Notes under the pieces: generated by a model
What the model saw: only the letters and a program-made list of their open reading frames with translations
The model's database searches: none
What the model was told of the DNA's origin: nothing
DNA from: an uncultured Muribaculaceae bacterium
GTDB lineage: Bacteria > Bacillota_I > Bacilli_A > RF39 > UBA660
Reading direction: 5' to 3'
Length of the DNA stretch: 54,493 nucleotides
Assembly (NCBI GenBank): GCA_964549115.1
Contig: CAZJTX010000001.1
Coordinates: 1 to 54,493 of the forward strand
Translations under genes and position numbers: made by a program
Shown here: piece after piece, positions 1 through 54,493 of the stretch
Position numbering within the stretch: the stretch's first letter is position 1
Layout of the letters: each line of letters begins with the position of its first letter

Positions 1-670
1 TTACTATATATTCTTCATTATTATATTTAAACGTAGTATCAACTGTATCTCTGGTCGTACCTGCCTCTTTATTAATTAATACCCTTTCTTCATTTAAAAG
101 AGCATTAACCAAACTGCTCTTACCAACGTTTGGTCTTCCTAAAAATGAAAACGAAATATTTTTAGATTCTTTAGGCTCAATTTCTTTCATATTTTTAGTT
201 ATATCATTTAATAACTTATCAAAGCCCAAATTATGTTCAGCACTAACTGGAAACATTTTTTCAAAACCAAGTTCATAAAAATCATATATGTTTGATTCTC
301 TTTTAGGATTATCAATTTTATTAATAACTAAGTATACGTTTTTTTTAGTTTTATGTAATAAATCTTTTATATATATATCAGTACTGTCTATACCAACTTT
401 TCCATCAACAATAAAAAGAATTATATCGGCTTCGTCTATTGCAATAGATGCTTGAACTAATATGTTTTCATTTAATTTGTCATCATCAAATGTTATACCG
501 CCTGTATCTATTACTCTAAAAGTTTTATCATTATAAGTACTTATTCCATACAAACGATCTCTAGTTACTCCCGGAGTATCTAAAATTATCGATTTTCTTT
601 CTTTAATTAAACGATTAAATATAGTAGATTTACCTACATTGGGTTTTCCTATTAAACATATAGTTTCCAT
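1..670 (-). CDS. der: GTPase Der/EngA, N-terminal part (3' end runs off the window start)
   Basis: ATG at 670-668 preceded by AGGAGG. My translation is METICLIGKPNVGKSTIFNRL...DTPGVTRD...DTGG...NKID, then a second G-domain P-loop LGRPNVGKSSLVNAL...AGTTRD. Two tandem GTPase domains are diagnostic of Der. Not in the ORF track because it is open at the window edge. Confidence 0.9.
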   Translation of the reverse strand, partial: METICLIGKPNVGKSTIFNRLIKERKSIILDTPGVTRDRLYGISTYNDKTFRVIDTGGITFDDDKLNENILVQASIAIDEADIILFIVDGKVGIDSTDIYIKDLLHKTKKNVYLVINKIDNPKRESNIYDFYELGFEKMFPVSAEHNLGFDKLLNDITKNMKEIEPKESKNISFSFLGRPNVGKSSLVNALLNEERVLINKEAGTTRDTVDTTFKYNNEEYIV

Positions 671-677
671 AAACCTC

Positions 678-1250
678 CTATAACTGTTCGCTTATTATAT
701 TATGTATTTCTTCTTTTCCTCTTTTTGTTATTGTAGAAAAAGATATAAAGTTTTCTATTCCTAATGTATCTTTAATTAGTTTGTCTTGTTTTTCTCTACC
801 ACTTTTTTTAACTTTATCAAACTTCGTAGCTACTACCACTACATCTTTATTATAATGTTTCAAGTACTCATACATTAAAACATCATCTTCACTAGGTTTA
901 TGTCTGTAATCAACTAACATAAATACTTTGGATAAATTTTTTCTTGTTTTCAAATAATCTTCAATCATTAAGCCAAACTTTTTATGTTCTTGTTTACTTA
1001 CTTTAGCATATCCATATCCGGGAACATCAACCAAATAAAACAAATCGTTAATTAAGTAAAAATTTAATGTTTGAGTTCTTCCAGGTTTAGAAGAAGTCCT
1101 AGCCATGTTTTTTCTTTCTATTATCGTATTAATAAAACTACTTTTACCAACATTACTTCTTCCTACAAGTAAAAACTCTTTTTTAGAGTCTTCCGGATAC
1201 TGACTAATTCTCACTGCTATAACAGGTTCTAAAACCTTATTAATTTGCAT
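678..1250 (-). CDS. engB: Ribosome biogenesis GTP-binding protein YihA/YsxC (EngB)
   Basis: 190 aa with P-loop GRSNVGKSSFIN, DVPGYGYA and TKFDK motifs. Size is typical of EngB. Confidence 0.88.
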   Translation of the reverse strand: MQINKVLEPVIAVRISQYPEDSKKEFLLVGRSNVGKSSFINTIIERKNMARTSSKPGRTQTLNFYLINDLFYLVDVPGYGYAKVSKQEHKKFGLMIEDYLKTRKNLSKVFMLVDYRHKPSEDDVLMYEYLKHYNKDVVVVATKFDKVKKSGREKQDKLIKDTLGIENFISFSTITKRGKEEIHNIISEQL

Positions 1251-1300
1251 AATTCAATCACCGTTATAATTATACCTTAAAAATAGATTAAATACCAAAA

Positions 1301-2302
1301 TTATATGCTTATTGTATTAAATTTAATATCAGTATCCATTGGTATTGCATAAAGGAAAGAATTAAATTCATCAATAAAATCTTCTTTTGTTGTTTCAAAA
1401 GAACCTTTTGCATAATCTCTAACATCATTACCACTTATATGCATAATACCAGGTAAATTTTGTGCCATTTCATAATTACATATTTTAGGTATGTAGTACT
1501 TTATATCCACAGTGGCGTCATCATAATTAATTTCCATTGTTGTAGCATGGCCTAAATCTCTTATCATAACTATTATTTTATTATTTAAACTTATTACATG
1601 GGCAAGTGATTTGAATGAACTAAACTTTGGAGAATTATACATAATATTGTATATAGCTTCATATATTTTATTGGAAAATTTCGTTTCTTTTCCAAAATAT
1701 TCGACCCCCTGCCAAGGACCTTCCTCTATAAAGGAAGTTTTAGGATCAGTTCCTTTCGTTATTAAAGGCATTCTATCAAATAACCTTTCATTATTTAAAG
1801 TGGCAAAATGATGTAAGTGTAGTAGTTCATTTAAAGTAATTGGTTTCATTACTCCTACCCCACTCATTAAGTAATATCCCATATATCCTTTAGAAACAGA
1901 TTCGACAAAATCTTCTCTCATACTTGATATGTGTTTTTCAAACAATGTTTTAGTAACATTAAGATTCCCATAATTTCTAACTACATCTCTTTCAATAGTT
2001 AAAAACAATTCTTCCATTTCAACTTTCGTAAAAACCTCTAATCCAAAATCATCCAGCATATTATTAAAAGTTCTCTTTAATAAATCAAGATATTTTAAAA
2101 ACATATCGCTATATTGCATAGAAACAGCTACACTTGAAAAATATTCTTCATTCGGAGCCATTTTATGCAAAGTCTCTTTAATAAAGATATTATTATTTAA
2201 CATTTTTTCTAATTTTAATAATTTCTCATTACTTTTCATATCAATAGTTTCATTATAATAAATTATCTTTAATTTGAAAAGGTCACTATAACTTTTAGAC
2301 AC
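1301..2302 (-). CDS. Hypothetical protein, 333 aa, no family recognised
   Basis: Long ORF in the dominant gene orientation. The only competing ORF is a short antisense one. No recognisable catalytic motif, signal peptide or TM segment. Confidence 0.6.
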   Translation of the reverse strand: MSKSYSDLFKLKIIYYNETIDMKSNEKLLKLEKMLNNNIFIKETLHKMAPNEEYFSSVAVSMQYSDMFLKYLDLLKRTFNNMLDDFGLEVFTKVEMEELFLTIERDVVRNYGNLNVTKTLFEKHISSMREDFVESVSKGYMGYYLMSGVGVMKPITLNELLHLHHFATLNNERLFDRMPLITKGTDPKTSFIEEGPWQGVEYFGKETKFSNKIYEAIYNIMYNSPKFSSFKSLAHVISLNNKIIVMIRDLGHATTMEINYDDATVDIKYYIPKICNYEMAQNLPGIMHISGNDVRDYAKGSFETTKEDFIDEFNSFLYAIPMDTDIKFNTISI

Positions 2303-2364
2303 TTTTAAATGCTTGATTATTGTAGTAGTTTTTGATAAAATAACAAAGACGAGGAGGAGAACAC

Positions 2365-2628
2365 ATGGCTAATTTAAAAAGTGCTAAAAAGGCAATGAAA
2401 AGTAGCAAAAAGAAATCAATCCAAAATAACGAAACTAAAAAAAGAGTTGTAAACATTATTAAAAATTTGGAAAAAGCTATTAATCAAAACGATAAAGACA
2501 AAGCTACTGAGTTATTAAAAGATTTTCAAAAATATGCTGATAAAGCTGTTGCAAAAGGTTTAATGAATAAAAACACAATAAACCGTCAGAAGTCTCGTTT
2601 AAATAATAAAGTTAAAAATATGAAGTAA
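2365..2628 (+). CDS. rpsT: 30S ribosomal protein S20
   Basis: MANLKSAKKA... N-terminus, 87 aa, highly basic, GAGGAGGAG RBS upstream. Confidence 0.95.
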   Translation: MANLKSAKKAMKSSKKKSIQNNETKKRVVNIIKNLEKAINQNDKDKATELLKDFQKYADKAVAKGLMNKNTINRQKSRLNNKVKNMK

Positions 2629-2650
2629 GTTGTCTACTTACTTTTTTTTT
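2623..2650 (+). terminator. Intrinsic terminator of rpsT
   Basis: Stem AAGTAAGT / ACTTACTT with loop TGTCT, followed by a T-run. The stop codon lies in the stem. Confidence 0.6.
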
Positions 2651-2673
2651 GGTATTATTTATATGGTGATACA

Positions 2674-3648
2674 TTGATAAAAATACTAAATAGATTATTA
2701 GTTTATTCAATATTATTTATATCTCTTTTTTATTACAATAATATATCTAATTTTATTACAAATAAAATCATTCAAAAAGAACCTCCTATTGTTGAGGTTA
2801 CGAGTAGTTATAAAAAAGAAGATTTAGTTTCTTTTGTTTCAAATGTTGATTCGTTTATTCCCTATTCATATCAAGATTTATTAAATATAATATATACTAC
2901 TATGAATAATGGATGGACTAACTTTACCTTTTATTGTGCTCATCAATATGAAGAATGTATTAATGATGCGATTAAAATTAGTAAAGATGATTTATTACTT
3001 TCTCATATTAATAATTTTGTTCATCCATTTAACGGCTATTCAAATGTTAAATTAGTTATAGCAGATTCTGGGGAAATTAATATTCAAATTGATTATGTTT
3101 ATGATCAAGAAATGATTTTAAAAATCGATTCAAGAGTAGACGAAATCATCTCGGAAATTATACGAGATGATATGAAAGATTATGATAAACTAAAGACAGT
3201 ACATGATTATATTATTAATAATGCTAAATATGATGTTGATAAATTACCAAATGAAACATCAGAACACAATTCTGAAATTGCATACGGACCTTTATTTAAT
3301 GGTTTAGCCAACTGTAGTGGATATAGCGACTTAGCTGGTGTATTTTTGGATAAACTAGGTTTCAAAAATTTTAAAGTGTCTGTATTAGCCCATGAAATGA
3401 AAAACTCGGATGTTGGTCATGTATGGAATGTTATATATTATGATAACAAATGGGTCCATATGGATATAACTTGGGATGATCCAGTTGATCCAGAAGGAAG
3501 AGATCGTTTAGAACATAATTACTTTTTATTAACGAGTAAAGAACTAGAAACACTAGATAAAACATTAAAAGAAAAACATGAAGATAGTAATCTTCTTGGA
3601 GATGAACATAAATTTAATAAATACATTTATTTCGATATACTAAACTGA
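2674..3648 (+). CDS. Transglutaminase-like cysteine peptidase domain protein, N-terminally membrane anchored
   Basis: N-terminal hydrophobic segment. Core motifs NCSGYSDLAGVF (Cys), GHVWNVIYY (His) and HMDITWDD (Asp) match the transglutaminase-core Cys-His-Asp arrangement. Starts at TTG. Confidence 0.75.
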   Translation: MIKILNRLLVYSILFISLFYYNNISNFITNKIIQKEPPIVEVTSSYKKEDLVSFVSNVDSFIPYSYQDLLNIIYTTMNNGWTNFTFYCAHQYEECINDAIKISKDDLLLSHINNFVHPFNGYSNVKLVIADSGEINIQIDYVYDQEMILKIDSRVDEIISEIIRDDMKDYDKLKTVHDYIINNAKYDVDKLPNETSEHNSEIAYGPLFNGLANCSGYSDLAGVFLDKLGFKNFKVSVLAHEMKNSDVGHVWNVIYYDNKWVHMDITWDDPVDPEGRDRLEHNYFLLTSKELETLDKTLKEKHEDSNLLGDEHKFNKYIYFDILN

Positions 3649-3669
3649 GATTAATTAATCTCAGTTTTT
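3642..3669. terminator. Bidirectional hairpin between convergent genes
   Basis: Perfect palindrome AAACTGAGATTAATTAATCTCAGTTT flanked by A/T runs, between the transglutaminase-like gene (+) and miaA (-). It overlaps both stop codons. Confidence 0.6.
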
Positions 3670-4397
3670 ATATAGTCTTCTATTTCTTTTATTGTGTTAG
3701 TTATGTTATCAAAATCAACATCAAACCACTTGATGTTCATTTTATTATTAAACCAAGTAAATTGTCTTTTAGCATATTTTCTACTGTTTTTTCTTATCAA
3801 ATCTAATGCTTCTTCTTTAGTTAATTCACCTTCTATATATTTAAATAATTCTTTATAACCTATTGCGGTGTTTAGAATCCTACTAGTATCTTTATATTTA
3901 TGTAACGATTTAACTTCTTCTATTAAACCTGATTCAACCATTACATCTACTCTTTTATTTATTCTTTCATATAAATTATCTCTATTTGTTTTTAAACCAA
4001 TAAATATTACGTTATATAACAAATCATTTTCTTCTTCCTTCAATTTAGAGCGGTCATTATTTTCTTGACTAAAAGTATAATTATATAAACCCGCTTTTAA
4101 ATATAATCCAGTACCCCCTACTATTATAAAGTTTTTGTCTTTATTATTATCTATAATATTTCTTAAATCTTTTTGGTATAAATAAGCATTATATTTATCA
4201 TTAATATCAACGATATCAAATAAATGATGTTTCTTTCTTGAAATTTCATCTTTTCTCGGTTTTGCACTTCCAATATTTAAATCTTTATAAACTTGGGTTG
4301 CGTCACAATTTATAACTTCTGCATCTAATCTTTCACTTAATGTTTCACTAACAAAGGTTTTACCCACTCCTGTAGGTCCTACAATTGCAATAATCAC
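3651..4397 (-). CDS. miaA: tRNA dimethylallyltransferase, short form (248 aa)
   Basis: MIIAIVGPTGVGKT P-loop, then INCDATQVYKDLNIGSAKP and GGTGLY motifs typical of MiaA. Confidence 0.85.
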   Translation of the reverse strand: MIIAIVGPTGVGKTFVSETLSERLDAEVINCDATQVYKDLNIGSAKPRKDEISRKKHHLFDIVDINDKYNAYLYQKDLRNIIDNNKDKNFIIVGGTGLYLKAGLYNYTFSQENNDRSKLKEEENDLLYNVIFIGLKTNRDNLYERINKRVDVMVESGLIEEVKSLHKYKDTSRILNTAIGYKELFKYIEGELTKEEALDLIRKNSRKYAKRQFTWFNNKMNIKWFDVDFDNITNTIKEIEDYIKTEIN

Positions 4398-4464
4398 TTA
4401 TATCACCAACTTTATTATAGTATACTATCTTGTATTAAACAATTTAGTTTGTTATATTATCGGT

Positions 4465-5574
4465 ATGAAATCAATTGGAATTATTTGTGAATTTAACCCA
4501 TTTCATAATGGTCATTTATATTTTATAAATCAAATAAAAAAAATGTATCCCGATTACATTATTATTTTAATATTAAACGGATACTTTTTAGAACGTGGAG
4601 AGATTTCAATTATTTGTAAAGAAAATAAAACAAAAATATCTCTTAACCACGGAATTGATATTGTTGTTGAACTACCCTTTATTTACGGAACTCAAAGTGC
4701 CGACATATTTAGTGAAGCATCTGTTAAACTATTAAATTATTTAAATGTTGAAAAAATAATATTCGGAAGTGAAAGTAATGATATTTCTCTTTTAGAAAAT
4801 GTGGCTAAAGAACACTTAAACAATAAGACTTTTCACAAACTTGTTAAAACCAATTTAAAAAAAGGTTACAGCTATCCTAAATCCGTTGGATTAGCTAGTA
4901 AGTCAAATATAAAAAACCCTAATGATATATTAGGTGTTACTTATATAAAAAGTATATTAAAAAATAAATACAAAATTAAATATGAAACTATTAAAAGAAC
5001 AAGTGATTTTCATGATAATGAAAGTAATAACAATATTGTAAGTGCATCTAATATAAGAGATAAGATAAACAACAATGAAAAGATTGATAAATATATTCCA
5101 AAAGGAGTTAAAAAATATATTACATCTATTAATTATGATTTATTATTTGACCTTTTAAAATTAAAAATAATTACAGATCACAACTTAAATAAATATGTGG
5201 GGGTAAATGAAGGATTAGAATTTAGAATAAAAAAACACATTAATAAAGTTGATAATTATAATGATTTGGTAAAAGCGGTAACAACTAAAAGATACACCCA
5301 AAATAATATAAATAGAACATTTACTCACATATTATGTGGATTGTTAAAAAAAGATTTGAAAAAAATAAAATTTGATTATATTAAAGTACTTGGATTTAAT
5401 AATAATGGTAAATCTTATTTAAATAAAATAAAAAAAGAAATTAAGGCACCTTTAATCGTGGATAAAAAATCTAAAATATATGATTATGAGCTTAAGGCTT
5501 CATTGATATATGATCAGCTTACTAATGGTAAATCATATAAGTTTGAACACAATAACAAACCAATCATAAAATAA
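4465..5574 (+). CDS. tmcAL: tRNA(Met) cytidine acetate ligase / YlbM-type nucleotidyltransferase
   Basis: GIICEFNPFHNGHLYFI N-terminus (HxGH-type nucleotidyltransferase of the UPF0348/YlbM family), about 370 aa. Confidence 0.8.
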   Translation: MKSIGIICEFNPFHNGHLYFINQIKKMYPDYIIILILNGYFLERGEISIICKENKTKISLNHGIDIVVELPFIYGTQSADIFSEASVKLLNYLNVEKIIFGSESNDISLLENVAKEHLNNKTFHKLVKTNLKKGYSYPKSVGLASKSNIKNPNDILGVTYIKSILKNKYKIKYETIKRTSDFHDNESNNNIVSASNIRDKINNNEKIDKYIPKGVKKYITSINYDLLFDLLKLKIITDHNLNKYVGVNEGLEFRIKKHINKVDNYNDLVKAVTTKRYTQNNINRTFTHILCGLLKKDLKKIKFDYIKVLGFNNNGKSYLNKIKKEIKAPLIVDKKSKIYDYELKASLIYDQLTNGKSYKFEHNNKPIIK

Positions 5575-5616
5575 AACTCAATATATTATATTGAGTTTTC
5601 ATTTGTTCTAATATAG

Positions 5617-5693
5617 TGGAGTCCTCGGAGGGATTTGAACCCCCGACCTAATGCATCGGAAGCATTCACTCTATCCAGCTGAGCTACGAGGAC
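5617..5693 (-). tRNA. tRNA-Arg, anticodon CCG, CCA encoded
   Basis: The reverse complement folds by hand into a cloverleaf: GTCCTCG TA GCTC AGCTGGATA GAGT G AATGC TTCCGAT GCATT AGGTC GGGGG TTCAAAT CCCTC CGAGGAC T CCA. The 7-nt anticodon loop TTCCGAT gives anticodon CCG. Confidence 0.9.
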
Positions 5694-5696
5694 TTA

Positions 5697-6752
5697 TTAG
5701 AATAATCTTATAATATCGTTTATTGAAACATAAATCATTAATATCATTAATAATATGAAACCAACTATATGGAAAATATTTTCTAGCTTTGGGTCAATTG
5801 GTTTTCTTCTTACTTTTTCTATGATTAAAAACAATATTCTTCCTCCATCAAAAGCTGGAAAAGGAAGTATGTTAATGAATCCAACATTAATAGATAAAAA
5901 TGCTACTAAATATAAAATATTAGCTATACCATATACTTTAGTACTATCTACAATTTTATACATTCCAACTGGACCGGCTAATGACTTAACACCTATTTTT
6001 CCTGTTATTAAACCATATATAGTTAAATACATTGAATCTAAAACATCAAACAATTTTTTAAAAGAGTATTTAAATGACGATTTAAACCCTTTCATGTTTT
6101 TAACCTCTAGCCCAATTCCAAATGTAAGAACTTGTTCACCATCTTCGTTTTTTTCTTTTTTAGGCGTTATTTTATGAACTTGTTTATTACCTTCTTTATC
6201 CATTATTTCAAAATTATAATGTTTGTTTTTGTTTTTCATATGTAATACTAACTGCGCTTTATCCCAACTTTTTACTTTGATACCATTTATTTTAGTAATC
6301 TTATCCCCTTTTTGCACTCCTGCCGCGTGAAAAGGATAATCTTTCATTACTTTTTCTACATTTGTAGTTATTAAAGAACCACCCCAAATTAATCCCATTG
6401 TAAACAAGACTATTATTGCTAATATAAAATTATTCACAACACCAGCTACTAATATAATTAATCTTTGATACCATTTTTTATTGCACATTAAACGACTTTT
6501 ATCTATTTTGTTTTCATCATCATCGTCTAATACTTCACCAGCCATGCTAACGAATCCCCCAATTGGAATAGCCCTAATATTATATTTAATATTATCCTTT
6601 CCTAATTTAGAAAATAAGACTGGTCCCATTCCTAATGAAAATTCATATATATGTACGTCAAATTTCTTAGCCCATAAAAAATGTCCTAATTCATGAACCA
6701 AAATAATTATGCCTAATATAAAAATTAATAATAATAACGATCCTATACTCAT
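5697..6752 (-). CDS. rseP: Site-2 (M50) zinc metalloprotease RseP/RasP with PDZ domain
   Basis: HELGHFLWAK HExxH in the first TM region, central PDZ-like segment (GDKITKINGIKV), C-terminal LNILPFPAFDGG motif. Confidence 0.88.
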   Translation of the reverse strand: MSIGSLLLLIFILGIIILVHELGHFLWAKKFDVHIYEFSLGMGPVLFSKLGKDNIKYNIRAIPIGGFVSMAGEVLDDDDENKIDKSRLMCNKKWYQRLIILVAGVVNNFILAIIVLFTMGLIWGGSLITTNVEKVMKDYPFHAAGVQKGDKITKINGIKVKSWDKAQLVLHMKNKNKHYNFEIMDKEGNKQVHKITPKKEKNEDGEQVLTFGIGLEVKNMKGFKSSFKYSFKKLFDVLDSMYLTIYGLITGKIGVKSLAGPVGMYKIVDSTKVYGIANILYLVAFLSINVGFINILPFPAFDGGRILFLIIEKVRRKPIDPKLENIFHIVGFILLMILMIYVSINDIIRLF

Positions 6753-6761
6753 GTTTCTCCT

Positions 6762-7544
6762 TTATAAAAATACTTTTAAAATCATATAAAATATTGATAC
6801 TAATAATATACTATCTAAACGATCTAATATTCCACCATGACCTGGCATTATATTAGAAAAGTCTTTTATTTTATGTTCTCTTTTTATTTTACTAAATAAT
6901 AAATCCCCAATTTGAGATATTGCTGCAAGGAGTGCTGTAACCAAAAATAAATTCAAGGTAAAGTCCCCTATTAAATTAATATAAATAATTATTGGGACGA
7001 TTAATGCTATTAAAAAACCGCCAACACTACCTTCTATAGTTTTATTTGGACTAATCGAAGGAATTAATTTATTTCTTCCAATTAACATTCCGAATAACAT
7101 TGCAAAAGTATCCCCTAATATAGTTATGGCAAACAAATAAATTAAAATTAACATATCTGTTCTTATAAACAATAAAGAATTAAATCCTAATCCTAAGAAA
7201 ATAATTATTCCATATAAATAAAACATTGTTTCAGTTTTATATTTATTTTTATAAAATATAGTTGGAACAAATAACAATATTATTGGTATTAATAAACGAT
7301 AATAACTAATATCTAAAAACAAATCATTATCATAGTTAGCAAACACTATTAATAATAACGATATACCTCCTAATATTTTAACTAAAAGAGGTGTATTCTT
7401 ATCTATTTTTTTTAAAGTTATTATTTCTTTATATCCAAGCAAAGCTAAAACTCCAATAAATATAGCAAAATATTGGCCTCCTAATAATATTAGTGGTATT
7501 GTTATAGCAAAAGCTATAATCGCACTTATAATTCTTGTTTTCAT
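6762..7544 (-). CDS. cdsA: Phosphatidate cytidylyltransferase
   Basis: Polytopic membrane protein with the C-terminal CdsA signature SKIKREHKIKDFSNIMPGHGGILDRLDS. Confidence 0.88.
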   Translation of the reverse strand: MKTRIISAIIAFAITIPLILLGGQYFAIFIGVLALLGYKEIITLKKIDKNTPLLVKILGGISLLLIVFANYDNDLFLDISYYRLLIPIILLFVPTIFYKNKYKTETMFYLYGIIIFLGLGFNSLLFIRTDMLILIYLFAITILGDTFAMLFGMLIGRNKLIPSISPNKTIEGSVGGFLIALIVPIIIYINLIGDFTLNLFLVTALLAAISQIGDLLFSKIKREHKIKDFSNIMPGHGGILDRLDSILLVSIFYMILKVFL

Positions 7545-7614
7545 ATTACTCCCTTTAATTAGTATAATACTATTTACGTTTAAAATAAAGAAAAATGAAG
7601 TTTTGCTTCATTTT

Positions 7615-8040
7615 TTATAAAAGTTCATCAAATTTTTCTATTTCGTCTAGACTATCCTCAACGACATTCCTAAACCTTTTCTTAAAAACTGCAACCTTTC
7701 TTCTTAATGATTCTGCTTCCATTTCTATTCTATCAGCTTTTATTAATGCTGTATTAACTATTTTTGAAGCATTTCTTTTAGCATCTTCTATTATTACTCT
7801 GGATTCATCAAATGCTACTTTCCGGATAGTATTACTAGATTCTTCAGCTATTAAAATTGCTCTATTTAAAGTGTTTTCCAAATTCTTATATTTCTCTAAC
7901 TCTTTTAATAATAAAGCATTATTATTATCACATTCTTTTAATTTAGATAATAAAACATCATATTCAGATATTATATCTGATATGAATTTATTAACTTCTT
8001 TTTTTGAATAACCTGGAATACTAGTTCTAAACTTATCCAT
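7615..8040 (-). CDS. divIVA: DivIVA domain cell-division/polarity protein
   Basis: The N-terminal F..SIPGYSKKEVNKFISDI motif and following coiled coil are typical of DivIVA. It lies downstream of sepF, as in other Firmicutes. Confidence 0.75.
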   Translation of the reverse strand: MDKFRTSIPGYSKKEVNKFISDIISEYDVLLSKLKECDNNNALLLKELEKYKNLENTLNRAILIAEESSNTIRKVAFDESRVIIEDAKRNASKIVNTALIKADRIEMEAESLRRKVAVFKKRFRNVVEDSLDEIEKFDELL

Positions 8041-8049
8041 TTTTCTCCT

Positions 8050-8457
8050 TTACCAGTTTAATTCATCTTCTACGCTTTTTGTAGTTCCCTTTTCACCATC
8101 TTCGGTTATTTTACCTTGAACATTAACATTTTTAGGAGCGCAAATGTATATACCTACTCCAATTTTTTGCATAGAACCACCAATTGAATATATGGTACCG
8201 CTCAAAAAATCTATAATTCTCTTTGCTTGATCTGTAGTTACTCTTTTTAAATTTACAACCACACTATTTCTGCTTTTTAAATGATCAGCTATTTGTTGTG
8301 CTTCTGAAAATGCTCTTGGTTCAACCAAAATCATTTTATTACCACACTTTTCGCCCTCTTTTAATGATTCTTCTTCACTTATATTATAGTATTCATCTTC
8401 TGTTCCAGTTAAATTATCATCATCATCTTTAAACCATTTTTTAAAATTAAAGGCCAT
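8050..8457 (-). CDS. sepF: Cell division protein SepF
   Basis: 135 aa. The C-terminal domain (PRAFSEAQQIADHLKSRNSVVVNL...AKRIIDFLSGTIYSIGGSMQKIG) matches the SepF/DUF552 core. Confidence 0.82.
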   Translation of the reverse strand: MAFNFKKWFKDDDDNLTGTEDEYYNISEEESLKEGEKCGNKMILVEPRAFSEAQQIADHLKSRNSVVVNLKRVTTDQAKRIIDFLSGTIYSIGGSMQKIGVGIYICAPKNVNVQGKITEDGEKGTTKSVEDELNW

Positions 8458-8523
8458 ATCACATACCTCCTACTCTTTTACTCTTTAATAATAACAAATA
8501 TATTATTAACTTTCAACACTTTA

Positions 8524-9243
8524 CTATGTTGTTTCCTTGTCCATTATAATTGTTACATCAGGATGTAATAACAATATAGAAGCCGGAATTTCTGTATTTA
8601 TTGTTTTCATGTTTAATAATTTTTTCATGATTCTTTTTTTAGTAGATCCACTTGCCATTAATATTATTTTCTTTGCTTTTAAAATACTCCCCATTCCCAT
8701 ACTTATAGCATGTGTTGGAACTTCGTCCTTATTTTCGAAAAACCTAGAGTTAGCTTTAAGAGTGGCTTCTGCTAATTCAACTACAGATGTATGTAAATTT
8801 AATTCCAAGTCTGGTTCATTAAATGCTATGTGACCATTTGTACCGATTCCTAATATTTGAACATCAATCCCACCATTTAAATCTATTAAATTATCATACT
8901 GAACACATTGTTTATATAAATTTTTCGCAACTCCATCTGGAATATGAACATTTTCCGGTTTTATATTAATGTGATTAAACAATGTATCATACATAAAATA
9001 ATTATAACTGTTCTTATGATCTGTACATAAACCCACATACTCATCTAAATTGAATGTTGTAACGTTGCTAAAATCGACTTCTTTCTTTTTATTCATTTTT
9101 ATTAATTCTTCATATAACCCCATAGGAGTACTACCTGTAGCTAAACCTAAGACTAAATTTGGATTATTGTTTATTTCCTTTTTTAGTATTTTAGCTACTT
9201 CTTTACTTAATGATTTATAATCTTTTTTTATTATAACTTTCAT
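8524..9243 (-). CDS. nagB: Glucosamine-6-phosphate deaminase
   Basis: LGLATGSTPMGLY, FNLDEYVG and GIGTNGHIAFNEP motifs; 239 aa. Confidence 0.9.
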   Translation of the reverse strand: MKVIIKKDYKSLSKEVAKILKKEINNNPNLVLGLATGSTPMGLYEELIKMNKKKEVDFSNVTTFNLDEYVGLCTDHKNSYNYFMYDTLFNHINIKPENVHIPDGVAKNLYKQCVQYDNLIDLNGGIDVQILGIGTNGHIAFNEPDLELNLHTSVVELAEATLKANSRFFENKDEVPTHAISMGMGSILKAKKIILMASGSTKKRIMKKLLNMKTINTEIPASILLLHPDVTIIMDKETT

Positions 9244-9270
9244 ATTACCTCCTTGAAATTTTATAATATA

Positions 9271-10011
9271 TTATTCAACATCTAAATTAATTATATTGTC
9301 TAAAAATGTTTTACTCTTTAAATATATACCAGTATATTTTTCATAATAATTAGATAAAAATAAATTAATTTCCGTTTTAAGATCATCTCCTAAATTTAAT
9401 TTTTCTATTTTTCTTATATCTAATTCTATAAACAATTGCAATAATCTATACACTTTTGGATCCACAATTTTTTGATTGGTAATACATTTTTTACAAATTA
9501 AACCGCCATTGGTGGAATCTAACGTCACAATATCTTCTTCTTCACTACACAAAGCACAATTATGTAAATTTAATTCAACGCCAAGGTAAGATAAATATTT
9601 AGCTTCTATTATATTTGTAATCACTAAAGGATCAAATCCTTCTTCTAATTTTAATAACGAATTAATAAACAAATCATATATCTCATCATTCTTGTTGTCT
9701 CTTATTACTTGATTAGTTAAATCACTTATATATGTTAAATAACTAATCAATGTTAAATCTTTTTTAATATTAACAAAAGGATTTATAACGTCAATTGCAA
9801 CTAAAGTAGATAACTTATCTGCTTTATAATATATATTAAAAGAGCCATAAGTAAACCTCATAGCAACTGATCTAAATGGTGATTTAATTCGCTTAGCACC
9901 TTTCGCCATTATGCCAATTAAACCATATTCTTTAGTGAAAACATTTAATATTTTTGAGCTCTCACTATACGATGTTTCGTTTAATATAAAACCTTCTACT
10001 TTTTTTAACAT
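9271..10011 (-). CDS. recO: DNA repair protein RecO
   Basis: OB-fold N-terminus and a CxxC...CxxC zinc motif (CALCSEEE...CKKC). Conserved era-recO synteny. Confidence 0.82.
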   Translation of the reverse strand: MLKKVEGFILNETSYSESSKILNVFTKEYGLIGIMAKGAKRIKSPFRSVAMRFTYGSFNIYYKADKLSTLVAIDVINPFVNIKKDLTLISYLTYISDLTNQVIRDNKNDEIYDLFINSLLKLEEGFDPLVITNIIEAKYLSYLGVELNLHNCALCSEEEDIVTLDSTNGGLICKKCITNQKIVDPKVYRLLQLFIELDIRKIEKLNLGDDLKTEINLFLSNYYEKYTGIYLKSKTFLDNIINLDVE

Positions 10012-10019
10012 ATTATCTT

Positions 10020-10901
10020 TTAATTATTTCTAAATCCTAATTCTTTAAAATATTTTTCTTTATCTTTCCAATTTTTAATTGTTTTAACATAAGTTTCTAA
10101 ATACACTTTTTTACCAAACAATTTTTCCAACTCTAGTCTTGCATTTGTACCTACTTGTTTAATGACAGTGCCATTCCTACCTATTATTATTTTTTTAAAT
10201 GAATCTCTTTCTACTATTATATTTACGCTTATATGTATTATATTCTTCGCTACTTTAAAACTTTCGGTATAACATGTAATGCCATGTGGTAATTCTTCAT
10301 AAACTAATTCAAATAATTTTTCTCTTACTATTTCACTTGCTATAAAAGATGCAGGAGCAGATGTATATTCGTCTTCATCAAAATATTTAACGTCATCTGT
10401 CAAATATTTTTTTATAACTTCTAACAATCTGTCTGTGTTATCCTTGTTCATAGCTGAAATTGGTACTATTTCAGCAAAAGAATGATCATCTCTTATTTTA
10501 TCAATGTTTTTCAATAACTTTTCATTCGAAATTTTATCTATCTTATTTAAAACTAATATTATAGGTACATCATTAGTTTTTAGAGAATTTAATATAAATT
10601 TATCCCCTCTTCCATAACCAGTTGATACATCTACCATAAATAAAACAGCATCAACATCTTTAGTTAGGGCTATTGCTTCCTTATTTAAATGTCTGCCTAA
10701 CTTATCAATTGGTTTTCCTATACCGGGAGTGTCTATAAATACAATTTGATAGCCTTCCTCATTATAAATACCCTGAATAACATTTCGTGTTGTTCCGGGT
10801 ACTTTTGATACAATCGCCACTTTTTCATCTATTAAAGAATTTAGTAAAGTGCTTTTACCAACATTTGGCCTACCAATTATACTTACAAATCCGCTTTTCA
10901 T
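10020..10901 (-). CDS. era: GTPase Era
   Basis: GRPNVGKSTLLN, DTPG and NKID motifs plus a C-terminal KH domain (IIGRNGTVIKQVG). Confidence 0.95.
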   Translation of the reverse strand: MKSGFVSIIGRPNVGKSTLLNSLIDEKVAIVSKVPGTTRNVIQGIYNEEGYQIVFIDTPGIGKPIDKLGRHLNKEAIALTKDVDAVLFMVDVSTGYGRGDKFILNSLKTNDVPIILVLNKIDKISNEKLLKNIDKIRDDHSFAEIVPISAMNKDNTDRLLEVIKKYLTDDVKYFDEDEYTSAPASFIASEIVREKLFELVYEELPHGITCYTESFKVAKNIIHISVNIIVERDSFKKIIIGRNGTVIKQVGTNARLELEKLFGKKVYLETYVKTIKNWKDKEKYFKELGFRNN

Positions 10902-10903
10902 TA

Positions 10904-11314
10904 TTACCTAATCATTACCCATAATTTTGGTATAAATATATAAGCGCAAATTATAACATATGACAGTGTTGAAACAAATGTAGCTGCAGATCCACAATCT
11001 TTAGCTATTTTAGCCAAGTCATGATATTCATCCGTAATCAAATCAACTATTGCTTCTACAGAAGTGTTTAACAATTCAATGCTTAAAACAAACACCGAAG
11101 CTAAAAGTATAAATGTCCATTCATTAAAATTGATTTTTAAAAATATACTCATTGCTATAGCAAAAATGGTACCAACCCCATGTAGCGACATACTCTGTTC
11201 GTTTGTATAAGCATACTTTAAACCGTTAACTGAGTTGATCGCACTAGCAATCACCCTTTTAAAAGTAAACATTTTAGCTTTTCCTCTTTCAAATTTTGGT
11301 TCGTCTGATTTCAT
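10904..11314 (-). CDS. dgkA: Diacylglycerol/undecaprenol kinase (DgkA family)
   Basis: Small three-TM protein with NSVNGLKYAY...EQS and LLNTSVEAIVD motifs. Strong AGGAGGAG RBS inside the end of ybeY supports the 11314 start. Confidence 0.8.
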   Translation of the reverse strand: MKSDEPKFERGKAKMFTFKRVIASAINSVNGLKYAYTNEQSMSLHGVGTIFAIAMSIFLKINFNEWTFILLASVFVLSIELLNTSVEAIVDLITDEYHDLAKIAKDCGSAATFVSTLSYVIICAYIFIPKLWVMIR

Positions 11315-11732
11315 TTAATATCTCCTCCTGCTTATTCAGCATTAAATCTTCTTCTTCTTTATTATTATGCTCATAACCTAACAAATGTAGCAAGCCATGA
11401 ATTATTAAAAATCCCATCTCTCTTAATTCACTGTGGTTGTTAGCCAGTGCTTGCGCTCTTACTTTATCTACACTTATATATATATCTCCCAACATTTTAT
11501 GTTTATGTTGTTTTAAATCTTCTTCGTCAAATATTCTAAAAGATAACACATCTGTAGGCTCATCTTTATTTCTATATTTTTTATTTAATAAGCGCATTTC
11601 TTTATTATCAATAATTATAATAGAAAAATAGCTTCTTTTCACTTTTTCTTTTTTTAACGTTTTATTAATTAATTTGTAAACAGTTTTATCTATTTTAAAA
11701 TCGGTTTTATTAATTAAGTCATAAGAATTCAT
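11289..11732 (-). CDS. ybeY: rRNA maturation endoribonuclease YbeY
   Basis: HGLLHLLGYEH zinc-binding motif; 147 aa. ybeY-dgkA-era-recO order is conserved in Firmicutes. Confidence 0.9.
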   Translation of the reverse strand: MNSYDLINKTDFKIDKTVYKLINKTLKKEKVKRSYFSIIIIDNKEMRLLNKKYRNKDEPTDVLSFRIFDEEDLKQHKHKMLGDIYISVDKVRAQALANNHSELREMGFLIIHGLLHLLGYEHNNKEEEDLMLNKQEEILNEIRRTKI

Positions 11733-12375
11733 TTAAATTAATGACTCCCATTGAAACAAATATATAAACTATTAACGCAACTAAAATTAAAATTAGAACC
11801 AGATTATATAATCCCTCTTTGTGAAACATTCTTGGTAACTTGGAATGTATCCACCTTAAAATTTTAAACAATATATATCCAATTGTTGCCCCTAATACAT
11901 TTAATATAATATCATCAATATCAAAAGATCTTCCTATATAATATTGAATAAACTCTACTAAAGCACTTATACTAAGGGCCGATAATATCACCGGATATAT
12001 CTTAGAAGGTTTTATTTTATAAGCAAAATATAATCCAAAAGGTATAAATGCTACCACATTTCCAACTACATTATATACAAATAATTTAGATCCCCATTTA
12101 TATCTAGATATTTCTTCAAAAGGAATTATATTAAATCCATGGAAAACATTTATTTCGGTCTTACTTAAAAATGTAAACAAAACAATAATATATAAAATAA
12201 ACAATAAACTTATTACTTCATCATAAATATATATTCTTCTATTCGATTTTTTTAGTTCAAAAACTCTTATCAATGAAAAAGTTACAATGAATAGTAATAT
12301 CATTGGCAACATTTCCATAATTGTTTCTTTTATAATTTTAAAAATCATTTTACCTCTATGTATATTATATAACAT
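11719..12375 (-). CDS. VanZ-like family membrane protein
   Basis: Multi-TM protein with GNVVAFIPFGLYF and EFIQYYIGRSFDIDDIILNVLGATIGY, the typical VanZ-family signature. The exact start is uncertain. Confidence 0.7.
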   Translation of the reverse strand: MLYNIHRGKMIFKIIKETIMEMLPMILLFIVTFSLIRVFELKKSNRRIYIYDEVISLLFILYIIVLFTFLSKTEINVFHGFNIIPFEEISRYKWGSKLFVYNVVGNVVAFIPFGLYFAYKIKPSKIYPVILSALSISALVEFIQYYIGRSFDIDDIILNVLGATIGYILFKILRWIHSKLPRMFHKEGLYNLVLILILVALIVYIFVSMGVINLNEFL

Positions 12376-12408
12376 TTTGACTATTTTTAAAGGGTATAAT
12401 TCATAACA

Positions 12409-12435
12409 AAAAAAGACTTTTTGTCAAAAGTCTTT
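12409..12435 (-). terminator. Intrinsic terminator downstream of rpsU
   Basis: On the minus strand, AAAGACTTTT-GAC-AAAAGTCTTT is followed by a T-run. Confidence 0.55.
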
Positions 12436-12437
12436 AA

Positions 12438-12626
12438 TTATTGAAATTTTCTTTTTTTGTGAAAGTTTTTAATGCCTTCCTTTTTTTCGATTCTTTTTCG
12501 AACTCCAGGCTTTTCATAATGTTTTCTCTTCTTTATTTCTGAAGGGACTCCACTTTTAGCAACTTTTGCTTTAAACTTTCTCAACGCAGCATCAACATTG
12601 CCGTTTTGTACAACTACTTTTGTCAT
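12438..12626 (-). CDS. rpsU: 30S ribosomal protein S21
   Basis: MTKVVVQNGNVDAALRKFKAKV... I chose the ATG at 12626, preceded by GGAGGGAAT, rather than the upstream start given in the ORF track. Confidence 0.9.
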   Translation of the reverse strand: MTKVVVQNGNVDAALRKFKAKVAKSGVPSEIKKRKHYEKPGVRKRIEKKEGIKNFHKKRKFQ

Positions 12627-12652
12627 ATTCCCTCCCTTCAAATTGCAAATCA

Positions 12653-12681
12653 ATTATATCATTTTCGAGATATCTTTTCAA
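12653..12681 (-). promoter_or_regulatory. Putative sigma-70 promoter of rpsU
   Basis: Minus strand reads TTGAAA (12681-12676), 17 nt spacer, TATAAT (12658-12653). It lies immediately downstream of the hairpin that ends the peptide operon. Confidence 0.5.
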
Positions 12682-12684
12682 GGA

Positions 12685-12708
12685 AAAAGCCGTCTTAAAA
12701 CGGCTTTT
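12685..12708. terminator. Hairpin terminator ending the peptide operon
   Basis: AAAAGCCGT-CTTAAA-ACGGCTTTT, flanked by an A-run and a T-run. It starts 1-2 nt after the stop codon of peptide B. Confidence 0.7.
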
Positions 12709-12709
12709 T

Positions 12710-12871
12710 TTAGCAATAATTTTTTGATTTTTTTAATTTTATTGCCGAACCTACTATTTGTCCTAATAATAATACAGTTGTCATCAATCTTGATACAGCA
12801 TTCAACATAGTTGCTGTTACTGCTGCACCACCAGATATGTTAGTTAATTCATAATTATTTAATTCTATCAT
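12710..12871 (-). CDS. Double-glycine-leader peptide B (53 aa), candidate bacteriocin subunit; not in ORF track
   Basis: My translation is MIELNNYELTNISGG / AAVTATMLNAVSRLMTTVLLLGQIVGSAIKLKKSKNYC. The leader matches the L..EL..I.GG double-glycine consensus. The mature part is hydrophobic with a GxxxG (GQIVG) and a cationic tail. Its ATG overlaps the stop of peptide A (TAATG). Confidence 0.7.
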   Translation of the reverse strand: MIELNNYELTNISGGAAVTATMLNAVSRLMTTVLLLGQIVGSAIKLKKSKNYC

Positions 12872-13014
12872 TATTTTTTACGACATTTAAGCGGGTTAAC
12901 ATATCCATCTATTATTCCTATTAAAAATGTCAATGCTCCGACTATGCCTACAACTAGGCTCACATTAATACCACCTTTTATTTGGTTTAATTCATATACT
13001 GATAATGTTTTCAT
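12871..13014 (-). CDS. Double-glycine-leader peptide A (47 aa), candidate bacteriocin subunit; not in ORF track
   Basis: My translation is MKTLSVYELNQIKGG / INVSLVVGIVGALTFLIGIIDGYVNPLKCRKK. An AAGGAG RBS sits 4 nt upstream of the ATG, directly after the stop of the 134-aa gene. It has a GG leader, a GxxxG (GIIDG) and a cationic C-terminus. Confidence 0.75.
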   Translation of the reverse strand: MKTLSVYELNQIKGGINVSLVVGIVGALTFLIGIIDGYVNPLKCRKK

Positions 13015-13024
13015 CGTACTCCTT

Positions 13025-13429
13025 TCATATTATTTTTCCAAGTAATTTTTTATATACTCTTTCTTTGTTGTAATACATTTTAATATCTAATAATTCATTA
13101 TTTTTATATTGTTTATCTAAATCTATTATGTAATCTTGATAATTAACCAAGTTATATTCATCTAATTTAATTTCACTAATATTATTTATTGTGAATTTAA
13201 CCTTGTCATTGTTAATACTCATTACCACAGCATCGTTCACTTTTGAGGTATCGTTATACTCAATTGACATATATAACATATTATCTTTATAGTATCCTTT
13301 CGTAATAAATATTGTGTAAATATCTACTGTGAATAAATAACACATAAATATAACAGTTATTATAACTACCACACTATAAAGTTTGTTTTGGGGAGTTAAA
13401 TTTATTAAATCTTGAAATTTATTATACAT
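13025..13429 (-). CDS. Single-pass membrane protein, 134 aa; possible miniature secretion accessory or immunity protein
   Basis: One TM segment (LYSVVVIITVIFMCYLFTVDIYTIFI). Overlaps the ABC transporter stop by 8 nt and precedes the peptide genes, so it is probably co-transcribed. The functional assignment is inference only. Confidence 0.5.
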   Translation of the reverse strand: MYNKFQDLINLTPQNKLYSVVVIITVIFMCYLFTVDIYTIFITKGYYKDNMLYMSIEYNDTSKVNDAVVMSINNDKVKFTINNISEIKLDEYNLVNYQDYIIDLDKQYKNNELLDIKMYYNKERVYKKLLGKII

Positions 13430-15458
13430 AAATAACTCTTTTAAATTCCTTATCTAAATTTTTATGACTAATATAAATAATGGTTTTATCTTTAAATTTA
13501 GTTTTTAAATTGTTAATTATCCTCTTTTCAGTTTTAATATCAACTTCGCTTAAGGCTTCATCTATTATTAACACCTTAAAGTTATCTATCAATGCCCGCG
13601 CTAATATAATTCGTTGTTTTTCTCCCCCAGAAAAATTATTTGAATCCACATTAATATAAGTTTGATATCTCATTGGTTTGGTTTTTACTATCTCAGATAC
13701 ACATGAACAGTTACATATATCCATAAAATAATCCTTAGCTACTTTTTTATGAAAAACAATATTTTGATACAATGTTTCAGAAAACAAGTATTCTCTTTGA
13801 GACACATATCTAATATTATTTCTAATAGTAGATAAACTTAAATCTTTAATGTTGATGTTTCCAAATGTAACTTCACCTTTGTAGTTTAATTCATGTTTAA
13901 TTAAAAGTTTACATATAGTACTTTTACCAGATCCACTTCTTCCTTTTATTAAAACATGTTCCCCCTCATTTATTTTTAAATTATAATTGTTTATTATATT
14001 ATGAATTTTATTATAACTAAACGTTAAATTTGATAATTTAATACCATAACCATTAACTTGCTCTAAAGAACCTATATTTTCTTTTTCTATATTCATAAAT
14101 TCGCTAAGTTTCTCAACTGATGCACTGATAAAATTATATTTTGGGATGTTATCTATCAGATTTTTTACAGGTTCTAAAAAATAATACATTAATGCATTAA
14201 AAGTTATAAGCTCAGAAATGGAAATAGAATTATTAATTAATAATACAAATCCTATAGTATTAACAATATATGTTCCCATTTCGTTTATAAAACTTTTTAA
14301 ATTTAATTGTATATTATTGAACCCCAATAATTTATAACTATCTTTTAAATAAGAAGAGGCACTATCCTCAATATAATTTAAAGCTTCATTAATACCAGAT
14401 ATGTTTTTGATGCTATTTATCATAGAGATGCTTTCAATAAATATAGAAGTGAATTTATTTTCCAACTTTATATTTTTGAGGATTTTTTTATAAATTACTC
14501 CTTTGAATGAAAGACCTAAAATCAAATAAATAGTTAGCAATAACAGTAATATTAAAAACAAAGTCTTGTTTAATAAATATAATATTGGTATTAAACATAT
14601 TACTAAAAGAGAATCTAGTAACAAAGACACAATAATCTCTGAAAAAAGATTTTTGAAATTATTTAAATCATTAATTCTAGCAACTATTTCACCTGTTGTT
14701 CTAGATTGAATTACTTTGGAAGGAAGGTTTAAAACATGATATAAAAAATCTCTTAACAAATATATATCCACATTTTTATTTAGATATAATTCATAATACA
14801 GCTTTAACTTGGTAAACATAATTTTTATACACGTTATAAAGAGAAACAAAATAAATGTTTGTTTTAAAAAATGTTTTCCCAATTCAAAATTATCAATAAC
14901 TACTTTAAAATAATAACCAGTAATTATTGTTGTTATAGTAATGAAAATACTAGCTACAACAATTTTTGATATAAGACTTTTTTCGTTTTTTAAAACATTA
15001 ACAAAAAGAGTTTTTAATTTAATATTTTTTTCATAAAAAACAATTGATCTAGATGGGAATAGTTCTATTAAATTACCAGACCATATATTCATAAAATCAC
15101 TAAAAGATATTATTCTTTTTCCTACTGCTGGATCCATTAACGTTATTTTTTTAGGAGTAATATTATAAATAACTACAAAATGATTTAAATTGTTTTCTTG
15201 AACATGACAAATTGCTGGTAAACTCAATTTTTCTTTTAACAAATGTTTTTTATCTAATTTTATGCCTCTTGAATCAAAACCATATTTAAAAGAAGCATCT
15301 ATTATATTAAAAGCAGTCGTTCCTTCAATATTCGTACATGTATCTTGAATAACTTTTTCTAAAGGAATATTACCACCATGATATTTAACAACAGACAATA
15401 AACATGCTGCGCCACAATCTTTTATATTTTGTTGTTTTACAATAAATGCTTTTTTCAT
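13422..15458 (-). CDS. Peptidase-C39-domain ABC transporter (bacteriocin/competence-peptide cleavage-export type)
   Basis: The N-terminal C39 domain has the catalytic Cys context QQNIKDCGAACLLSV, a later NHFVVIY (His) and LMDPA (Asp). Six-TM region follows. The NBD has Walker A GRSGSGKST, signature FSGGEKQR and Walker B LIIDEALS. Confidence 0.9.
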   Translation of the reverse strand: MKKAFIVKQQNIKDCGAACLLSVVKYHGGNIPLEKVIQDTCTNIEGTTAFNIIDASFKYGFDSRGIKLDKKHLLKEKLSLPAICHVQENNLNHFVVIYNITPKKITLMDPAVGKRIISFSDFMNIWSGNLIELFPSRSIVFYEKNIKLKTLFVNVLKNEKSLISKIVVASIFITITTIITGYYFKVVIDNFELGKHFLKQTFILFLFITCIKIMFTKLKLYYELYLNKNVDIYLLRDFLYHVLNLPSKVIQSRTTGEIVARINDLNNFKNLFSEIIVSLLLDSLLVICLIPILYLLNKTLFLILLLLLTIYLILGLSFKGVIYKKILKNIKLENKFTSIFIESISMINSIKNISGINEALNYIEDSASSYLKDSYKLLGFNNIQLNLKSFINEMGTYIVNTIGFVLLINNSISISELITFNALMYYFLEPVKNLIDNIPKYNFISASVEKLSEFMNIEKENIGSLEQVNGYGIKLSNLTFSYNKIHNIINNYNLKINEGEHVLIKGRSGSGKSTICKLLIKHELNYKGEVTFGNINIKDLSLSTIRNNIRYVSQREYLFSETLYQNIVFHKKVAKDYFMDICNCSCVSEIVKTKPMRYQTYINVDSNNFSGGEKQRIILARALIDNFKVLIIDEALSEVDIKTEKRIINNLKTKFKDKTIIYISHKNLDKEFKRVIYV

Positions 15459-15538
15459 GTTTTTCTCCCTTCAATAATTATTTATCCAAAAGAAGTCATT
15501 ATCCTTTATATTTTTTCAATTATAAAAATTGGTTTTAA

Positions 15539-15566
15539 TTGACAATAATTTCTAAAACATTATAAT
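15539..15566 (+). promoter_or_regulatory. Putative promoter of the 15587 gene (divergent from the exporter operon)
   Basis: TTGACA (15539-15544), 16 nt spacer, TATAAT (15561-15566), then an AAGGAAGG RBS. Confidence 0.45.
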
Positions 15567-15586
15567 TAAACTAAGGAAGGTTATAT

Positions 15587-16243
15587 ATGAAAAACAAAAA
15601 ATCATTACTAGTTGGATTTTTATTTATATTAATATTATTTTTATTTCTATTTTTAATTTTAAATGGATTTTCCAACAAAAAAGCAATACCTACACACGAA
15701 GCTCATAATTATGGCATTATTAAAAATAAAAAGAAAACGTTTATCGTAGAAATTGATGAACATTGTGAAGAAAACAAGCCTTGTTATAAAAAAATTAAAA
15801 ATGGACTACTAGGTAAGAAAAAATACGAAATAAATATTAACTTACATAACGACAAAGAAATTTTCGATACAATAGGTATCAATCAACATCAACTAGAATT
15901 AAACACAGAATCCTATGATCGATTAGAATTAGTGGGAATAATTGACCAAACGTTTTTAATATACGGTTTCAGATCTGGATTTAAAGAAAATCTTTATGAA
16001 TTTGTTGTATACGATAAAGATATAAACCCAGTTGCGTTTTTCCATTCAAATCAACAACATGCTAAATTTGATTTTAAAAAACAGTTTAATTATCAACATA
16101 ATGAGTTAGCCTTATTTTTCTGTAAACAAGAAGAAGATATGCAAAATGTATTAATTAAATATTTAGTTTGGTTTGATAAAAAAGGAATTAAAGATACTAT
16201 TATATCTGAAGAAAAAGTTGAAGACTGTGGTGCACACCAATAA
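15587..16243 (+). CDS. Hypothetical membrane-anchored/secreted protein, 218 aa
   Basis: N-terminal hydrophobic anchor LLVGFLFILILFLFLFLIL followed by a soluble domain containing several Cys. No family recognised. Confidence 0.6.
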   Translation: MKNKKSLLVGFLFILILFLFLFLILNGFSNKKAIPTHEAHNYGIIKNKKKTFIVEIDEHCEENKPCYKKIKNGLLGKKKYEININLHNDKEIFDTIGINQHQLELNTESYDRLELVGIIDQTFLIYGFRSGFKENLYEFVVYDKDINPVAFFHSNQQHAKFDFKKQFNYQHNELALFFCKQEEDMQNVLIKYLVWFDKKGIKDTIISEEKVEDCGAHQ

Positions 16244-16246
16244 CAT

Positions 16247-16275
16247 TTGACAAACTCTTCATATATATATATAAT
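16247..16275 (+). promoter_or_regulatory. Putative consensus promoter of rpsD
   Basis: TTGACA (16247-16252), 17 nt spacer, TATAAT (16270-16275). It is followed by a leader of about 145 nt before the rpsD ATG. Confidence 0.55.
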
Positions 16276-16420
16276 ATCTATGATGTTTTTGGCAGGGTTT
16301 AACTTTGTTTATAACGTGTTTATTGAAAAATAAAGTAACTTGGACTGCCCCAAGTGAAATTAAATAAACTCCCTATTAAATAAATTAAACATTAGCTTTA
16401 AATATTCAGAAAGGAGAACT

Positions 16421-17023
16421 ATGGCAAGATATACTGGGCCGGCTTTTAAAAAGTCTAGAAGATTAGGTTTTTCTACTTTAGAAAGTGGCAAGGATTTAGC
16501 AAAAAAACCATTTCCACCTGGAATGCATGGTAAAGCTAGAAGAAGAAAACAAAACGACTATGGAATACAATTACAAGAAAAGCAAAGAGCTAGAGTAATG
16601 TATGGTTTAACAGAAAAACAATTTAGAAAAGTGTTTAATAAAGCTGAAAAAATGAGTGGTATCACTGGTGAAAACCTACTTATATTACTTGAATCTAGAT
16701 TAGATAATTTAGTATATAAAATGGGCTTAGCTAGAACTAGAAGATCATCAAGACAAATTGTTAATCACGGACACATATTAGTTAATGGGAATAAAGTTGA
16801 TATACCTTCATATACTTGTAAACCTGGAGATTTTATTTCTATAAAAGATAAATCGAAAAATCATCCAGCTATCATTGATGCACTTGAATTAAAAATGAAT
16901 GTACCAGCTTTTGTAGAATTTGACAGAAACAACATGACTGGAAAATATATTAGATTTCCAGAACGAAGTGAATTAAATCAAGAATTAAACGAACAATTAA
17001 TAGTTGAGTTTTACAACAGATAA
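16421..17023 (+). CDS. rpsD: 30S ribosomal protein S4
   Basis: MARYTGPAFKKSRRLG... N-terminus, S4 RNA-binding domain, 200 aa. Confidence 0.96.
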   Translation: MARYTGPAFKKSRRLGFSTLESGKDLAKKPFPPGMHGKARRRKQNDYGIQLQEKQRARVMYGLTEKQFRKVFNKAEKMSGITGENLLILLESRLDNLVYKMGLARTRRSSRQIVNHGHILVNGNKVDIPSYTCKPGDFISIKDKSKNHPAIIDALELKMNVPAFVEFDRNNMTGKYIRFPERSELNQELNEQLIVEFYNR

Positions 17024-17031
17024 AAAGTTCT

Positions 17032-18315
17032 CTATAGAGAACTTTTTTCTTGCTCGTGTATAACAAATATACTCATATTGTTTGTTTTTAATTGACTTTT
17101 AAATTTTAACGCTTGTTCATAACTAGATTTTTCAGTTAAGGTTTTTGTGTTATTTATTATTTTATTAAAAGTTAATAACTCATAAATTATTTTATTACCG
17201 ACTCTTTCATAGTTTTCATAATCAGTTATAATCGACGCAGTTTTTGCTTTTTTCTTACGAACAAAATCTTTTTTAGTTAATTTTAAATTATTTAATCTTT
17301 TTTTAACTAGTTTAACCCCTCTTTTGATATTATGGGCTTCTATATAAACATTTGCTATTAAATAATTATTATAATAATCAATATAACTTCCCTTTATTTG
17401 GCCAATATTCTTTTTCCTAAATGAATAATTTAATTCACTTGTACTAGAGAAATTACTATTAATTAATAAATTTAAATATTCGAATTTTTCAATATCGTTA
17501 AATTCAGTTAAAGTATTTTTGTTAATCTTTATTGCAATTCTCGCTCTAGGTATTCCCACTTCCTTAAATTCTTCAGCATATTCTTTATATACCTCATCTT
17601 GTTCTTTTCCTAAATTAAGTATGGGTTTATTATATTTACTAAATTTTTTGTTTTCCATACACTTTTCTATTGTGTTTAACATTTCCTCTTTATTAAAATG
17701 ACCAGTTACTACCAAAAACATATTCTTTGGATGATAAAAATGTTTGAATACATCTTTAATGTTAGTTACGGTTATATTTTTTATGTCTTCTTCATCCCCT
17801 GTTATTGAAGTTTTATAACCTTTTTGATGAAATAACAACTCATTAATGCCAAAAATCATACGTCTTTCAACGTTATCATCTCCCATTTTTTCTTCTTCTA
17901 TAATAATACCTTTTTCTTTTTCTACTAACTCTTTAGTAAAATGACCATCATATACATAATTTAATAAATGGTTAATATTTTGATCTAATTTATCTCTAAA
18001 ATTAATAAAATAATTTGTATGATCAAATGTTGTATAAGCATTAAACTTAGTACCTAACTTATTAAATAAATCTTCAGCTCTTTCACCATTTGTTAAATTA
18101 AATTTCAAATGTTCTAAAAAATGGGCCACTCCATTTGGGTGATTATAAGTTTTATTTCCAACTTTATAATTTGTATGAATAGAACCATATTTCACAACTA
18201 AACTTGCTGATATATGTTTTTCTATATAGTTTGGCCACATATAAATAGTTAAACCGTTTTTTAAAGTTTGTTTGTATATAACTTCATCTAATCCAACAAT
18301 GTTAATTTTCTCCAT
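17032..18315 (-). CDS. M16 (pitrilysin/insulinase) family zinc peptidase, active-site-bearing subunit
   Basis: The inverted zinc motif HxxEH is present (GVAHFLEHLKF). 427 aa, overlapping its partner gene. Confidence 0.8.
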   Translation of the reverse strand: MEKINIVGLDEVIYKQTLKNGLTIYMWPNYIEKHISASLVVKYGSIHTNYKVGNKTYNHPNGVAHFLEHLKFNLTNGERAEDLFNKLGTKFNAYTTFDHTNYFINFRDKLDQNINHLLNYVYDGHFTKELVEKEKGIIIEEEKMGDDNVERRMIFGINELLFHQKGYKTSITGDEEDIKNITVTNIKDVFKHFYHPKNMFLVVTGHFNKEEMLNTIEKCMENKKFSKYNKPILNLGKEQDEVYKEYAEEFKEVGIPRARIAIKINKNTLTEFNDIEKFEYLNLLINSNFSSTSELNYSFRKKNIGQIKGSYIDYYNNYLIANVYIEAHNIKRGVKLVKKRLNNLKLTKKDFVRKKKAKTASIITDYENYERVGNKIIYELLTFNKIINNTKTLTEKSSYEQALKFKSQLKTNNMSIFVIHEQEKSSL

Positions 18316-19576
18316 TTTTGTCTCCTTTTAAAATAAATGTAGTGTTAAGAACTAATTTATTAACAGCTTTTATAATATCTTCTTTAGTAACTTTATCTAA
18401 CAACTTCATAGCTTCTTTAGCATCAACTAAACCAAATACTTTACTTGTTATATAATTAGATAATATTTTAACATTAGATTCATCAACACCTTCCAACCTT
18501 TTCTTTAAATTTGAAACAGAATTTTTAATATCCTCAACTTTAAAATCCCCTTTCTTAATTTTTTCCAATTCTTGAGTGATTAATTCTTCGGCTTTAGGTA
18601 TATTATTATAATCCAAAGAAGACGTTATCATAAATAAACCATCAAAAAGCATATAACTACTTCCGACATAATAACAAAGCGAATGTTTTTCTCTTACTTC
18701 TTTGTACAATTTAGAAGATAGCCCCGCTCCACTTAAAATATGATTTAAAACATTAAACACAACTTCTTTTTCAAATTTAGTAGGTTTGTTTACGTTATAA
18801 ATCATAGCTAAACCAGATTGAGTAAAAGGCATATTTTTTTCTTTTCTAATAGGTACTTTTTTTAATTTGTTTTCTATAAAAAAGTCTTTTTTAATTTCTG
18901 TAAATTTATAATCTATTTCTATTTCTTTAAAAATATTATGTATATCGTTAAAATTAATATCTCCAATTATTAATATATGCATTTCACTAGTTTTAATTAA
19001 GTCTTTATAATTATTATACAATTCTGAAGTAGTTACTTTATCTACATCTTGAATCGTTCCAAAAGGTTTTTTACTCGACAAACTATTTTCATCCATTGTT
19101 TCTAATGCATTAAAATGTAATTGATATCCTGGATTTTCTATTTCTTTACTTATCCTTCTTTTAACTGAATCTTTTATTATTTCCAAATCTTTTTTATTAA
19201 ATTTCTTGTTTTTAACATTTGGGTTATATAATATTTCAAATGGAAAAGTTAATACTTCTTTTAAGTATTCATCATCATTTATATATTTTGGCGATATAAA
19301 TGATGAATCTAAATTCATTTGATTTATTTTACCTAGGTTTAAAGAATAAGACATATTATTAGCGTTATATAAATCTTCTAGTTTAATAGCCAAGTCTCTT
19401 CTTGTTTTATATTTCTTGGTTGAAGATGTTAATAACTCTAAAACATATTTTTCTTGTATGTTATTATCTTTAGATGTTTTATTAATATACATTATACTCA
19501 TTAAACATTTCTTAGATAAATCTGTTTTAATTACATGCAGTTTAGCATAATCTAAATTATATACTTTAGTTTCCAT
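18302..19576 (-). CDS. M16 family peptidase-like protein lacking the HxxEH motif (probable non-catalytic partner)
   Basis: Same size and architecture, translationally coupled to the downstream M16 gene. The expected HxxEH position reads YVLELLTSS. Confidence 0.7.
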   Translation of the reverse strand: METKVYNLDYAKLHVIKTDLSKKCLMSIMYINKTSKDNNIQEKYVLELLTSSTKKYKTRRDLAIKLEDLYNANNMSYSLNLGKINQMNLDSSFISPKYINDDEYLKEVLTFPFEILYNPNVKNKKFNKKDLEIIKDSVKRRISKEIENPGYQLHFNALETMDENSLSSKKPFGTIQDVDKVTTSELYNNYKDLIKTSEMHILIIGDINFNDIHNIFKEIEIDYKFTEIKKDFFIENKLKKVPIRKEKNMPFTQSGLAMIYNVNKPTKFEKEVVFNVLNHILSGAGLSSKLYKEVREKHSLCYYVGSSYMLFDGLFMITSSLDYNNIPKAEELITQELEKIKKGDFKVEDIKNSVSNLKKRLEGVDESNVKILSNYITSKVFGLVDAKEAMKLLDKVTKEDIIKAVNKLVLNTTFILKGDKNGEN

Positions 19577-20687
19577 ATTGTTCCTTTACTTTGTTATATT
19601 CACTAATGAAAAATTCATCAGTCATACCCGCTATATAATCTATTACAATTCTAGCTGGAGTATTATTGTTATACTCTTCGGTCATATTTGATAAATATGA
19701 TGAATAAATATTTGATGTTTTATCTTTTTTATCTAACACTTCTAAATAATGATCAAATAAAACATTAAACATAGTTTCTATTTCTATTACTTCTTTATCT
19801 GTATAAGCTTTGTGATATATATTTTTATAATTAAATGTTTTTAAATCATTTATAGCTTTATATACATCATCACTTAACTTAATATAGTTTTTATTATAAC
19901 TATTCTTTAATATATCAGTAACAATAGTGTTTATTATGTCTTTATTGCGACTTCCTAGGACTTTTGTGATGTTTTCGGGTATATCTTCGATTTTTATTAA
20001 TCCCACTCTAATGCCGTCTTCTATATCTCTTCCTATGTATCCAATTAAATCACTTATTCGAACTACACAACCTTCTAAAGTTCCCGGTACTAAAAGATTA
20101 TTCTTTTCTTTATAACTTAATTCAAAATCTTTTAAAAATTCTTGCTCATCTTTTTCTTTTGGTTTATATATTGGATCTAATATTTCACCATTGTGACACA
20201 TAATAGCATCTAATACTTGGTAAGTTATATTTAATCCTCTACCAAATTTTTCTATTTCTTTTAAAACTCTTACACTATGAATATTATGTTTAAAATATCC
20301 TTCGTTATGTTTTAAACTAAGTTCATTTAAATGCACTTCTCCAACATGTCCAAATGGTACATGACCTAAATCATGTCCAAGGGCAGCAGCTTCTATTAAG
20401 TCTTCATTTAATTTTAATGCTCTTCCAATATTTCTTGCTATTTTACTAACGTATTGAACATGAATCATTCTTTTTGTTAAATGATCATGTTTTTGATATG
20501 TAAACACTTGGGTTTTATCAATATACCTAGTATATGCTAGAGAAAATAAAATTCTATCTATGTCTCTAAAAAACGCAGTTCGTATATCTTCATCATCCGG
20601 ATATAGTCTCTTAGCATCTTTATCCATAGTTGCAAATTCCATTAAATCCATATTTCTTTTATGGGTGTTTTCTTTAAAGTCTTTCAT
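19566..20687 (-). CDS. dGTP triphosphohydrolase-like HD-domain phosphohydrolase
   Basis: HD motif region AALGHDLGHVPFGH, IHVQYVS upstream of it, and a C-terminal DYIAGMTD motif typical of Dgt-like proteins. Confidence 0.8.
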   Translation of the reverse strand: MKDFKENTHKRNMDLMEFATMDKDAKRLYPDDEDIRTAFFRDIDRILFSLAYTRYIDKTQVFTYQKHDHLTKRMIHVQYVSKIARNIGRALKLNEDLIEAAALGHDLGHVPFGHVGEVHLNELSLKHNEGYFKHNIHSVRVLKEIEKFGRGLNITYQVLDAIMCHNGEILDPIYKPKEKDEQEFLKDFELSYKEKNNLLVPGTLEGCVVRISDLIGYIGRDIEDGIRVGLIKIEDIPENITKVLGSRNKDIINTIVTDILKNSYNKNYIKLSDDVYKAINDLKTFNYKNIYHKAYTDKEVIEIETMFNVLFDHYLEVLDKKDKTSNIYSSYLSNMTEEYNNNTPARIVIDYIAGMTDEFFISEYNKVKEQYGN

Positions 20688-20740
20688 AAGTCACCTCGGT
20701 AACCATTATTATATCAAAAAAAAAGAAGTTATAAACTTCT

Positions 20741-23700
20741 TTAATTATCTTCTAGTAATTGTTCTTCTAAAACCTCGCTTGCATCATCATCAAATAATGC
20801 GGTTTCAAGTTCAATTTCCATTTTTTTGTATTCTTTAGCTCCTGTTCCAGCAGGTATTAGTTTACCTATAATAACGTTTTCTTTTAGTCCTTTTAAGTAA
20901 TCTACTTTTCCTCTAGTTGCAGCATCTGTTAACACTCTAGTTGTTTCTTGGAACGATGCAGCAGATAATACCGAATCAGTTTCTAATGAAGATTTTGTAA
21001 TACCCAACATAATTGGATCACCCTTAGCTGGTGTTTTACCATCTAATAATGCTTTTTTATTTTCCTCATTATATCTTCTAGCTGAGATTGATAAACCTTT
21101 TACTAATGAAGTATCTCCTGAATCAGTAATTTTCATTTTACTAATCATTCTTTTAATAATAATTTCAATATGTTTATCATTAATATCTACACCTTGTAAT
21201 TTATATACATTTTGAATTTCTCTTAATATATATTCTTGAGCTTTAAGTGGGCTTGATACTGATAATAATTCTTTAGGTGATATTGCACCTTCAGTAATTC
21301 TATCTCCAGCTTCAATCTCGTCACCTTCACCAACAATTAATTTCATGTTAGCGTCAGTTTTTACTACTCCAACTTCAGCTTCTGTTTCTATGTGTACTTC
21401 ATATTTAGTTATGTCTTTATCAGAAATATCTTTAATTTCTTTTATTTTACCTGTATAAGGTGAAATTGTAGCTTTCCATGATGGTATTCTTGCTTCAAAT
21501 AATTCTTCAACTCTAGGTAAACCTTGAGTTATGTCATCTCCAGCAACACCACCTGTATGGAATGTTCTCATAGTTAATTGAGTACCTGGTTCACCAATTG
21601 ATTGAGCAGCCATAATACCTACAGCTTCACCAACTTCAACTAAGTTTCCAGTTGCTAAGTTAATACCATAACATTTTTGGCAAACACCATTTTCAGAATT
21701 ACATGTTAATGCACTTCTTATTTCTAGTTTCTTAATACCAACATTAATAATTCTATTAGCGACATTTTCAGTTATTAATTCGCCTTCTTTTAATATTACT
21801 TCTTTTGTCTCAGGATCAATTACTTTTTTATTTGTAAATCTACCTAATATTCTTTCAATAAATGGTTCAATTACAGTTCCATCTTTTTCATTTAATAGAT
21901 CATATACCATAACGCCTTTTATTGTTTTACAATCTTCTTCTCTAATTAATACATCTTGAGCAACATCAACTAATCTTCTAGTTAAATAACCTGAATCAGC
22001 TGTTTTAAGAGCTGTATCCGCAGTTCCTTTTCTAGATCCGTGTGTTGATAAGAAGAACTCAGAAACGGTTAATCCTTCCACAAATGATGAGGTTATTGGA
22101 ATTTCAACTATTTCACCATTCGGTTTAGCCATTAATCCTCTCATACCTGCAAGTTGTGTAAAGTTTGATATTTTACCTCTAGCTCCACTATTCATCATCA
22201 TAAATATTGGATTATCAAAATTATCAGTTGATATAGTTTTAAGCTCCGCTCTTACATCATCAGTTGCTTTACTCCAAACTTCTATAACTCTTGCATATCT
22301 TTCTTCTTCGGTCATTAAACCACGGTTATAATCTTTGTTTATTTTTTCAACTTTTTCTTTAGATTCTTTTATTATTTCTTCTTTTTTATCACTAACAACA
22401 ATATCAGTAATTGAGAATGTTACTCCAGCGATTGTTGAATATTTAAATCCTAAATCTTTTAATTTATCTAACATAATACTCGTCTCAGTAGTTTTATACC
22501 TTTTAAATACTTGAGCAATAATTTGTGATAAGTTATTTTGTAAAAACGGTTTTATTAATTCCATCTTACTAATTTCTTCTTTAATATTAGAACCCATTTC
22601 TAAGAAAAATTTATTAGGAGTAATTCCTTCGATATTTGCTTTTGTTGCTTCATTTATGTATGGGAATGTATCTGGTAATATTTCATTAAATATTACTTTA
22701 CCCACAGTTGTTACTAAATATTTCTCTTTTACATCTGCAGAGAATAATTTGTATTTAAATGAATTAACTGGTATAGCAATTCTAGAATGAAGGGCAATTT
22801 CTTTTCTTTCATATGCCATTAATGCTTCATTACTATTTTTAAATACTCTGCCCTCTCCTTTTGAGTCAGCTTTTTCCATTGTTAAATAACAATTTCCTAA
22901 CACCATATCTTGTGAAGGTGTTACAACTGGCTTACCATCTTTAGGATTTAAGATGTTATTTGCTCCCAACATTAATATTCTTGCTTCAGCTTTAGCTTCT
23001 TCTGATAAAGGAACGTGTACCGCCATTTGATCTCCGTCAAAGTCAGCGTTAAACGCATTACACACAAGTGGGTGTAATCTAATAGCTTTACCACCTATTA
23101 ATATAGGTTCGAATGCTTGAATACCTAAACGGTGTAATGTTGGAGCTCTGTTTAATAATACTGGGTATTCTGTAATTACCTCTTCAACAATATCCCAAAC
23201 AGATTCATCTCTTGCATCTATTAATTTTTTAGCCCCTTTAATATTATGAACTAATTCTTTTTTAACTAATCCATGTATAATGTGGGGTTTAAATAATTCA
23301 ATTGCCATTTCTTTAGGCAAACCACATTGATACATTTTTAACTCTGGACCTACAACAATAACGCTTCGACCAGAATAGTCTACTCTTTTACCTAATAAGT
23401 TTTGTCTAAATCTACCTTGTTTACCTTTTAACATGTGTGACAAACTTTTTAGTGGTCTGTTATTTGATGCAGTAATACTTCTTCCACGTCTTCCATTATC
23501 AAGTAATGAATCTACTGCTTCTTGAAGCATTCTTTTTTCGTTTTGAATTATAATACCAGGTGCATTTAATTCGATTAACTTTTTAAGTCTATTATTTCTG
23601 TTGATAATTCTTCTATATAAATCATTTAAATCACTTGTTGCAAATCTACCACCATCTAGTTGGATCATTGGACGTAATTCAGGAGGTATAACAGGTATAA

Positions 23701-24388
23701 TATCCAACACCATCCACTCAGGTCTTTGGTCTGAGTTTAAAAATGACATTAAACAATCTAGTCGTCTTATTAAACGAATTCTTTTTTGTCCCTTAGCATC
23801 TTCTAATTCTTCTTGTATTTCTTTGATTTCTCTTTTTAAATTAACGTCTGTTAATAATTCTTTAATAGCCTCAGCACCCATACCAACTCTAAATACATTT
23901 CCGTATTTTTCATAATACATTCTATATTCTTTATTTGATAATGTTTGCTTTTTCTCTAATGGAGTTTTTCCTGGGTCTACTACTACATAACTAACAAAAT
24001 ATAAAACTTCTTCTAGTTCTCTTGGTGACATATCTAAAACTAATCCAATTTTAGAAGGTATGCCTTTAAAAAACCAAATATGAGAACATGGAGCAGCTAA
24101 ATCTATATGCCCCATTCTTTCTCTTCTTACGCTAGATTTGGTTACTTCAACACCACATCTATCACAAACTACGTTTTTATATCTTAATCTTTTGTATTTA
24201 CCGCAACTACATTCAAAGTCTTTAGTAGGACCAAATATTTTTTCACAAAATAGTCCATCTTTTTCGGGTTTAAGAGTACGATAATTAATTGTTTCTGGCT
24301 TTGTTACTTCACCAAATGACCAACTTCTTATCTTCTCCGGACTGGCTATACCAATCCTTATTCCTTTAAAACTATTTACATCTAACAT
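20741..24388 (-). CDS. rpoC: DNA-directed RNA polymerase subunit beta prime
   Basis: Zinc finger CSCGKY...CDRCGVEV, catalytic [12 protein letters not shown], 1215 aa. Confidence 0.98.
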
Positions 24389-24396
24389 TTAGCCAC

Positions 24397-27300
24397 CTAC
24401 TCCCCATCTTCCTTTTTCTCTTTAGTAATTTCTTCAATTACTATCCTTGGTTCTGAGTTACTTAATTCAACTTCTCTGAATTCTAAGAACTTATCATTTT
24501 GATCTAATATTTGAACATCTAATCCAAGTGCTTGGAATTCTTTTACTAATACTCTAAAGCTCTCAGGTACTCCTGCTTGATTTACAAGTTTTCCCTTTAC
24601 TAAAGCTTCATATACTTTTACACGACCAACTATATCATCTGATTTAACAGTTAATACTTCTTGTAAAACATTAGCCGCTCCGTATGCATAAAGTGCCCAA
24701 ACTTCCATTTCTCCAAATCTTTGTCCACCGAATTGAGCTTTACCTCCTAGTGGTTGTTGAGTAACAAGTGAGTATGGACCCGTAGCTCTGGCGTGAAGTT
24801 TATCATCAACCATATGATGAAGTTTTAACATATACATAACTCCAACACTTACTCTATTATCAAATGGTTCTCCTGTTCTACCATCATATAAAACAACTTT
24901 ACCATCTTCGTCCATTTTTGCCGATTTCATTTCTTCTAAAATATCATCCCAGTTTGCTGAGTCAAATACTGGTGATGCATAATGAACACCTTGAATTTTA
25001 CCAGCCATACCTAAGTGAGATTCTAAAATTTGACCTATATTCATTCTTGATGGTACTCCTAATGGATTTAATAATATATCTACTGGTGTTCCATCTTCTA
25101 AATAAGGCATGTCTTCTTCTGGTAATATTAAAGATATAACTCCTTTATTACCATGTCTACCAGACATTTTATCTCCAACTTGGATTTTTCTTTTTTGTAC
25201 TATATATACTCTAACTATTTTTGATACACCTGGTGATAATTCATCGCTGTTTTCTTTTGTATAAACTTTAACATCATGAATAATACCTGCTGCACCGTTA
25301 TCTACACGTAGTGATGTATCTCTTACTTCTCTGGCTTTTTCACCAAAAATAGCATGTAGTAATTTTTCTTCACTAGTTAATTCTTGTACACCTTTAGGAG
25401 TTACTTTACCTACTAAAATATCTCCTTCTCTTACTTCTGTACCTATTCTTATAATACCTTCTGAATCCAGATTCTTTCTTGCTTCCTCACCAACGTTTGG
25501 AATATCTCTAGTAATTTCTTCAGGTCCTAGTTTTGTTTCTCTACACTCAATATCATAATGAGCTATATGTAGTGATGTATAAACATCATCTTTTACTAAT
25601 CTCTCACTAATAATAATCGCATCTTCATAGTTATAACCATCAAAAGTCATAAAACCAATTACCATATTTTTACCTATAGCAAGTTCTCCTTGATCTATAG
25701 ATGGTCCATCAGCTATAACTTGTCCAGCTTTAACTTTATCACCTTTTTGTACTAAAGGTTTGTGATTGATACAACTCTCATCATTACTTCTTTCAAAGTT
25801 TGATAAGTAATATGTGTCTTTTCCTTTAGCGGTTTTAATAATCATTTTTAAACTATCAGCATATTCAACTTCACCAGCACCCTTAGCAATAATACAACTA
25901 CCTGAATCTCTTGCTGCAATATATTCAACACCAGTTCCCACAATTGGAGCTTCTGGTATTAATAAAGGAACTGCTTGACGCTGCATATTTGCACCCATCA
26001 ATGTTCTATTAGCATCGTCAAATTCTAAGAACGGGATACAACTTGTTGTAACCGATACAATTTGACTTGGTGCAACGTCTATAAAATCTACTGTGTCTTT
26101 TGAAACTATAACATTGTCAGCATTTAATCTAACAATAACTTCATCATCTACTATTTCATTTTTATCATTTATATTTATAGTTGCTTGTGAAATATGATAA
26201 TCTGCTTCTTCATCAGCAGTCATATATACTATCTTATTAGTAATTTTACCTTTTTCAACTTTTGCATATGGTGTCATTATAAAACCATATTCATTAATCT
26301 TTGCATAACTTGCAAGAGATGTTATAAGCCCAATATTTTGACCTTCAGGTGATTCAATAGGACATATTCTTCCATAATGAGATACGTTAACGTCACGAAC
26401 TTCCATTCCTGCTCTTTCTCTTGTTAACCCACCAGGCCCTAAACTTGATAATCTTCTCTTATCTGTTAATTCTGCTATTGGATTTATTTGATCCATAAAC
26501 TTAGATAATTGACTTGATCCAAAGAATTCTTTTAATGATGCTGTAACAGGTCTTATATTAATTAATGATTTTGGAGTAACTGTCTCAATTTCTTGAGTAG
26601 TCATTCTTTCTCTAATAACTCTTTCCATTCTAGAGACTCCAACTCTAAATTGAGTCGAAATTAACTCGCCTACTTGACGCACTCTTCTATTTCCTAGATG
26701 ATCCACTTCATCAAAATGACCTATACCCATATGTAAACCAATATAATATGAAACAATTGAATATAAATCCGGAATTGTCAATCTTCTTACGTCTACGCTT
26801 TGGTCATTACCTATTAATGTAACTACTTCTTTAGGATTCTCAGGATTAAAAACCTTGACAGTTTGAATTGAGTCATATGTGTCTAATTCTTCATTAATCA
26901 TAGTTTTAGAAATGTTAAATCCTTTTTCAAAAGCTACCTTAATGTCTTCTAATACTTTTTTGTCAACTAAAGTTCCTTTTTTAGCATATACTTTATCTTT
27001 AATTTTAATATCTTCAGCCAAAGTTAAACCTAGTAATCTGTTTACTATGTATAATTTCTTATTAAATTTATAACGGCCTACTTTTGCTAAGTCATATCTA
27101 AATCTATCAAAGAATCTTGTTACTAATTGATTCTTAGCACTTTCTAAAGTAGCAGGTTCTCCTGGTCTTAATTTTTCATAAATTTCTATTAAAGCTTCTT
27201 CACTAGTTGTTGATGAATCTTTTTCTAATGTATCAACAATATAATCATTATCACCAAAAACTTTAATGATATCTTCATTACTTGATAAACCCATAGCTCT

Positions 27301-27903
27301 TAATAATGTTGTAATAGTTGTTTTTCTAGTTCTATCAATTCTTACATACATAACATTTCTTAATCTACCATCAGTTTCTAACTCTAGCCAAGTTCCTTTA
27401 TTAGGTATAACTTCCGCAGTTAACATTCTTTTAGTTTTATCATATGTTTCTTTACAATAAATAGAAGGACTTCTAACTAGTTGAGAAACTATAACACGTT
27501 CCACACCATTTATTATAAAGGTTCCCGAATCTGTCATTAAAGGCATATCACCTAAAAAAATGGTTTGTTCTTTAACTTCACCAGTTTCGTGTATAAATAA
27601 TCGAGCCTCAACCTTTAAAGGAGTCGAGTATGTAACCATTCTCTCTTTTGATTCTTTAACAGTATATTTTGGTTCGTCGAAGAAATAATCTCCAAACTCT
27701 AACGAAATATTTCCCGTAAAACTTTCTACTGGGAATAATTCATCAAAAATCTCCCTAATTCCTTTGTCTAAAAAATCTTGATAAGATTTCTTTTGGATCT
27801 CCAAAAGGTCTAATACTTCTAACGATTTCTTTGTTTTTGAGAAGTTTCTCCTTCTACGATAATCTCCAAATTTTTCTGTTTTATAAGCCACATTACCACC
27901 CAA
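24397..27903 (-). CDS. rpoB: DNA-directed RNA polymerase subunit beta
   Basis: Full-length RpoB motifs (GSSQLSQFMDQ-like [28 protein letters not shown]). The true start may be the GTG at 27891, preceded by GGTGG, rather than the TTG at 27903. Confidence 0.98.
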
Positions 27904-27972
27904 CCTATTTCTAAGCTTAATGCTTGTTTAAAAAAACAAGTTACCAATTTATAATTTTAGCAAAAATGTCCA

Positions 27973-28572
27973 TTAGTTGTCAATCATTTTAGCACAATAT
28001 ACATAAAAACCTTTGCTTTTTTTAAGATTTTTAACTATATATGTAGTTTCTAAATTTTTTACTATACTTTTTGCCCCTGCATCTTTTCTAATAACGAACC
28101 ATAATTCGCCATTTTGATTTAAATGTTTTTTGGCGTTTTCTAATATTTCCAACACTATTTTTTTACCAGCTCTTATTGGAGGGTTACTAACAATTAAATC
28201 ATATTTATTTTCTATATTATTATAAGCATGACTTTCAATAACTAATCCTTCTAATTTATTTTTCTTTAAATTCATCTTAGTTAAATGAAGTGCTCTTTTA
28301 TTTACATCACTAAATGTAGTATTAGCATTTAACATCTTTGTTAAAACTATACCTATAAATCCATATCCTGATCCAACATCTAATATTGTTTTGTAATTAC
28401 CATTTCCTTCTTTTAAAATAACTTCAGTTAAAAAGGCGCTTCCATAGTCTATTTTATCTTTAGAAAATACGCCCAAATCAGTAAAAAAAGAAAATTCAAT
28501 ATCATTAAAACTATATTTAATTTCTTTTATTTTACTTTCTAAATTGTTATTATTTATAAAATATTGATTCAA
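27973..28572 (-). CDS. Class I SAM-dependent methyltransferase, YbxB/RsmC-like
   Basis: SAM motif ILDVGSGYGFIG and NPPIRAGK motif. Its position directly upstream of rpoB matches the ybxB-rpoB synteny of Bacillus. TTG start. Confidence 0.8.
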   Translation of the reverse strand: MNQYFINNNNLESKIKEIKYSFNDIEFSFFTDLGVFSKDKIDYGSAFLTEVILKEGNGNYKTILDVGSGYGFIGIVLTKMLNANTTFSDVNKRALHLTKMNLKKNKLEGLVIESHAYNNIENKYDLIVSNPPIRAGKKIVLEILENAKKHLNQNGELWFVIRKDAGAKSIVKNLETTYIVKNLKKSKGFYVYCAKMIDN

Positions 28573-28666
28573 ATACTAATCCCCTTTAAAAACTTATTGG
28601 TATTATAACACAAAGGTTACATAATATCTACTACAAACGCGTTTTTCTTCTATTTTAAAATTGAGT

Positions 28667-28694
28667 AAAACTTGACTAAGTTAGTCAAGTTTTT
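28667..28694 (-). terminator. Hairpin terminator downstream of tsf
   Basis: Perfect palindrome AAAACTTGACTAAGTTAGTCAAGTTTT. Confidence 0.55.
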
Positions 28695-28715
28695 AACAAT
28701 TTATATTTTAAAGTC

Positions 28716-29591
28716 CTACTCACCCATTTGAGCTTTAACTTCTTCTAAGAAGTTTTCTTCTTTTTTCTCAATACCTTCTCCAACTTCATAACGAATTCCT
28801 TCTAATAAAGTTGAGTCATTATTTTTTAGATATGTTCCAACAGTTACACTATCATCTTTTACGAAAGCTTGTTCTACTAAACAATTATCTTTGTAAAATC
28901 TGTTGATTTTACCTGCAACCATTTTTTCGGCTATGTCTGCTGGTTTACCTTCATCCATTGCTTGTTTTTTTAATAGTTCTTTTTCTTCATTAATAACTTC
29001 TTCAGATACATCTTCTTTAAATAAATATTCTGGTTTCATAGCCGCATAATGCATTGCGACATCTTTAGCCACTTCTTCATCTGACCCTTTTACTTTAATT
29101 AAAACTGCGATGTTTCCGCCCATATGGATATAAGTTCCAAATACTTCATCGTCTTGTTTTTCTAATAAAGTAAATCTTCTAAATGCTATTTTTTCACCGA
29201 TTTTAGCAGTTTTTTCGACTACATAATCGTTTAAAGTATCTTTATCAACTTTTAATTCTAAAGCTTCTTCCATTGTTTTTACTTTATTTTCTAAAATAGT
29301 TTCTCCTATAGTATTTACCATTTCTATAAACTCTTCATTTTTACTTACAAAGTCAGTTTCACTATTTACTTCTAATATTACTGCAAAATTATCTTTTACT
29401 AATACATTAGCTAATCCTTCCGCAGCAATTTTACCTTCTCTTTTTACAGATTTAGCTATTCCTTTTTCTCTTAGGTATTTAATAGCCTCTTCCATATTTC
29501 CCTTTGTTTCTTGTAGTGCAGCTTTACAATCCATCATACCTGCACCAGTTATTTCTCGAAGTTCTTTAACCATACTTGCTGTGATTTCCAT
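28716..29591 (-). CDS. tsf: Elongation factor Ts
   Basis: MEITASMVKELREITGAGMMDCKAAL UBA-like N-terminus; 291 aa; rpsB-tsf synteny. Confidence 0.96.
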   Translation of the reverse strand: MEITASMVKELREITGAGMMDCKAALQETKGNMEEAIKYLREKGIAKSVKREGKIAAEGLANVLVKDNFAVILEVNSETDFVSKNEEFIEMVNTIGETILENKVKTMEEALELKVDKDTLNDYVVEKTAKIGEKIAFRRFTLLEKQDDEVFGTYIHMGGNIAVLIKVKGSDEEVAKDVAMHYAAMKPEYLFKEDVSEEVINEEKELLKKQAMDEGKPADIAEKMVAGKINRFYKDNCLVEQAFVKDDSVTVGTYLKNNDSTLLEGIRYEVGEGIEKKEENFLEEVKAQMGE

Positions 29592-29592
29592 A

Positions 29593-30591
29593 CTATCCCT
29601 CCTTTTGTATTAATTTAATCAAATCTGCTTTTTTAAGCGATGAGTAACCTGTTAAGTTTTTAGATTTTGCTATTGCTCTTAATTCAACTAAAGTTTTTTC
29701 ATTTAAATCTTCTTTAGGTTCTTCTTTTACGACTTCTTTAGTAGGTTCTTTTGATTCCTCTTTTTTAGATTCTTTCTTTTCTTCTTTTGGTTCAACTTTT
29801 TCTTCTGTTTTTTCTTCAACTTTTTCTGCTGGTTTAGGTTCTTTCTTTTCTGTTACTTTTTCTTCTTTTACTGGTTGTTTATCCTCTTCTTTAATATACT
29901 CAACCATTTCTAATCCAGTTCCTTCACAAATAGCATTGTTTAAAACACCAAATATAATTTTAATTGACTTTACTGCATCATCATTACCTGGTATCACAAA
30001 ATCCAAAACATCAGGATCGCCATTTGTGTCTATTAAACCAAATACTGGAATTTTAAGTTTTTTCGCTTCTCTAATAGCGTTATATTCTTTTATAGGATCT
30101 ACTAATATAATTGCTTGAGGTAATTTGTCCATTCCTCTTATACCGCTTAAAACCCTATTTAACTTATCATATTCTTTCTTAATTTTAACAACTTCTTTTT
30201 TAGGTAATTTATCAAAATCACCATTTTTTTCCATTATTTCAATTTCGTCAAGTCTTTTCGCTCTATTTCTAATTGTTCTAAAATTAGTTAAAGTTCCACC
30301 TAACCATCTTTCAGTAACATAAAACGACTCACTTCTTGTTGCTTCTTCTTTTGCTGCTTCCTGAGCTTGCTTCTTAGTTCCTACAAACAATACTTTTCCA
30401 CCATTTTCAGAAATAGTTTTAAGTTCATTGTAAGCAACTTTAAGTAGCTCTGATGTTTTTTCTAAATCGATAATATAAATATCTTCTCTAGCTCCAAAAA
30501 TATAATCTTTCATTTTTGGATTCCATCTTTTTGTTTGGTGACCAAAATGTACACCTGCTTCTAATAAATAACTCATTGATACTACGGCCAT
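29593..30591 (-). CDS. rpsB: 30S ribosomal protein S2 with a C-terminal extension of about 90 aa
   Basis: I chose the start [27 protein letters not shown] (AGGAGG 9 nt upstream), not the TTG at 30600. The S2 core is followed by a Lys/Glu/Pro-rich tract and a terminal [28 protein letters not shown] motif. Confidence 0.95.
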
Positions 30592-30730
30592 AAATAACAA
30601 CCTCCTTCGTTTTTTTCTTCTTAATACATCAACTTACAATCTCACCTAATTTAGGCACTAGAGATTATAATCCATATTAATGCTTATTTGCATTTACTGC
30701 CAATATGTATTTTAGCATAAGTATCTATAT

Positions 30731-31786
30731 CTAGCAAGTTTTTGTTCTTTTATTTTCTTGATTTTTTAACTGTTTGGCAAAAACTTTCAATATACCGTTT
30801 TTCAAATCGATAAATTCCAAGTAAATCTCCCCTATACCCGGAAATTTTTCATATGGTAAATCCATATCATATAATCTATATGGAGTAATCATATACTTTT
30901 CGAAATCAGAAATATACTCTAAGGTTTTAAATAATGAATCCTTATTATTTTCAAGTTTATTCATAAGTTCCAATTTGAAATATTCAAACATACACTTTTG
31001 AACTAGACCTGGACCATTATAAAACAAATTTGGATTATCATTGTGGTGCTGAGTTAAATATAGAAATTCAATAATATTAAATACTTTACGATTACTTTCT
31101 GAGTCAACATATTTATTTAATTCTAAAATTATATTATCTATACCGTTTGCTTTAAAATATTCTCCTGCCATAAATTCAAAAGATAGAATCGTACATAATT
31201 GTCCTACAAACGCAGTGGCAAACTCATAGTAATAAACATTGTTATCAATGGTTGGAAATGCTCTGTTAGTAATTATGTCTGTCATACCTTCTGTTATTCC
31301 CATATTATATGAAACGTTCTTATTATAATCTATTTTTGTAAAACCTGTATAAAGCACATTTTCTTTAGAATCAAATCTACTACTAGCTAAATGGGTTAAT
31401 TCATGCAAATAAATTGAAGAAACTATTTTTATTAAATAATCAACTTTAAATTTTTGACCATTTGCTTGACTAATAAGGTCAACTACACTATTTAAACAAA
31501 ACATAATTTCATTTTCTAATAATGAATAAAAAGCAAAAGTTACACCGTCGTTATCAGTTACTTTGTCATCAGATAAATACTTCTTTTCATTCAATCGGTA
31601 ACCAAATTTTACTTTTTCCAAATTATTAATAAATCTAAAATGAAAATTTTTCGGAATTATCTCAAACAAATATAATATAAGTTCTTTCTTATTTTTTAAA
31701 TGTTTTAATTTATCAAAATTTATATTATGGTTTAAATTTGATTTTGTCTTTATTTCAGTTTTATACTTTATCACAACATACTCCAT
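30731..31786 (-). CDS. Hypothetical protein with HExxH motif (putative zinc metallopeptidase), 351 aa
   Basis: YLHELTHLAS, with a downstream GITEGMTD as a possible third ligand region. No signal peptide or TM segment seen. Confidence 0.55.
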   Translation of the reverse strand: MEYVVIKYKTEIKTKSNLNHNINFDKLKHLKNKKELILYLFEIIPKNFHFRFINNLEKVKFGYRLNEKKYLSDDKVTDNDGVTFAFYSLLENEIMFCLNSVVDLISQANGQKFKVDYLIKIVSSIYLHELTHLASSRFDSKENVLYTGFTKIDYNKNVSYNMGITEGMTDIITNRAFPTIDNNVYYYEFATAFVGQLCTILSFEFMAGEYFKANGIDNIILELNKYVDSESNRKVFNIIEFLYLTQHHNDNPNLFYNGPGLVQKCMFEYFKLELMNKLENNKDSLFKTLEYISDFEKYMITPYRLYDMDLPYEKFPGIGEIYLEFIDLKNGILKVFAKQLKNQENKRTKTC

Positions 31787-31858
31787 CCATTAGTTTGTTA
31801 TTATATCAAAACTTAAATAAAAATTACAAATAATATAAATAGTTGGTATAATATATTT

Positions 31859-32653
31859 ATGAAAGATATTATAAAAGATATGTTATACGAAATTGATCCG
31901 AAAGTTAAGAAAAGACAAAAATGGTTTAAAATAGGAATTCTTATTTTAATTTTGGTAAGTATTCTTTTAGTAAATATATTTTTACTTAATAGTGCTTCTT
32001 TCAAACAAAAAGAAGAAATTAGAGAACTTCAACAATATATTAAAGAAAAAGAAAACATTAAACATACTGATAAAATTATTAAAGAGCATTTAGATTACGT
32101 TAATACTCATATAAGAGATATTGATTTTGAAAAGTTAAAAGAAATTAATAAAGAAACATATGGGTGGATTCAATTAAACGGAACCAAAGTTAATTATCCA
32201 TTTTTAAAAACTAATAATAATGATTATTATCAATCCCATTCTTTTTACAAGAAAAACAACAACAACGGATGGGCTTTTATGGATCATAATACTAACTTAA
32301 ACGACAACCATATAATAATATACGGAATAAATATTAATAAAAAAGAGATGTTTGGGGATTTAAAAAGAACATTAAGTAAAAATTGGTTTGAAAGTAAAAC
32401 TAGTCATTTTATTAAAATACTTACAGAAGAAGAAATGAATATATGGAAAATATATAGTGTTTATAAATCCAAAGAACTAATTACAAAAAAAACTTTTAAC
32501 CAAACAGAGCTTAGTGAGTTTTTAAACACTACTAGTAAAGCAAGCATCCATTCATTTAACGAAAACACAGCCGGAACGGACAAAGTATTAACCATAACTA
32601 CACATCTAGATAAAAATGAATACATAGTTATACATGCTTTATTAATTAAATAA
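31859..32653 (+). CDS. Sortase B (class B) homolog lacking the canonical catalytic residues
   Basis: N-terminal TM segment. INKETYGWIQLNGTKVNYPFLKTNNNDYY, GWAFMD, HIIIYGIN and KVLTITTH align by eye with S. aureus SrtB segments INKDIVGWIKLSGTSLNYPVLQ, GSIFMD, NTILYGHH and RIMTLSTC. Confidence 0.7.
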   Translation: MKDIIKDMLYEIDPKVKKRQKWFKIGILILILVSILLVNIFLLNSASFKQKEEIRELQQYIKEKENIKHTDKIIKEHLDYVNTHIRDIDFEKLKEINKETYGWIQLNGTKVNYPFLKTNNNDYYQSHSFYKKNNNNGWAFMDHNTNLNDNHIIIYGININKKEMFGDLKRTLSKNWFESKTSHFIKILTEEEMNIWKIYSVYKSKELITKKTFNQTELSEFLNTTSKASIHSFNENTAGTDKVLTITTHLDKNEYIVIHALLIK

Positions 32654-32655
32654 GT

Positions 32656-32687
32656 TAAAAAGAAGGTGTAATATAACCTTCTTTTTT
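32656..32687 (+). terminator. Intrinsic terminator of the sortase-like gene
   Basis: AGAAGGT-GTAATATA-ACCTTCT followed by a T-run. Confidence 0.6.
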
Positions 32688-32698
32688 GGACACAAAAA

Positions 32699-32784
32699 AG
32701 AGAACACACCGTTAAATTGAATTAACTAAATGTGCTCTCTAAATACATATTATCATATTAAAATTATTTGTCAATACTTTTTTA
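32699..32784 (-). repeat. Intergenic repeat, copy 1 (promoter-like element plus hairpin and T-run)
   Basis: Roughly 80% identical by eye to 34735-34820. Minus strand reads TTGACA (32774-32769), 16 nt spacer, TG-A-TAATAT (32752-32747), then AGAGAGCACA...GTTAA-loop-TTAAC...TGTGTTCTCT and TTTTTT. Confidence 0.55.
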
Positions 32785-33441
32785 TTATTTTGTAAAAAGT
32801 GTTTGTACTGCGGTTAATAATGCTAGTGAAAAAAAGAGCAATGTAGAAATGGTTAAACTTTGGAAACCAGGCATTATATAAACAAAATTAATTATAATCA
32901 AAAAGAATATGATAATTCCTTTAACAAACGATATAACTTTAACTAATCTATTTTTAGCAGAAGAAGCCATCAATGGCTCGTCCTTTAATTCCGGATATTT
33001 TTTATCCAAATAATTATTAACTAAATGTCTTATCAATTCTTTTATTATAAATAATATAAGTACCGTTGATATTATTAAAAATACCATGAACGCAACACCC
33101 CTTGGTTCACTACCTAAAAACCTTAATACTCTATTAACATTACCGACGTTTATCAAGTTAGTTATTAGTTTATATATTTGGAAAATTAATATTAACGAAA
33201 TTAAAACAAAAAATATTGTTTTTTTAATGTTCCAGGGTTTTGGTTCATAATTTTCAAAATGTTCTTCGAGCAACAAAACTAAACTGCTTAATACTCCTAG
33301 TATAATTGCGCTTACAAAAACTGAAAACATCAAATAATATAATAAGTACGGATCTATTACATACAATAAAAATAACGACGCAAATATTGTTATTATAGAA
33401 GCCTTCATAAACTTAATTAAAGATCTGGCATTTATTTTCAC
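32785..33441 (-). CDS. Hypothetical polytopic membrane protein, 218 aa
   Basis: Five or six hydrophobic segments; no family motif recognised. Confidence 0.6.
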   Translation of the reverse strand: MKINARSLIKFMKASIITIFASLFLLYVIDPYLLYYLMFSVFVSAIILGVLSSLVLLLEEHFENYEPKPWNIKKTIFFVLISLILIFQIYKLITNLINVGNVNRVLRFLGSEPRGVAFMVFLIISTVLILFIIKELIRHLVNNYLDKKYPELKDEPLMASSAKNRLVKVISFVKGIIIFFLIIINFVYIMPGFQSLTISTLLFFSLALLTAVQTLFTK

Positions 33442-33477
33442 ATTAACTCCTTATAACAATATTATATCAAATCTGAT

Positions 33478-34542
33478 TTATAAAAAATGTCCAAATCTTG
33501 ATTTATCTTCAAACTTTACATTGCTATATTCATTTACTAAGTTTTCTACCTTACATTCTTTATATAGATTTTTATTAGCTTTCAAATAACCTATATTACT
33601 ATTTATATTAATAGCCAGGGGTTCTTTAATTCCTATGGCATATGATAACTCAACTACACACCATATTAATTTGTTTTTTTGCAAATATTTTACGGCAATA
33701 TCCCTAGCTTTATAAGTTGCTGATCTATCTACTTTAGTTAAATCTTTACCACTTAAGGCTCCTCCCCCAATATTAGCAAAAGTTTGATAAGTATCTACTG
33801 CTAGTTTTCTACCAGTTAAACCAGAGTCTCCTTCAAATCCTCCTATTAAGAATTTACCAGTTGGATTTATCAAAAAATCTTCCACCTCTATATTATATTT
33901 ACTACATATTTTAAGAGCTATATCTTTAATGATTTTATCTGTTTTATCTCTTTCTAATTCGGTATTGTTATAACTAATAATGAAATATTTTATTTTCTTT
34001 AATTTGTTATAAGAATAATAACCGGTTATTTGCGCTTTACCATCTGGTAAAAACCTATTATCTTTTAATCTTAACTTGTCATACTCCATACTTAATTTTT
34101 GTAAAATCACCATCGCAGTTGGCAAATATTCTTTTGTATCATCACATGCATAACCATACATAATGCCTTGATCCCCCGCTCCCATTTGGTCAACTCCAAT
34201 AGATATATCAGCACTTTGTTTGCCAACATTATTTATAATTTCATAATTGGTACTATAACCTATATCTTTTAATACTCTTTTTACTGTTTTTTCATAATCA
34301 ATTTCTGCTTTAGAGTTAACCTCTCCTGTTATAAAGATTATTCCTTTGCCACCTACTACCTCAATACCACATCTACTCAATTTATCTTTAGATAAATATT
34401 CATCAAGCAGGGCATCACTTATTTGATCGCACACTTTATCCGGATGACCCCTAAACACTATTTCATTACTCTTTAATATTAAGTTTTCCCCTTCTTCATT
34501 TTTTGGATATTTTTCTTGATAATCCATAATACTTTTAGACAT
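33478..34542 (-). CDS. metK: S-adenosylmethionine synthetase (short, 354 aa)
   Basis: GHPDKVCDQISDALLD, GAGDQGIMYGYA and GGGALSGKD motifs. Preceded by a SAM-I riboswitch. Confidence 0.9.
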   Translation of the reverse strand: MSKSIMDYQEKYPKNEEGENLILKSNEIVFRGHPDKVCDQISDALLDEYLSKDKLSRCGIEVVGGKGIIFITGEVNSKAEIDYEKTVKRVLKDIGYSTNYEIINNVGKQSADISIGVDQMGAGDQGIMYGYACDDTKEYLPTAMVILQKLSMEYDKLRLKDNRFLPDGKAQITGYYSYNKLKKIKYFIISYNNTELERDKTDKIIKDIALKICSKYNIEVEDFLINPTGKFLIGGFEGDSGLTGRKLAVDTYQTFANIGGGALSGKDLTKVDRSATYKARDIAVKYLQKNKLIWCVVELSYAIGIKEPLAININSNIGYLKANKNLYKECKVENLVNEYSNVKFEDKSRFGHFL

Positions 34543-34563
34543 ATTGTCTCCCTTCTATCCAAT

Positions 34564-34684
34564 AAAAAAATGCCCAAGATAACTTGTGCATCTAAAGTCA
34601 TCTTATCAATCTAGCATTACCACCTAACTTAATAGGTTGGTGTGACTTCATAGGGCTAGTCCCTCCATCACTCTTTATAAGATG
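34564..34684 (-). promoter_or_regulatory. SAM-I (S-box) riboswitch with expression-platform terminator
   Basis: Minus strand reads CATCTTATAAAGAGTGATGGAGGGACTAGCCCTATGAAGTCACACCAACC...GGTGGTAATGCTAGATTGATAAGATG, matching the S-box core (CTTATCAAGAG..GGAGGGA.TGGCCC.ATGAA...CAACC...GGTGCTAA...AGATAAG). It is followed by hairpin ATGCACAAG-TTAT-CTTGGGCAT and T7. Confidence 0.85.
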
Positions 34685-34689
34685 TATTA

Positions 34690-34718
34690 ATTATATATTC
34701 TTCTTTTTAATATGTCAA
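34690..34718 (-). promoter_or_regulatory. Consensus promoter of the metK leader
   Basis: Minus strand reads TTGACA (34718-34713), 17 nt spacer, TATAAT (34695-34690), a few nt upstream of the riboswitch P1 helix. Confidence 0.6.
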
Positions 34719-34734
34719 ATATAACATAAAAAAT

Positions 34735-34820
34735 AGAGAACACAGCCGTTAAAATTAATTAACAATTGTGGTCTCTATATACATAATACCAAATATAAAT
34801 TATTTGTCAATACTTTTTTA
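34735..34820 (-). repeat. Intergenic repeat, copy 2 (promoter-like element plus hairpin and T-run)
   Basis: Minus strand reads TTGACA (34810-34805), 16 nt spacer, TG-G-TATTAT (34788-34783), then AGAGACCACA...GTTAA-loop-TTAAC...TGTGTTCTCT and ATTTTTT. It lies between the leuS stop and the metK promoter. Confidence 0.55.
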
Positions 34821-34824
34821 ACAT

Positions 34825-37194
34825 TTATTTATCTTTTACAACAAAGTTAATTAACTTGTTTGGAACTACAAATGTTTTTATTACTTCTTTATCTTCTAAT
34901 AACATTTTAATTTTTGGTTCATTTACTGCAATTTCTTTTATCTCATCATCGGTTAAACCCATTTCACATTCTGTTACTGCTCTGTTTTTACTATTTATTT
35001 GAACAACTAAATTAAATGTGTCTTCTTTTGTTTTAGACTCATCATAACTTGGGAACTCTGATGTTGATAATATGTCTTTATAATCTAAGACATCTTCGGC
35101 TAATTCTTCTGTTATAAATGGCGCTATAGGATTTAATAATTTTAATAAACCTAACGCATATTCTCTTGGAAATTCTTTTTCTTTATATACTGCATTAACA
35201 AATATCATCATTTGACTAATAGCTGTATTATAATCTAAGGTTTCATAGTCACTTGTTACTTTTTTAATAGTTTGATGATATACCTTTTCTAATGTCTTGT
35301 TAAAATTATCAGTTATTATATTTTCTTCCTTGTATAACTTCCAAACTCTTTCCAAAAACTTTCTTGCTCCAAAAACTCCGGTTGTAGACCAAGGTTTTGA
35401 AGATTCAATTGGCCCCATAAACATTAAGTATAATCTTAAAGCATCTGCTCCAAATTCATCAATTATTTCATTTGGATTTACAACATTACCCTTTGATTTA
35501 GACATTTTTTCATTATTTGAACCAAGTATCATTCCTTGGTGAATTAATTTTTGAAATGGTTCTTTAACTGGGACTATTCCCTTATCAAACATAAATCTAT
35601 TCCAAAATCTTGAATATAGCAAATGCCCTACTGCGTGTTCTGGACCACCTAAATATAAATCTACTGGTAACCAATGATCCATCAATTCTTTAGAAGCTAG
35701 TTCATTATTATTATGTGGATCTAAATACCTTAACCAATACCATGATGAAGCTGCTGAGCCCGGCATAGTATTTGTTTCTCTTAAACCCTTTTTACCGTCT
35801 ATTACAACATTCTTCCACTCTATGGCATTATCTAATGGAGCTTGGCCATCTTTTGCTTTGTAACCATCTAATTCGGGCAATATTAAAGGAAGTTCATCTT
35901 CTTTTAATAACTCCATGCTGCCATCTTCAAAATGTACAATTGGAATTGGTTCTCCCCAATATCTTTGTCTTGCAAATATCCAATCTCTTAATTTATAGTT
36001 AATACTTTTTCTACCTTTATTATATTTTTCTAACCAAGTTGTAATTACATCTATAGCTTCTTCAAATGTTTTATTTTCAAATAGTTCCGAATTAATATAA
36101 TTACCATCTTCATCAATAACTGGTATAATTTCTAATTTGAATTTTGAAGCAAACTCAAAATCTCTCTCATCGTGAGCAGGTACCCCCATAATTGCACCCG
36201 TTCCGTATGAGGTTAATACATAGTCTGCTATCCAAATTGGAATACGTTTACCATTTACAGGATTAATCGCATATGCACCGGTAAAGCATCCTGTTTTATC
36301 TTCATTCATATCAGTTCTTAATAACTCTGACTTCAGCTCAGCTTCTTTTTGATAAGCTTTTATTTTTTCTTTGAATTCATTAGTAACAATTTCTCCTACT
36401 AACTCATGTTCCGGAGATAATACACAATAAGTTACCCCATATATTGTATCCGCTCTTGTTGTAAATACCTCAAAAGATTTATCTGTTCCATCTATTTCAA
36501 ATATTATATTGGCCCCATTAGATTTACCAATCCAATTTCTTTGAATTTCTTTTGTGGATTCTGGCCAGTCTATATTATTTAATCCATCTAACAATTCATC
36601 AGCATAATCAGTTATTTTCATAACCCATTGTTTCATGTTTTTTCTAATAACAGGAAAACCACCGCGTTCACTTTTCCCATCAATTATTTCATCATTTGCT
36701 AAAACTGTTCCTAATTCTTCACACCAGTTAACTGGCATATCAATATATTCAACTAAACCTTCTTTATATAGTTGCATAAATATCCATTGAGTCCATTTAT
36801 AATAATCAGCATCTGATGTAACTATTTTTTTAGACCAATCAAAATCATATCCCATTTTTTTAAGTTGATCTACAAATATATCTATATTTTTTTGAGTGAA
36901 TCCTTCTGGGTGATTTCCAGTGTTAATTGCATATTGTTCTGAAGGTAATCCAAACGAATCAAATCCCATTGGATGTAACACATTAAAGCCCTGCATTCGT
37001 TTAACTCTTGATAATATATCAGTTGCAGTATAGCCTATAGCGTGTCCAACATGTAATCCTTCTCCTGATGTATATGGAAACATATCCAAAATATAAAACT
37101 TAGGCTTAGAAAAATCCCACACATCTGTTTTAAATGCATCGCTTTCTTCCCAACGCTTACTCCATTTTGTTTCTATTTTCTTGTGATTATACAT
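34825..37194 (-). CDS. leuS: Leucine--tRNA ligase
   Basis: HVGH (HIGH-type) motif PYTSGEGLHVGHAIGY, KMSKS motif, 789 aa. Confidence 0.97.
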   Translation of the reverse strand: MYNHKKIETKWSKRWEESDAFKTDVWDFSKPKFYILDMFPYTSGEGLHVGHAIGYTATDILSRVKRMQGFNVLHPMGFDSFGLPSEQYAINTGNHPEGFTQKNIDIFVDQLKKMGYDFDWSKKIVTSDADYYKWTQWIFMQLYKEGLVEYIDMPVNWCEELGTVLANDEIIDGKSERGGFPVIRKNMKQWVMKITDYADELLDGLNNIDWPESTKEIQRNWIGKSNGANIIFEIDGTDKSFEVFTTRADTIYGVTYCVLSPEHELVGEIVTNEFKEKIKAYQKEAELKSELLRTDMNEDKTGCFTGAYAINPVNGKRIPIWIADYVLTSYGTGAIMGVPAHDERDFEFASKFKLEIIPVIDEDGNYINSELFENKTFEEAIDVITTWLEKYNKGRKSINYKLRDWIFARQRYWGEPIPIVHFEDGSMELLKEDELPLILPELDGYKAKDGQAPLDNAIEWKNVVIDGKKGLRETNTMPGSAASSWYWLRYLDPHNNNELASKELMDHWLPVDLYLGGPEHAVGHLLYSRFWNRFMFDKGIVPVKEPFQKLIHQGMILGSNNEKMSKSKGNVVNPNEIIDEFGADALRLYLMFMGPIESSKPWSTTGVFGARKFLERVWKLYKEENIITDNFNKTLEKVYHQTIKKVTSDYETLDYNTAISQMMIFVNAVYKEKEFPREYALGLLKLLNPIAPFITEELAEDVLDYKDILSTSEFPSYDESKTKEDTFNLVVQINSKNRAVTECEMGLTDDEIKEIAVNEPKIKMLLEDKEVIKTFVVPNKLINFVVKDK

Positions 37195-37235
37195 ATTCCT
37201 CCCACATTTCTATAAATAAAAATTAATATTATATA

Positions 37236-37970
37236 TTATATTATATCATTAATTAATTTTTCCACATTTTTTAAATCTTCTTTACTATTAATTCCTATTA
37301 TTTCATTATTATCAGAAATTTCAAAAGTTTTCACCTTTAAATTATTTTCATAAAATATATTTATAACATCTGTTAAATAATATTCATTATTTTTATTATC
37401 AGTTGTTAATTTATTAAGAGCTTCTTTTAAATGTTTTCCTTTAAAAATATATGTTCCCGAATTTATTTCTTTTATACTCTTTTCTTCTTTAGTAGCATCT
37501 GCTTCTTCAACTATTTTAATTACGTTACCAGTTTCATCTTTTAATATTCTTCCATATCCAAAAGGATCGTCCATTATAGCAGTTAGTATTATTCCATCTA
37601 AATTATCTGTGTTGTAGTAATCTAACAAAGAAGCTAATGTGCTACTTTTTATTAATGGAACATCTCCACAAAGTATCAATACATTATCGGAATCATTGAT
37701 ATGTGGTATAGCTTGCATAACGGCATATCCAGTTCCATAAGGTTTATCATCCCCAGTTGGTTGATAAATAAAATACTCTCCTTTAAAAGCTTCTTTAACT
37801 TCTTCTTGTTTATAACCCACTATTATATAGTTGTTTTTAAATCCTGCACCTTTACTTGCTTTTAATACGTAAGAAAGTAATTCTTCACCATTTAATTTAT
37901 GCAACACCTTAGGTAAATCAGATTCCATCCTTGTGCCCTTACCCGCAGCTAAAATAATACTAATATCCAT
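37236..37970 (-). CDS. GlmU-like sugar-1-phosphate uridylyltransferase domain only (244 aa; no left-handed beta-helix acetyltransferase domain)
   Basis: ILAAGKGTRMESDLPKVLH, YGTGYAV, LCGDVPLI, FGYGRI, EINSGTYIF and EYYLTDV align with the GlmU N-terminal domain. The ORF ends where the GlmU linker/LbH domain would begin. Confidence 0.75.
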   Translation of the reverse strand: MDISIILAAGKGTRMESDLPKVLHKLNGEELLSYVLKASKGAGFKNNYIIVGYKQEEVKEAFKGEYFIYQPTGDDKPYGTGYAVMQAIPHINDSDNVLILCGDVPLIKSSTLASLLDYYNTDNLDGIILTAIMDDPFGYGRILKDETGNVIKIVEEADATKEEKSIKEINSGTYIFKGKHLKEALNKLTTDNKNNEYYLTDVINIFYENNLKVKTFEISDNNEIIGINSKEDLKNVEKLINDII

Positions 37971-37971
37971 T

Positions 37972-38298
37972 TTATAACTCCTTTGTTTTATCTTTATTTA
38001 TATATAATTTTTCTAAACTTAAACGATTCATATCATATATAGCTTTTGCTTTTTCATAATCTTTAACATAAATAGACTTTACTATTGATTCTATTGTTCC
38101 AAAATATATCATGTTATATATTACTTCTTTATTTTCATCTTCATTAATAAAATCAATTAGTGTAGCAGATATTTCTCTATGATATGCTTGCTCTTCCATA
38201 CCCATATGATTATTTATAAAAAAATTAATAATTTGTTTGTAATCAACTCTCGCATCTACATTTTCAATACTTTCAATTAAATAACAATCTTTTTCCAT
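37972..38298 (-). CDS. Hypothetical small protein, 108 aa
   Basis: ORF tightly packed between the glmU-like gene and queH (1 nt and 8 nt gaps). No motif recognised. Confidence 0.5.
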   Translation of the reverse strand: MEKDCYLIESIENVDARVDYKQIINFFINNHMGMEEQAYHREISATLIDFINEDENKEVIYNMIYFGTIESIVKSIYVKDYEKAKAIYDMNRLSLEKLYINKDKTKEL

Positions 38299-38306
38299 AT
38301 ACCCTC

Positions 38307-38897
38307 CTATATGTTTTCTTTACTACTTAAACACCCACAATAATCTTGTCTATACAGGCCATATTCTTTTGAGAACTCTATACTCTTTTTATATCCATCA
38401 TTCTTTTTAAAATCTGAGACTAAATATTTAATGTTGTATTTTCGTTCTAAATTAAGACCTATTTTATTAATTATATTACTATTTTTATATGGGGAGACCG
38501 TTAGAGTGGTTGTAAAATAATCATATTTTAAATCCTTAGCTAACTTTGCTGTTTTTTCTAATCTCAACGTATAACAAATATCACATCTAGATCCACCTTC
38601 TGGTTCATCTTTTAAATTAATTGTTTTAGATGTAAATAACTCATTATCATAATTATCATCTATTATTTTAATATGTTTATAATTGCTTAAAAACTTTAAC
38701 AACTCTTCTTTTCTTTTTAAATACTCTTCATAAGGTTCTATATTAGGATTATAAAAATATATACTTATATTAAAATATTTATCCAAATAACTTATTACAT
38801 ATGTAGAGCAAGGACCACAACAAGCGTGTAGTAAAAGACTTGGTTCATTTTTTAAATTATTAATTATATTTTGTAATTCTTTATCATAATTGATCAT
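38307..38897 (-). CDS. queH: Epoxyqueuosine reductase QueH (DUF208)
   Basis: LLLHACCGPCSTYV, YFYNPNIEPYEEY and CxxC...YCGC cysteine motifs. I chose the start MINYDKEL; the longer ORF-track N-terminus would overlap divIB heavily. Confidence 0.8.
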   Translation of the reverse strand: MINYDKELQNIINNLKNEPSLLLHACCGPCSTYVISYLDKYFNISIYFYNPNIEPYEEYLKRKEELLKFLSNYKHIKIIDDNYDNELFTSKTINLKDEPEGGSRCDICYTLRLEKTAKLAKDLKYDYFTTTLTVSPYKNSNIINKIGLNLERKYNIKYLVSDFKKNDGYKKSIEFSKEYGLYRQDYCGCLSSKENI

Positions 38898-39600
38898 TGT
38901 ATGCCTTAAATATATAATTTTTACTACTGCTGTCCAAGTATAGAGTGCCACTATTTTCTAGAATTTCATATATTTCATTATATTTATCCAACTTTTTTAT
39001 ATTTAATAAATTTATATGGACTGTGTTTTTATCATTCATCTTTAATATAAATCTCTCTGGGTCTAATATTGTACCATCTTTTTCATGAGGGGAATATTCT
39101 ATTTCACTTATTTTACTAATTATAGATTGATCTACTAAAGATAATTTATTGATTAATTCATCATATATAGTGTCGGGTGTATAATTTATTAAAATGGGTA
39201 CTCCCAAAAATATATCTTTATAGTCTTCTTCTTGTTTAGAATCTAAAACTATTTTTCTAGAATTAGCATTATAAAACAAAACTTTAGATTCTGTAATATC
39301 TATAACAATTCTCCCTGTAATTGTTTTTTTAACAGATACATCTTTTATTAAGGGCTCTTTTATTAATTTCTTTTTTATACTATTAGTAGACACTCTTAAA
39401 AAGTTAGGATAGTTATCTATATTAGCTTTTTTTAATACTTCGGTTGATTTTAATAAAGTTATACCTTTAACTTCTATACTCTTAACAGGCATTGTAATAA
39501 TCTTAGCCAGTACTACTCCCATTAAGTATATAGCTAATAATATAATTAAAAAACCTCTAAATCTTAATCTCTTTTTAGTTTTTTTCATAACTCTTCCCAC
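38884..39600 (-). CDS. divIB: Cell division protein DivIB/FtsQ
   Basis: Basic N-terminus, single TM segment, POTRA-like IKSIEVKGITLLKSTEVLK...IKDVSVKKTITGRIVIDITE. Lies downstream of murG-murB. Confidence 0.72.
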   Translation of the reverse strand: MGRVMKKTKKRLRFRGFLIILLAIYLMGVVLAKIITMPVKSIEVKGITLLKSTEVLKKANIDNYPNFLRVSTNSIKKKLIKEPLIKDVSVKKTITGRIVIDITESKVLFYNANSRKIVLDSKQEEDYKDIFLGVPILINYTPDTIYDELINKLSLVDQSIISKISEIEYSPHEKDGTILDPERFILKMNDKNTVHINLLNIKKLDKYNEIYEILENSGTLYLDSSSKNYIFKAYNDQL

Positions 39601-40451
39601 TTAATAATTTTATTTTCTAATACTAAGTCTATATTATAATTTTGTTTTACTTCTTTTTTTATTATATATATTAAATCTGTTATATCTTTACTTGTAGCCT
39701 TCTCTAAATTAACAATAAAGTTTGCATGCTTTGTACTAACCATTGCATCATTAATAGTTTTACCCTTTAAATTAGAATCCTCAATTAATTTACCAGCATA
39801 ATTATCTACTGGATTTCTAAAAGTAGATCCAGCATTTTTATATTCAAGAGGTTGAGATAATTTTCTTTTTTCTAAGTTTTCATTCATTATATTAATAGAC
39901 TCTTCTAAATTATCTTTTAATAGTTCAAATGAACCTTTTAAAATAATAGTATTTGTTAAATTAGTTTCTCTATATCCATATTTAATGTCATCTTTATTTA
40001 AAGTTAGCATTTCATTATCCTTTAATATAGTTACATTTTTCAAATAATGAAATGTATCAAAGTTATAAGCACCGGCATTACCGTATATAGCTCCGCCTAC
40101 TGTACCAGGTATTCCTGCAGCCCATATAAAATTAGTATATCCCTTATCTAATAAATGTTTATTCAAATGAGGCAGTAATACTCCGCCTTCTACTTCTAAA
40201 ACATTGTTATTAATAGTAATATTATTTAATTTTTTCAAAGTTATTAACACACCGTCAAAGTCATTATCTGGAAATATTATATTAGAGCCATTACCCACCA
40301 CAAAGTATTTAATATTGTTATCTTTATAATATTTTAAAGCGTCTTTTAAATCATTAAATGATGTTGGTTCATATAAATATTTAGCTATATTGCCTATACC
40401 TAACGTGTTATATTTTTTTAAACTTATGTTTTCTTCGGTGAAATACTTCAT
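39585..40451 (-). CDS. murB: UDP-N-acetylenolpyruvoylglucosamine reductase
   Basis: FAD-binding VVGNGSNIIF, GIPGTVGGAIYGNAGAYN and GSTFRNP motifs. Confidence 0.9.
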   Translation of the reverse strand: MKYFTEENISLKKYNTLGIGNIAKYLYEPTSFNDLKDALKYYKDNNIKYFVVGNGSNIIFPDNDFDGVLITLKKLNNITINNNVLEVEGGVLLPHLNKHLLDKGYTNFIWAAGIPGTVGGAIYGNAGAYNFDTFHYLKNVTILKDNEMLTLNKDDIKYGYRETNLTNTIILKGSFELLKDNLEESINIMNENLEKRKLSQPLEYKNAGSTFRNPVDNYAGKLIEDSNLKGKTINDAMVSTKHANFIVNLEKATSKDITDLIYIIKKEVKQNYNIDLVLENKIIKWEEL

Positions 40452-41539
40452 TTTTTTAATAACTCCATAATTTTGTTATATATTAAATCCGACGACGAAG
40501 TAGTGTTATGTTTCTTAAAATTACTTTTTATTGTTTTTAATTTGTTTTTATTATTTAAAATGTCTGTTATTTCTATTAAAAGTTTATCCACCGTTAACTT
40601 TTTTTCTTCTACAAGGGTTGATACACCTAAATTAACTAAATCAAGAGCATTATAATATTGATGATTATTAGCCACGTATGGTGAAGGTATTAATATACTT
40701 GGTAACTCTAATGCTAATATCTCACTAATAGTTGATGCTCCAGCTCTTGAAATTATTAAGTCAGCTTCTTTCATTAATCCGGGTAGATTTTCTAAATAAG
40801 GTAAAACTTTTACATTGCTTGGAGCCTTAAAATCTTTTATAAAGTTATCATAATGATTTTTCCCAGTTATATATAATAATTCAAACTCTTCATTTTCGCT
40901 TAATTCTAAAAACATTTTAAACTTTTCATTTAAAGTATTACTGCCTAAAGAACCCGCTACTACTATTATTAATTTTTTGTTTTTAGTAAATCCAAGTGTT
41001 TCTTTTTTTATAACAGGTGTTTCTTTAGCGTTGCTTTCACAAGGATTGCCTGAATAAAACACTTCTTTAGCTCCCCTAAAATGGACTTTACTATTTTTAA
41101 AAGATATACCTACTAAGTCTATTCCTCTTGCTAAGTATTTATTAGTCTTACCAGGTATACTATTTTGTTCATGTATAAATGTTTTCACTTTTCTTGTTTT
41201 TGCAGCTTTTAAAACAGGATAAGTTACATACCCACCCGCTCCAATAACAACATCTGGTTTGAAGTCATCTATTATTTTCAAACATTCTTTATAAGCTTTT
41301 TTAATAAAAAATATGTTCTTGATATTTCTTTTAAAATTAGTTTTACTAAAACCATGTATTTTAATAGGTATATATTTTATATTGTGTTTAGGAATAATAT
41401 CTTTTTCCATTCTAGTTTCTGTACCTATATATAATACATTTAAATCTTTTTCTTTTTCTTTAAATTTATTTATGATAGCTAAGGCTGGATAAATATGTCC
41501 TCCAGTGCCTCCCGCTGTAACAATAATATTCATATACAC
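40448..41539 (-). CDS. murG: Lipid II synthase MurG (UDP-GlcNAc transferase)
   Basis: AGGTGGHIYPALAI N-terminus, GGYV motif, C-terminal RAGASTISE. Confidence 0.9.
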   Translation of the reverse strand: MYMNIIVTAGGTGGHIYPALAIINKFKEKEKDLNVLYIGTETRMEKDIIPKHNIKYIPIKIHGFSKTNFKRNIKNIFFIKKAYKECLKIIDDFKPDVVIGAGGYVTYPVLKAAKTRKVKTFIHEQNSIPGKTNKYLARGIDLVGISFKNSKVHFRGAKEVFYSGNPCESNAKETPVIKKETLGFTKNKKLIIVVAGSLGSNTLNEKFKMFLELSENEEFELLYITGKNHYDNFIKDFKAPSNVKVLPYLENLPGLMKEADLIISRAGASTISEILALELPSILIPSPYVANNHQYYNALDLVNLGVSTLVEEKKLTVDKLLIEITDILNNKNKLKTIKSNFKKHNTTSSSDLIYNKIMELLKK

Positions 41540-41557
41540 CTACTTTTATATATTATA

Positions 41558-42655
41558 CTACATTAATTTAAGTAGTATCTCATTCATTAAATACATTTTC
41601 TTTGGGTTTATGTAAATATAACCCTCTTTAATTATTAAATCTTTTGACTTTAACAAATTATCTATATTATATTCATCTTCTAATTTAACATTGTACTTAT
41701 ATTCAAAATCCAATAAATTTATACCTTTAGTTTTTCTAAATCCTAGCATTAAATGATAATCCATTATTTCTTGTTTAGAAAGTATATTCTTTTCACTTAT
41801 AAATTCTTTTTCTAAATACTTAGTTATGTTTTTAGTGTTTTCATATCTTACTCCAGAAAAGTACCCTGCTGCACTTAATCCAAATCCATAATATTCTTCA
41901 TTGTTCCAGTAAACCATATTATGCTTAGATTCATAATTTGGTTTTGAAAAATTACTTAACTCATAATGATTATATCCATTATTTTTTAATGTTTTAACAA
42001 TAGTCTTATACATCTTGTAATCTAAATCATCATCTATAGGTTTAATATTTTCTTTTTTTAATATAGTGTTGTCTTCAATTATTAAACTATATGTACTTAT
42101 ATGTTCTGGATTTAACTTTATAAATTGATTTAAATCTTTTCTGAGATTACTTATTGACTCACCCTTTACTGCATACATTAAGTCTAAATTAATATTATTA
42201 AAACCAAGGTCCCGCGCTAGTTTTATTTTAGATTTAACATCTTTAAAATCGGCTTCTCTTCCTAATGTTTGAAGTTTATCTTTATTAAATGATTGAACTC
42301 CTATACTAAGTCTATTTACTTTATTTTTCTTTAAAAGTAACAATAACTCTTCTCTTATATCAGAAATATTACACTCAAAAGTAAATTCATAATAATTATC
42401 TAACTTAAACTTATTTAATATTTTAAATAGTTTTTCTAAATTAGATATAGATAACGAACTTGGGGTACCCCCACCTACATAAAGAGTAGTAATTTTATTA
42501 TCCCAAATAAACTCTTTGATTTCTTTATCAAGAGCATCCAAATATAAAGAAACCAGATCTTCTTGGTAATATATTTTAGAGAAATTACAATAAGTACATA
42601 TTTCTTTGCAAAATGGAATATGAATATAAACAGATTTAACATCTATATTATTCAT
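41558..42655 (-). CDS. hemW: Radical SAM heme chaperone HemW (HemN-like, oxygen-independent coproporphyrinogen oxidase family)
   Basis: [16 protein letters not shown] radical-SAM CxxxCxxC motif, GGGTPS motif. lepA-hemW synteny is conserved in Firmicutes. Confidence 0.85.
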
Positions 42656-44429
42656 TTTTTAAAACCTCTAAGAAAACTTCACTAGGAACTTCAACACTTC
42701 CTACCATTTTCATTTTCTTTTTACCTTCTTTTTGTTTTTCTAATAATTTTCTTTTTCTGGATACGTCCCCACCATAACATTTAGCTAAAACATTTTTTCT
42801 TAAAGCTGATATGTTTTCTCTTGCTATTATTTTAGATCCTAAACTTGCTTGAATAGGTATTTGAAACATTTGTCGTGGTATTAATTTTCTTAATTTCTCG
42901 GTAATTAGTTTTCCTTTTTCATACGCAAAATCTTTATGTACTATAACAGATAATGCATCTACTATTTCTCCATTTAAAAGTATATCCATTTTAACTAAGT
43001 TACTTTCTTTATAACTTGATATATCATAATCAAATGAAGCATACCCTTTTGTATAACTTTTTAATTTATCATAAAAGTCATATACAATTTCAGATAAGGG
43101 TATTTCATAATGTATATTAACCCTAGATTCATCTATATATCCAGTATTTTTATATGTACCCCTTTTTTCTTGACATAACTCCATTATAGGACCTATATAC
43201 TCAGCAGGTGAGATTATACTTGTTTGGATATAAGGTTCCTCTATTCGCTCAATTTTGACCTTATCAGGCATCTTATTGGGAGCATCAATCTCAATCATAG
43301 TATCGTCTGTTAAATATATATGATATATAACACTTGGACTAGTTGCGATTACATTTAAATTGAATTCTCTTTCTAATCTAGTTATTATTATATCCATATG
43401 AAGAAGTCCTAAAAATCCCATTCTAAATCCAAATCCTAAAGCATCAGATTTCTCAATCTCATAAGTTAAAGAAGAATCATTTAACTTTAATTTTTCTAAA
43501 GCCTTTTTAAGGTCATCATATTTATTAATTTCAGTTGGATAAATGCCCGAGAATACCATTGGTTTCATTTCTTTATAACCCGGTAAGGCCTCAGTTGCCT
43601 CATTTCTTAGTGTAGTAACTGTATCTCCTACTGCTACTTCTGATATATCTTTTATAGATGCAGTAATGTATCCAACACTACCACTTTCTAACATTTTTAC
43701 TTCTTCTTGTTTTGGGGTAAAATACCCAACCTCAGTTACTTGGAACTCTGTGCCTAAGTTTATTAATTTTATTGTGTCGTCTTTTTTAATTATTCCTTCT
43801 TCAACTTTAACAAGTAATGTAGCGCCTTTATAAGTATCAAAATAACTATCAAATATTAATGCTTGAGTTTTATTTTCATTATTATGCTTTGGTGCAGGTA
43901 CTTTATTAATTATTGCATCTAATAAATCAGATACTCCTTCACCTGTTTTTCCACTTACTAATATAATATCTTCTTCTTTAAAGCCTAATACTTTAATTAA
44001 TTCTTCTTTTACTTTTGGTATATTTGCATTAGGTAAATCTATTTTATTAATAACCGGTATTAATACTAAGTCACTTTCAATAGCTAAATATAAATTAGCT
44101 AACGTTTGGGCTTCTATACCTTGAGCTGCATCCACGACTAAAATAGCACCTTCACAGGCTGCTAAACTCCTTGATACTTCATAAGAAAAATCAACATGAC
44201 CTGGTGTATCTATTAAATTAAGTACATAATCTTTATAATTTAATCTAACTGCGTTTAATTTAATCGTAATACCGCGTTCTTGTTCTAAGTCCATATTATC
44301 TAAAAATTGACTTCTTTTTTCTCTATCAGATACTGCATTAGTCAATTCTAAAATACGATCAGCTAGAGTACTCTTTCCGTGATCGATATGTGCAATAATT
44401 GAAAAGTTTCTAATTAGTGATTCATCCAT
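42648..44429 (-). CDS. lepA: Elongation factor 4
   Basis: [32 protein letters not shown] and the LepA-specific C-terminal domain. Confidence 0.97.
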
Positions 44430-44470
44430 TCATAACACCACTAGTATTATACTATATTTATCGGTATCTT

Positions 44471-44498
44471 AAAAGAAAAGACAACTTGTAGTTGTCTT
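44471..44498 (-). terminator. Hairpin terminator downstream of the 532-aa gene
   Basis: Minus strand reads AAGACAAC-TACAA-GTTGTCTT followed by TTCTTTT. Confidence 0.5.
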
Positions 44499-44500
44499 AT

Positions 44501-46099
44501 TTATTCTATTATTGGAACGTATGGATTGTTATATAGTCCATTACCCGTAACCATTAAATCTGGTTTTAAAGATATAACCGGTCTTATACCATAAGAATCT
44601 TGAATTGAATTACTATAAACGTGCCCCCCCGTAAATACATATAATGCATATGAGGTTGAAGTTGTAGTTTGATATGGTGCGGATAACCAATAATTTTGAT
44701 TTGTATTTAAATAATAATTGTTATTACCTGTATTAAATTTACCTCCCGCCATCATTACTTCATCTGCGGTTAATAAACCTACTGGATTAGCTAATTTAGC
44801 ATTTCCTTTTACTGAATCACTCTTGGTATACGCATCTTCTTTATTAGGGCACTTTAAGGTGGGATTTTTTTGAGTATTCAATCTAACATAAGTTCCATAA
44901 TACCAAGTACCGCTTGATGGTAACCCCATAGCTGCAACTGGAGTAACTCCGTTTGTACTTAAGAATGATGTTTTATCATTACACATAATAACATCTTGTA
45001 AATATTCTTCATATGGTTTTAATTTACTATTATACCAACTATCTATAGATACTTTAATTATACTCTCTGATGTATACCCTCTATGTTTACCCACTTCATA
45101 TGTATAACCAACATATTCAGCTTTATTTATTAATGAGTGATATGCACTCGTACCTATTTGGGTCCCTGTTCCTTCCATTATAACGGCTTGTCCACTCGTT
45201 GGAGCAGTAGTACCACTATATATTAATTTAACTGAATAATCTCCATTTATTTTAACGATTCTCCACCATATATCTTTAGTACCATCTTTTCCAAACTTCA
45301 CCCAGTTGTTATTAACTGCTCCTCTAAAATAATAACTTGTTCCATAATCATCTTCAGTAGGAAACATTCCTTCATTAGTCGTAGCAACAGCATTAAAGTT
45401 AGGAGTAGATCTTCCTTCTATATAAGACGCTCCACCTTTATCTGATAATATTGTTTCGTAAAATCTAGGTAATTGATATGCTTCCATTACTAAATTAGCT
45501 TCTAAATCTTTATTTTGATTTTGATGTTGCAAAGTATCTAAGTTTATAAAAGATACCGTAGCTGTCCATATATGAGTTGTTCCAGTAGTACTAGAATTGG
45601 TTGTTATTTCTTGTTTTCTTTTTACCGGAATTTTACCTCTATATTCAGTTATGTCAAAACCAGATATACCATCTATTGTTACATAATTAAATCCTACTAT
45701 ATTAGTAATGGGTTGATTGTTATGATCAGTTATAGTTAATAATATTTCAGGTTTTTTACTTTGTGTCGTATATATATATTCATTTTCCACAATATCAAAA
45801 TAAACATCATAATCTTTTGTAGCGGTGTTAGTGTTATCATTTGCAATTAATGTAACTTGAGATGACGTTGTAGATGAAAGATTACCTCCCCCAACGGGTA
45901 AATTAAATTGATGAACTTCTAAATGTATTGGATCTCCTTCGGTAAATTTTAATTCATCTAATGTACTACTACTAACTTTGACGCTTGTTTTAGCTTCAGT
46001 TTGTATATCTAACATAAAATAAGCATAAGAAATAGAAAGTACTATTATTAAACTTCCTATAATTGATAAAAGAATAAATCTAGTCTTATTACTTATCAT
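44501..46099 (-). CDS. Putative secreted/surface protein, 532 aa (intact member of a tandem paralog pair)
   Basis: N-terminal anchor/signal ...LSISYAYFMLD, a Thr/Ser-rich beta-like region, a YYFRGAVNNNWVKFGK...WWRIVKINGD block, and a C-terminal NYWLSAP...GIRPVISL module. Paralogous to 46152-47741 along its full length. Confidence 0.7.
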   Translation of the reverse strand: MISNKTRFILLSIIGSLIIVLSISYAYFMLDIQTEAKTSVKVSSSTLDELKFTEGDPIHLEVHQFNLPVGGGNLSSTTSSQVTLIANDNTNTATKDYDVYFDIVENEYIYTTQSKKPEILLTITDHNNQPITNIVGFNYVTIDGISGFDITEYRGKIPVKRKQEITTNSSTTGTTHIWTATVSFINLDTLQHQNQNKDLEANLVMEAYQLPRFYETILSDKGGASYIEGRSTPNFNAVATTNEGMFPTEDDYGTSYYFRGAVNNNWVKFGKDGTKDIWWRIVKINGDYSVKLIYSGTTAPTSGQAVIMEGTGTQIGTSAYHSLINKAEYVGYTYEVGKHRGYTSESIIKVSIDSWYNSKLKPYEEYLQDVIMCNDKTSFLSTNGVTPVAAMGLPSSGTWYYGTYVRLNTQKNPTLKCPNKEDAYTKSDSVKGNAKLANPVGLLTADEVMMAGGKFNTGNNNYYLNTNQNYWLSAPYQTTTSTSYALYVFTGGHVYSNSIQDSYGIRPVISLKPDLMVTGNGLYNNPYVPIIE

Positions 46100-46151
46100 A
46101 TTTTATACCATATTAATTATATCATAACTTGTTTTACTTTATTATATATTT

Positions 46152-47741
46152 TTACATGTCAACTATATAAGGATCATTCCAATGTCCCGTTCCTGATACA
46201 GAAAGATCTGATGATAGAGAAATAACGGGACGAACGCCTGAAACAGCAACATTCAGAAAAAACAAGTTCAAAGCACCGGACGAATTTACGATAAATCCGA
46301 AAGCTTGAGAATCGTTCACAAGGCTCGGCGAAACCAACCAATAATTATTATTTATATATAAATAATAATTTTGATTAGTTGTCGTTCCATGGCCTCCTGC
46401 CAGAATTACTTCGTCTGCTGTCAATAGGCCTATTGGGTATGTTAGTTGCCCATTTCCTGCTTCGGTATCTGACACTGTATACGCATCTTCTTTATCAGGG
46501 CATGTTAATTGAGGCTTATTATTTGTATATAGTCTATGCTACACATCTGAAAACTTTATTGTGTCTGGTAGGTTTATTGGTATCCATTCGTCTGTGATAA
46601 AGCTCCTATCATTACACACTACAAAGTCACTTAGGTAGTCTTCATAGTCTTGCAAGTTTTCTTCATACCAGTTATCTATATTTTTTTTTATTACACTATT
46701 TGTAGAATGACCTCTATGTTCATTTAAGGTATACATATAACCTATGTATTCGCCTCTATGATCTGGTGAGTTAAAATAATATTTTCCTATTTGAGTTTTT
46801 GTTCCTGTCATTACTACTTTTTGTGCGTCTGTTGGGGCCTCTGTTCCTGTGTATATTAGTTTTACCGACCCATCACCATTTATTCTAACTATTCTCCACC
46901 ATATATCATTGTCGTCTTCTTTTCCAAATTTGACCCAATTATTATCTACAGCTCCTCTAAAGTAATAACTCATTCCATAATCATCTTCTATAGCATACAT
47001 ACCTTCATTTGTGGTAGATATAATATCTAGCGCATGCGACTTTTGTTCTATAGATTCTTTGCTACCGTTATTAGCCAAAAGAGTTTCTTTAAAGGTTGAC
47101 TTATATTTTTTTATTATCAAGTTCGCACTCATGGTTTTTCCTTCTATGGCACTTTGGTCTTTACCATCTAAATTAATGAAAGTTATTGTTGATGTCCATA
47201 TATGAGTAGTGCCTGTCGTTGACGAAGTAGTAGTTATTTCTTGTTTGCTTTTTAAAACTATTTCTCCTTCATATTCAGTTATGTCGAAACCCGATACTCC
47301 TCCTTGGTTAACATAAGTTAGCCCGGGTACTGAAGTAACGTTATTGTTATTTTGATCTTTTATAGTCAGTATTATTTCTGGTGTCTTTTCAAGAGTTGTG
47401 TAAAAAAAACCGTTTTCTTCTATATAAAAAACAACATCATAATATTTAGTAGCTTCGTTTGTTGTATTATTTGCTACTAAGGTAACTGATGAAGTTGTAC
47501 TTCCCGTTAAATTTCCTTTACTTATCCCTAGTGTGGAACTATCCACCGTTAGACCAATTGGAGTACCCTGTTCAAAGTCCATCTTATCAAGAGAACCACT
47601 TACAATGTCTACCTTTGTTGTTGCAGCTTTGCCAATATGAGGTGCCATATAAGCATAAGTAAGAGACAAGGCTATTATTAATATCCCTATTATACTTAGT
47701 ATGGTTATTTTAGATTTTCTTGAAACGTTAATATTTGCCAC
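46152..47741 (-). pseudogene. Paralog of the 532-aa surface protein, interrupted by one in-frame TAG (46539-46541)
   Basis: ORFs 46539..47741 and 46152..46475 are in the same frame (66 nt, or 22 codons, between the TAG and the downstream ATG). The intervening codons translate as HRLYTNNKPQLTCPDKEDAYT, colinear with YVRLNTQKNPTLKCPNKEDAYT of the intact paralog. Confidence 0.65.
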
Positions 47742-47789
47742 CTACTTTTATTATATATAGTTTAACATTAAAGCAAGGTTAGTTCTAGG

Positions 47790-49016
47790 TTAATTCTTTT
47801 CTTTATACATTCTGATTAATTCTTTTATATTAAGTTTAATTCCATAATTTAATATTGCATTTTTATAAATTCTTATAGATAAATACGCCATTAAAATAAT
47901 TGACAAAGTTAATATAATAACCGATGAAATTATAGTTAATAAATTAACATTACTTGATAAATAACTTCCCGGGGCCATAAACGGAGAAGTAAATGGTATA
48001 TACAACAATATTTTAGTAACGCTATCAGCTTGAAATGTTGGCATTAATACTGATAAGTAATATGATATAAACAAAAGCATTGATACAACGCTATTAACTG
48101 ATTGCAGCTCTTCTACTTTATTAACAAACGATCCAACAAGTGAGAATAAAAATGCATAAAATAAGAAACCTAATGTGAAAAATGTTAAAAATGTAAATAT
48201 TAATTTAAAATTAAATATTATTCCACTAAACATTGATGCAAATAAGTTTGCTGGGAAAAACGCTTTATAAGATATAAATGCAGTTAGTATCATTATAATT
48301 AATTGTGTAAATCCTACTAAACCAATTCCTAATGTTTTACCTATTACTATATATTTAGCTTTAGTTGAAGTAATTAGATTATCAATTATCTTAGATGTTT
48401 TTTCTGTAGTAATAGCGGTCGATACTTGATATGAAGAATAATATATAAAAAAGAATAAAAGAATTGATATTATGACTGATATACCCACTTCTTTTTCCGA
48501 TGATGATTTATTAAATTCTTTAACATCATACATAATCGGGGTATTAATATAACTTATTTCTTTTTCACTTAAACCCTTTTCTTCTAATTTTATTTGTTGA
48601 TATATCATATTCATTAAATCCATATCAACGTGTAAATAACCTTCTAGATTCAGTTTATCAACATAATATATCGACTTTAATTCATTTTCATCTTTATAAA
48701 AATATATCGAAGCACTATAATCGTTTTCTACTAACTTTTGGATTTCTTTTTCTGAATAATCTTTATTTTTTATTTTGTACTTAGTATTTTTATCCATTTC
48801 ATTTAACATAGTTAATTTATCTTGAAAAACATTATCTTTATCTATTATTAATATTTCAGATTGAGCTGAGATATCTGTTTTAAATAATTTTAATATATTA
48901 GGTATATTAAAACCTATAACTATCATAGATAACATTATTACAAAAGATATTATAAAAGCTTTTTTCTTTATAGTCTCAAGAGCAGTAAATTTTGAAATTA
49001 CAAATATATCTTTCAT
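47790..49016 (-). CDS. ABC-2 type transporter permease (NatB-like)
   Basis: One N-terminal TM segment, a large extracytoplasmic loop, then about five TM segments. Translationally coupled (4-nt overlap) to the upstream ATPase gene. Confidence 0.75.
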   Translation of the reverse strand: MKDIFVISKFTALETIKKKAFIISFVIMLSMIVIGFNIPNILKLFKTDISAQSEILIIDKDNVFQDKLTMLNEMDKNTKYKIKNKDYSEKEIQKLVENDYSASIYFYKDENELKSIYYVDKLNLEGYLHVDMDLMNMIYQQIKLEEKGLSEKEISYINTPIMYDVKEFNKSSSEKEVGISVIISILLFFFIYYSSYQVSTAITTEKTSKIIDNLITSTKAKYIVIGKTLGIGLVGFTQLIIMILTAFISYKAFFPANLFASMFSGIIFNFKLIFTFLTFFTLGFLFYAFLFSLVGSFVNKVEELQSVNSVVSMLLFISYYLSVLMPTFQADSVTKILLYIPFTSPFMAPGSYLSSNVNLLTIISSVIILTLSIILMAYLSIRIYKNAILNYGIKLNIKELIRMYKEKN

Positions 49017-49903
49017 TGTTTACCTCCTACCTTTTCTATAAAGATTTCATTTAAAGTAGGTTTTTTTAATTCATATTTAATAATTTTAACTTTTTCTTTA
49101 ATTAAAGTCTTCAACATTTTTTCTCCTTCTAATTCATCTGTTATATTTATTAAATATATATTAGATCCCCTTATTTCCTTCTTATCTAAATCTAATAATT
49201 TAGATACATCTTTATCAGTCTCTAAATACAAATGATTAGCCTTATAAGAGTTTCTTATTTCAGATAAGTTACCCTGTAAAACTGTTTTACCGCGGTCAAG
49301 TATTAATAAATCATCTACTAATTCTTCTACATCACTCATTTGATGTGATGATAATATTATATATTTTCCTTCATTTTTCAAATCTAAAACTATATCTTTT
49401 AGTAATTTATTATTAACTGGATCTAATCCTGAAAAAGGTTCATCTAAAAATATAATATCTGGTTTATTTAATAATGATAATATAAACTGAACTTTTTGAG
49501 CATTACCTTTAGATAACTTTTCTGGAGTATAGTTTTTATACTCAGTTATTTCTAACTTCTCTAACCAGTAGTTAATATCTTTTTCAGCTTCTTTTTTATT
49601 TATTCCTTTTAAATTAGAAAAATACATTAACTGATTATATATAGTAGTCTTAGGATATAATCCTCTTTCTTCTGGTAAGTAACCAATTTTAAATTTAGAT
49701 TCTTCTAAATTTTTTCCGTTTAATAAAACTTTACCACTATTTTTTTTAATAATGTTTAGAATCATTCTAATGGATGTTGTCTTTCCCGCACCATTGGTTC
49801 CTAAAAAACCAAATATAGTTGGTTTATCCATTGTGAAGGATACATTATCCACAACTAATTTTTCACCGTATCTTTTAGATAAATTTTCTACAACTAATTT
49901 CAT
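49013..49903 (-). CDS. ABC transporter ATP-binding protein (NatA/ABC-2 type)
   Basis: Walker A GTNGAGKTT, signature LSKGNAQK, Walker B IIFLDEPFSGLD. Confidence 0.9.
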   Translation of the reverse strand: MKLVVENLSKRYGEKLVVDNVSFTMDKPTIFGFLGTNGAGKTTSIRMILNIIKKNSGKVLLNGKNLEESKFKIGYLPEERGLYPKTTIYNQLMYFSNLKGINKKEAEKDINYWLEKLEITEYKNYTPEKLSKGNAQKVQFILSLLNKPDIIFLDEPFSGLDPVNNKLLKDIVLDLKNEGKYIILSSHQMSDVEELVDDLLILDRGKTVLQGNLSEIRNSYKANHLYLETDKDVSKLLDLDKKEIRGSNIYLINITDELEGEKMLKTLIKEKVKIIKYELKKPTLNEIFIEKVGGKQ

Positions 49904-49910
49904 ATACCTC

Positions 49911-51221
49911 CTAAAATGGTAATTTCATATTACCGCTATTGATCATTTTCATCATTTTTTTCATTTCTTCAAATTGTTTTAATAGTTTGTTTACTTCTTC
50001 AACACTTCTTCCACTACCCTTGGCTATTCTAACTTTTCTTGTTGCTTTTAATATATTCGGATTCCTTCTTTCCTCCGGTGTCATTGATAATATAATAGCT
50101 TCTATATGTGCTAAATCTTTTGGATTAATTGATATATCATTTAAACCCATCTTTCTAGCTCCAGGTAACATCTTTAAAACATTTTCAAGTGGACCCAACT
50201 TTTTTATTTGTTTAAATGTATTTAAAAAATCTTCTAAATCAAACTTACCACTTTTTAGTTTTCTTGCTTGTTCTTTAGCTTCTTCTTCACTAATTACATC
50301 TTCTACTTTACTTGCTATTGCAAGTATATCTCCCATATCTAAAATTCTATCTGCCATTTGTTCTGGATAAAACTCTCTTAATCCATCTAACTTTTCTGAA
50401 TCTCCTGCAAACTTAATTGGTATATTAGTTAGATGCCTAATTGAAAGCGCTACTCCGCCTTTTGTTCTACCATCTAATTTAGTAATAATGGAACCTGTTA
50501 ATTTAATTATTTCGTTAAATCCTTTTATAACATTTATTGCATCTTGTCCCATCATCGCATCAATTACTAATATAGTCTCGTTTAATTTTATATTGTCTTC
50601 TATTTCTTTTAACTCATCCATTAAGACATTATCTATTTGTAATCTACCCGCAGTATCTATAATAATGTAATCATTATTGTTTTCTTTAGCAAACTCTATT
50701 CCTTTTTTTACAATATCTACAACACTTTTATTATCTTTATCATAATAAATATTAACACCTAGTTGATTAGCGATTTGCTCTAATTGATCTATAGCCGCCG
50801 GTCTATAAATATCTCCTGCTATTAATAAAGGGTTTTTCTTATAATTCTTTCTAACATAATTAGCGATTTTACCCGCTGTGGTTGTTTTACCACTTCCTTG
50901 AAGTCCTACTAACATAATAATTGTAGGTTTACTATCTACATGAAGTGGTTCATAATCACTTCCTAAAAGTAAAATTAATTCATCTTTTAATAATTTTATA
51001 AACACTTCATCGGGTTTTAAACTTTTTTCTATTTCTATCCCCAATGCTTTAATTTTTATATTTTCTATAAACTCTTTTACAACATCATAATTAACATCAG
51101 CTTCTAGTAAAGCTAACCTTATTTCTCTAGTCGCATCTTTAATATTATCTTCAGTAATTTTTCCCATACCTTTGATATTTTTAAGAGCGTTTGATAATCT
51201 ATCTCCAATGTAGTCAAACAT
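49911..51221 (-). CDS. ffh: Signal recognition particle protein Ffh
   Basis: N domain, G domain (GLQGSGKTTT, DTAGR, TKLDG) and Met-rich M domain. I chose the ATG at 51221, preceded by GAGGTG, rather than the GTG at 51230. Confidence 0.95.
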   Translation of the reverse strand: MFDYIGDRLSNALKNIKGMGKITEDNIKDATREIRLALLEADVNYDVVKEFIENIKIKALGIEIEKSLKPDEVFIKLLKDELILLLGSDYEPLHVDSKPTIIMLVGLQGSGKTTTAGKIANYVRKNYKKNPLLIAGDIYRPAAIDQLEQIANQLGVNIYYDKDNKSVVDIVKKGIEFAKENNNDYIIIDTAGRLQIDNVLMDELKEIEDNIKLNETILVIDAMMGQDAINVIKGFNEIIKLTGSIITKLDGRTKGGVALSIRHLTNIPIKFAGDSEKLDGLREFYPEQMADRILDMGDILAIASKVEDVISEEEAKEQARKLKSGKFDLEDFLNTFKQIKKLGPLENVLKMLPGARKMGLNDISINPKDLAHIEAIILSMTPEERRNPNILKATRKVRIAKGSGRSVEEVNKLLKQFEEMKKMMKMINSGNMKLPF

Positions 51222-51293
51222 ATTAATCACCTCTTTAATTTTATCATATATCTTTACTACTTTCTAAATGTTATAATTTATTTAGGTGATTTA

Positions 51294-52343
51294 ATGAAAA
51301 CATATAAATGGTATTACATAATAATTATAATCGTATTACTATGCATCCCAACTTATTATATATATAATAAATACTTTAAAAAAGTTGAAACTTATAATGT
51401 TGACGTTTCGGATAAATACTCAAAATCTGAGGTATATAACTTAATAAAAGATACTAAATATTATAATGAAGATTTTAAAGATGAATATATTAATATTAAA
51501 AATCAAGATAAAGATAACTTTATAAAAAATATAAGTATATTTTTAAATAAAGGTTATAACTCTACTGAAATTAATAATATTTATTTATTAAGTGATAAAA
51601 ACATTTCTAAATTACTTAATAAAGAATACATAGATATTGCTGATTATATTGAAATTAAAAATTTTGATGTTAATAATTATGAAAGATATATTAATTATTT
51701 AGAAAAAGAGAAAAAGGATATTCAAACAACTGTTACATATGTAAATATAGGATTGGATAAACCTTGGTATAGTAATCCCGTCATAAATGAACATGAAGGA
51801 GAATTATATGTAAATGTAAATAAATTTTATAGATTGTCAGACACATATGAGCCCGATGATTTAGTGTATGTGGATAAAACTAGAAGAATGAGAAAAGAAG
51901 CAGCAGAGCAATATAAAAAATTACAAAAAGATGCGAATGATGCAGGACTTCCAATTGTGCCTAGATCTGGATATAGAAGTTATAAAACACAAGTATCAAC
52001 TTATGCCCACTGGGTAAATGTAAATGGTAAAGCATCTGCAGATATATCATCAGCAAGAGCTGGACACTCAGAACATCAAACGGGATTAGTTATGGATGTA
52101 ATTAATAGAGCATATAAAGAAGCTACTGGGAAAAATGTTACCCCTACTGAGGAAAAATGGTTAAGAGAAAATTCTTATAAATATGGATTTATTGTAAGGT
52201 ATCCAAAAGGTAAAACTAAAATAACCGGATATATTCACGAACCGTGGCATTTAAGATATCTAGGTATTGAACTTGCTACCAAAGTGTATGAATCAAATTT
52301 AACCTATGATGAGTACTATGATTTATATATAAAAGAGTATTAA
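51294..52343 (+). CDS. M15B (VanY-type) D-alanyl-D-alanine carboxypeptidase, membrane anchored
   Basis: N-terminal TM segment. SGYRSYKTQ, SEHQTGLVMD, KYGFIVRYPKGK and EPWHLRYLG motifs are typical of VanY/LdcB peptidases. Confidence 0.82.
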   Translation: MKTYKWYYIIIIIVLLCIPTYYIYNKYFKKVETYNVDVSDKYSKSEVYNLIKDTKYYNEDFKDEYINIKNQDKDNFIKNISIFLNKGYNSTEINNIYLLSDKNISKLLNKEYIDIADYIEIKNFDVNNYERYINYLEKEKKDIQTTVTYVNIGLDKPWYSNPVINEHEGELYVNVNKFYRLSDTYEPDDLVYVDKTRRMRKEAAEQYKKLQKDANDAGLPIVPRSGYRSYKTQVSTYAHWVNVNGKASADISSARAGHSEHQTGLVMDVINRAYKEATGKNVTPTEEKWLRENSYKYGFIVRYPKGKTKITGYIHEPWHLRYLGIELATKVYESNLTYDEYYDLYIKEY

Positions 52344-52450
52344 TGTTGTTATTATAAATTAAATGTGGTAACCTTATATTGTTTGTTATATTTAAATATT
52401 CTTCTTTTTGAACAAATATTAAAAATATAAAATTTCAAGAAGGAGGAATT

Positions 52451-52615
52451 ATGAAAAAAGACAAAACTCTTAAATGTAAAGATTGTGGAGAAAACTTTGA
52501 ATTTACAGTTGGTGAACAAGAATTTTTTGAAGAAAAAGGTTTTACAAACGAACCAGTAAGATGCCCAGACTGTAGAAGAAAAAACAAAGAAAGAAAACAA
52601 AGAAGAGATTATTAA
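52451..52615 (+). CDS. Small zinc-ribbon protein, 54 aa; not in ORF track
   Basis: An AAGGAGGAATT RBS lies directly upstream of the ATG. My translation is MKKDKTLKCKDCGENFEFTVGEQEFFEEKGFTNEPVRCPDCRRKNKERKQRRDY, with CxxC...CxxC and a basic tail, followed immediately by a terminator hairpin. Confidence 0.7.
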   Translation: MKKDKTLKCKDCGENFEFTVGEQEFFEEKGFTNEPVRCPDCRRKNKERKQRRDY

Positions 52616-52645
52616 AAAAGAAACACTAATGTGTTTCTTTTTTTT
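52614..52645. terminator. Bidirectional terminator hairpin (copy A of a duplicated hairpin)
   Basis: A6-GAAACAC-TAAT-GTGTTTC-T8, shared by the zinc-ribbon gene (+) and the 259-aa gene (-). Confidence 0.7.
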
Positions 52646-53423
52646 ATCTTGTTTTAATTATTTCATCTTCGTCATATAAGTCTTGACTAAGATTAGTATG
52701 TAACTCTGCTTCTCTATCTTCTTTTTTAAATTGCAATATATGTAAGTTATCGTTTACATATGAACTTAGCAACTCTTCTAATTCATCATATGTAATATGT
52801 ATTAGTTTATTATAATATCTATAATTTACTAAATAATTTAAAAAGTCATCTACATAACTAAATTTTGAATTAAATTTATCTTTAGAAATACCCATACTAC
52901 CTATTTTATATAACGCAACAGTATTATCTTTAAAATGCCAGACAGTTTTTTCAGTTAAGAATAATGCTAATCCTTCGTTTTCAATATCTCGTAATTCTTC
53001 TTTACTACTATATTCTGGTTTAGAAATAGCATGATTAATTATTAAATGTAATTTACTTGGAGATTCCCAATTAGTATTTTCTACTATACTCATAGAATCT
53101 GCATTTTGATACACATATAATTCGCCTTCAAATAAAGTAATTAATTTTCCTAAAATTTTACCTAAGTCTGTAACATCAAATGTAGTTACTCTTTTAACTA
53201 ACCTTCTATGTCTTCTATATTTTTCTTCTGCTTCCATTCTAATGGTATCTAATTCAGATAATTCTTCTTTATACTGTTCTAAAATTTCTCTTTTAATAGC
53301 TATTTGTTTTTGTCTTATTTCTCTTGATGCTTTATTTTGAAGAACACTATATTTATCATGACTTTCTTGATATTCAAATAAATACTTTAAATGTTGTTCA
53401 AAAACGTCTAATTCTTCTTTCAT
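52644..53423 (-). CDS. Hypothetical protein, 259 aa, with N-terminal coiled coil
   Basis: Has its own consensus-like promoter and an AGAGAGGA RBS. No family motif recognised. Confidence 0.6.
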   Translation of the reverse strand: MKEELDVFEQHLKYLFEYQESHDKYSVLQNKASREIRQKQIAIKREILEQYKEELSELDTIRMEAEEKYRRHRRLVKRVTTFDVTDLGKILGKLITLFEGELYVYQNADSMSIVENTNWESPSKLHLIINHAISKPEYSSKEELRDIENEGLALFLTEKTVWHFKDNTVALYKIGSMGISKDKFNSKFSYVDDFLNYLVNYRYYNKLIHITYDELEELLSSYVNDNLHILQFKKEDREAELHTNLSQDLYDEDEIIKTR

Positions 53424-53449
53424 ATTACCAATCCTCTCTTGGGATATTT

Positions 53450-53477
53450 ATTATAACCTTTATTATTTCTTTGTCAA
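53450..53477 (-). promoter_or_regulatory. Putative promoter of the 259-aa gene
   Basis: Minus strand reads TTGACA (53477-53472), 16 nt spacer, TATAAT (53455-53450). Confidence 0.5.
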
Positions 53478-53478
53478 A

Positions 53479-53510
53479 TAAAAAAACAAACACTAATGTG
53501 TTTGTTTTTT
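53479..53510 (-). terminator. pnp terminator hairpin (copy B of the duplicated hairpin)
   Basis: A8-CAAACAC-TAAT-GTGTTTG-T6. The pnp stop codon (53493-53495) spans the stem-loop junction (C53493 closes the stem; T53494 and A53495 are in the loop). Confidence 0.65.
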
Positions 53511-54493
53511 ATCTTTATCTTTAAAAGTTTTTGGTGGTTTATCCTTTTTTTCAGGTTTAGGTAAACAATCTTTTCTAGATAAATTTAACCTACCACGATT
53601 ATCATAACCTAATGATTTAACTAATATTTCATCTCCGACTGAAACTACATCACTTGGTTTTTCAACTCTTTCATGAGCTAACTTTGATACGTGTACTAAC
53701 CCTTCAGTACCTGGCCATAATTCTACAAAGCATCCAAAGTCTTCAACTTTAACTACTTTTGCATTATATGCTTTTCCAGTTTCAACTTCTCTAATAATTA
53801 ATTCAATCATTTCTTTGGTTTTATTAATTACTGCTTGATTTGTATGATAAATTATTACTCTTCCATCATCTTCTAAGTCTACTTTTACTGAATCTTTATC
53901 ATTAACAGTTGTAGTTCCAGATGCTTCTAATATTATGTTAGTAATTACTTCACCACCACGGCCTATAATATCTTTTATCTTTTCTGGCTTTACCATAAAT
54001 ATTTCTACTTTTGGTGCATACGGACTTAATTCTTTTCTAGGTTCCGCTATTGCGCTAGTCATTACATCTAATATTTCTAATCTAGCTTTTTTAGCTTGGG
54101 CTAATGCTTCTTTTAATATTGCTTCTGTTACTCCTTTAATTTTAATATCCATTTGTAATGCAGTAATACCTTCTTTTGTACCCGCAACTTTAAAGTCCAT
54201 ATCTCCCATATGATCTTCTAGTCCTTGGATATCTGTAAGAATGGTATATTTTTTTCCGTTTTCAATTAATCCCATAGCGATACCTGCTACTGGTGCTTTA
54301 ATAGGTACACCTGCTGCCATTAAACTTAAACATCCAGCACAGATAGTAGCTTGTGATGAAGAACCATTTGATTCTAAAACTTCTGATACAACTCTAATTG
54401 TATATGGGAATTCATCTTCATTAGGAATAACTTTTTCTAAAGCTCTCTCTCCCAATGCTCCGTGTCCTATCTCTCTTCTACCTGGAGCTCCAT
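53493..54493 (-). CDS. pnp: Polynucleotide phosphorylase, C-terminal part (5' end runs off the window end)
   Basis: Second RNase PH domain ([25 protein letters not shown]), KH domain (IIGRGGEVI), S1 domain ([17 protein letters not shown]) and a Lys-rich tail. The reading frame stays open to 54493. Confidence 0.95.

Follow-up and report, generated by a model that had tools for sequence, protein, structure and literature searches.

A conserved pair of double-glycine-leader peptide genes beside a PCAT-type ABC exporter, a candidate two-peptide bacteriocin family of uncultured gut Bacilli

The window, the whole stretch of 54,493 nucleotides that was analysed, has a GC content of 26.9% and carries on its minus strand an operon ordered as a C39 ABC exporter, a 134-aa membrane protein (orf134), two small peptide genes termed pepA and pepB, and a terminator. 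The exporter (13422..15458, 678 aa) is of the PCAT type with a C39 peptidase, a transmembrane and an ATP-binding domain, and orf134 (13025..13429), encoding a single-pass membrane protein, overlaps its stop by 8 nt. The pepA ORF (12871-13014, 47 aa) is composed of a 15-aa leader, MKTLSVYELNQIKGG (12970..13014), and a predicted mature peptide of 32 aa (12874..12969) with a hydrophobic helix, the motif GIIDG, the segment NPLKC and a basic tail. The pepB ORF (12710-12871, 53 aa) similarly has a 15-aa leader, MIELNNYELTNISGG (12827..12871), followed by a predicted mature peptide of 38 aa (12713..12826) with an amphipathic helix, the motif GQIVG and a C-terminal Cys. All of these elements lie on the minus strand, and the two ORFs that the initial annotation had predicted there are present with translations exactly as it quoted them.

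A Shine-Dalgarno sequence read as AAGGAG (13019..13024, minus strand) is placed 4 nt 5' of the pepA ATG, and GGAG or GGAGG is also found 5' of pepA in three related loci (L012, L023 and L024). No Shine-Dalgarno sequence of its own is present for pepB, the start codon of which overlaps the pepA stop codon with the base at 12871 shared between TAA and ATG to give TAATG. An intrinsic-terminator-like hairpin (12684..12709, minus strand; 11-bp stem, dG -13.1 kcal/mol, z = -3.3) follows the pepB stop without a gap and closes the operon, with 1 of 200 shuffled sequences folding equally well. At the opposite end the presumed promoter site of the operon is the divergent intergenic region 15459..15586, which contains a weak minus-strand match (TTTATA-17-GATAAT, 15526-15498, 9 of 12 consensus positions) and a perfect plus-strand match (TTGACA-16-TATAAT, 15539-15566) pointing to orf218; promoter-like sites in this region show no enrichment over shuffled sequences. 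Directly 3' of the terminator is rpsU with its own good promoter match, and then a vanZ-like gene, ybeY, dgkA, era and recO. No class II immunity-like gene occurs in or beside the operon, pepB being followed by the terminator and rpsU, and the cassette has neither a sensor kinase nor a regulator gene next to it in the window.

A regular expression for the double-glycine leader, applied to ATG-started ORFs of 30-90 aa in the six frames of the 54-kb window, returns pepA and pepB only, compared with a chance expectation (mean) of 0.02 such ORFs per window in first-order Markov resamples. A second species, represented by the MAG GCA_964461465.1 and two Logan contigs (L011-L013) at ~70% nucleotide identity, has an identical gene order and keeps both reading frames. 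The dN/dS values calculated against the syntenic loci L011/L012, in a comparison where synonymous sites are essentially saturated, are 0.13 for pepA and 0.16 for pepB, alongside 0.17 for the ABC exporter, 0.44 for orf134 and 0.05 for rpsU, and frame conservation, which the initial annotation had named as a check on coding, is borne out. In this ~70%-identity locus 33 of the 38 residues of mature pepB are identical, which exceeds the conservation of its own leader and of YbeY. The pepA and pepB leaders of the second species finish in AG rather than GG. Within the window's own species few peptide variants are seen, but this polymorphism is not used as evidence because the sequences concerned (L001-L010) were chosen for identical pepA, which biases it. 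Judged from the comparison between species, pepA and pepB are real coding genes under purifying selection.

Both window leaders have the form M..L...EL..I.GG over 15 aa, in line with the leader consensus proposed at the outset, and this consensus is retained in 22 pepA and 73 pepB sequences of the family. The pepA alignment (A4, 22 sequences) shows no variation at the last G of the leader and hardly any at L4 and G(-2). In its mature part the invariant residues are G33, which opens the GxxxG motif, and P41 and C44, which belong to a tail of the form ..NP..C..; the closing G of the motif gives way to A in the three members of the L074 group. In the pepB alignment (73 sequences) G15, G41 (the second G of GxxxG) and C53 are invariant, G14 and G37 are nearly invariant, and the family motif reads GxxxGSxIRR followed after 6-7 residues by C. 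The GxxxG motifs first pointed out in the window pair as GIIDG and GQIVG are thereby seen as conserved GxxxG-type motifs in both alignments, and the single Cys of each mature peptide is a family trait, with exactly one per peptide, always in the same alignment column, in each of the 24 pairs tabulated.

The mature lengths of 32 and 38 aa and the side-chain charges of +3 (pepA) and +5 (pepB), each peptide having one Cys, are reproduced as computed in the initial annotation, and mature pepA has a GRAVY value of 1.03. The description of the peptides as cationic holds for the window pair and the main group to which it belongs, in which the summed charge of a pair ranges from +4 to +10, but not for six divergent members (pepA ..NPERCN, pepB ..LCPLx), which are neutral to anionic with sums of -4 to +1. 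An AF2 model of a natural fusion ORF joining A and B (P0073) has one long helix for each mature part at a low pLDDT of 57, and it carries no information on the Cys-Cys distance or a disulfide.

The family is difficult to reach by word-indexed homologue searches, where pepA finds itself only, orf134 finds same-species variants only and pepB finds one 70% relative, and it was reached solely via synteny (Era-anchored loci) and an exhaustive profile search with pepB. The latter, run against 1.84 billion proteins at E <= 1e-3, gives 69 clusters at 50% identity, and the ten clusters looked up are all metagenomic and without a protein name. Identical copies of the window peptides are encoded by numerous metagenome contigs from the species of the window. 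Both genes had been described as unannotated, which stands in the sense that no name is attached to them, but the exact sequences of both are already in a public protein collection, on at least 16-18 contigs. The nearest GTDB representatives by Era are gut MAGs with an Era identity of at most 68%, labelled as uncultured Bacilli, Tenericutes, 'Mycoplasma sp. CAG:776', 'Firmicutes bacterium CAG:460' and Candidatus Caccenecus, and these MAGs presumably belong to RF39/RFN20-type orders.

The cassette is located directly 5' of rpsU in ~21 of the ~51 loci with at least 7 kb upstream of era, plus one further locus (L089), and at least 22 species-level MAGs of uncultured gut Bacilli carry it just upstream of rpsU. 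A typical cassette starts with the C39-ABC gene and ends with a pepA-like and then a pepB-like gene, in most cases with a gene for a ~126-142-aa membrane protein in between, and the A-then-B order behind a homologous exporter is found in 22 GTDB-representative loci. The pair is also present on five further metagenome contigs, with the exporter visible in three: in L094 and L096 the order is C39-ABC, an optional 145-aa protein, pepA, pepB, rpsU and yqeY, and in L097 a truncated gene without recorded domains, taken from its position to be the exporter, precedes pepA, pepB and a PAP2 phosphatase gene. L099 and L100 are short contigs bearing the pepA-pepB pair, where the exporter is cut off or unidentified.

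Pairing is a constant feature. The 29 paired pepA/pepB sequences collected come from loci in which the two genes are adjacent in 29 of 29 cases examined, the gap being -16 to +24 nt where measured; pepA lies within a few bases of every pepB with upstream sequence available, and on one contig (P0073) the two form a single fused ORF. The proposal of two adjacent genes coupled through the TAATG overlap accordingly agrees with both the overlap itself, which is seen in the sequence, and the tight coupling across these loci. An apparent loss of pepA in L023/L024 and of pepB in L089 was considered and rejected, as the frames are intact with ATA/ATT starts and good ribosome-binding sites. The pairwise identities of the ABC exporter and Era correlate over 231 locus pairs (Pearson r = 0.87, Spearman 0.77), and the position of the cassette beside rpsU is constant despite different downstream genes (vanZ-ybeY or yqeY). 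This co-divergence and the constant place beside rpsU argue for long vertical inheritance and not frequent horizontal transfer, which indicates that the cassette resembles a vertically inherited core locus and not a typical strain-variable bacteriocin island. On this comparative evidence the window pair is a member of an unnamed family transmitted vertically, at a site just 5' of rpsU, within a clade of low-GC, uncultured gut Bacilli.

The exporter matches the Pfam models Peptidase_C39 (6e-34), ABC_membrane (1.5e-24) and ABC_tran (1.8e-25) and aligns over its full length with PCAT1, a transporter of known structure (4ry2, E = 1e-92). The catalytic residues are identical to those in PCAT1, comprising the Cys of the DCG motif (Cys15), the His of HFVVIY, the Asp of DP and the upstream oxyanion Gln, and the C39-peptidase ABC exporter that the initial annotation placed beside the peptides is therefore present and, by this alignment, catalytically intact. 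On TIGR01193 it scores 374 bits against a cutoff of 523.85, with the C39, transmembrane and ATP-binding architecture present, and on NF045998 (Mbov_0121 family peptidase domain-containing ABC transporter) it scores 296 bits against a cutoff of 500. We know of no biological role for CtA, the substrate of PCAT1. The PCAT1-CtA system of Clostridium thermocellum (4ry2, 7s5j) resembles the window in the full-length exporter alignment, in the conserved catalytic residues and, weakly, in the leader, but its cargo is unrelated beyond the leader; PDB profile searches with pepA and pepB likewise gave nothing significant, with leader-level similarity to CtA only.

The protein encoded between the exporter and pepA is less readily placed. 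It has 134 aa with one N-terminal hydrophobic helix, and no family can be assigned to the window copy, which has no match to NF045999 (MAG1140 family) even at E <= 10. A PDB profile search with orf134 returned nothing significant, an AF2 model from the single sequence is unusable (pLDDT 39.8), and a first scan of representative contigs with the orf134 alignment, among which the window's own species apparently does not figure, returned nothing. Homologues occupy the same slot in ~15 related loci, and 8 of 15 match NF045999 below threshold (best 5.4e-6); two that were examined individually align near full-length on the 126-position profile, with up to 25.3 bits against a cutoff of 35. The accession of NF045999 neighbours that of NF045998, the model of the Mbov_0121-family exporter, which argues for an exporter partner rather than an immunity protein. 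In several loci no orf134 homologue is detected, and in five loci without orf134 a CmpB-like membrane protein (PF06541) lies directly 5' of the exporter. On these profile similarities the most likely role of orf134 is that of a membrane-bound partner to the exporter, with immunity as the alternative. The Mycoplasma pair Mbov_0121 (NF045998) and MAG1140 (NF045999) thus has its likeness here in the window exporter and the orf134-like partners, which match below the cutoffs, and its difference in orf134 of the window itself, which does not match. Two papers mentioning Mbov_0121 report no function for it, and nothing relevant emerged from literature searches on RF39 bacteriocins, the family motif strings or Mbov_0121/MAG1140.

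Neither peptide attains the curated cutoff of any Pfam or NCBIfam model, and the weak database matches all involve models of double-glycine or class IIb bacteriocins. The HMM check suggested in the initial annotation comes out negative for the window peptides, which score 13.5 and 13.7 bits on TIGR01847 (bacteriocin_sig) against a cutoff of 15.7 and have no match to PF10439 (Bacteriocin_IIc), with some family members passing the former (17.6 and 16.4 bits) and 13 of 22 pepA and 17 of 73 pepB sequences weakly matching the latter (best 2.6e-4). On NF038034 (lactococcin G-beta/enterocin 1071B, cutoff 37 bits) the window pepA scores 13.7 bits and the best family member 29.1 bits over residues 4-38, which cover leader plus core; NF038035 is also weakly matched. 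On TIGR03949 (lactobin A/cerein 7B, cutoff 21.5 bits) the window pepA and pepB score 13.4 and 16.7 bits, the top score among seven pepA sequences scanned individually is 19.8 bits, and the best E-values in whole-alignment scans are 6e-6 (pepA) and 1.7e-5 (pepB). The earlier remark that neither mature sequence is recognisable as a known bacteriocin agrees with the absence of any curated model at cutoff and of names among the family proteins looked up.

Comparison with the characterized types illustrates both similarities and differences. The lactococcin G/enterocin 1071 type (NF038034, NF038035, PF11632) is like the window pair in having two adjacent double-glycine-leader genes, mature peptides of ~30-40 residues, GxxxG motifs and a dedicated processing C39 ABC exporter. 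In contrast to this type, the pepA/pepB locus has no immunity gene, the exporter gene precedes the peptide genes within their operon, the locus is chromosomal and core-like, and pepA and pepB each have an invariant single Cys; to our knowledge the lactococcin G and enterocin 1071 peptides contain no Cys. The lactobin A/cerein 7B group (TIGR03949, PF10439), the commonest weak match of both peptides, shares the leader type and a glycine-containing hydrophobic core. A plasmid-database search with pepB gave a single marginal match (E = 0.1), a lactobin/cerein-type gene of S. suis pBM407, whose peptides are without the GSxIRR...C tail and the conserved Cys of pepB and whose locus, unlike that of the window, holds multiple peptides with small membrane ORFs.

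The locus therefore comprises two translationally coupled, co-evolving double-glycine-leader genes with invariant GxxxG and Cys features beside a catalytically intact PCAT. We consider it moderately probable that pepA and pepB are the precursors of a two-component secreted peptide, forming a new class IIb-like two-peptide family that is possibly disulfide-joined, and antimicrobial activity of the pair is predicted by inference from these features. In such a system the peptide genes would be carried on one transcript with the exporter, pepB translation would be coupled to that of pepA, and the gene overlap suggests roughly equimolar synthesis. The intact catalytic residues and the leader consensus suggest that the C39 domain of the exporter recognises the 15-aa leaders and cuts after GG, upon which the 32-aa hydrophobic peptide and the 38-aa amphipathic cationic peptide would be exported by the adjacent ABC exporter, most likely with orf134 as its membrane partner. 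Outside the cell the two helices may act jointly through GxxxG packing in the target membrane, as in class IIb bacteriocins, and the single Cys near each C terminus might, speculatively, either form an interchain disulfide fixing a parallel heterodimer or provide a functionally required free thiol. The candidate two-peptide bacteriocin of the initial annotation hence gains from the coding evidence, the leaders, the exporter, the pairing, the GxxxG motifs and the one Cys per chain, and is weakened by the lack of an immunity gene, by inheritance like that of a core locus, by the neutral or anionic subgroup and by scores that fall short of every curated threshold.

These weakening points are largely those that favour a different function, in which the pair is not a weapon and is instead a lineage-specific physiological component of the producer. 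Cleaved pepA would here stay in or return to the producer's own membrane, with pepB associating with it, possibly via a disulfide, in a complex for envelope, adhesion, signalling or host-interaction functions. An immunity gene is a normal component of class IIb loci and long vertical inheritance is unusual for bacteriocin loci, and a non-antimicrobial role is suggested by the missing immunity gene, by the core-like locus that is syntenic beside rpsU with differing downstream genes and co-diverges with Era, by the neutral or anionic subgroup, and by the Mycoplasma-type export module, given the resemblance of the exporter and its orf134-like partner to an uncharacterised Mycoplasma gene-family pair (NF045998, NF045999). 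The strong purifying selection, with mature pepB more conserved than YbeY, points the same way. Against this, all of the sequence resemblance, though weak, is to bacteriocin families, and the class IIb template is recognisable in the dedicated PCAT, the GxxxG motifs, the leaders of double-glycine type and, for the main group, the cationic tails. The absence of a sensor kinase or regulator beside the cassette in the window argues against a pheromone, and a precedent for such a surface heterodimer was not found. With this evidence on both sides a physiological role is the main alternative but the less likely of the two, and for the preferred two-peptide bacteriocin it may be, as speculation, that producers without the receptor need no immunity gene.

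The invariant Cys residues bear on both of these functions. As each peptide has one Cys, any disulfide must be intermolecular, and an interchain pepA-pepB disulfide appears geometrically plausible, if speculative, with the Cys positioned 7 residues past GxxxG in pepA, after a Pro break, and 12 helical residues past GxxxG in pepB. The lengths of the two tails were compared as a test of the disulfide register, and their co-variation is not consistent, which counts against a disulfide: in the L074 group both GxxxG-to-Cys tails are shorter (6 residues in pepA and 10 in pepB), but L099 and L100 have longer pepB tails (14 and 13) with an unchanged pepA tail of 7. The habitat of the producers is the anoxic gut and no thiol-disulfide oxidoreductase gene was found near the operon, observations that were both counted against a disulfide.

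Class II bacteriocins that depend on Cys (pediocin PA-1, lactococcin B, gallocin A) are similar in having a conserved Cys near the C terminus that is important for their activity, and differ in that the peptides here have one Cys each. The C-terminal Cys of pediocin PA-1 is held in an intramolecular disulfide, and the single Cys of lactococcin B must be reduced. By analogy with lactococcin B, a required free thiol would be an equally simple reading of the window peptides as a disulfide. Gallocin A, in the part of PMC11564875 that cites it, is a two-peptide bacteriocin with intramolecular disulfides, illustrating that the two-peptide type can depend on disulfides; a two-peptide (class IIb) bacteriocin with an interchain disulfide was not found in the literature searches. 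That the family forms a covalent disulfide heterodimer, passed on vertically as a core trait throughout a clade of uncultured gut Bacilli with reduced genomes and exported by a module related to Mycoplasma Mbov_0121/MAG1140, is on balance unlikely. If true, the pair would represent either the first bacteriocin of class IIb type to have covalently joined chains or a non-weapon complex at the producer's own membrane or surface, the latter with a role in physiology or in host or partner interaction.

A still less probable arrangement is that of two independent one-peptide (class IId) bacteriocins, or of one bacteriocin and a helper or pheromone, that merely share the operon and exporter. Many class II loci do hold several unrelated double-glycine peptides, the S. 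suis plasmid locus (L101) having at least eight, and the pepA-pepB interaction is a proposal from the gene pairing and motifs. However, the loci examined all contain a single gene of the pepA type followed by a single one of the pepB type, at a spacing of -16 to +24 nt where measured, GxxxG and the single Cys are kept in both peptides, and the fused pepA-pepB ORF on one contig (P0073) joins the two directly. That the ORFs are chance open frames and not genes, as might be thought from their shortness and the abundance of spurious ORFs in AT-rich intergenic DNA, is effectively refuted by the comparative data, with intact frames and low dN/dS at ~70% nucleotide identity and homologues across dozens of species, in addition to the rarity of the leader pattern by chance and the ribosome-binding site and terminator on either side of the genes.

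Three features make the locus of interest: each chain has a single invariant Cys, the cassette is conserved across uncultured gut Bacilli of one clade, and no immunity gene accompanies it. If the pair is an active two-peptide bacteriocin, it would define by sequence a new class IIb lineage in which the one invariant Cys of each chain poses a structural question, that of a covalent heterodimer or a thiol-dependent mechanism, and the family could be a source of narrow-spectrum antimicrobials. Should the pair lack antimicrobial activity, its deep vertical conservation beside rpsU, the lack of an immunity gene and the Mycoplasma PCAT link would suggest that peptide pairs exported by PCATs have a role so far unrecognised. 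The producers are abundant uncultured gut Bacilli whose ecology is almost unknown, and a conserved secreted toxin could help explain competition or nutrient acquisition by these reduced-genome bacteria.

The exporter gene is preceded in five loci carrying the cassette by a gene for a CmpB-like multi-pass membrane protein, placed immediately 5' and on the exporter strand (L023, 3096-3806; L024, 2283-3005; L031, 3120-3905; L048, 3146-3925; L063, 2488-3225). Three of these five proteins were tested and match PF06541 with E-values down to 6e-53, and all five loci belong to those with no detected gene resembling orf134, the probable membrane partner of the exporter. In the window the exporter gene has a divergent neighbor, orf218 (15587-16243, plus strand), which is preceded by a perfect promoter match (TTGACA-16-TATAAT) and encodes a product with a hydrophobic segment at the N terminus. 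The comparison of orf218 with its counterpart in the related species shows 30% identity and a dN/dS of 0.41 with four cysteines retained; a family search returned no match, and no copy of the gene was found in the cassette surroundings in the other lineages.

In the related-species locus L011 (GCA_964461465.1) the exporter is called as a 571-residue product lacking the C39 domain because a scaffolding gap interrupts the gene, with an N run and a duplicated segment at ~1170-1210. A genuine truncation is rejected and the interruption is, on the sequence of the second related-species locus L012, which is intact across the same region, an assembly artefact.

Neither ATG nor GTG nor TTG is available as a start for the intact leader frames of pepA in L023 (5977-6099) and L024 (~5160-5300) and of pepB in L089 (~2230-2400), which suggests that non-canonical start codons are used in these genomes. 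The apparent starts are ATA for pepA, with GGAGG located 7-8 nt ahead in both loci, and ATT for pepB. A 506-bp ENA contig (P0073) has pepA and pepB joined in frame as one 102-residue ORF, in which the pepB leader is retained as the linker and two double-glycine sites consequently occur. This fusion could be natural or else the product of an assembly or sequencing error.

The only Rfam matches at the gathering threshold within the window are a SAM (S-box) riboswitch (34600-34683, minus strand, 62 bits) and one tRNA gene (5620-5693, minus strand). The stretch separating the terminator from rpsU holds a strong match to a promoter of the extended -10 type (12653-12681, minus strand; TTGAAA-17-TATAAT with TG). 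It is thus likely that rpsU is transcribed separately from the peptide operon, although it is constantly adjacent to the cassette across lineages. In one lineage (L097) the position of rpsU directly after the peptide pair is taken by a PAP2-family phosphatase gene (1564-2208). The undecaprenyl-pyrophosphate phosphatase UppP is the reported target of lactococcin G-type bacteriocins, and for this reason the L097 phosphatase gene could be an immunity gene of the bypass type.

Follow-up and report, generated by a model that had tools for sequence, protein, structure and literature searches.

A gene on the forward strand at positions 31859..32653 (end coordinate including the stop codon) of the 54,493-nucleotide stretch of DNA analysed here, which we call the window, encodes a 264-residue protein that is a class B sortase (SrtB) by descent and fold, yet should not be annotated as a sortase enzyme, because it lacks each of the three catalytic residues and scores below the cut-off of the enzyme family. 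Sortases attach proteins to the bacterial cell wall; known from textbooks as cysteine transpeptidases, they serve both as drug targets and as tools of protein engineering. The reading we favour for this protein, referred to below as the pseudo-sortase, has a probability of roughly 0.75 to 0.85: a class B sortase paralog that would have lost catalysis and that selection would maintain as an extracytoplasmic protein anchored in the membrane.

An earlier note on this DNA had aligned the protein by eye, along its whole length, with class B sortases, and profile and structure searches bear this out (phmmer against the PDB, E ~1e-20). The NCBIfam class B sortase profile TIGR03064 matches residues 27-249 with E = 4.6e-28 and 98.1 bits, which is below the curated cut-off of 153.75 bits. 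The Pfam Sortase profile PF04203 gave no match at E <= 1, and a Pfam scan of the pseudo-sortase and both neighbouring proteins returned nothing significant. Among PDB chains, phmmer found domain-long matches to Lmo2181 and to the SrtB proteins of B. anthracis, S. aureus, C. perfringens and C. difficile (E = 4e-20 to 4e-16), the best three being L. monocytogenes Lmo2181, B. anthracis SrtB and S. aureus SrtB at E = 4e-20 to 2e-17. The motifs that had been matched by eye, INKETYGWIQLNGTKVNYPFLKTNNNDYY, GWAFMD, IIIYG and IVIHA, were all recovered in the HMMER alignments. An AF2 model built on 150 sequences has a mean pLDDT of 88.1 and a pTM of 0.81, and a Foldseek comparison of this model with the PDB places SrtB structures at all of ranks 1-19, with E down to 1.6e-16, an r.m.s.d. 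of ~2.8-3.3 Å and a target TM of 0.66-0.83; other sortase classes appear after rank 19 at E ~1e-6. The protein is thus predicted to adopt the class B fold, an eight-stranded barrel with extra N-terminal helices.

The N-terminal membrane anchor that the earlier note had recognized comprises residues 23-45, FKIGILILILVSILLVNIFLLNS (31925..31993, forward strand), as judged by hydropathy and by the helix in the AF2 model. The hydrophobic core of this segment, residues 25-43, has a mean Kyte-Doolittle hydropathy of 3.16 and is preceded by a basic tail with the Lys/Arg-rich patch KVKKRQKW, and residues 14-58 form one continuous helix in the model. The combination of a basic N-terminal tail with a transmembrane segment implies a type-II membrane protein with the N-in/C-out topology of sortases.

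In the active site, all three residues of the triad are replaced, by the very residues proposed from visual alignment. Where SrtB reads 'tILYGHh' the pseudo-sortase reads 'iIIYGINi' in the HMMER alignment, so that the catalytic His is replaced by Ile-157 (codon ATA, 32327..32329, forward strand), an assignment on which HMMER, MAFFT and the AF2 strands agree. The SrtB sequence 'mTLSTCeda' corresponds to 'lTITTHldk', which puts His-249 (CAT, 32603..32605, forward strand) in the position of the catalytic Cys and turns TLSTC into TITTH. For the catalytic Arg, which had been matched to 'Tyr or nearby', the alignment with B. anthracis SrtB ('gRLVVHAKLVK' versus 'eYIVIHALLIK') singles out Tyr-255 (TAC, 32621..32623, forward strand) at the start of β8. 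Profile and structure comparisons thus both put these Ile, His and Tyr residues at the active site. In a MAFFT alignment of 152 proteins, made up of the 149 closest other proteins from a 1.84-billion-protein library and three 90%-cluster matches, 143 have H, 138 have C and 141 have R or K in the triad columns; the His column is H in 100% of the 136 Cys-bearing homologs, and many of the local homologs carry Lys at the Arg position.

The structural placement is the same. In sortase B the catalytic His lies just after β4, the Cys at the end of β7 and the Arg at the start of β8 (PMC5118464). The AF2 model of the pseudo-sortase has strands at residues 151-156, 243-249 and 255-262, with residue 157 just past β4, residue 249 at the end of β7 and residue 255 at the start of β8, and in this model Ile-157, His-249 and Tyr-255 occupy exactly the places of the sortase B His, Cys and Arg. 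Cysteine is absent from the whole protein and from both of its orthologs (P0001 and P0002, see below), so that no shifted alignment could restore a thiol nucleophile. Each of the replaced codons is at least two base changes away from its ancestral codon, and the loss of the triad is therefore not explained by any single-base error. With the triad lost and no cysteine present, a thioacyl intermediate could not form, and the protein would not act as a transpeptidase.

Beyond the triad, 36 of the 55 columns in which canonical SrtBs show at least 80% conservation are unchanged in the pseudo-sortase, including Y155, T245, S200, Y202 and H259. The 19 changed columns, most of which are changed in its ortholog as well, include the triad, two residues of TLSTC (Leu and Ser), the DYRN loop and, in the β6/β7 loop, the Tyr that is Leu-207 here. 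The β6/β7 loop belongs to the region that touches the sorting signal in the SrtBs studied (PMC5118464). Because this signal-contacting Tyr has become Leu-207 and the Arg has become Tyr-255, the canonical grip on NPxTG may also be lost. We also considered a metal site formed by the derived histidines H143, H151 and H249 and rejected it, since H143 is Tyr in the closest relative and the sites vary among related Cys-less proteins.

Two relatives of the pseudo-sortase were found in a collection of 5.8 billion proteins, P0001 with 98% and P0002 with 73% identity, the latter also present in the NCBI assembly GCA_964461465.1. Both retain Ile, His and Tyr at the triad sites. HMMER, run exhaustively over 1.84 billion cluster representatives, yielded no further relative above 42% identity, and the Ile/His/Tyr ortholog group is known from only two species-level lineages. 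A codon alignment of the pseudo-sortase with the 73% ortholog gives a dN/dS of 0.128, at a dS of 1.37 that is near saturation; for neighbouring genes of the same species pair the values are 0.140 (EF-Ts), 0.177 (S2) and 0.243 (methyltransferase). The protein identity between the two species, 73%, lies within the 67-85% of the adjoining housekeeping genes. Against the 98% relative the dN/dS is 0.051, with 5 nonsynonymous and 18 synonymous base differences in a gene in which 82% of the sites are nonsynonymous (binomial P = 3e-10 under neutrality). These codon comparisons make a solid case that the gene is kept by purifying selection and is not decaying. The earlier note had left the choice between pseudo-sortase and pseudogene to a comparison of orthologs; with the replacements conserved and dN/dS values of 0.05-0.13, that comparison comes out for the pseudo-sortase. 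Since selection keeps the gene intact, we regard it as a copy that was probably repurposed for a non-enzymatic role, not as a broken gene. The gene is also found widely in sequencing runs: 99-100% of its sampled 31-mers occur in at least 20 runs from 13 studies, and 100% in at least 18 runs, the habitats being bioreactor, landfill, manure, digester and wastewater metagenomes.

The gene appears to have expression signals of its own. A sequence scan points to a putative promoter, ATTACA-18-TATAAT with a TG extension (TGgTATAAT), at 31823..31852 on the forward strand, whose -10 box ends 6 nt 5' of the ATG. The arrangement TGnTATAAT-N6-ATGAAAG is kept in the 73% ortholog, and the remaining intergenic sequence has diverged. 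As the -10 box lies only 6 nt from the ATG and no Shine-Dalgarno sequence is seen upstream of it, the mRNA is likely to be leaderless. Directly 3' of the stop codon the scan found an 11-pair hairpin (32657..32686) that is terminator-like on the minus strand; because it sits between convergent genes, it may terminate transcription in both directions. One run labelled as a metatranscriptome contains a 2.7-kb contig over 31925-34600 that is about one third as deep as the rpsB contig, a weak sign of expression given that the contig crosses convergent genes and may come from DNA carry-over.

The order methyltransferase, tsf, rpsB, HExxH protein (divergent) and pseudo-sortase is common to the window and the locus of the 73% ortholog. 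The divergent gene (30731..31786, minus strand) encodes a 351-residue HExxH protein of an unnamed family, and the convergent one (32785..33441, minus strand) a 218-residue polytopic membrane protein; we give both as context only. The latter gene is present in the 98% relative, and its place in the 73% ortholog locus is taken by a gene for a 445-residue pilin-like surface protein, a paralog of the two NPQTG proteins described below. We do not take this pilin-like neighbour as a functional link, since its family has more than 15 copies in a 698-kb genome and the adjacency may be due to chance. The HExxH protein has no family match in Pfam or NCBIfam, its AF2 model (pLDDT 74.6) has no fold match in the PDB at E < 1, and it is 29% identical between the two species, where its dN/dS estimate is saturated. 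Relatives occur in 3 of the 41 related genomes searched, 2 of these being other genomes than its own, none of them near a sortase, and two paralogs lack the HExxH motif; nothing we found points to it as a functional partner. The arrangement pointed out in the earlier note, with an HExxH gene on one side and a membrane-protein gene on the other, thus carries no functional signal, given that the 73% ortholog has another gene downstream and the motif is missing in some paralogs.

The host genome, a small-genome Bacilli MAG, has an assembly of 698 kb that is 92% complete and has ~26% G+C. The loci of its relatives carry murB, murG and ftsQ-type genes, from which it follows that the organism builds a peptidoglycan wall. 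A search of the genome for sortases and substrates, as the earlier note had suggested, found two canonical SrtBs and three NPxTG proteins. One enzyme, on contig C6, has 281 residues with YAH, TLSTC and a Lys at the Arg position, and scores 183.2 bits with TIGR03064. The other, on contig C1 about 23 kb beyond the window, has 518 residues, an extra N-terminal region of ~270 residues and an intact His/Cys/Arg triad (160.2 bits). Sorting signals were sought in all open frames as a motif near the C terminus with a hydrophobic stretch and then a basic tail behind it. This gave one NPETG protein (contig C5, with a weak match to a thioester domain) and two NPQTG proteins (contig C11), each with a transmembrane segment and a Lys tail and all on contigs other than that of the window. 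The claim that no protein in the window ends in a sorting signal stands insofar as the contig of the window holds no convincing candidate; the lone match on it is an implausible 119-residue frame with 'LPSSS'. With two canonical SrtBs and three NPxTG proteins, the sequences indicate that an active SrtB pathway is present in the same genome as the dead copy.

The pseudo-sortase is not the only protein of its kind. Trees were calculated at two levels, a quick one with 154 domains and a careful IQ-TREE analysis with 67 domains, and the protein falls into a supported clade of ten Cys-less SrtB proteins (ultrafast bootstrap 98, SH-aLRT 97). The other members, from metagenomes, are P0002, P0012, P0034, P0062, P0094, P0107, P0113, P0163 and P0167, and all ten proteins are intact. 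The sister group consists of short SrtBs with His/Cys/Lys(Arg), among them the genome's own 281-residue enzyme. A supported clade of ten Cys-less proteins suggests that the cysteine was probably lost once, before the lineages of the clade diverged to about 30-40% identity, with long-branch attraction as a possible disturbance of this topology. Outside the clade, the tree shows additional independent losses of the cysteine (P0036 with P0106, P0065, and P0151). TIGR03064 scores of the four Cys-less proteins tested, including the pseudo-sortase, are 88-121 bits, all below the cut-off. A search of 400 genomes of the bacterial family with a clade profile had no clade members among its top 29 loci, all of which are His/Cys/Lys or His/Cys/Arg; because fast-evolving dead proteins give an ancestor-like profile, such a search cannot map the distribution of the clade.

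Across the ten members, the residue at the Cys site is H, H, K, K, K, R, S, S, S and N, that at the His site I, I, a gap, H, K, H, Y, Y, H and H, and that at the Arg site Y, Y, Y, Y, N, I, N, R, R and R. The members without the Arg form a subclade in which the Cys site is basic (H, K or R); in the other subclade, which has four members, three still have the Arg, and Ser or Asn takes the place of the Cys. A positive charge in the pocket may therefore still matter, which would be compatible with ligand binding, although the pattern comes from one or two evolutionary events. Only five positions are conserved in a clade-specific manner, and weakly so. The contigs of the clade members are mostly short and their neighbourhoods all differ, so that no conserved gene context was found across the clade: we see an MFS-type transporter with a glucosaminidase-like protein, uvrB, a flippase-like protein with glycosyltransferases, and DUF2238. 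P0113 is the sole member with sorting-signal neighbours, its gene being convergent with those of two secreted proteins that end in xPxTAG, a transmembrane segment and a basic tail. The genome that encodes P0113 contains three sortases of classes other than B and lacks a canonical SrtB.

Taken together, purifying selection, the gene's own promoter and terminator signals and the older Cys-less clade point to a pseudoenzyme with a retained non-catalytic function, and the other explanations of the missing triad have to be weighed against this. An alignment artefact, with a true Cys/His/Arg triad at shifted positions, is hardly credible in a protein with no cysteine and with HMMER, MAFFT and AF2 secondary structure in agreement on the positions. 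The protein could also be the product of a decaying duplicate of a short SrtB, a pseudogene still open by chance, and the disappearance of all three catalytic residues, the long branches in the tree and the narrow taxonomic spread would fit such a history. However, the dN/dS values are similar to those of the housekeeping neighbours, the frame is intact across lineages that have diverged by 27% in protein sequence, the orthologs share identical replacements and the promoter geometry, and the ten divergent clade proteins are all intact, which makes decay very unlikely. A different chemistry, which the earlier note had offered as an option, would use His-249, possibly with other histidines, as nucleophile, general base or metal ligand on the sortase fold. 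His-249 and His-151 are indeed derived and conserved in the pseudo-sortase and both orthologs, but the Cys site varies among H, K, R, S and N across the clade and the His site among I, H, K, Y and absence, so that no catalytic constellation is conserved; moreover, the 98% relative has Tyr in place of His-143, and clade-specific conservation is slight. The variable triad sites favour loss of catalysis, and we consider new chemistry improbable, though less so than decay.

If the pseudo-sortase is a selected, non-catalytic protein, what could it bind? We tentatively propose that it serves the surface-protein pathway by non-catalytic binding, with a sorting signal or a SrtB as the partner. The protein would descend from the short class B sortases of its bacterial family, and the retained barrel and groove would bind ligands on the outer side of the membrane. 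These could be the NPxTG-type sorting signals carried by precursors of surface proteins, or else the active SrtB/lipid II machinery, and the protein would hold, escort or regulate substrates that are processed by the two active SrtBs of the genome. Nearly as likely is a selected pseudoenzyme whose role is unrelated to sorting signals or sortases, that is, a generic extracytoplasmic scaffold or a binder of some other ligand such as a wall polymer or an envelope protein. The replacement of the substrate-contacting Tyr and Arg fits this alternative, as do the lack of a conserved adjacency to sorting-signal proteins (none adjoins the pseudo-sortase in the window) and the occurrence of one clade member in a polysaccharide locus with a flippase-like protein and a glycosyltransferase. 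On the other hand, the pseudo-sortase keeps most of the residues that characterize the groove and core of SrtB, P0113 adjoins two sorting-signal proteins, and an active SrtB system is kept in the genome, all of which agree better with a binding role in the surface-protein pathway. A more far-reaching version of the latter, which we regard as speculative, is that the ten Cys-less proteins form a coherent pseudo-sortase B family in which the groove and the relocated positive charge would make a non-covalent receptor for sorting tails, holding surface proteins or gating their hand-over to SrtB.

A full-text search of a library of papers found no description of catalytically dead sortase paralogs or of a pseudo-sortase. 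The protein described here is a dead sortase derived from class B with clear evidence of selection, in a genome of ~0.7 Mb, and dispensable genes are rarely kept in very small genomes. Should dead sortases attach to sorting signals, or to active sortases, with no cleavage taking place, nature would be using them to regulate or escort the display of surface proteins, and they would offer ready-made non-cleaving binders for sorting motifs. A receptor role of the Cys-less clade, if true, would amount to an undescribed regulatory layer of Gram-positive surface display.

We compared the pseudo-sortase with the solved SrtB structures of S. aureus (PDB-codes: 1NG5, 4LFD), B. anthracis (1RZ2, 2OQW), C. 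difficile (5GYJ) and L. monocytogenes Lmo2181 (5JCV). It shares with them the N-terminal anchor, the SrtB-specific N-terminal helices and the eight-stranded barrel (Foldseek E ~1e-16, r.m.s.d. ~2.8 Å), as well as the motifs INK-x-x-GW, NYP, NDYY, GW-F-D, IIYG and VIHA. It differs from them in the replacement of His by Ile, Cys by His and Arg by Tyr, in the complete lack of cysteine, and in the β6/β7 Tyr, which is Leu. Within the Cys-less clade the pseudo-sortase is 29-39% identical to the other members and 73% identical to P0002, and the residues at the three sites differ among the members, as do the neighbourhoods. The nearest canonical group in the tree is that of the genome's own 281-residue SrtB (G000:C6) with its orthologs throughout the bacterial family; the 281-residue enzyme has a similar length and architecture and is 31% identical to the pseudo-sortase over 277 residues (BLASTP). 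In contrast to the pseudo-sortase, which keeps none of the three residues, this enzyme retains YAH...TLSTC...K, reaches 183 bits and matches PF04203.

The pseudo-sortase gene differs from its 98% relative (locus L037) at 24 bases, all of which fall in codons 107-173 (window 32179-32377), and there are no differences outside this stretch. Within it, 18 changes are synonymous versus 5 nonsynonymous. From the sequence pattern, codons 107-173 look like a short recombination tract acquired from a more divergent strain.

Another member of the Cys-less sortase B clade, the paralog P0113, lies with two secreted-protein genes at L056:6001-9653. At its triad sites the His is retained, while the Cys is replaced by Arg and the Arg by Ile. 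The P0113 gene overlaps convergently with the genes of the two secreted proteins, which are paralogs of each other and both end in (A/V)P(D/N)TAG, followed by a TM segment and RRAY..K. The genome of P0113 encodes three PF04203 sortases, all of other classes, but no canonical sortase B.

In the source bacterial family, most short class B sortases have Lys in place of the catalytic Arg, within the motif TLSTCYNDxEKVVLHAK, as seen at 25 of the 29 best-scoring loci (L066-L094) from a search of 400 family genomes. The short canonical sortase B of the source genome (L002:1171-2016, corresponding to 4860-5675 of contig C6) likewise has Lys at this site, and Cys-His-Lys may be of interest as a natural sortase B variant. 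The second canonical enzyme, of 518 residues, is encoded outside the window (L001:451-2007, about 76.4-78.0 kb of contig C1). Its TM segment is preceded by an N-terminal region of about 270 residues without a Pfam match, and this architecture, a long N-terminal region plus TM segment in proteins of 516-565 residues, is found repeatedly in many genomes of the family.

The divergent HExxH neighbour (window 30731-31786, minus strand; also loci L059 and L060) belongs to a small unnamed family in which the ASS and (T/N)EG motifs are invariant and HExxH is lost from some paralogs. Its AF2 model (pLDDT 74.6) gave no fold match with E < 1 in the PDB. Ribosomal protein S2 (window 29593-30600, minus strand; a relative's copy at L033:3090-4073) is extended at its C-terminus, and at the loci of both relatives this extension has a precomputed match to Pfam Rho_N (PF07498).

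A surface-protein family with the core YYFRGAVDNNW...WRIVRINGD...GVRPVISL...WNDPY is present in more than 15 copies within the 698-kb genome, in the window at 44504-47741 (minus strand) and elsewhere on contigs C2, C9, C11, C13, C14, C15, C16, C21, C23, C31 and C33. Its members show three anchoring modes: a C-terminal NPQTG sorting signal, an N-terminal prepilin-like leader, GFT(L/I)IE, and an N-terminal signal ending in AYF, reminiscent of the SipW-dependent signals of TasA type.
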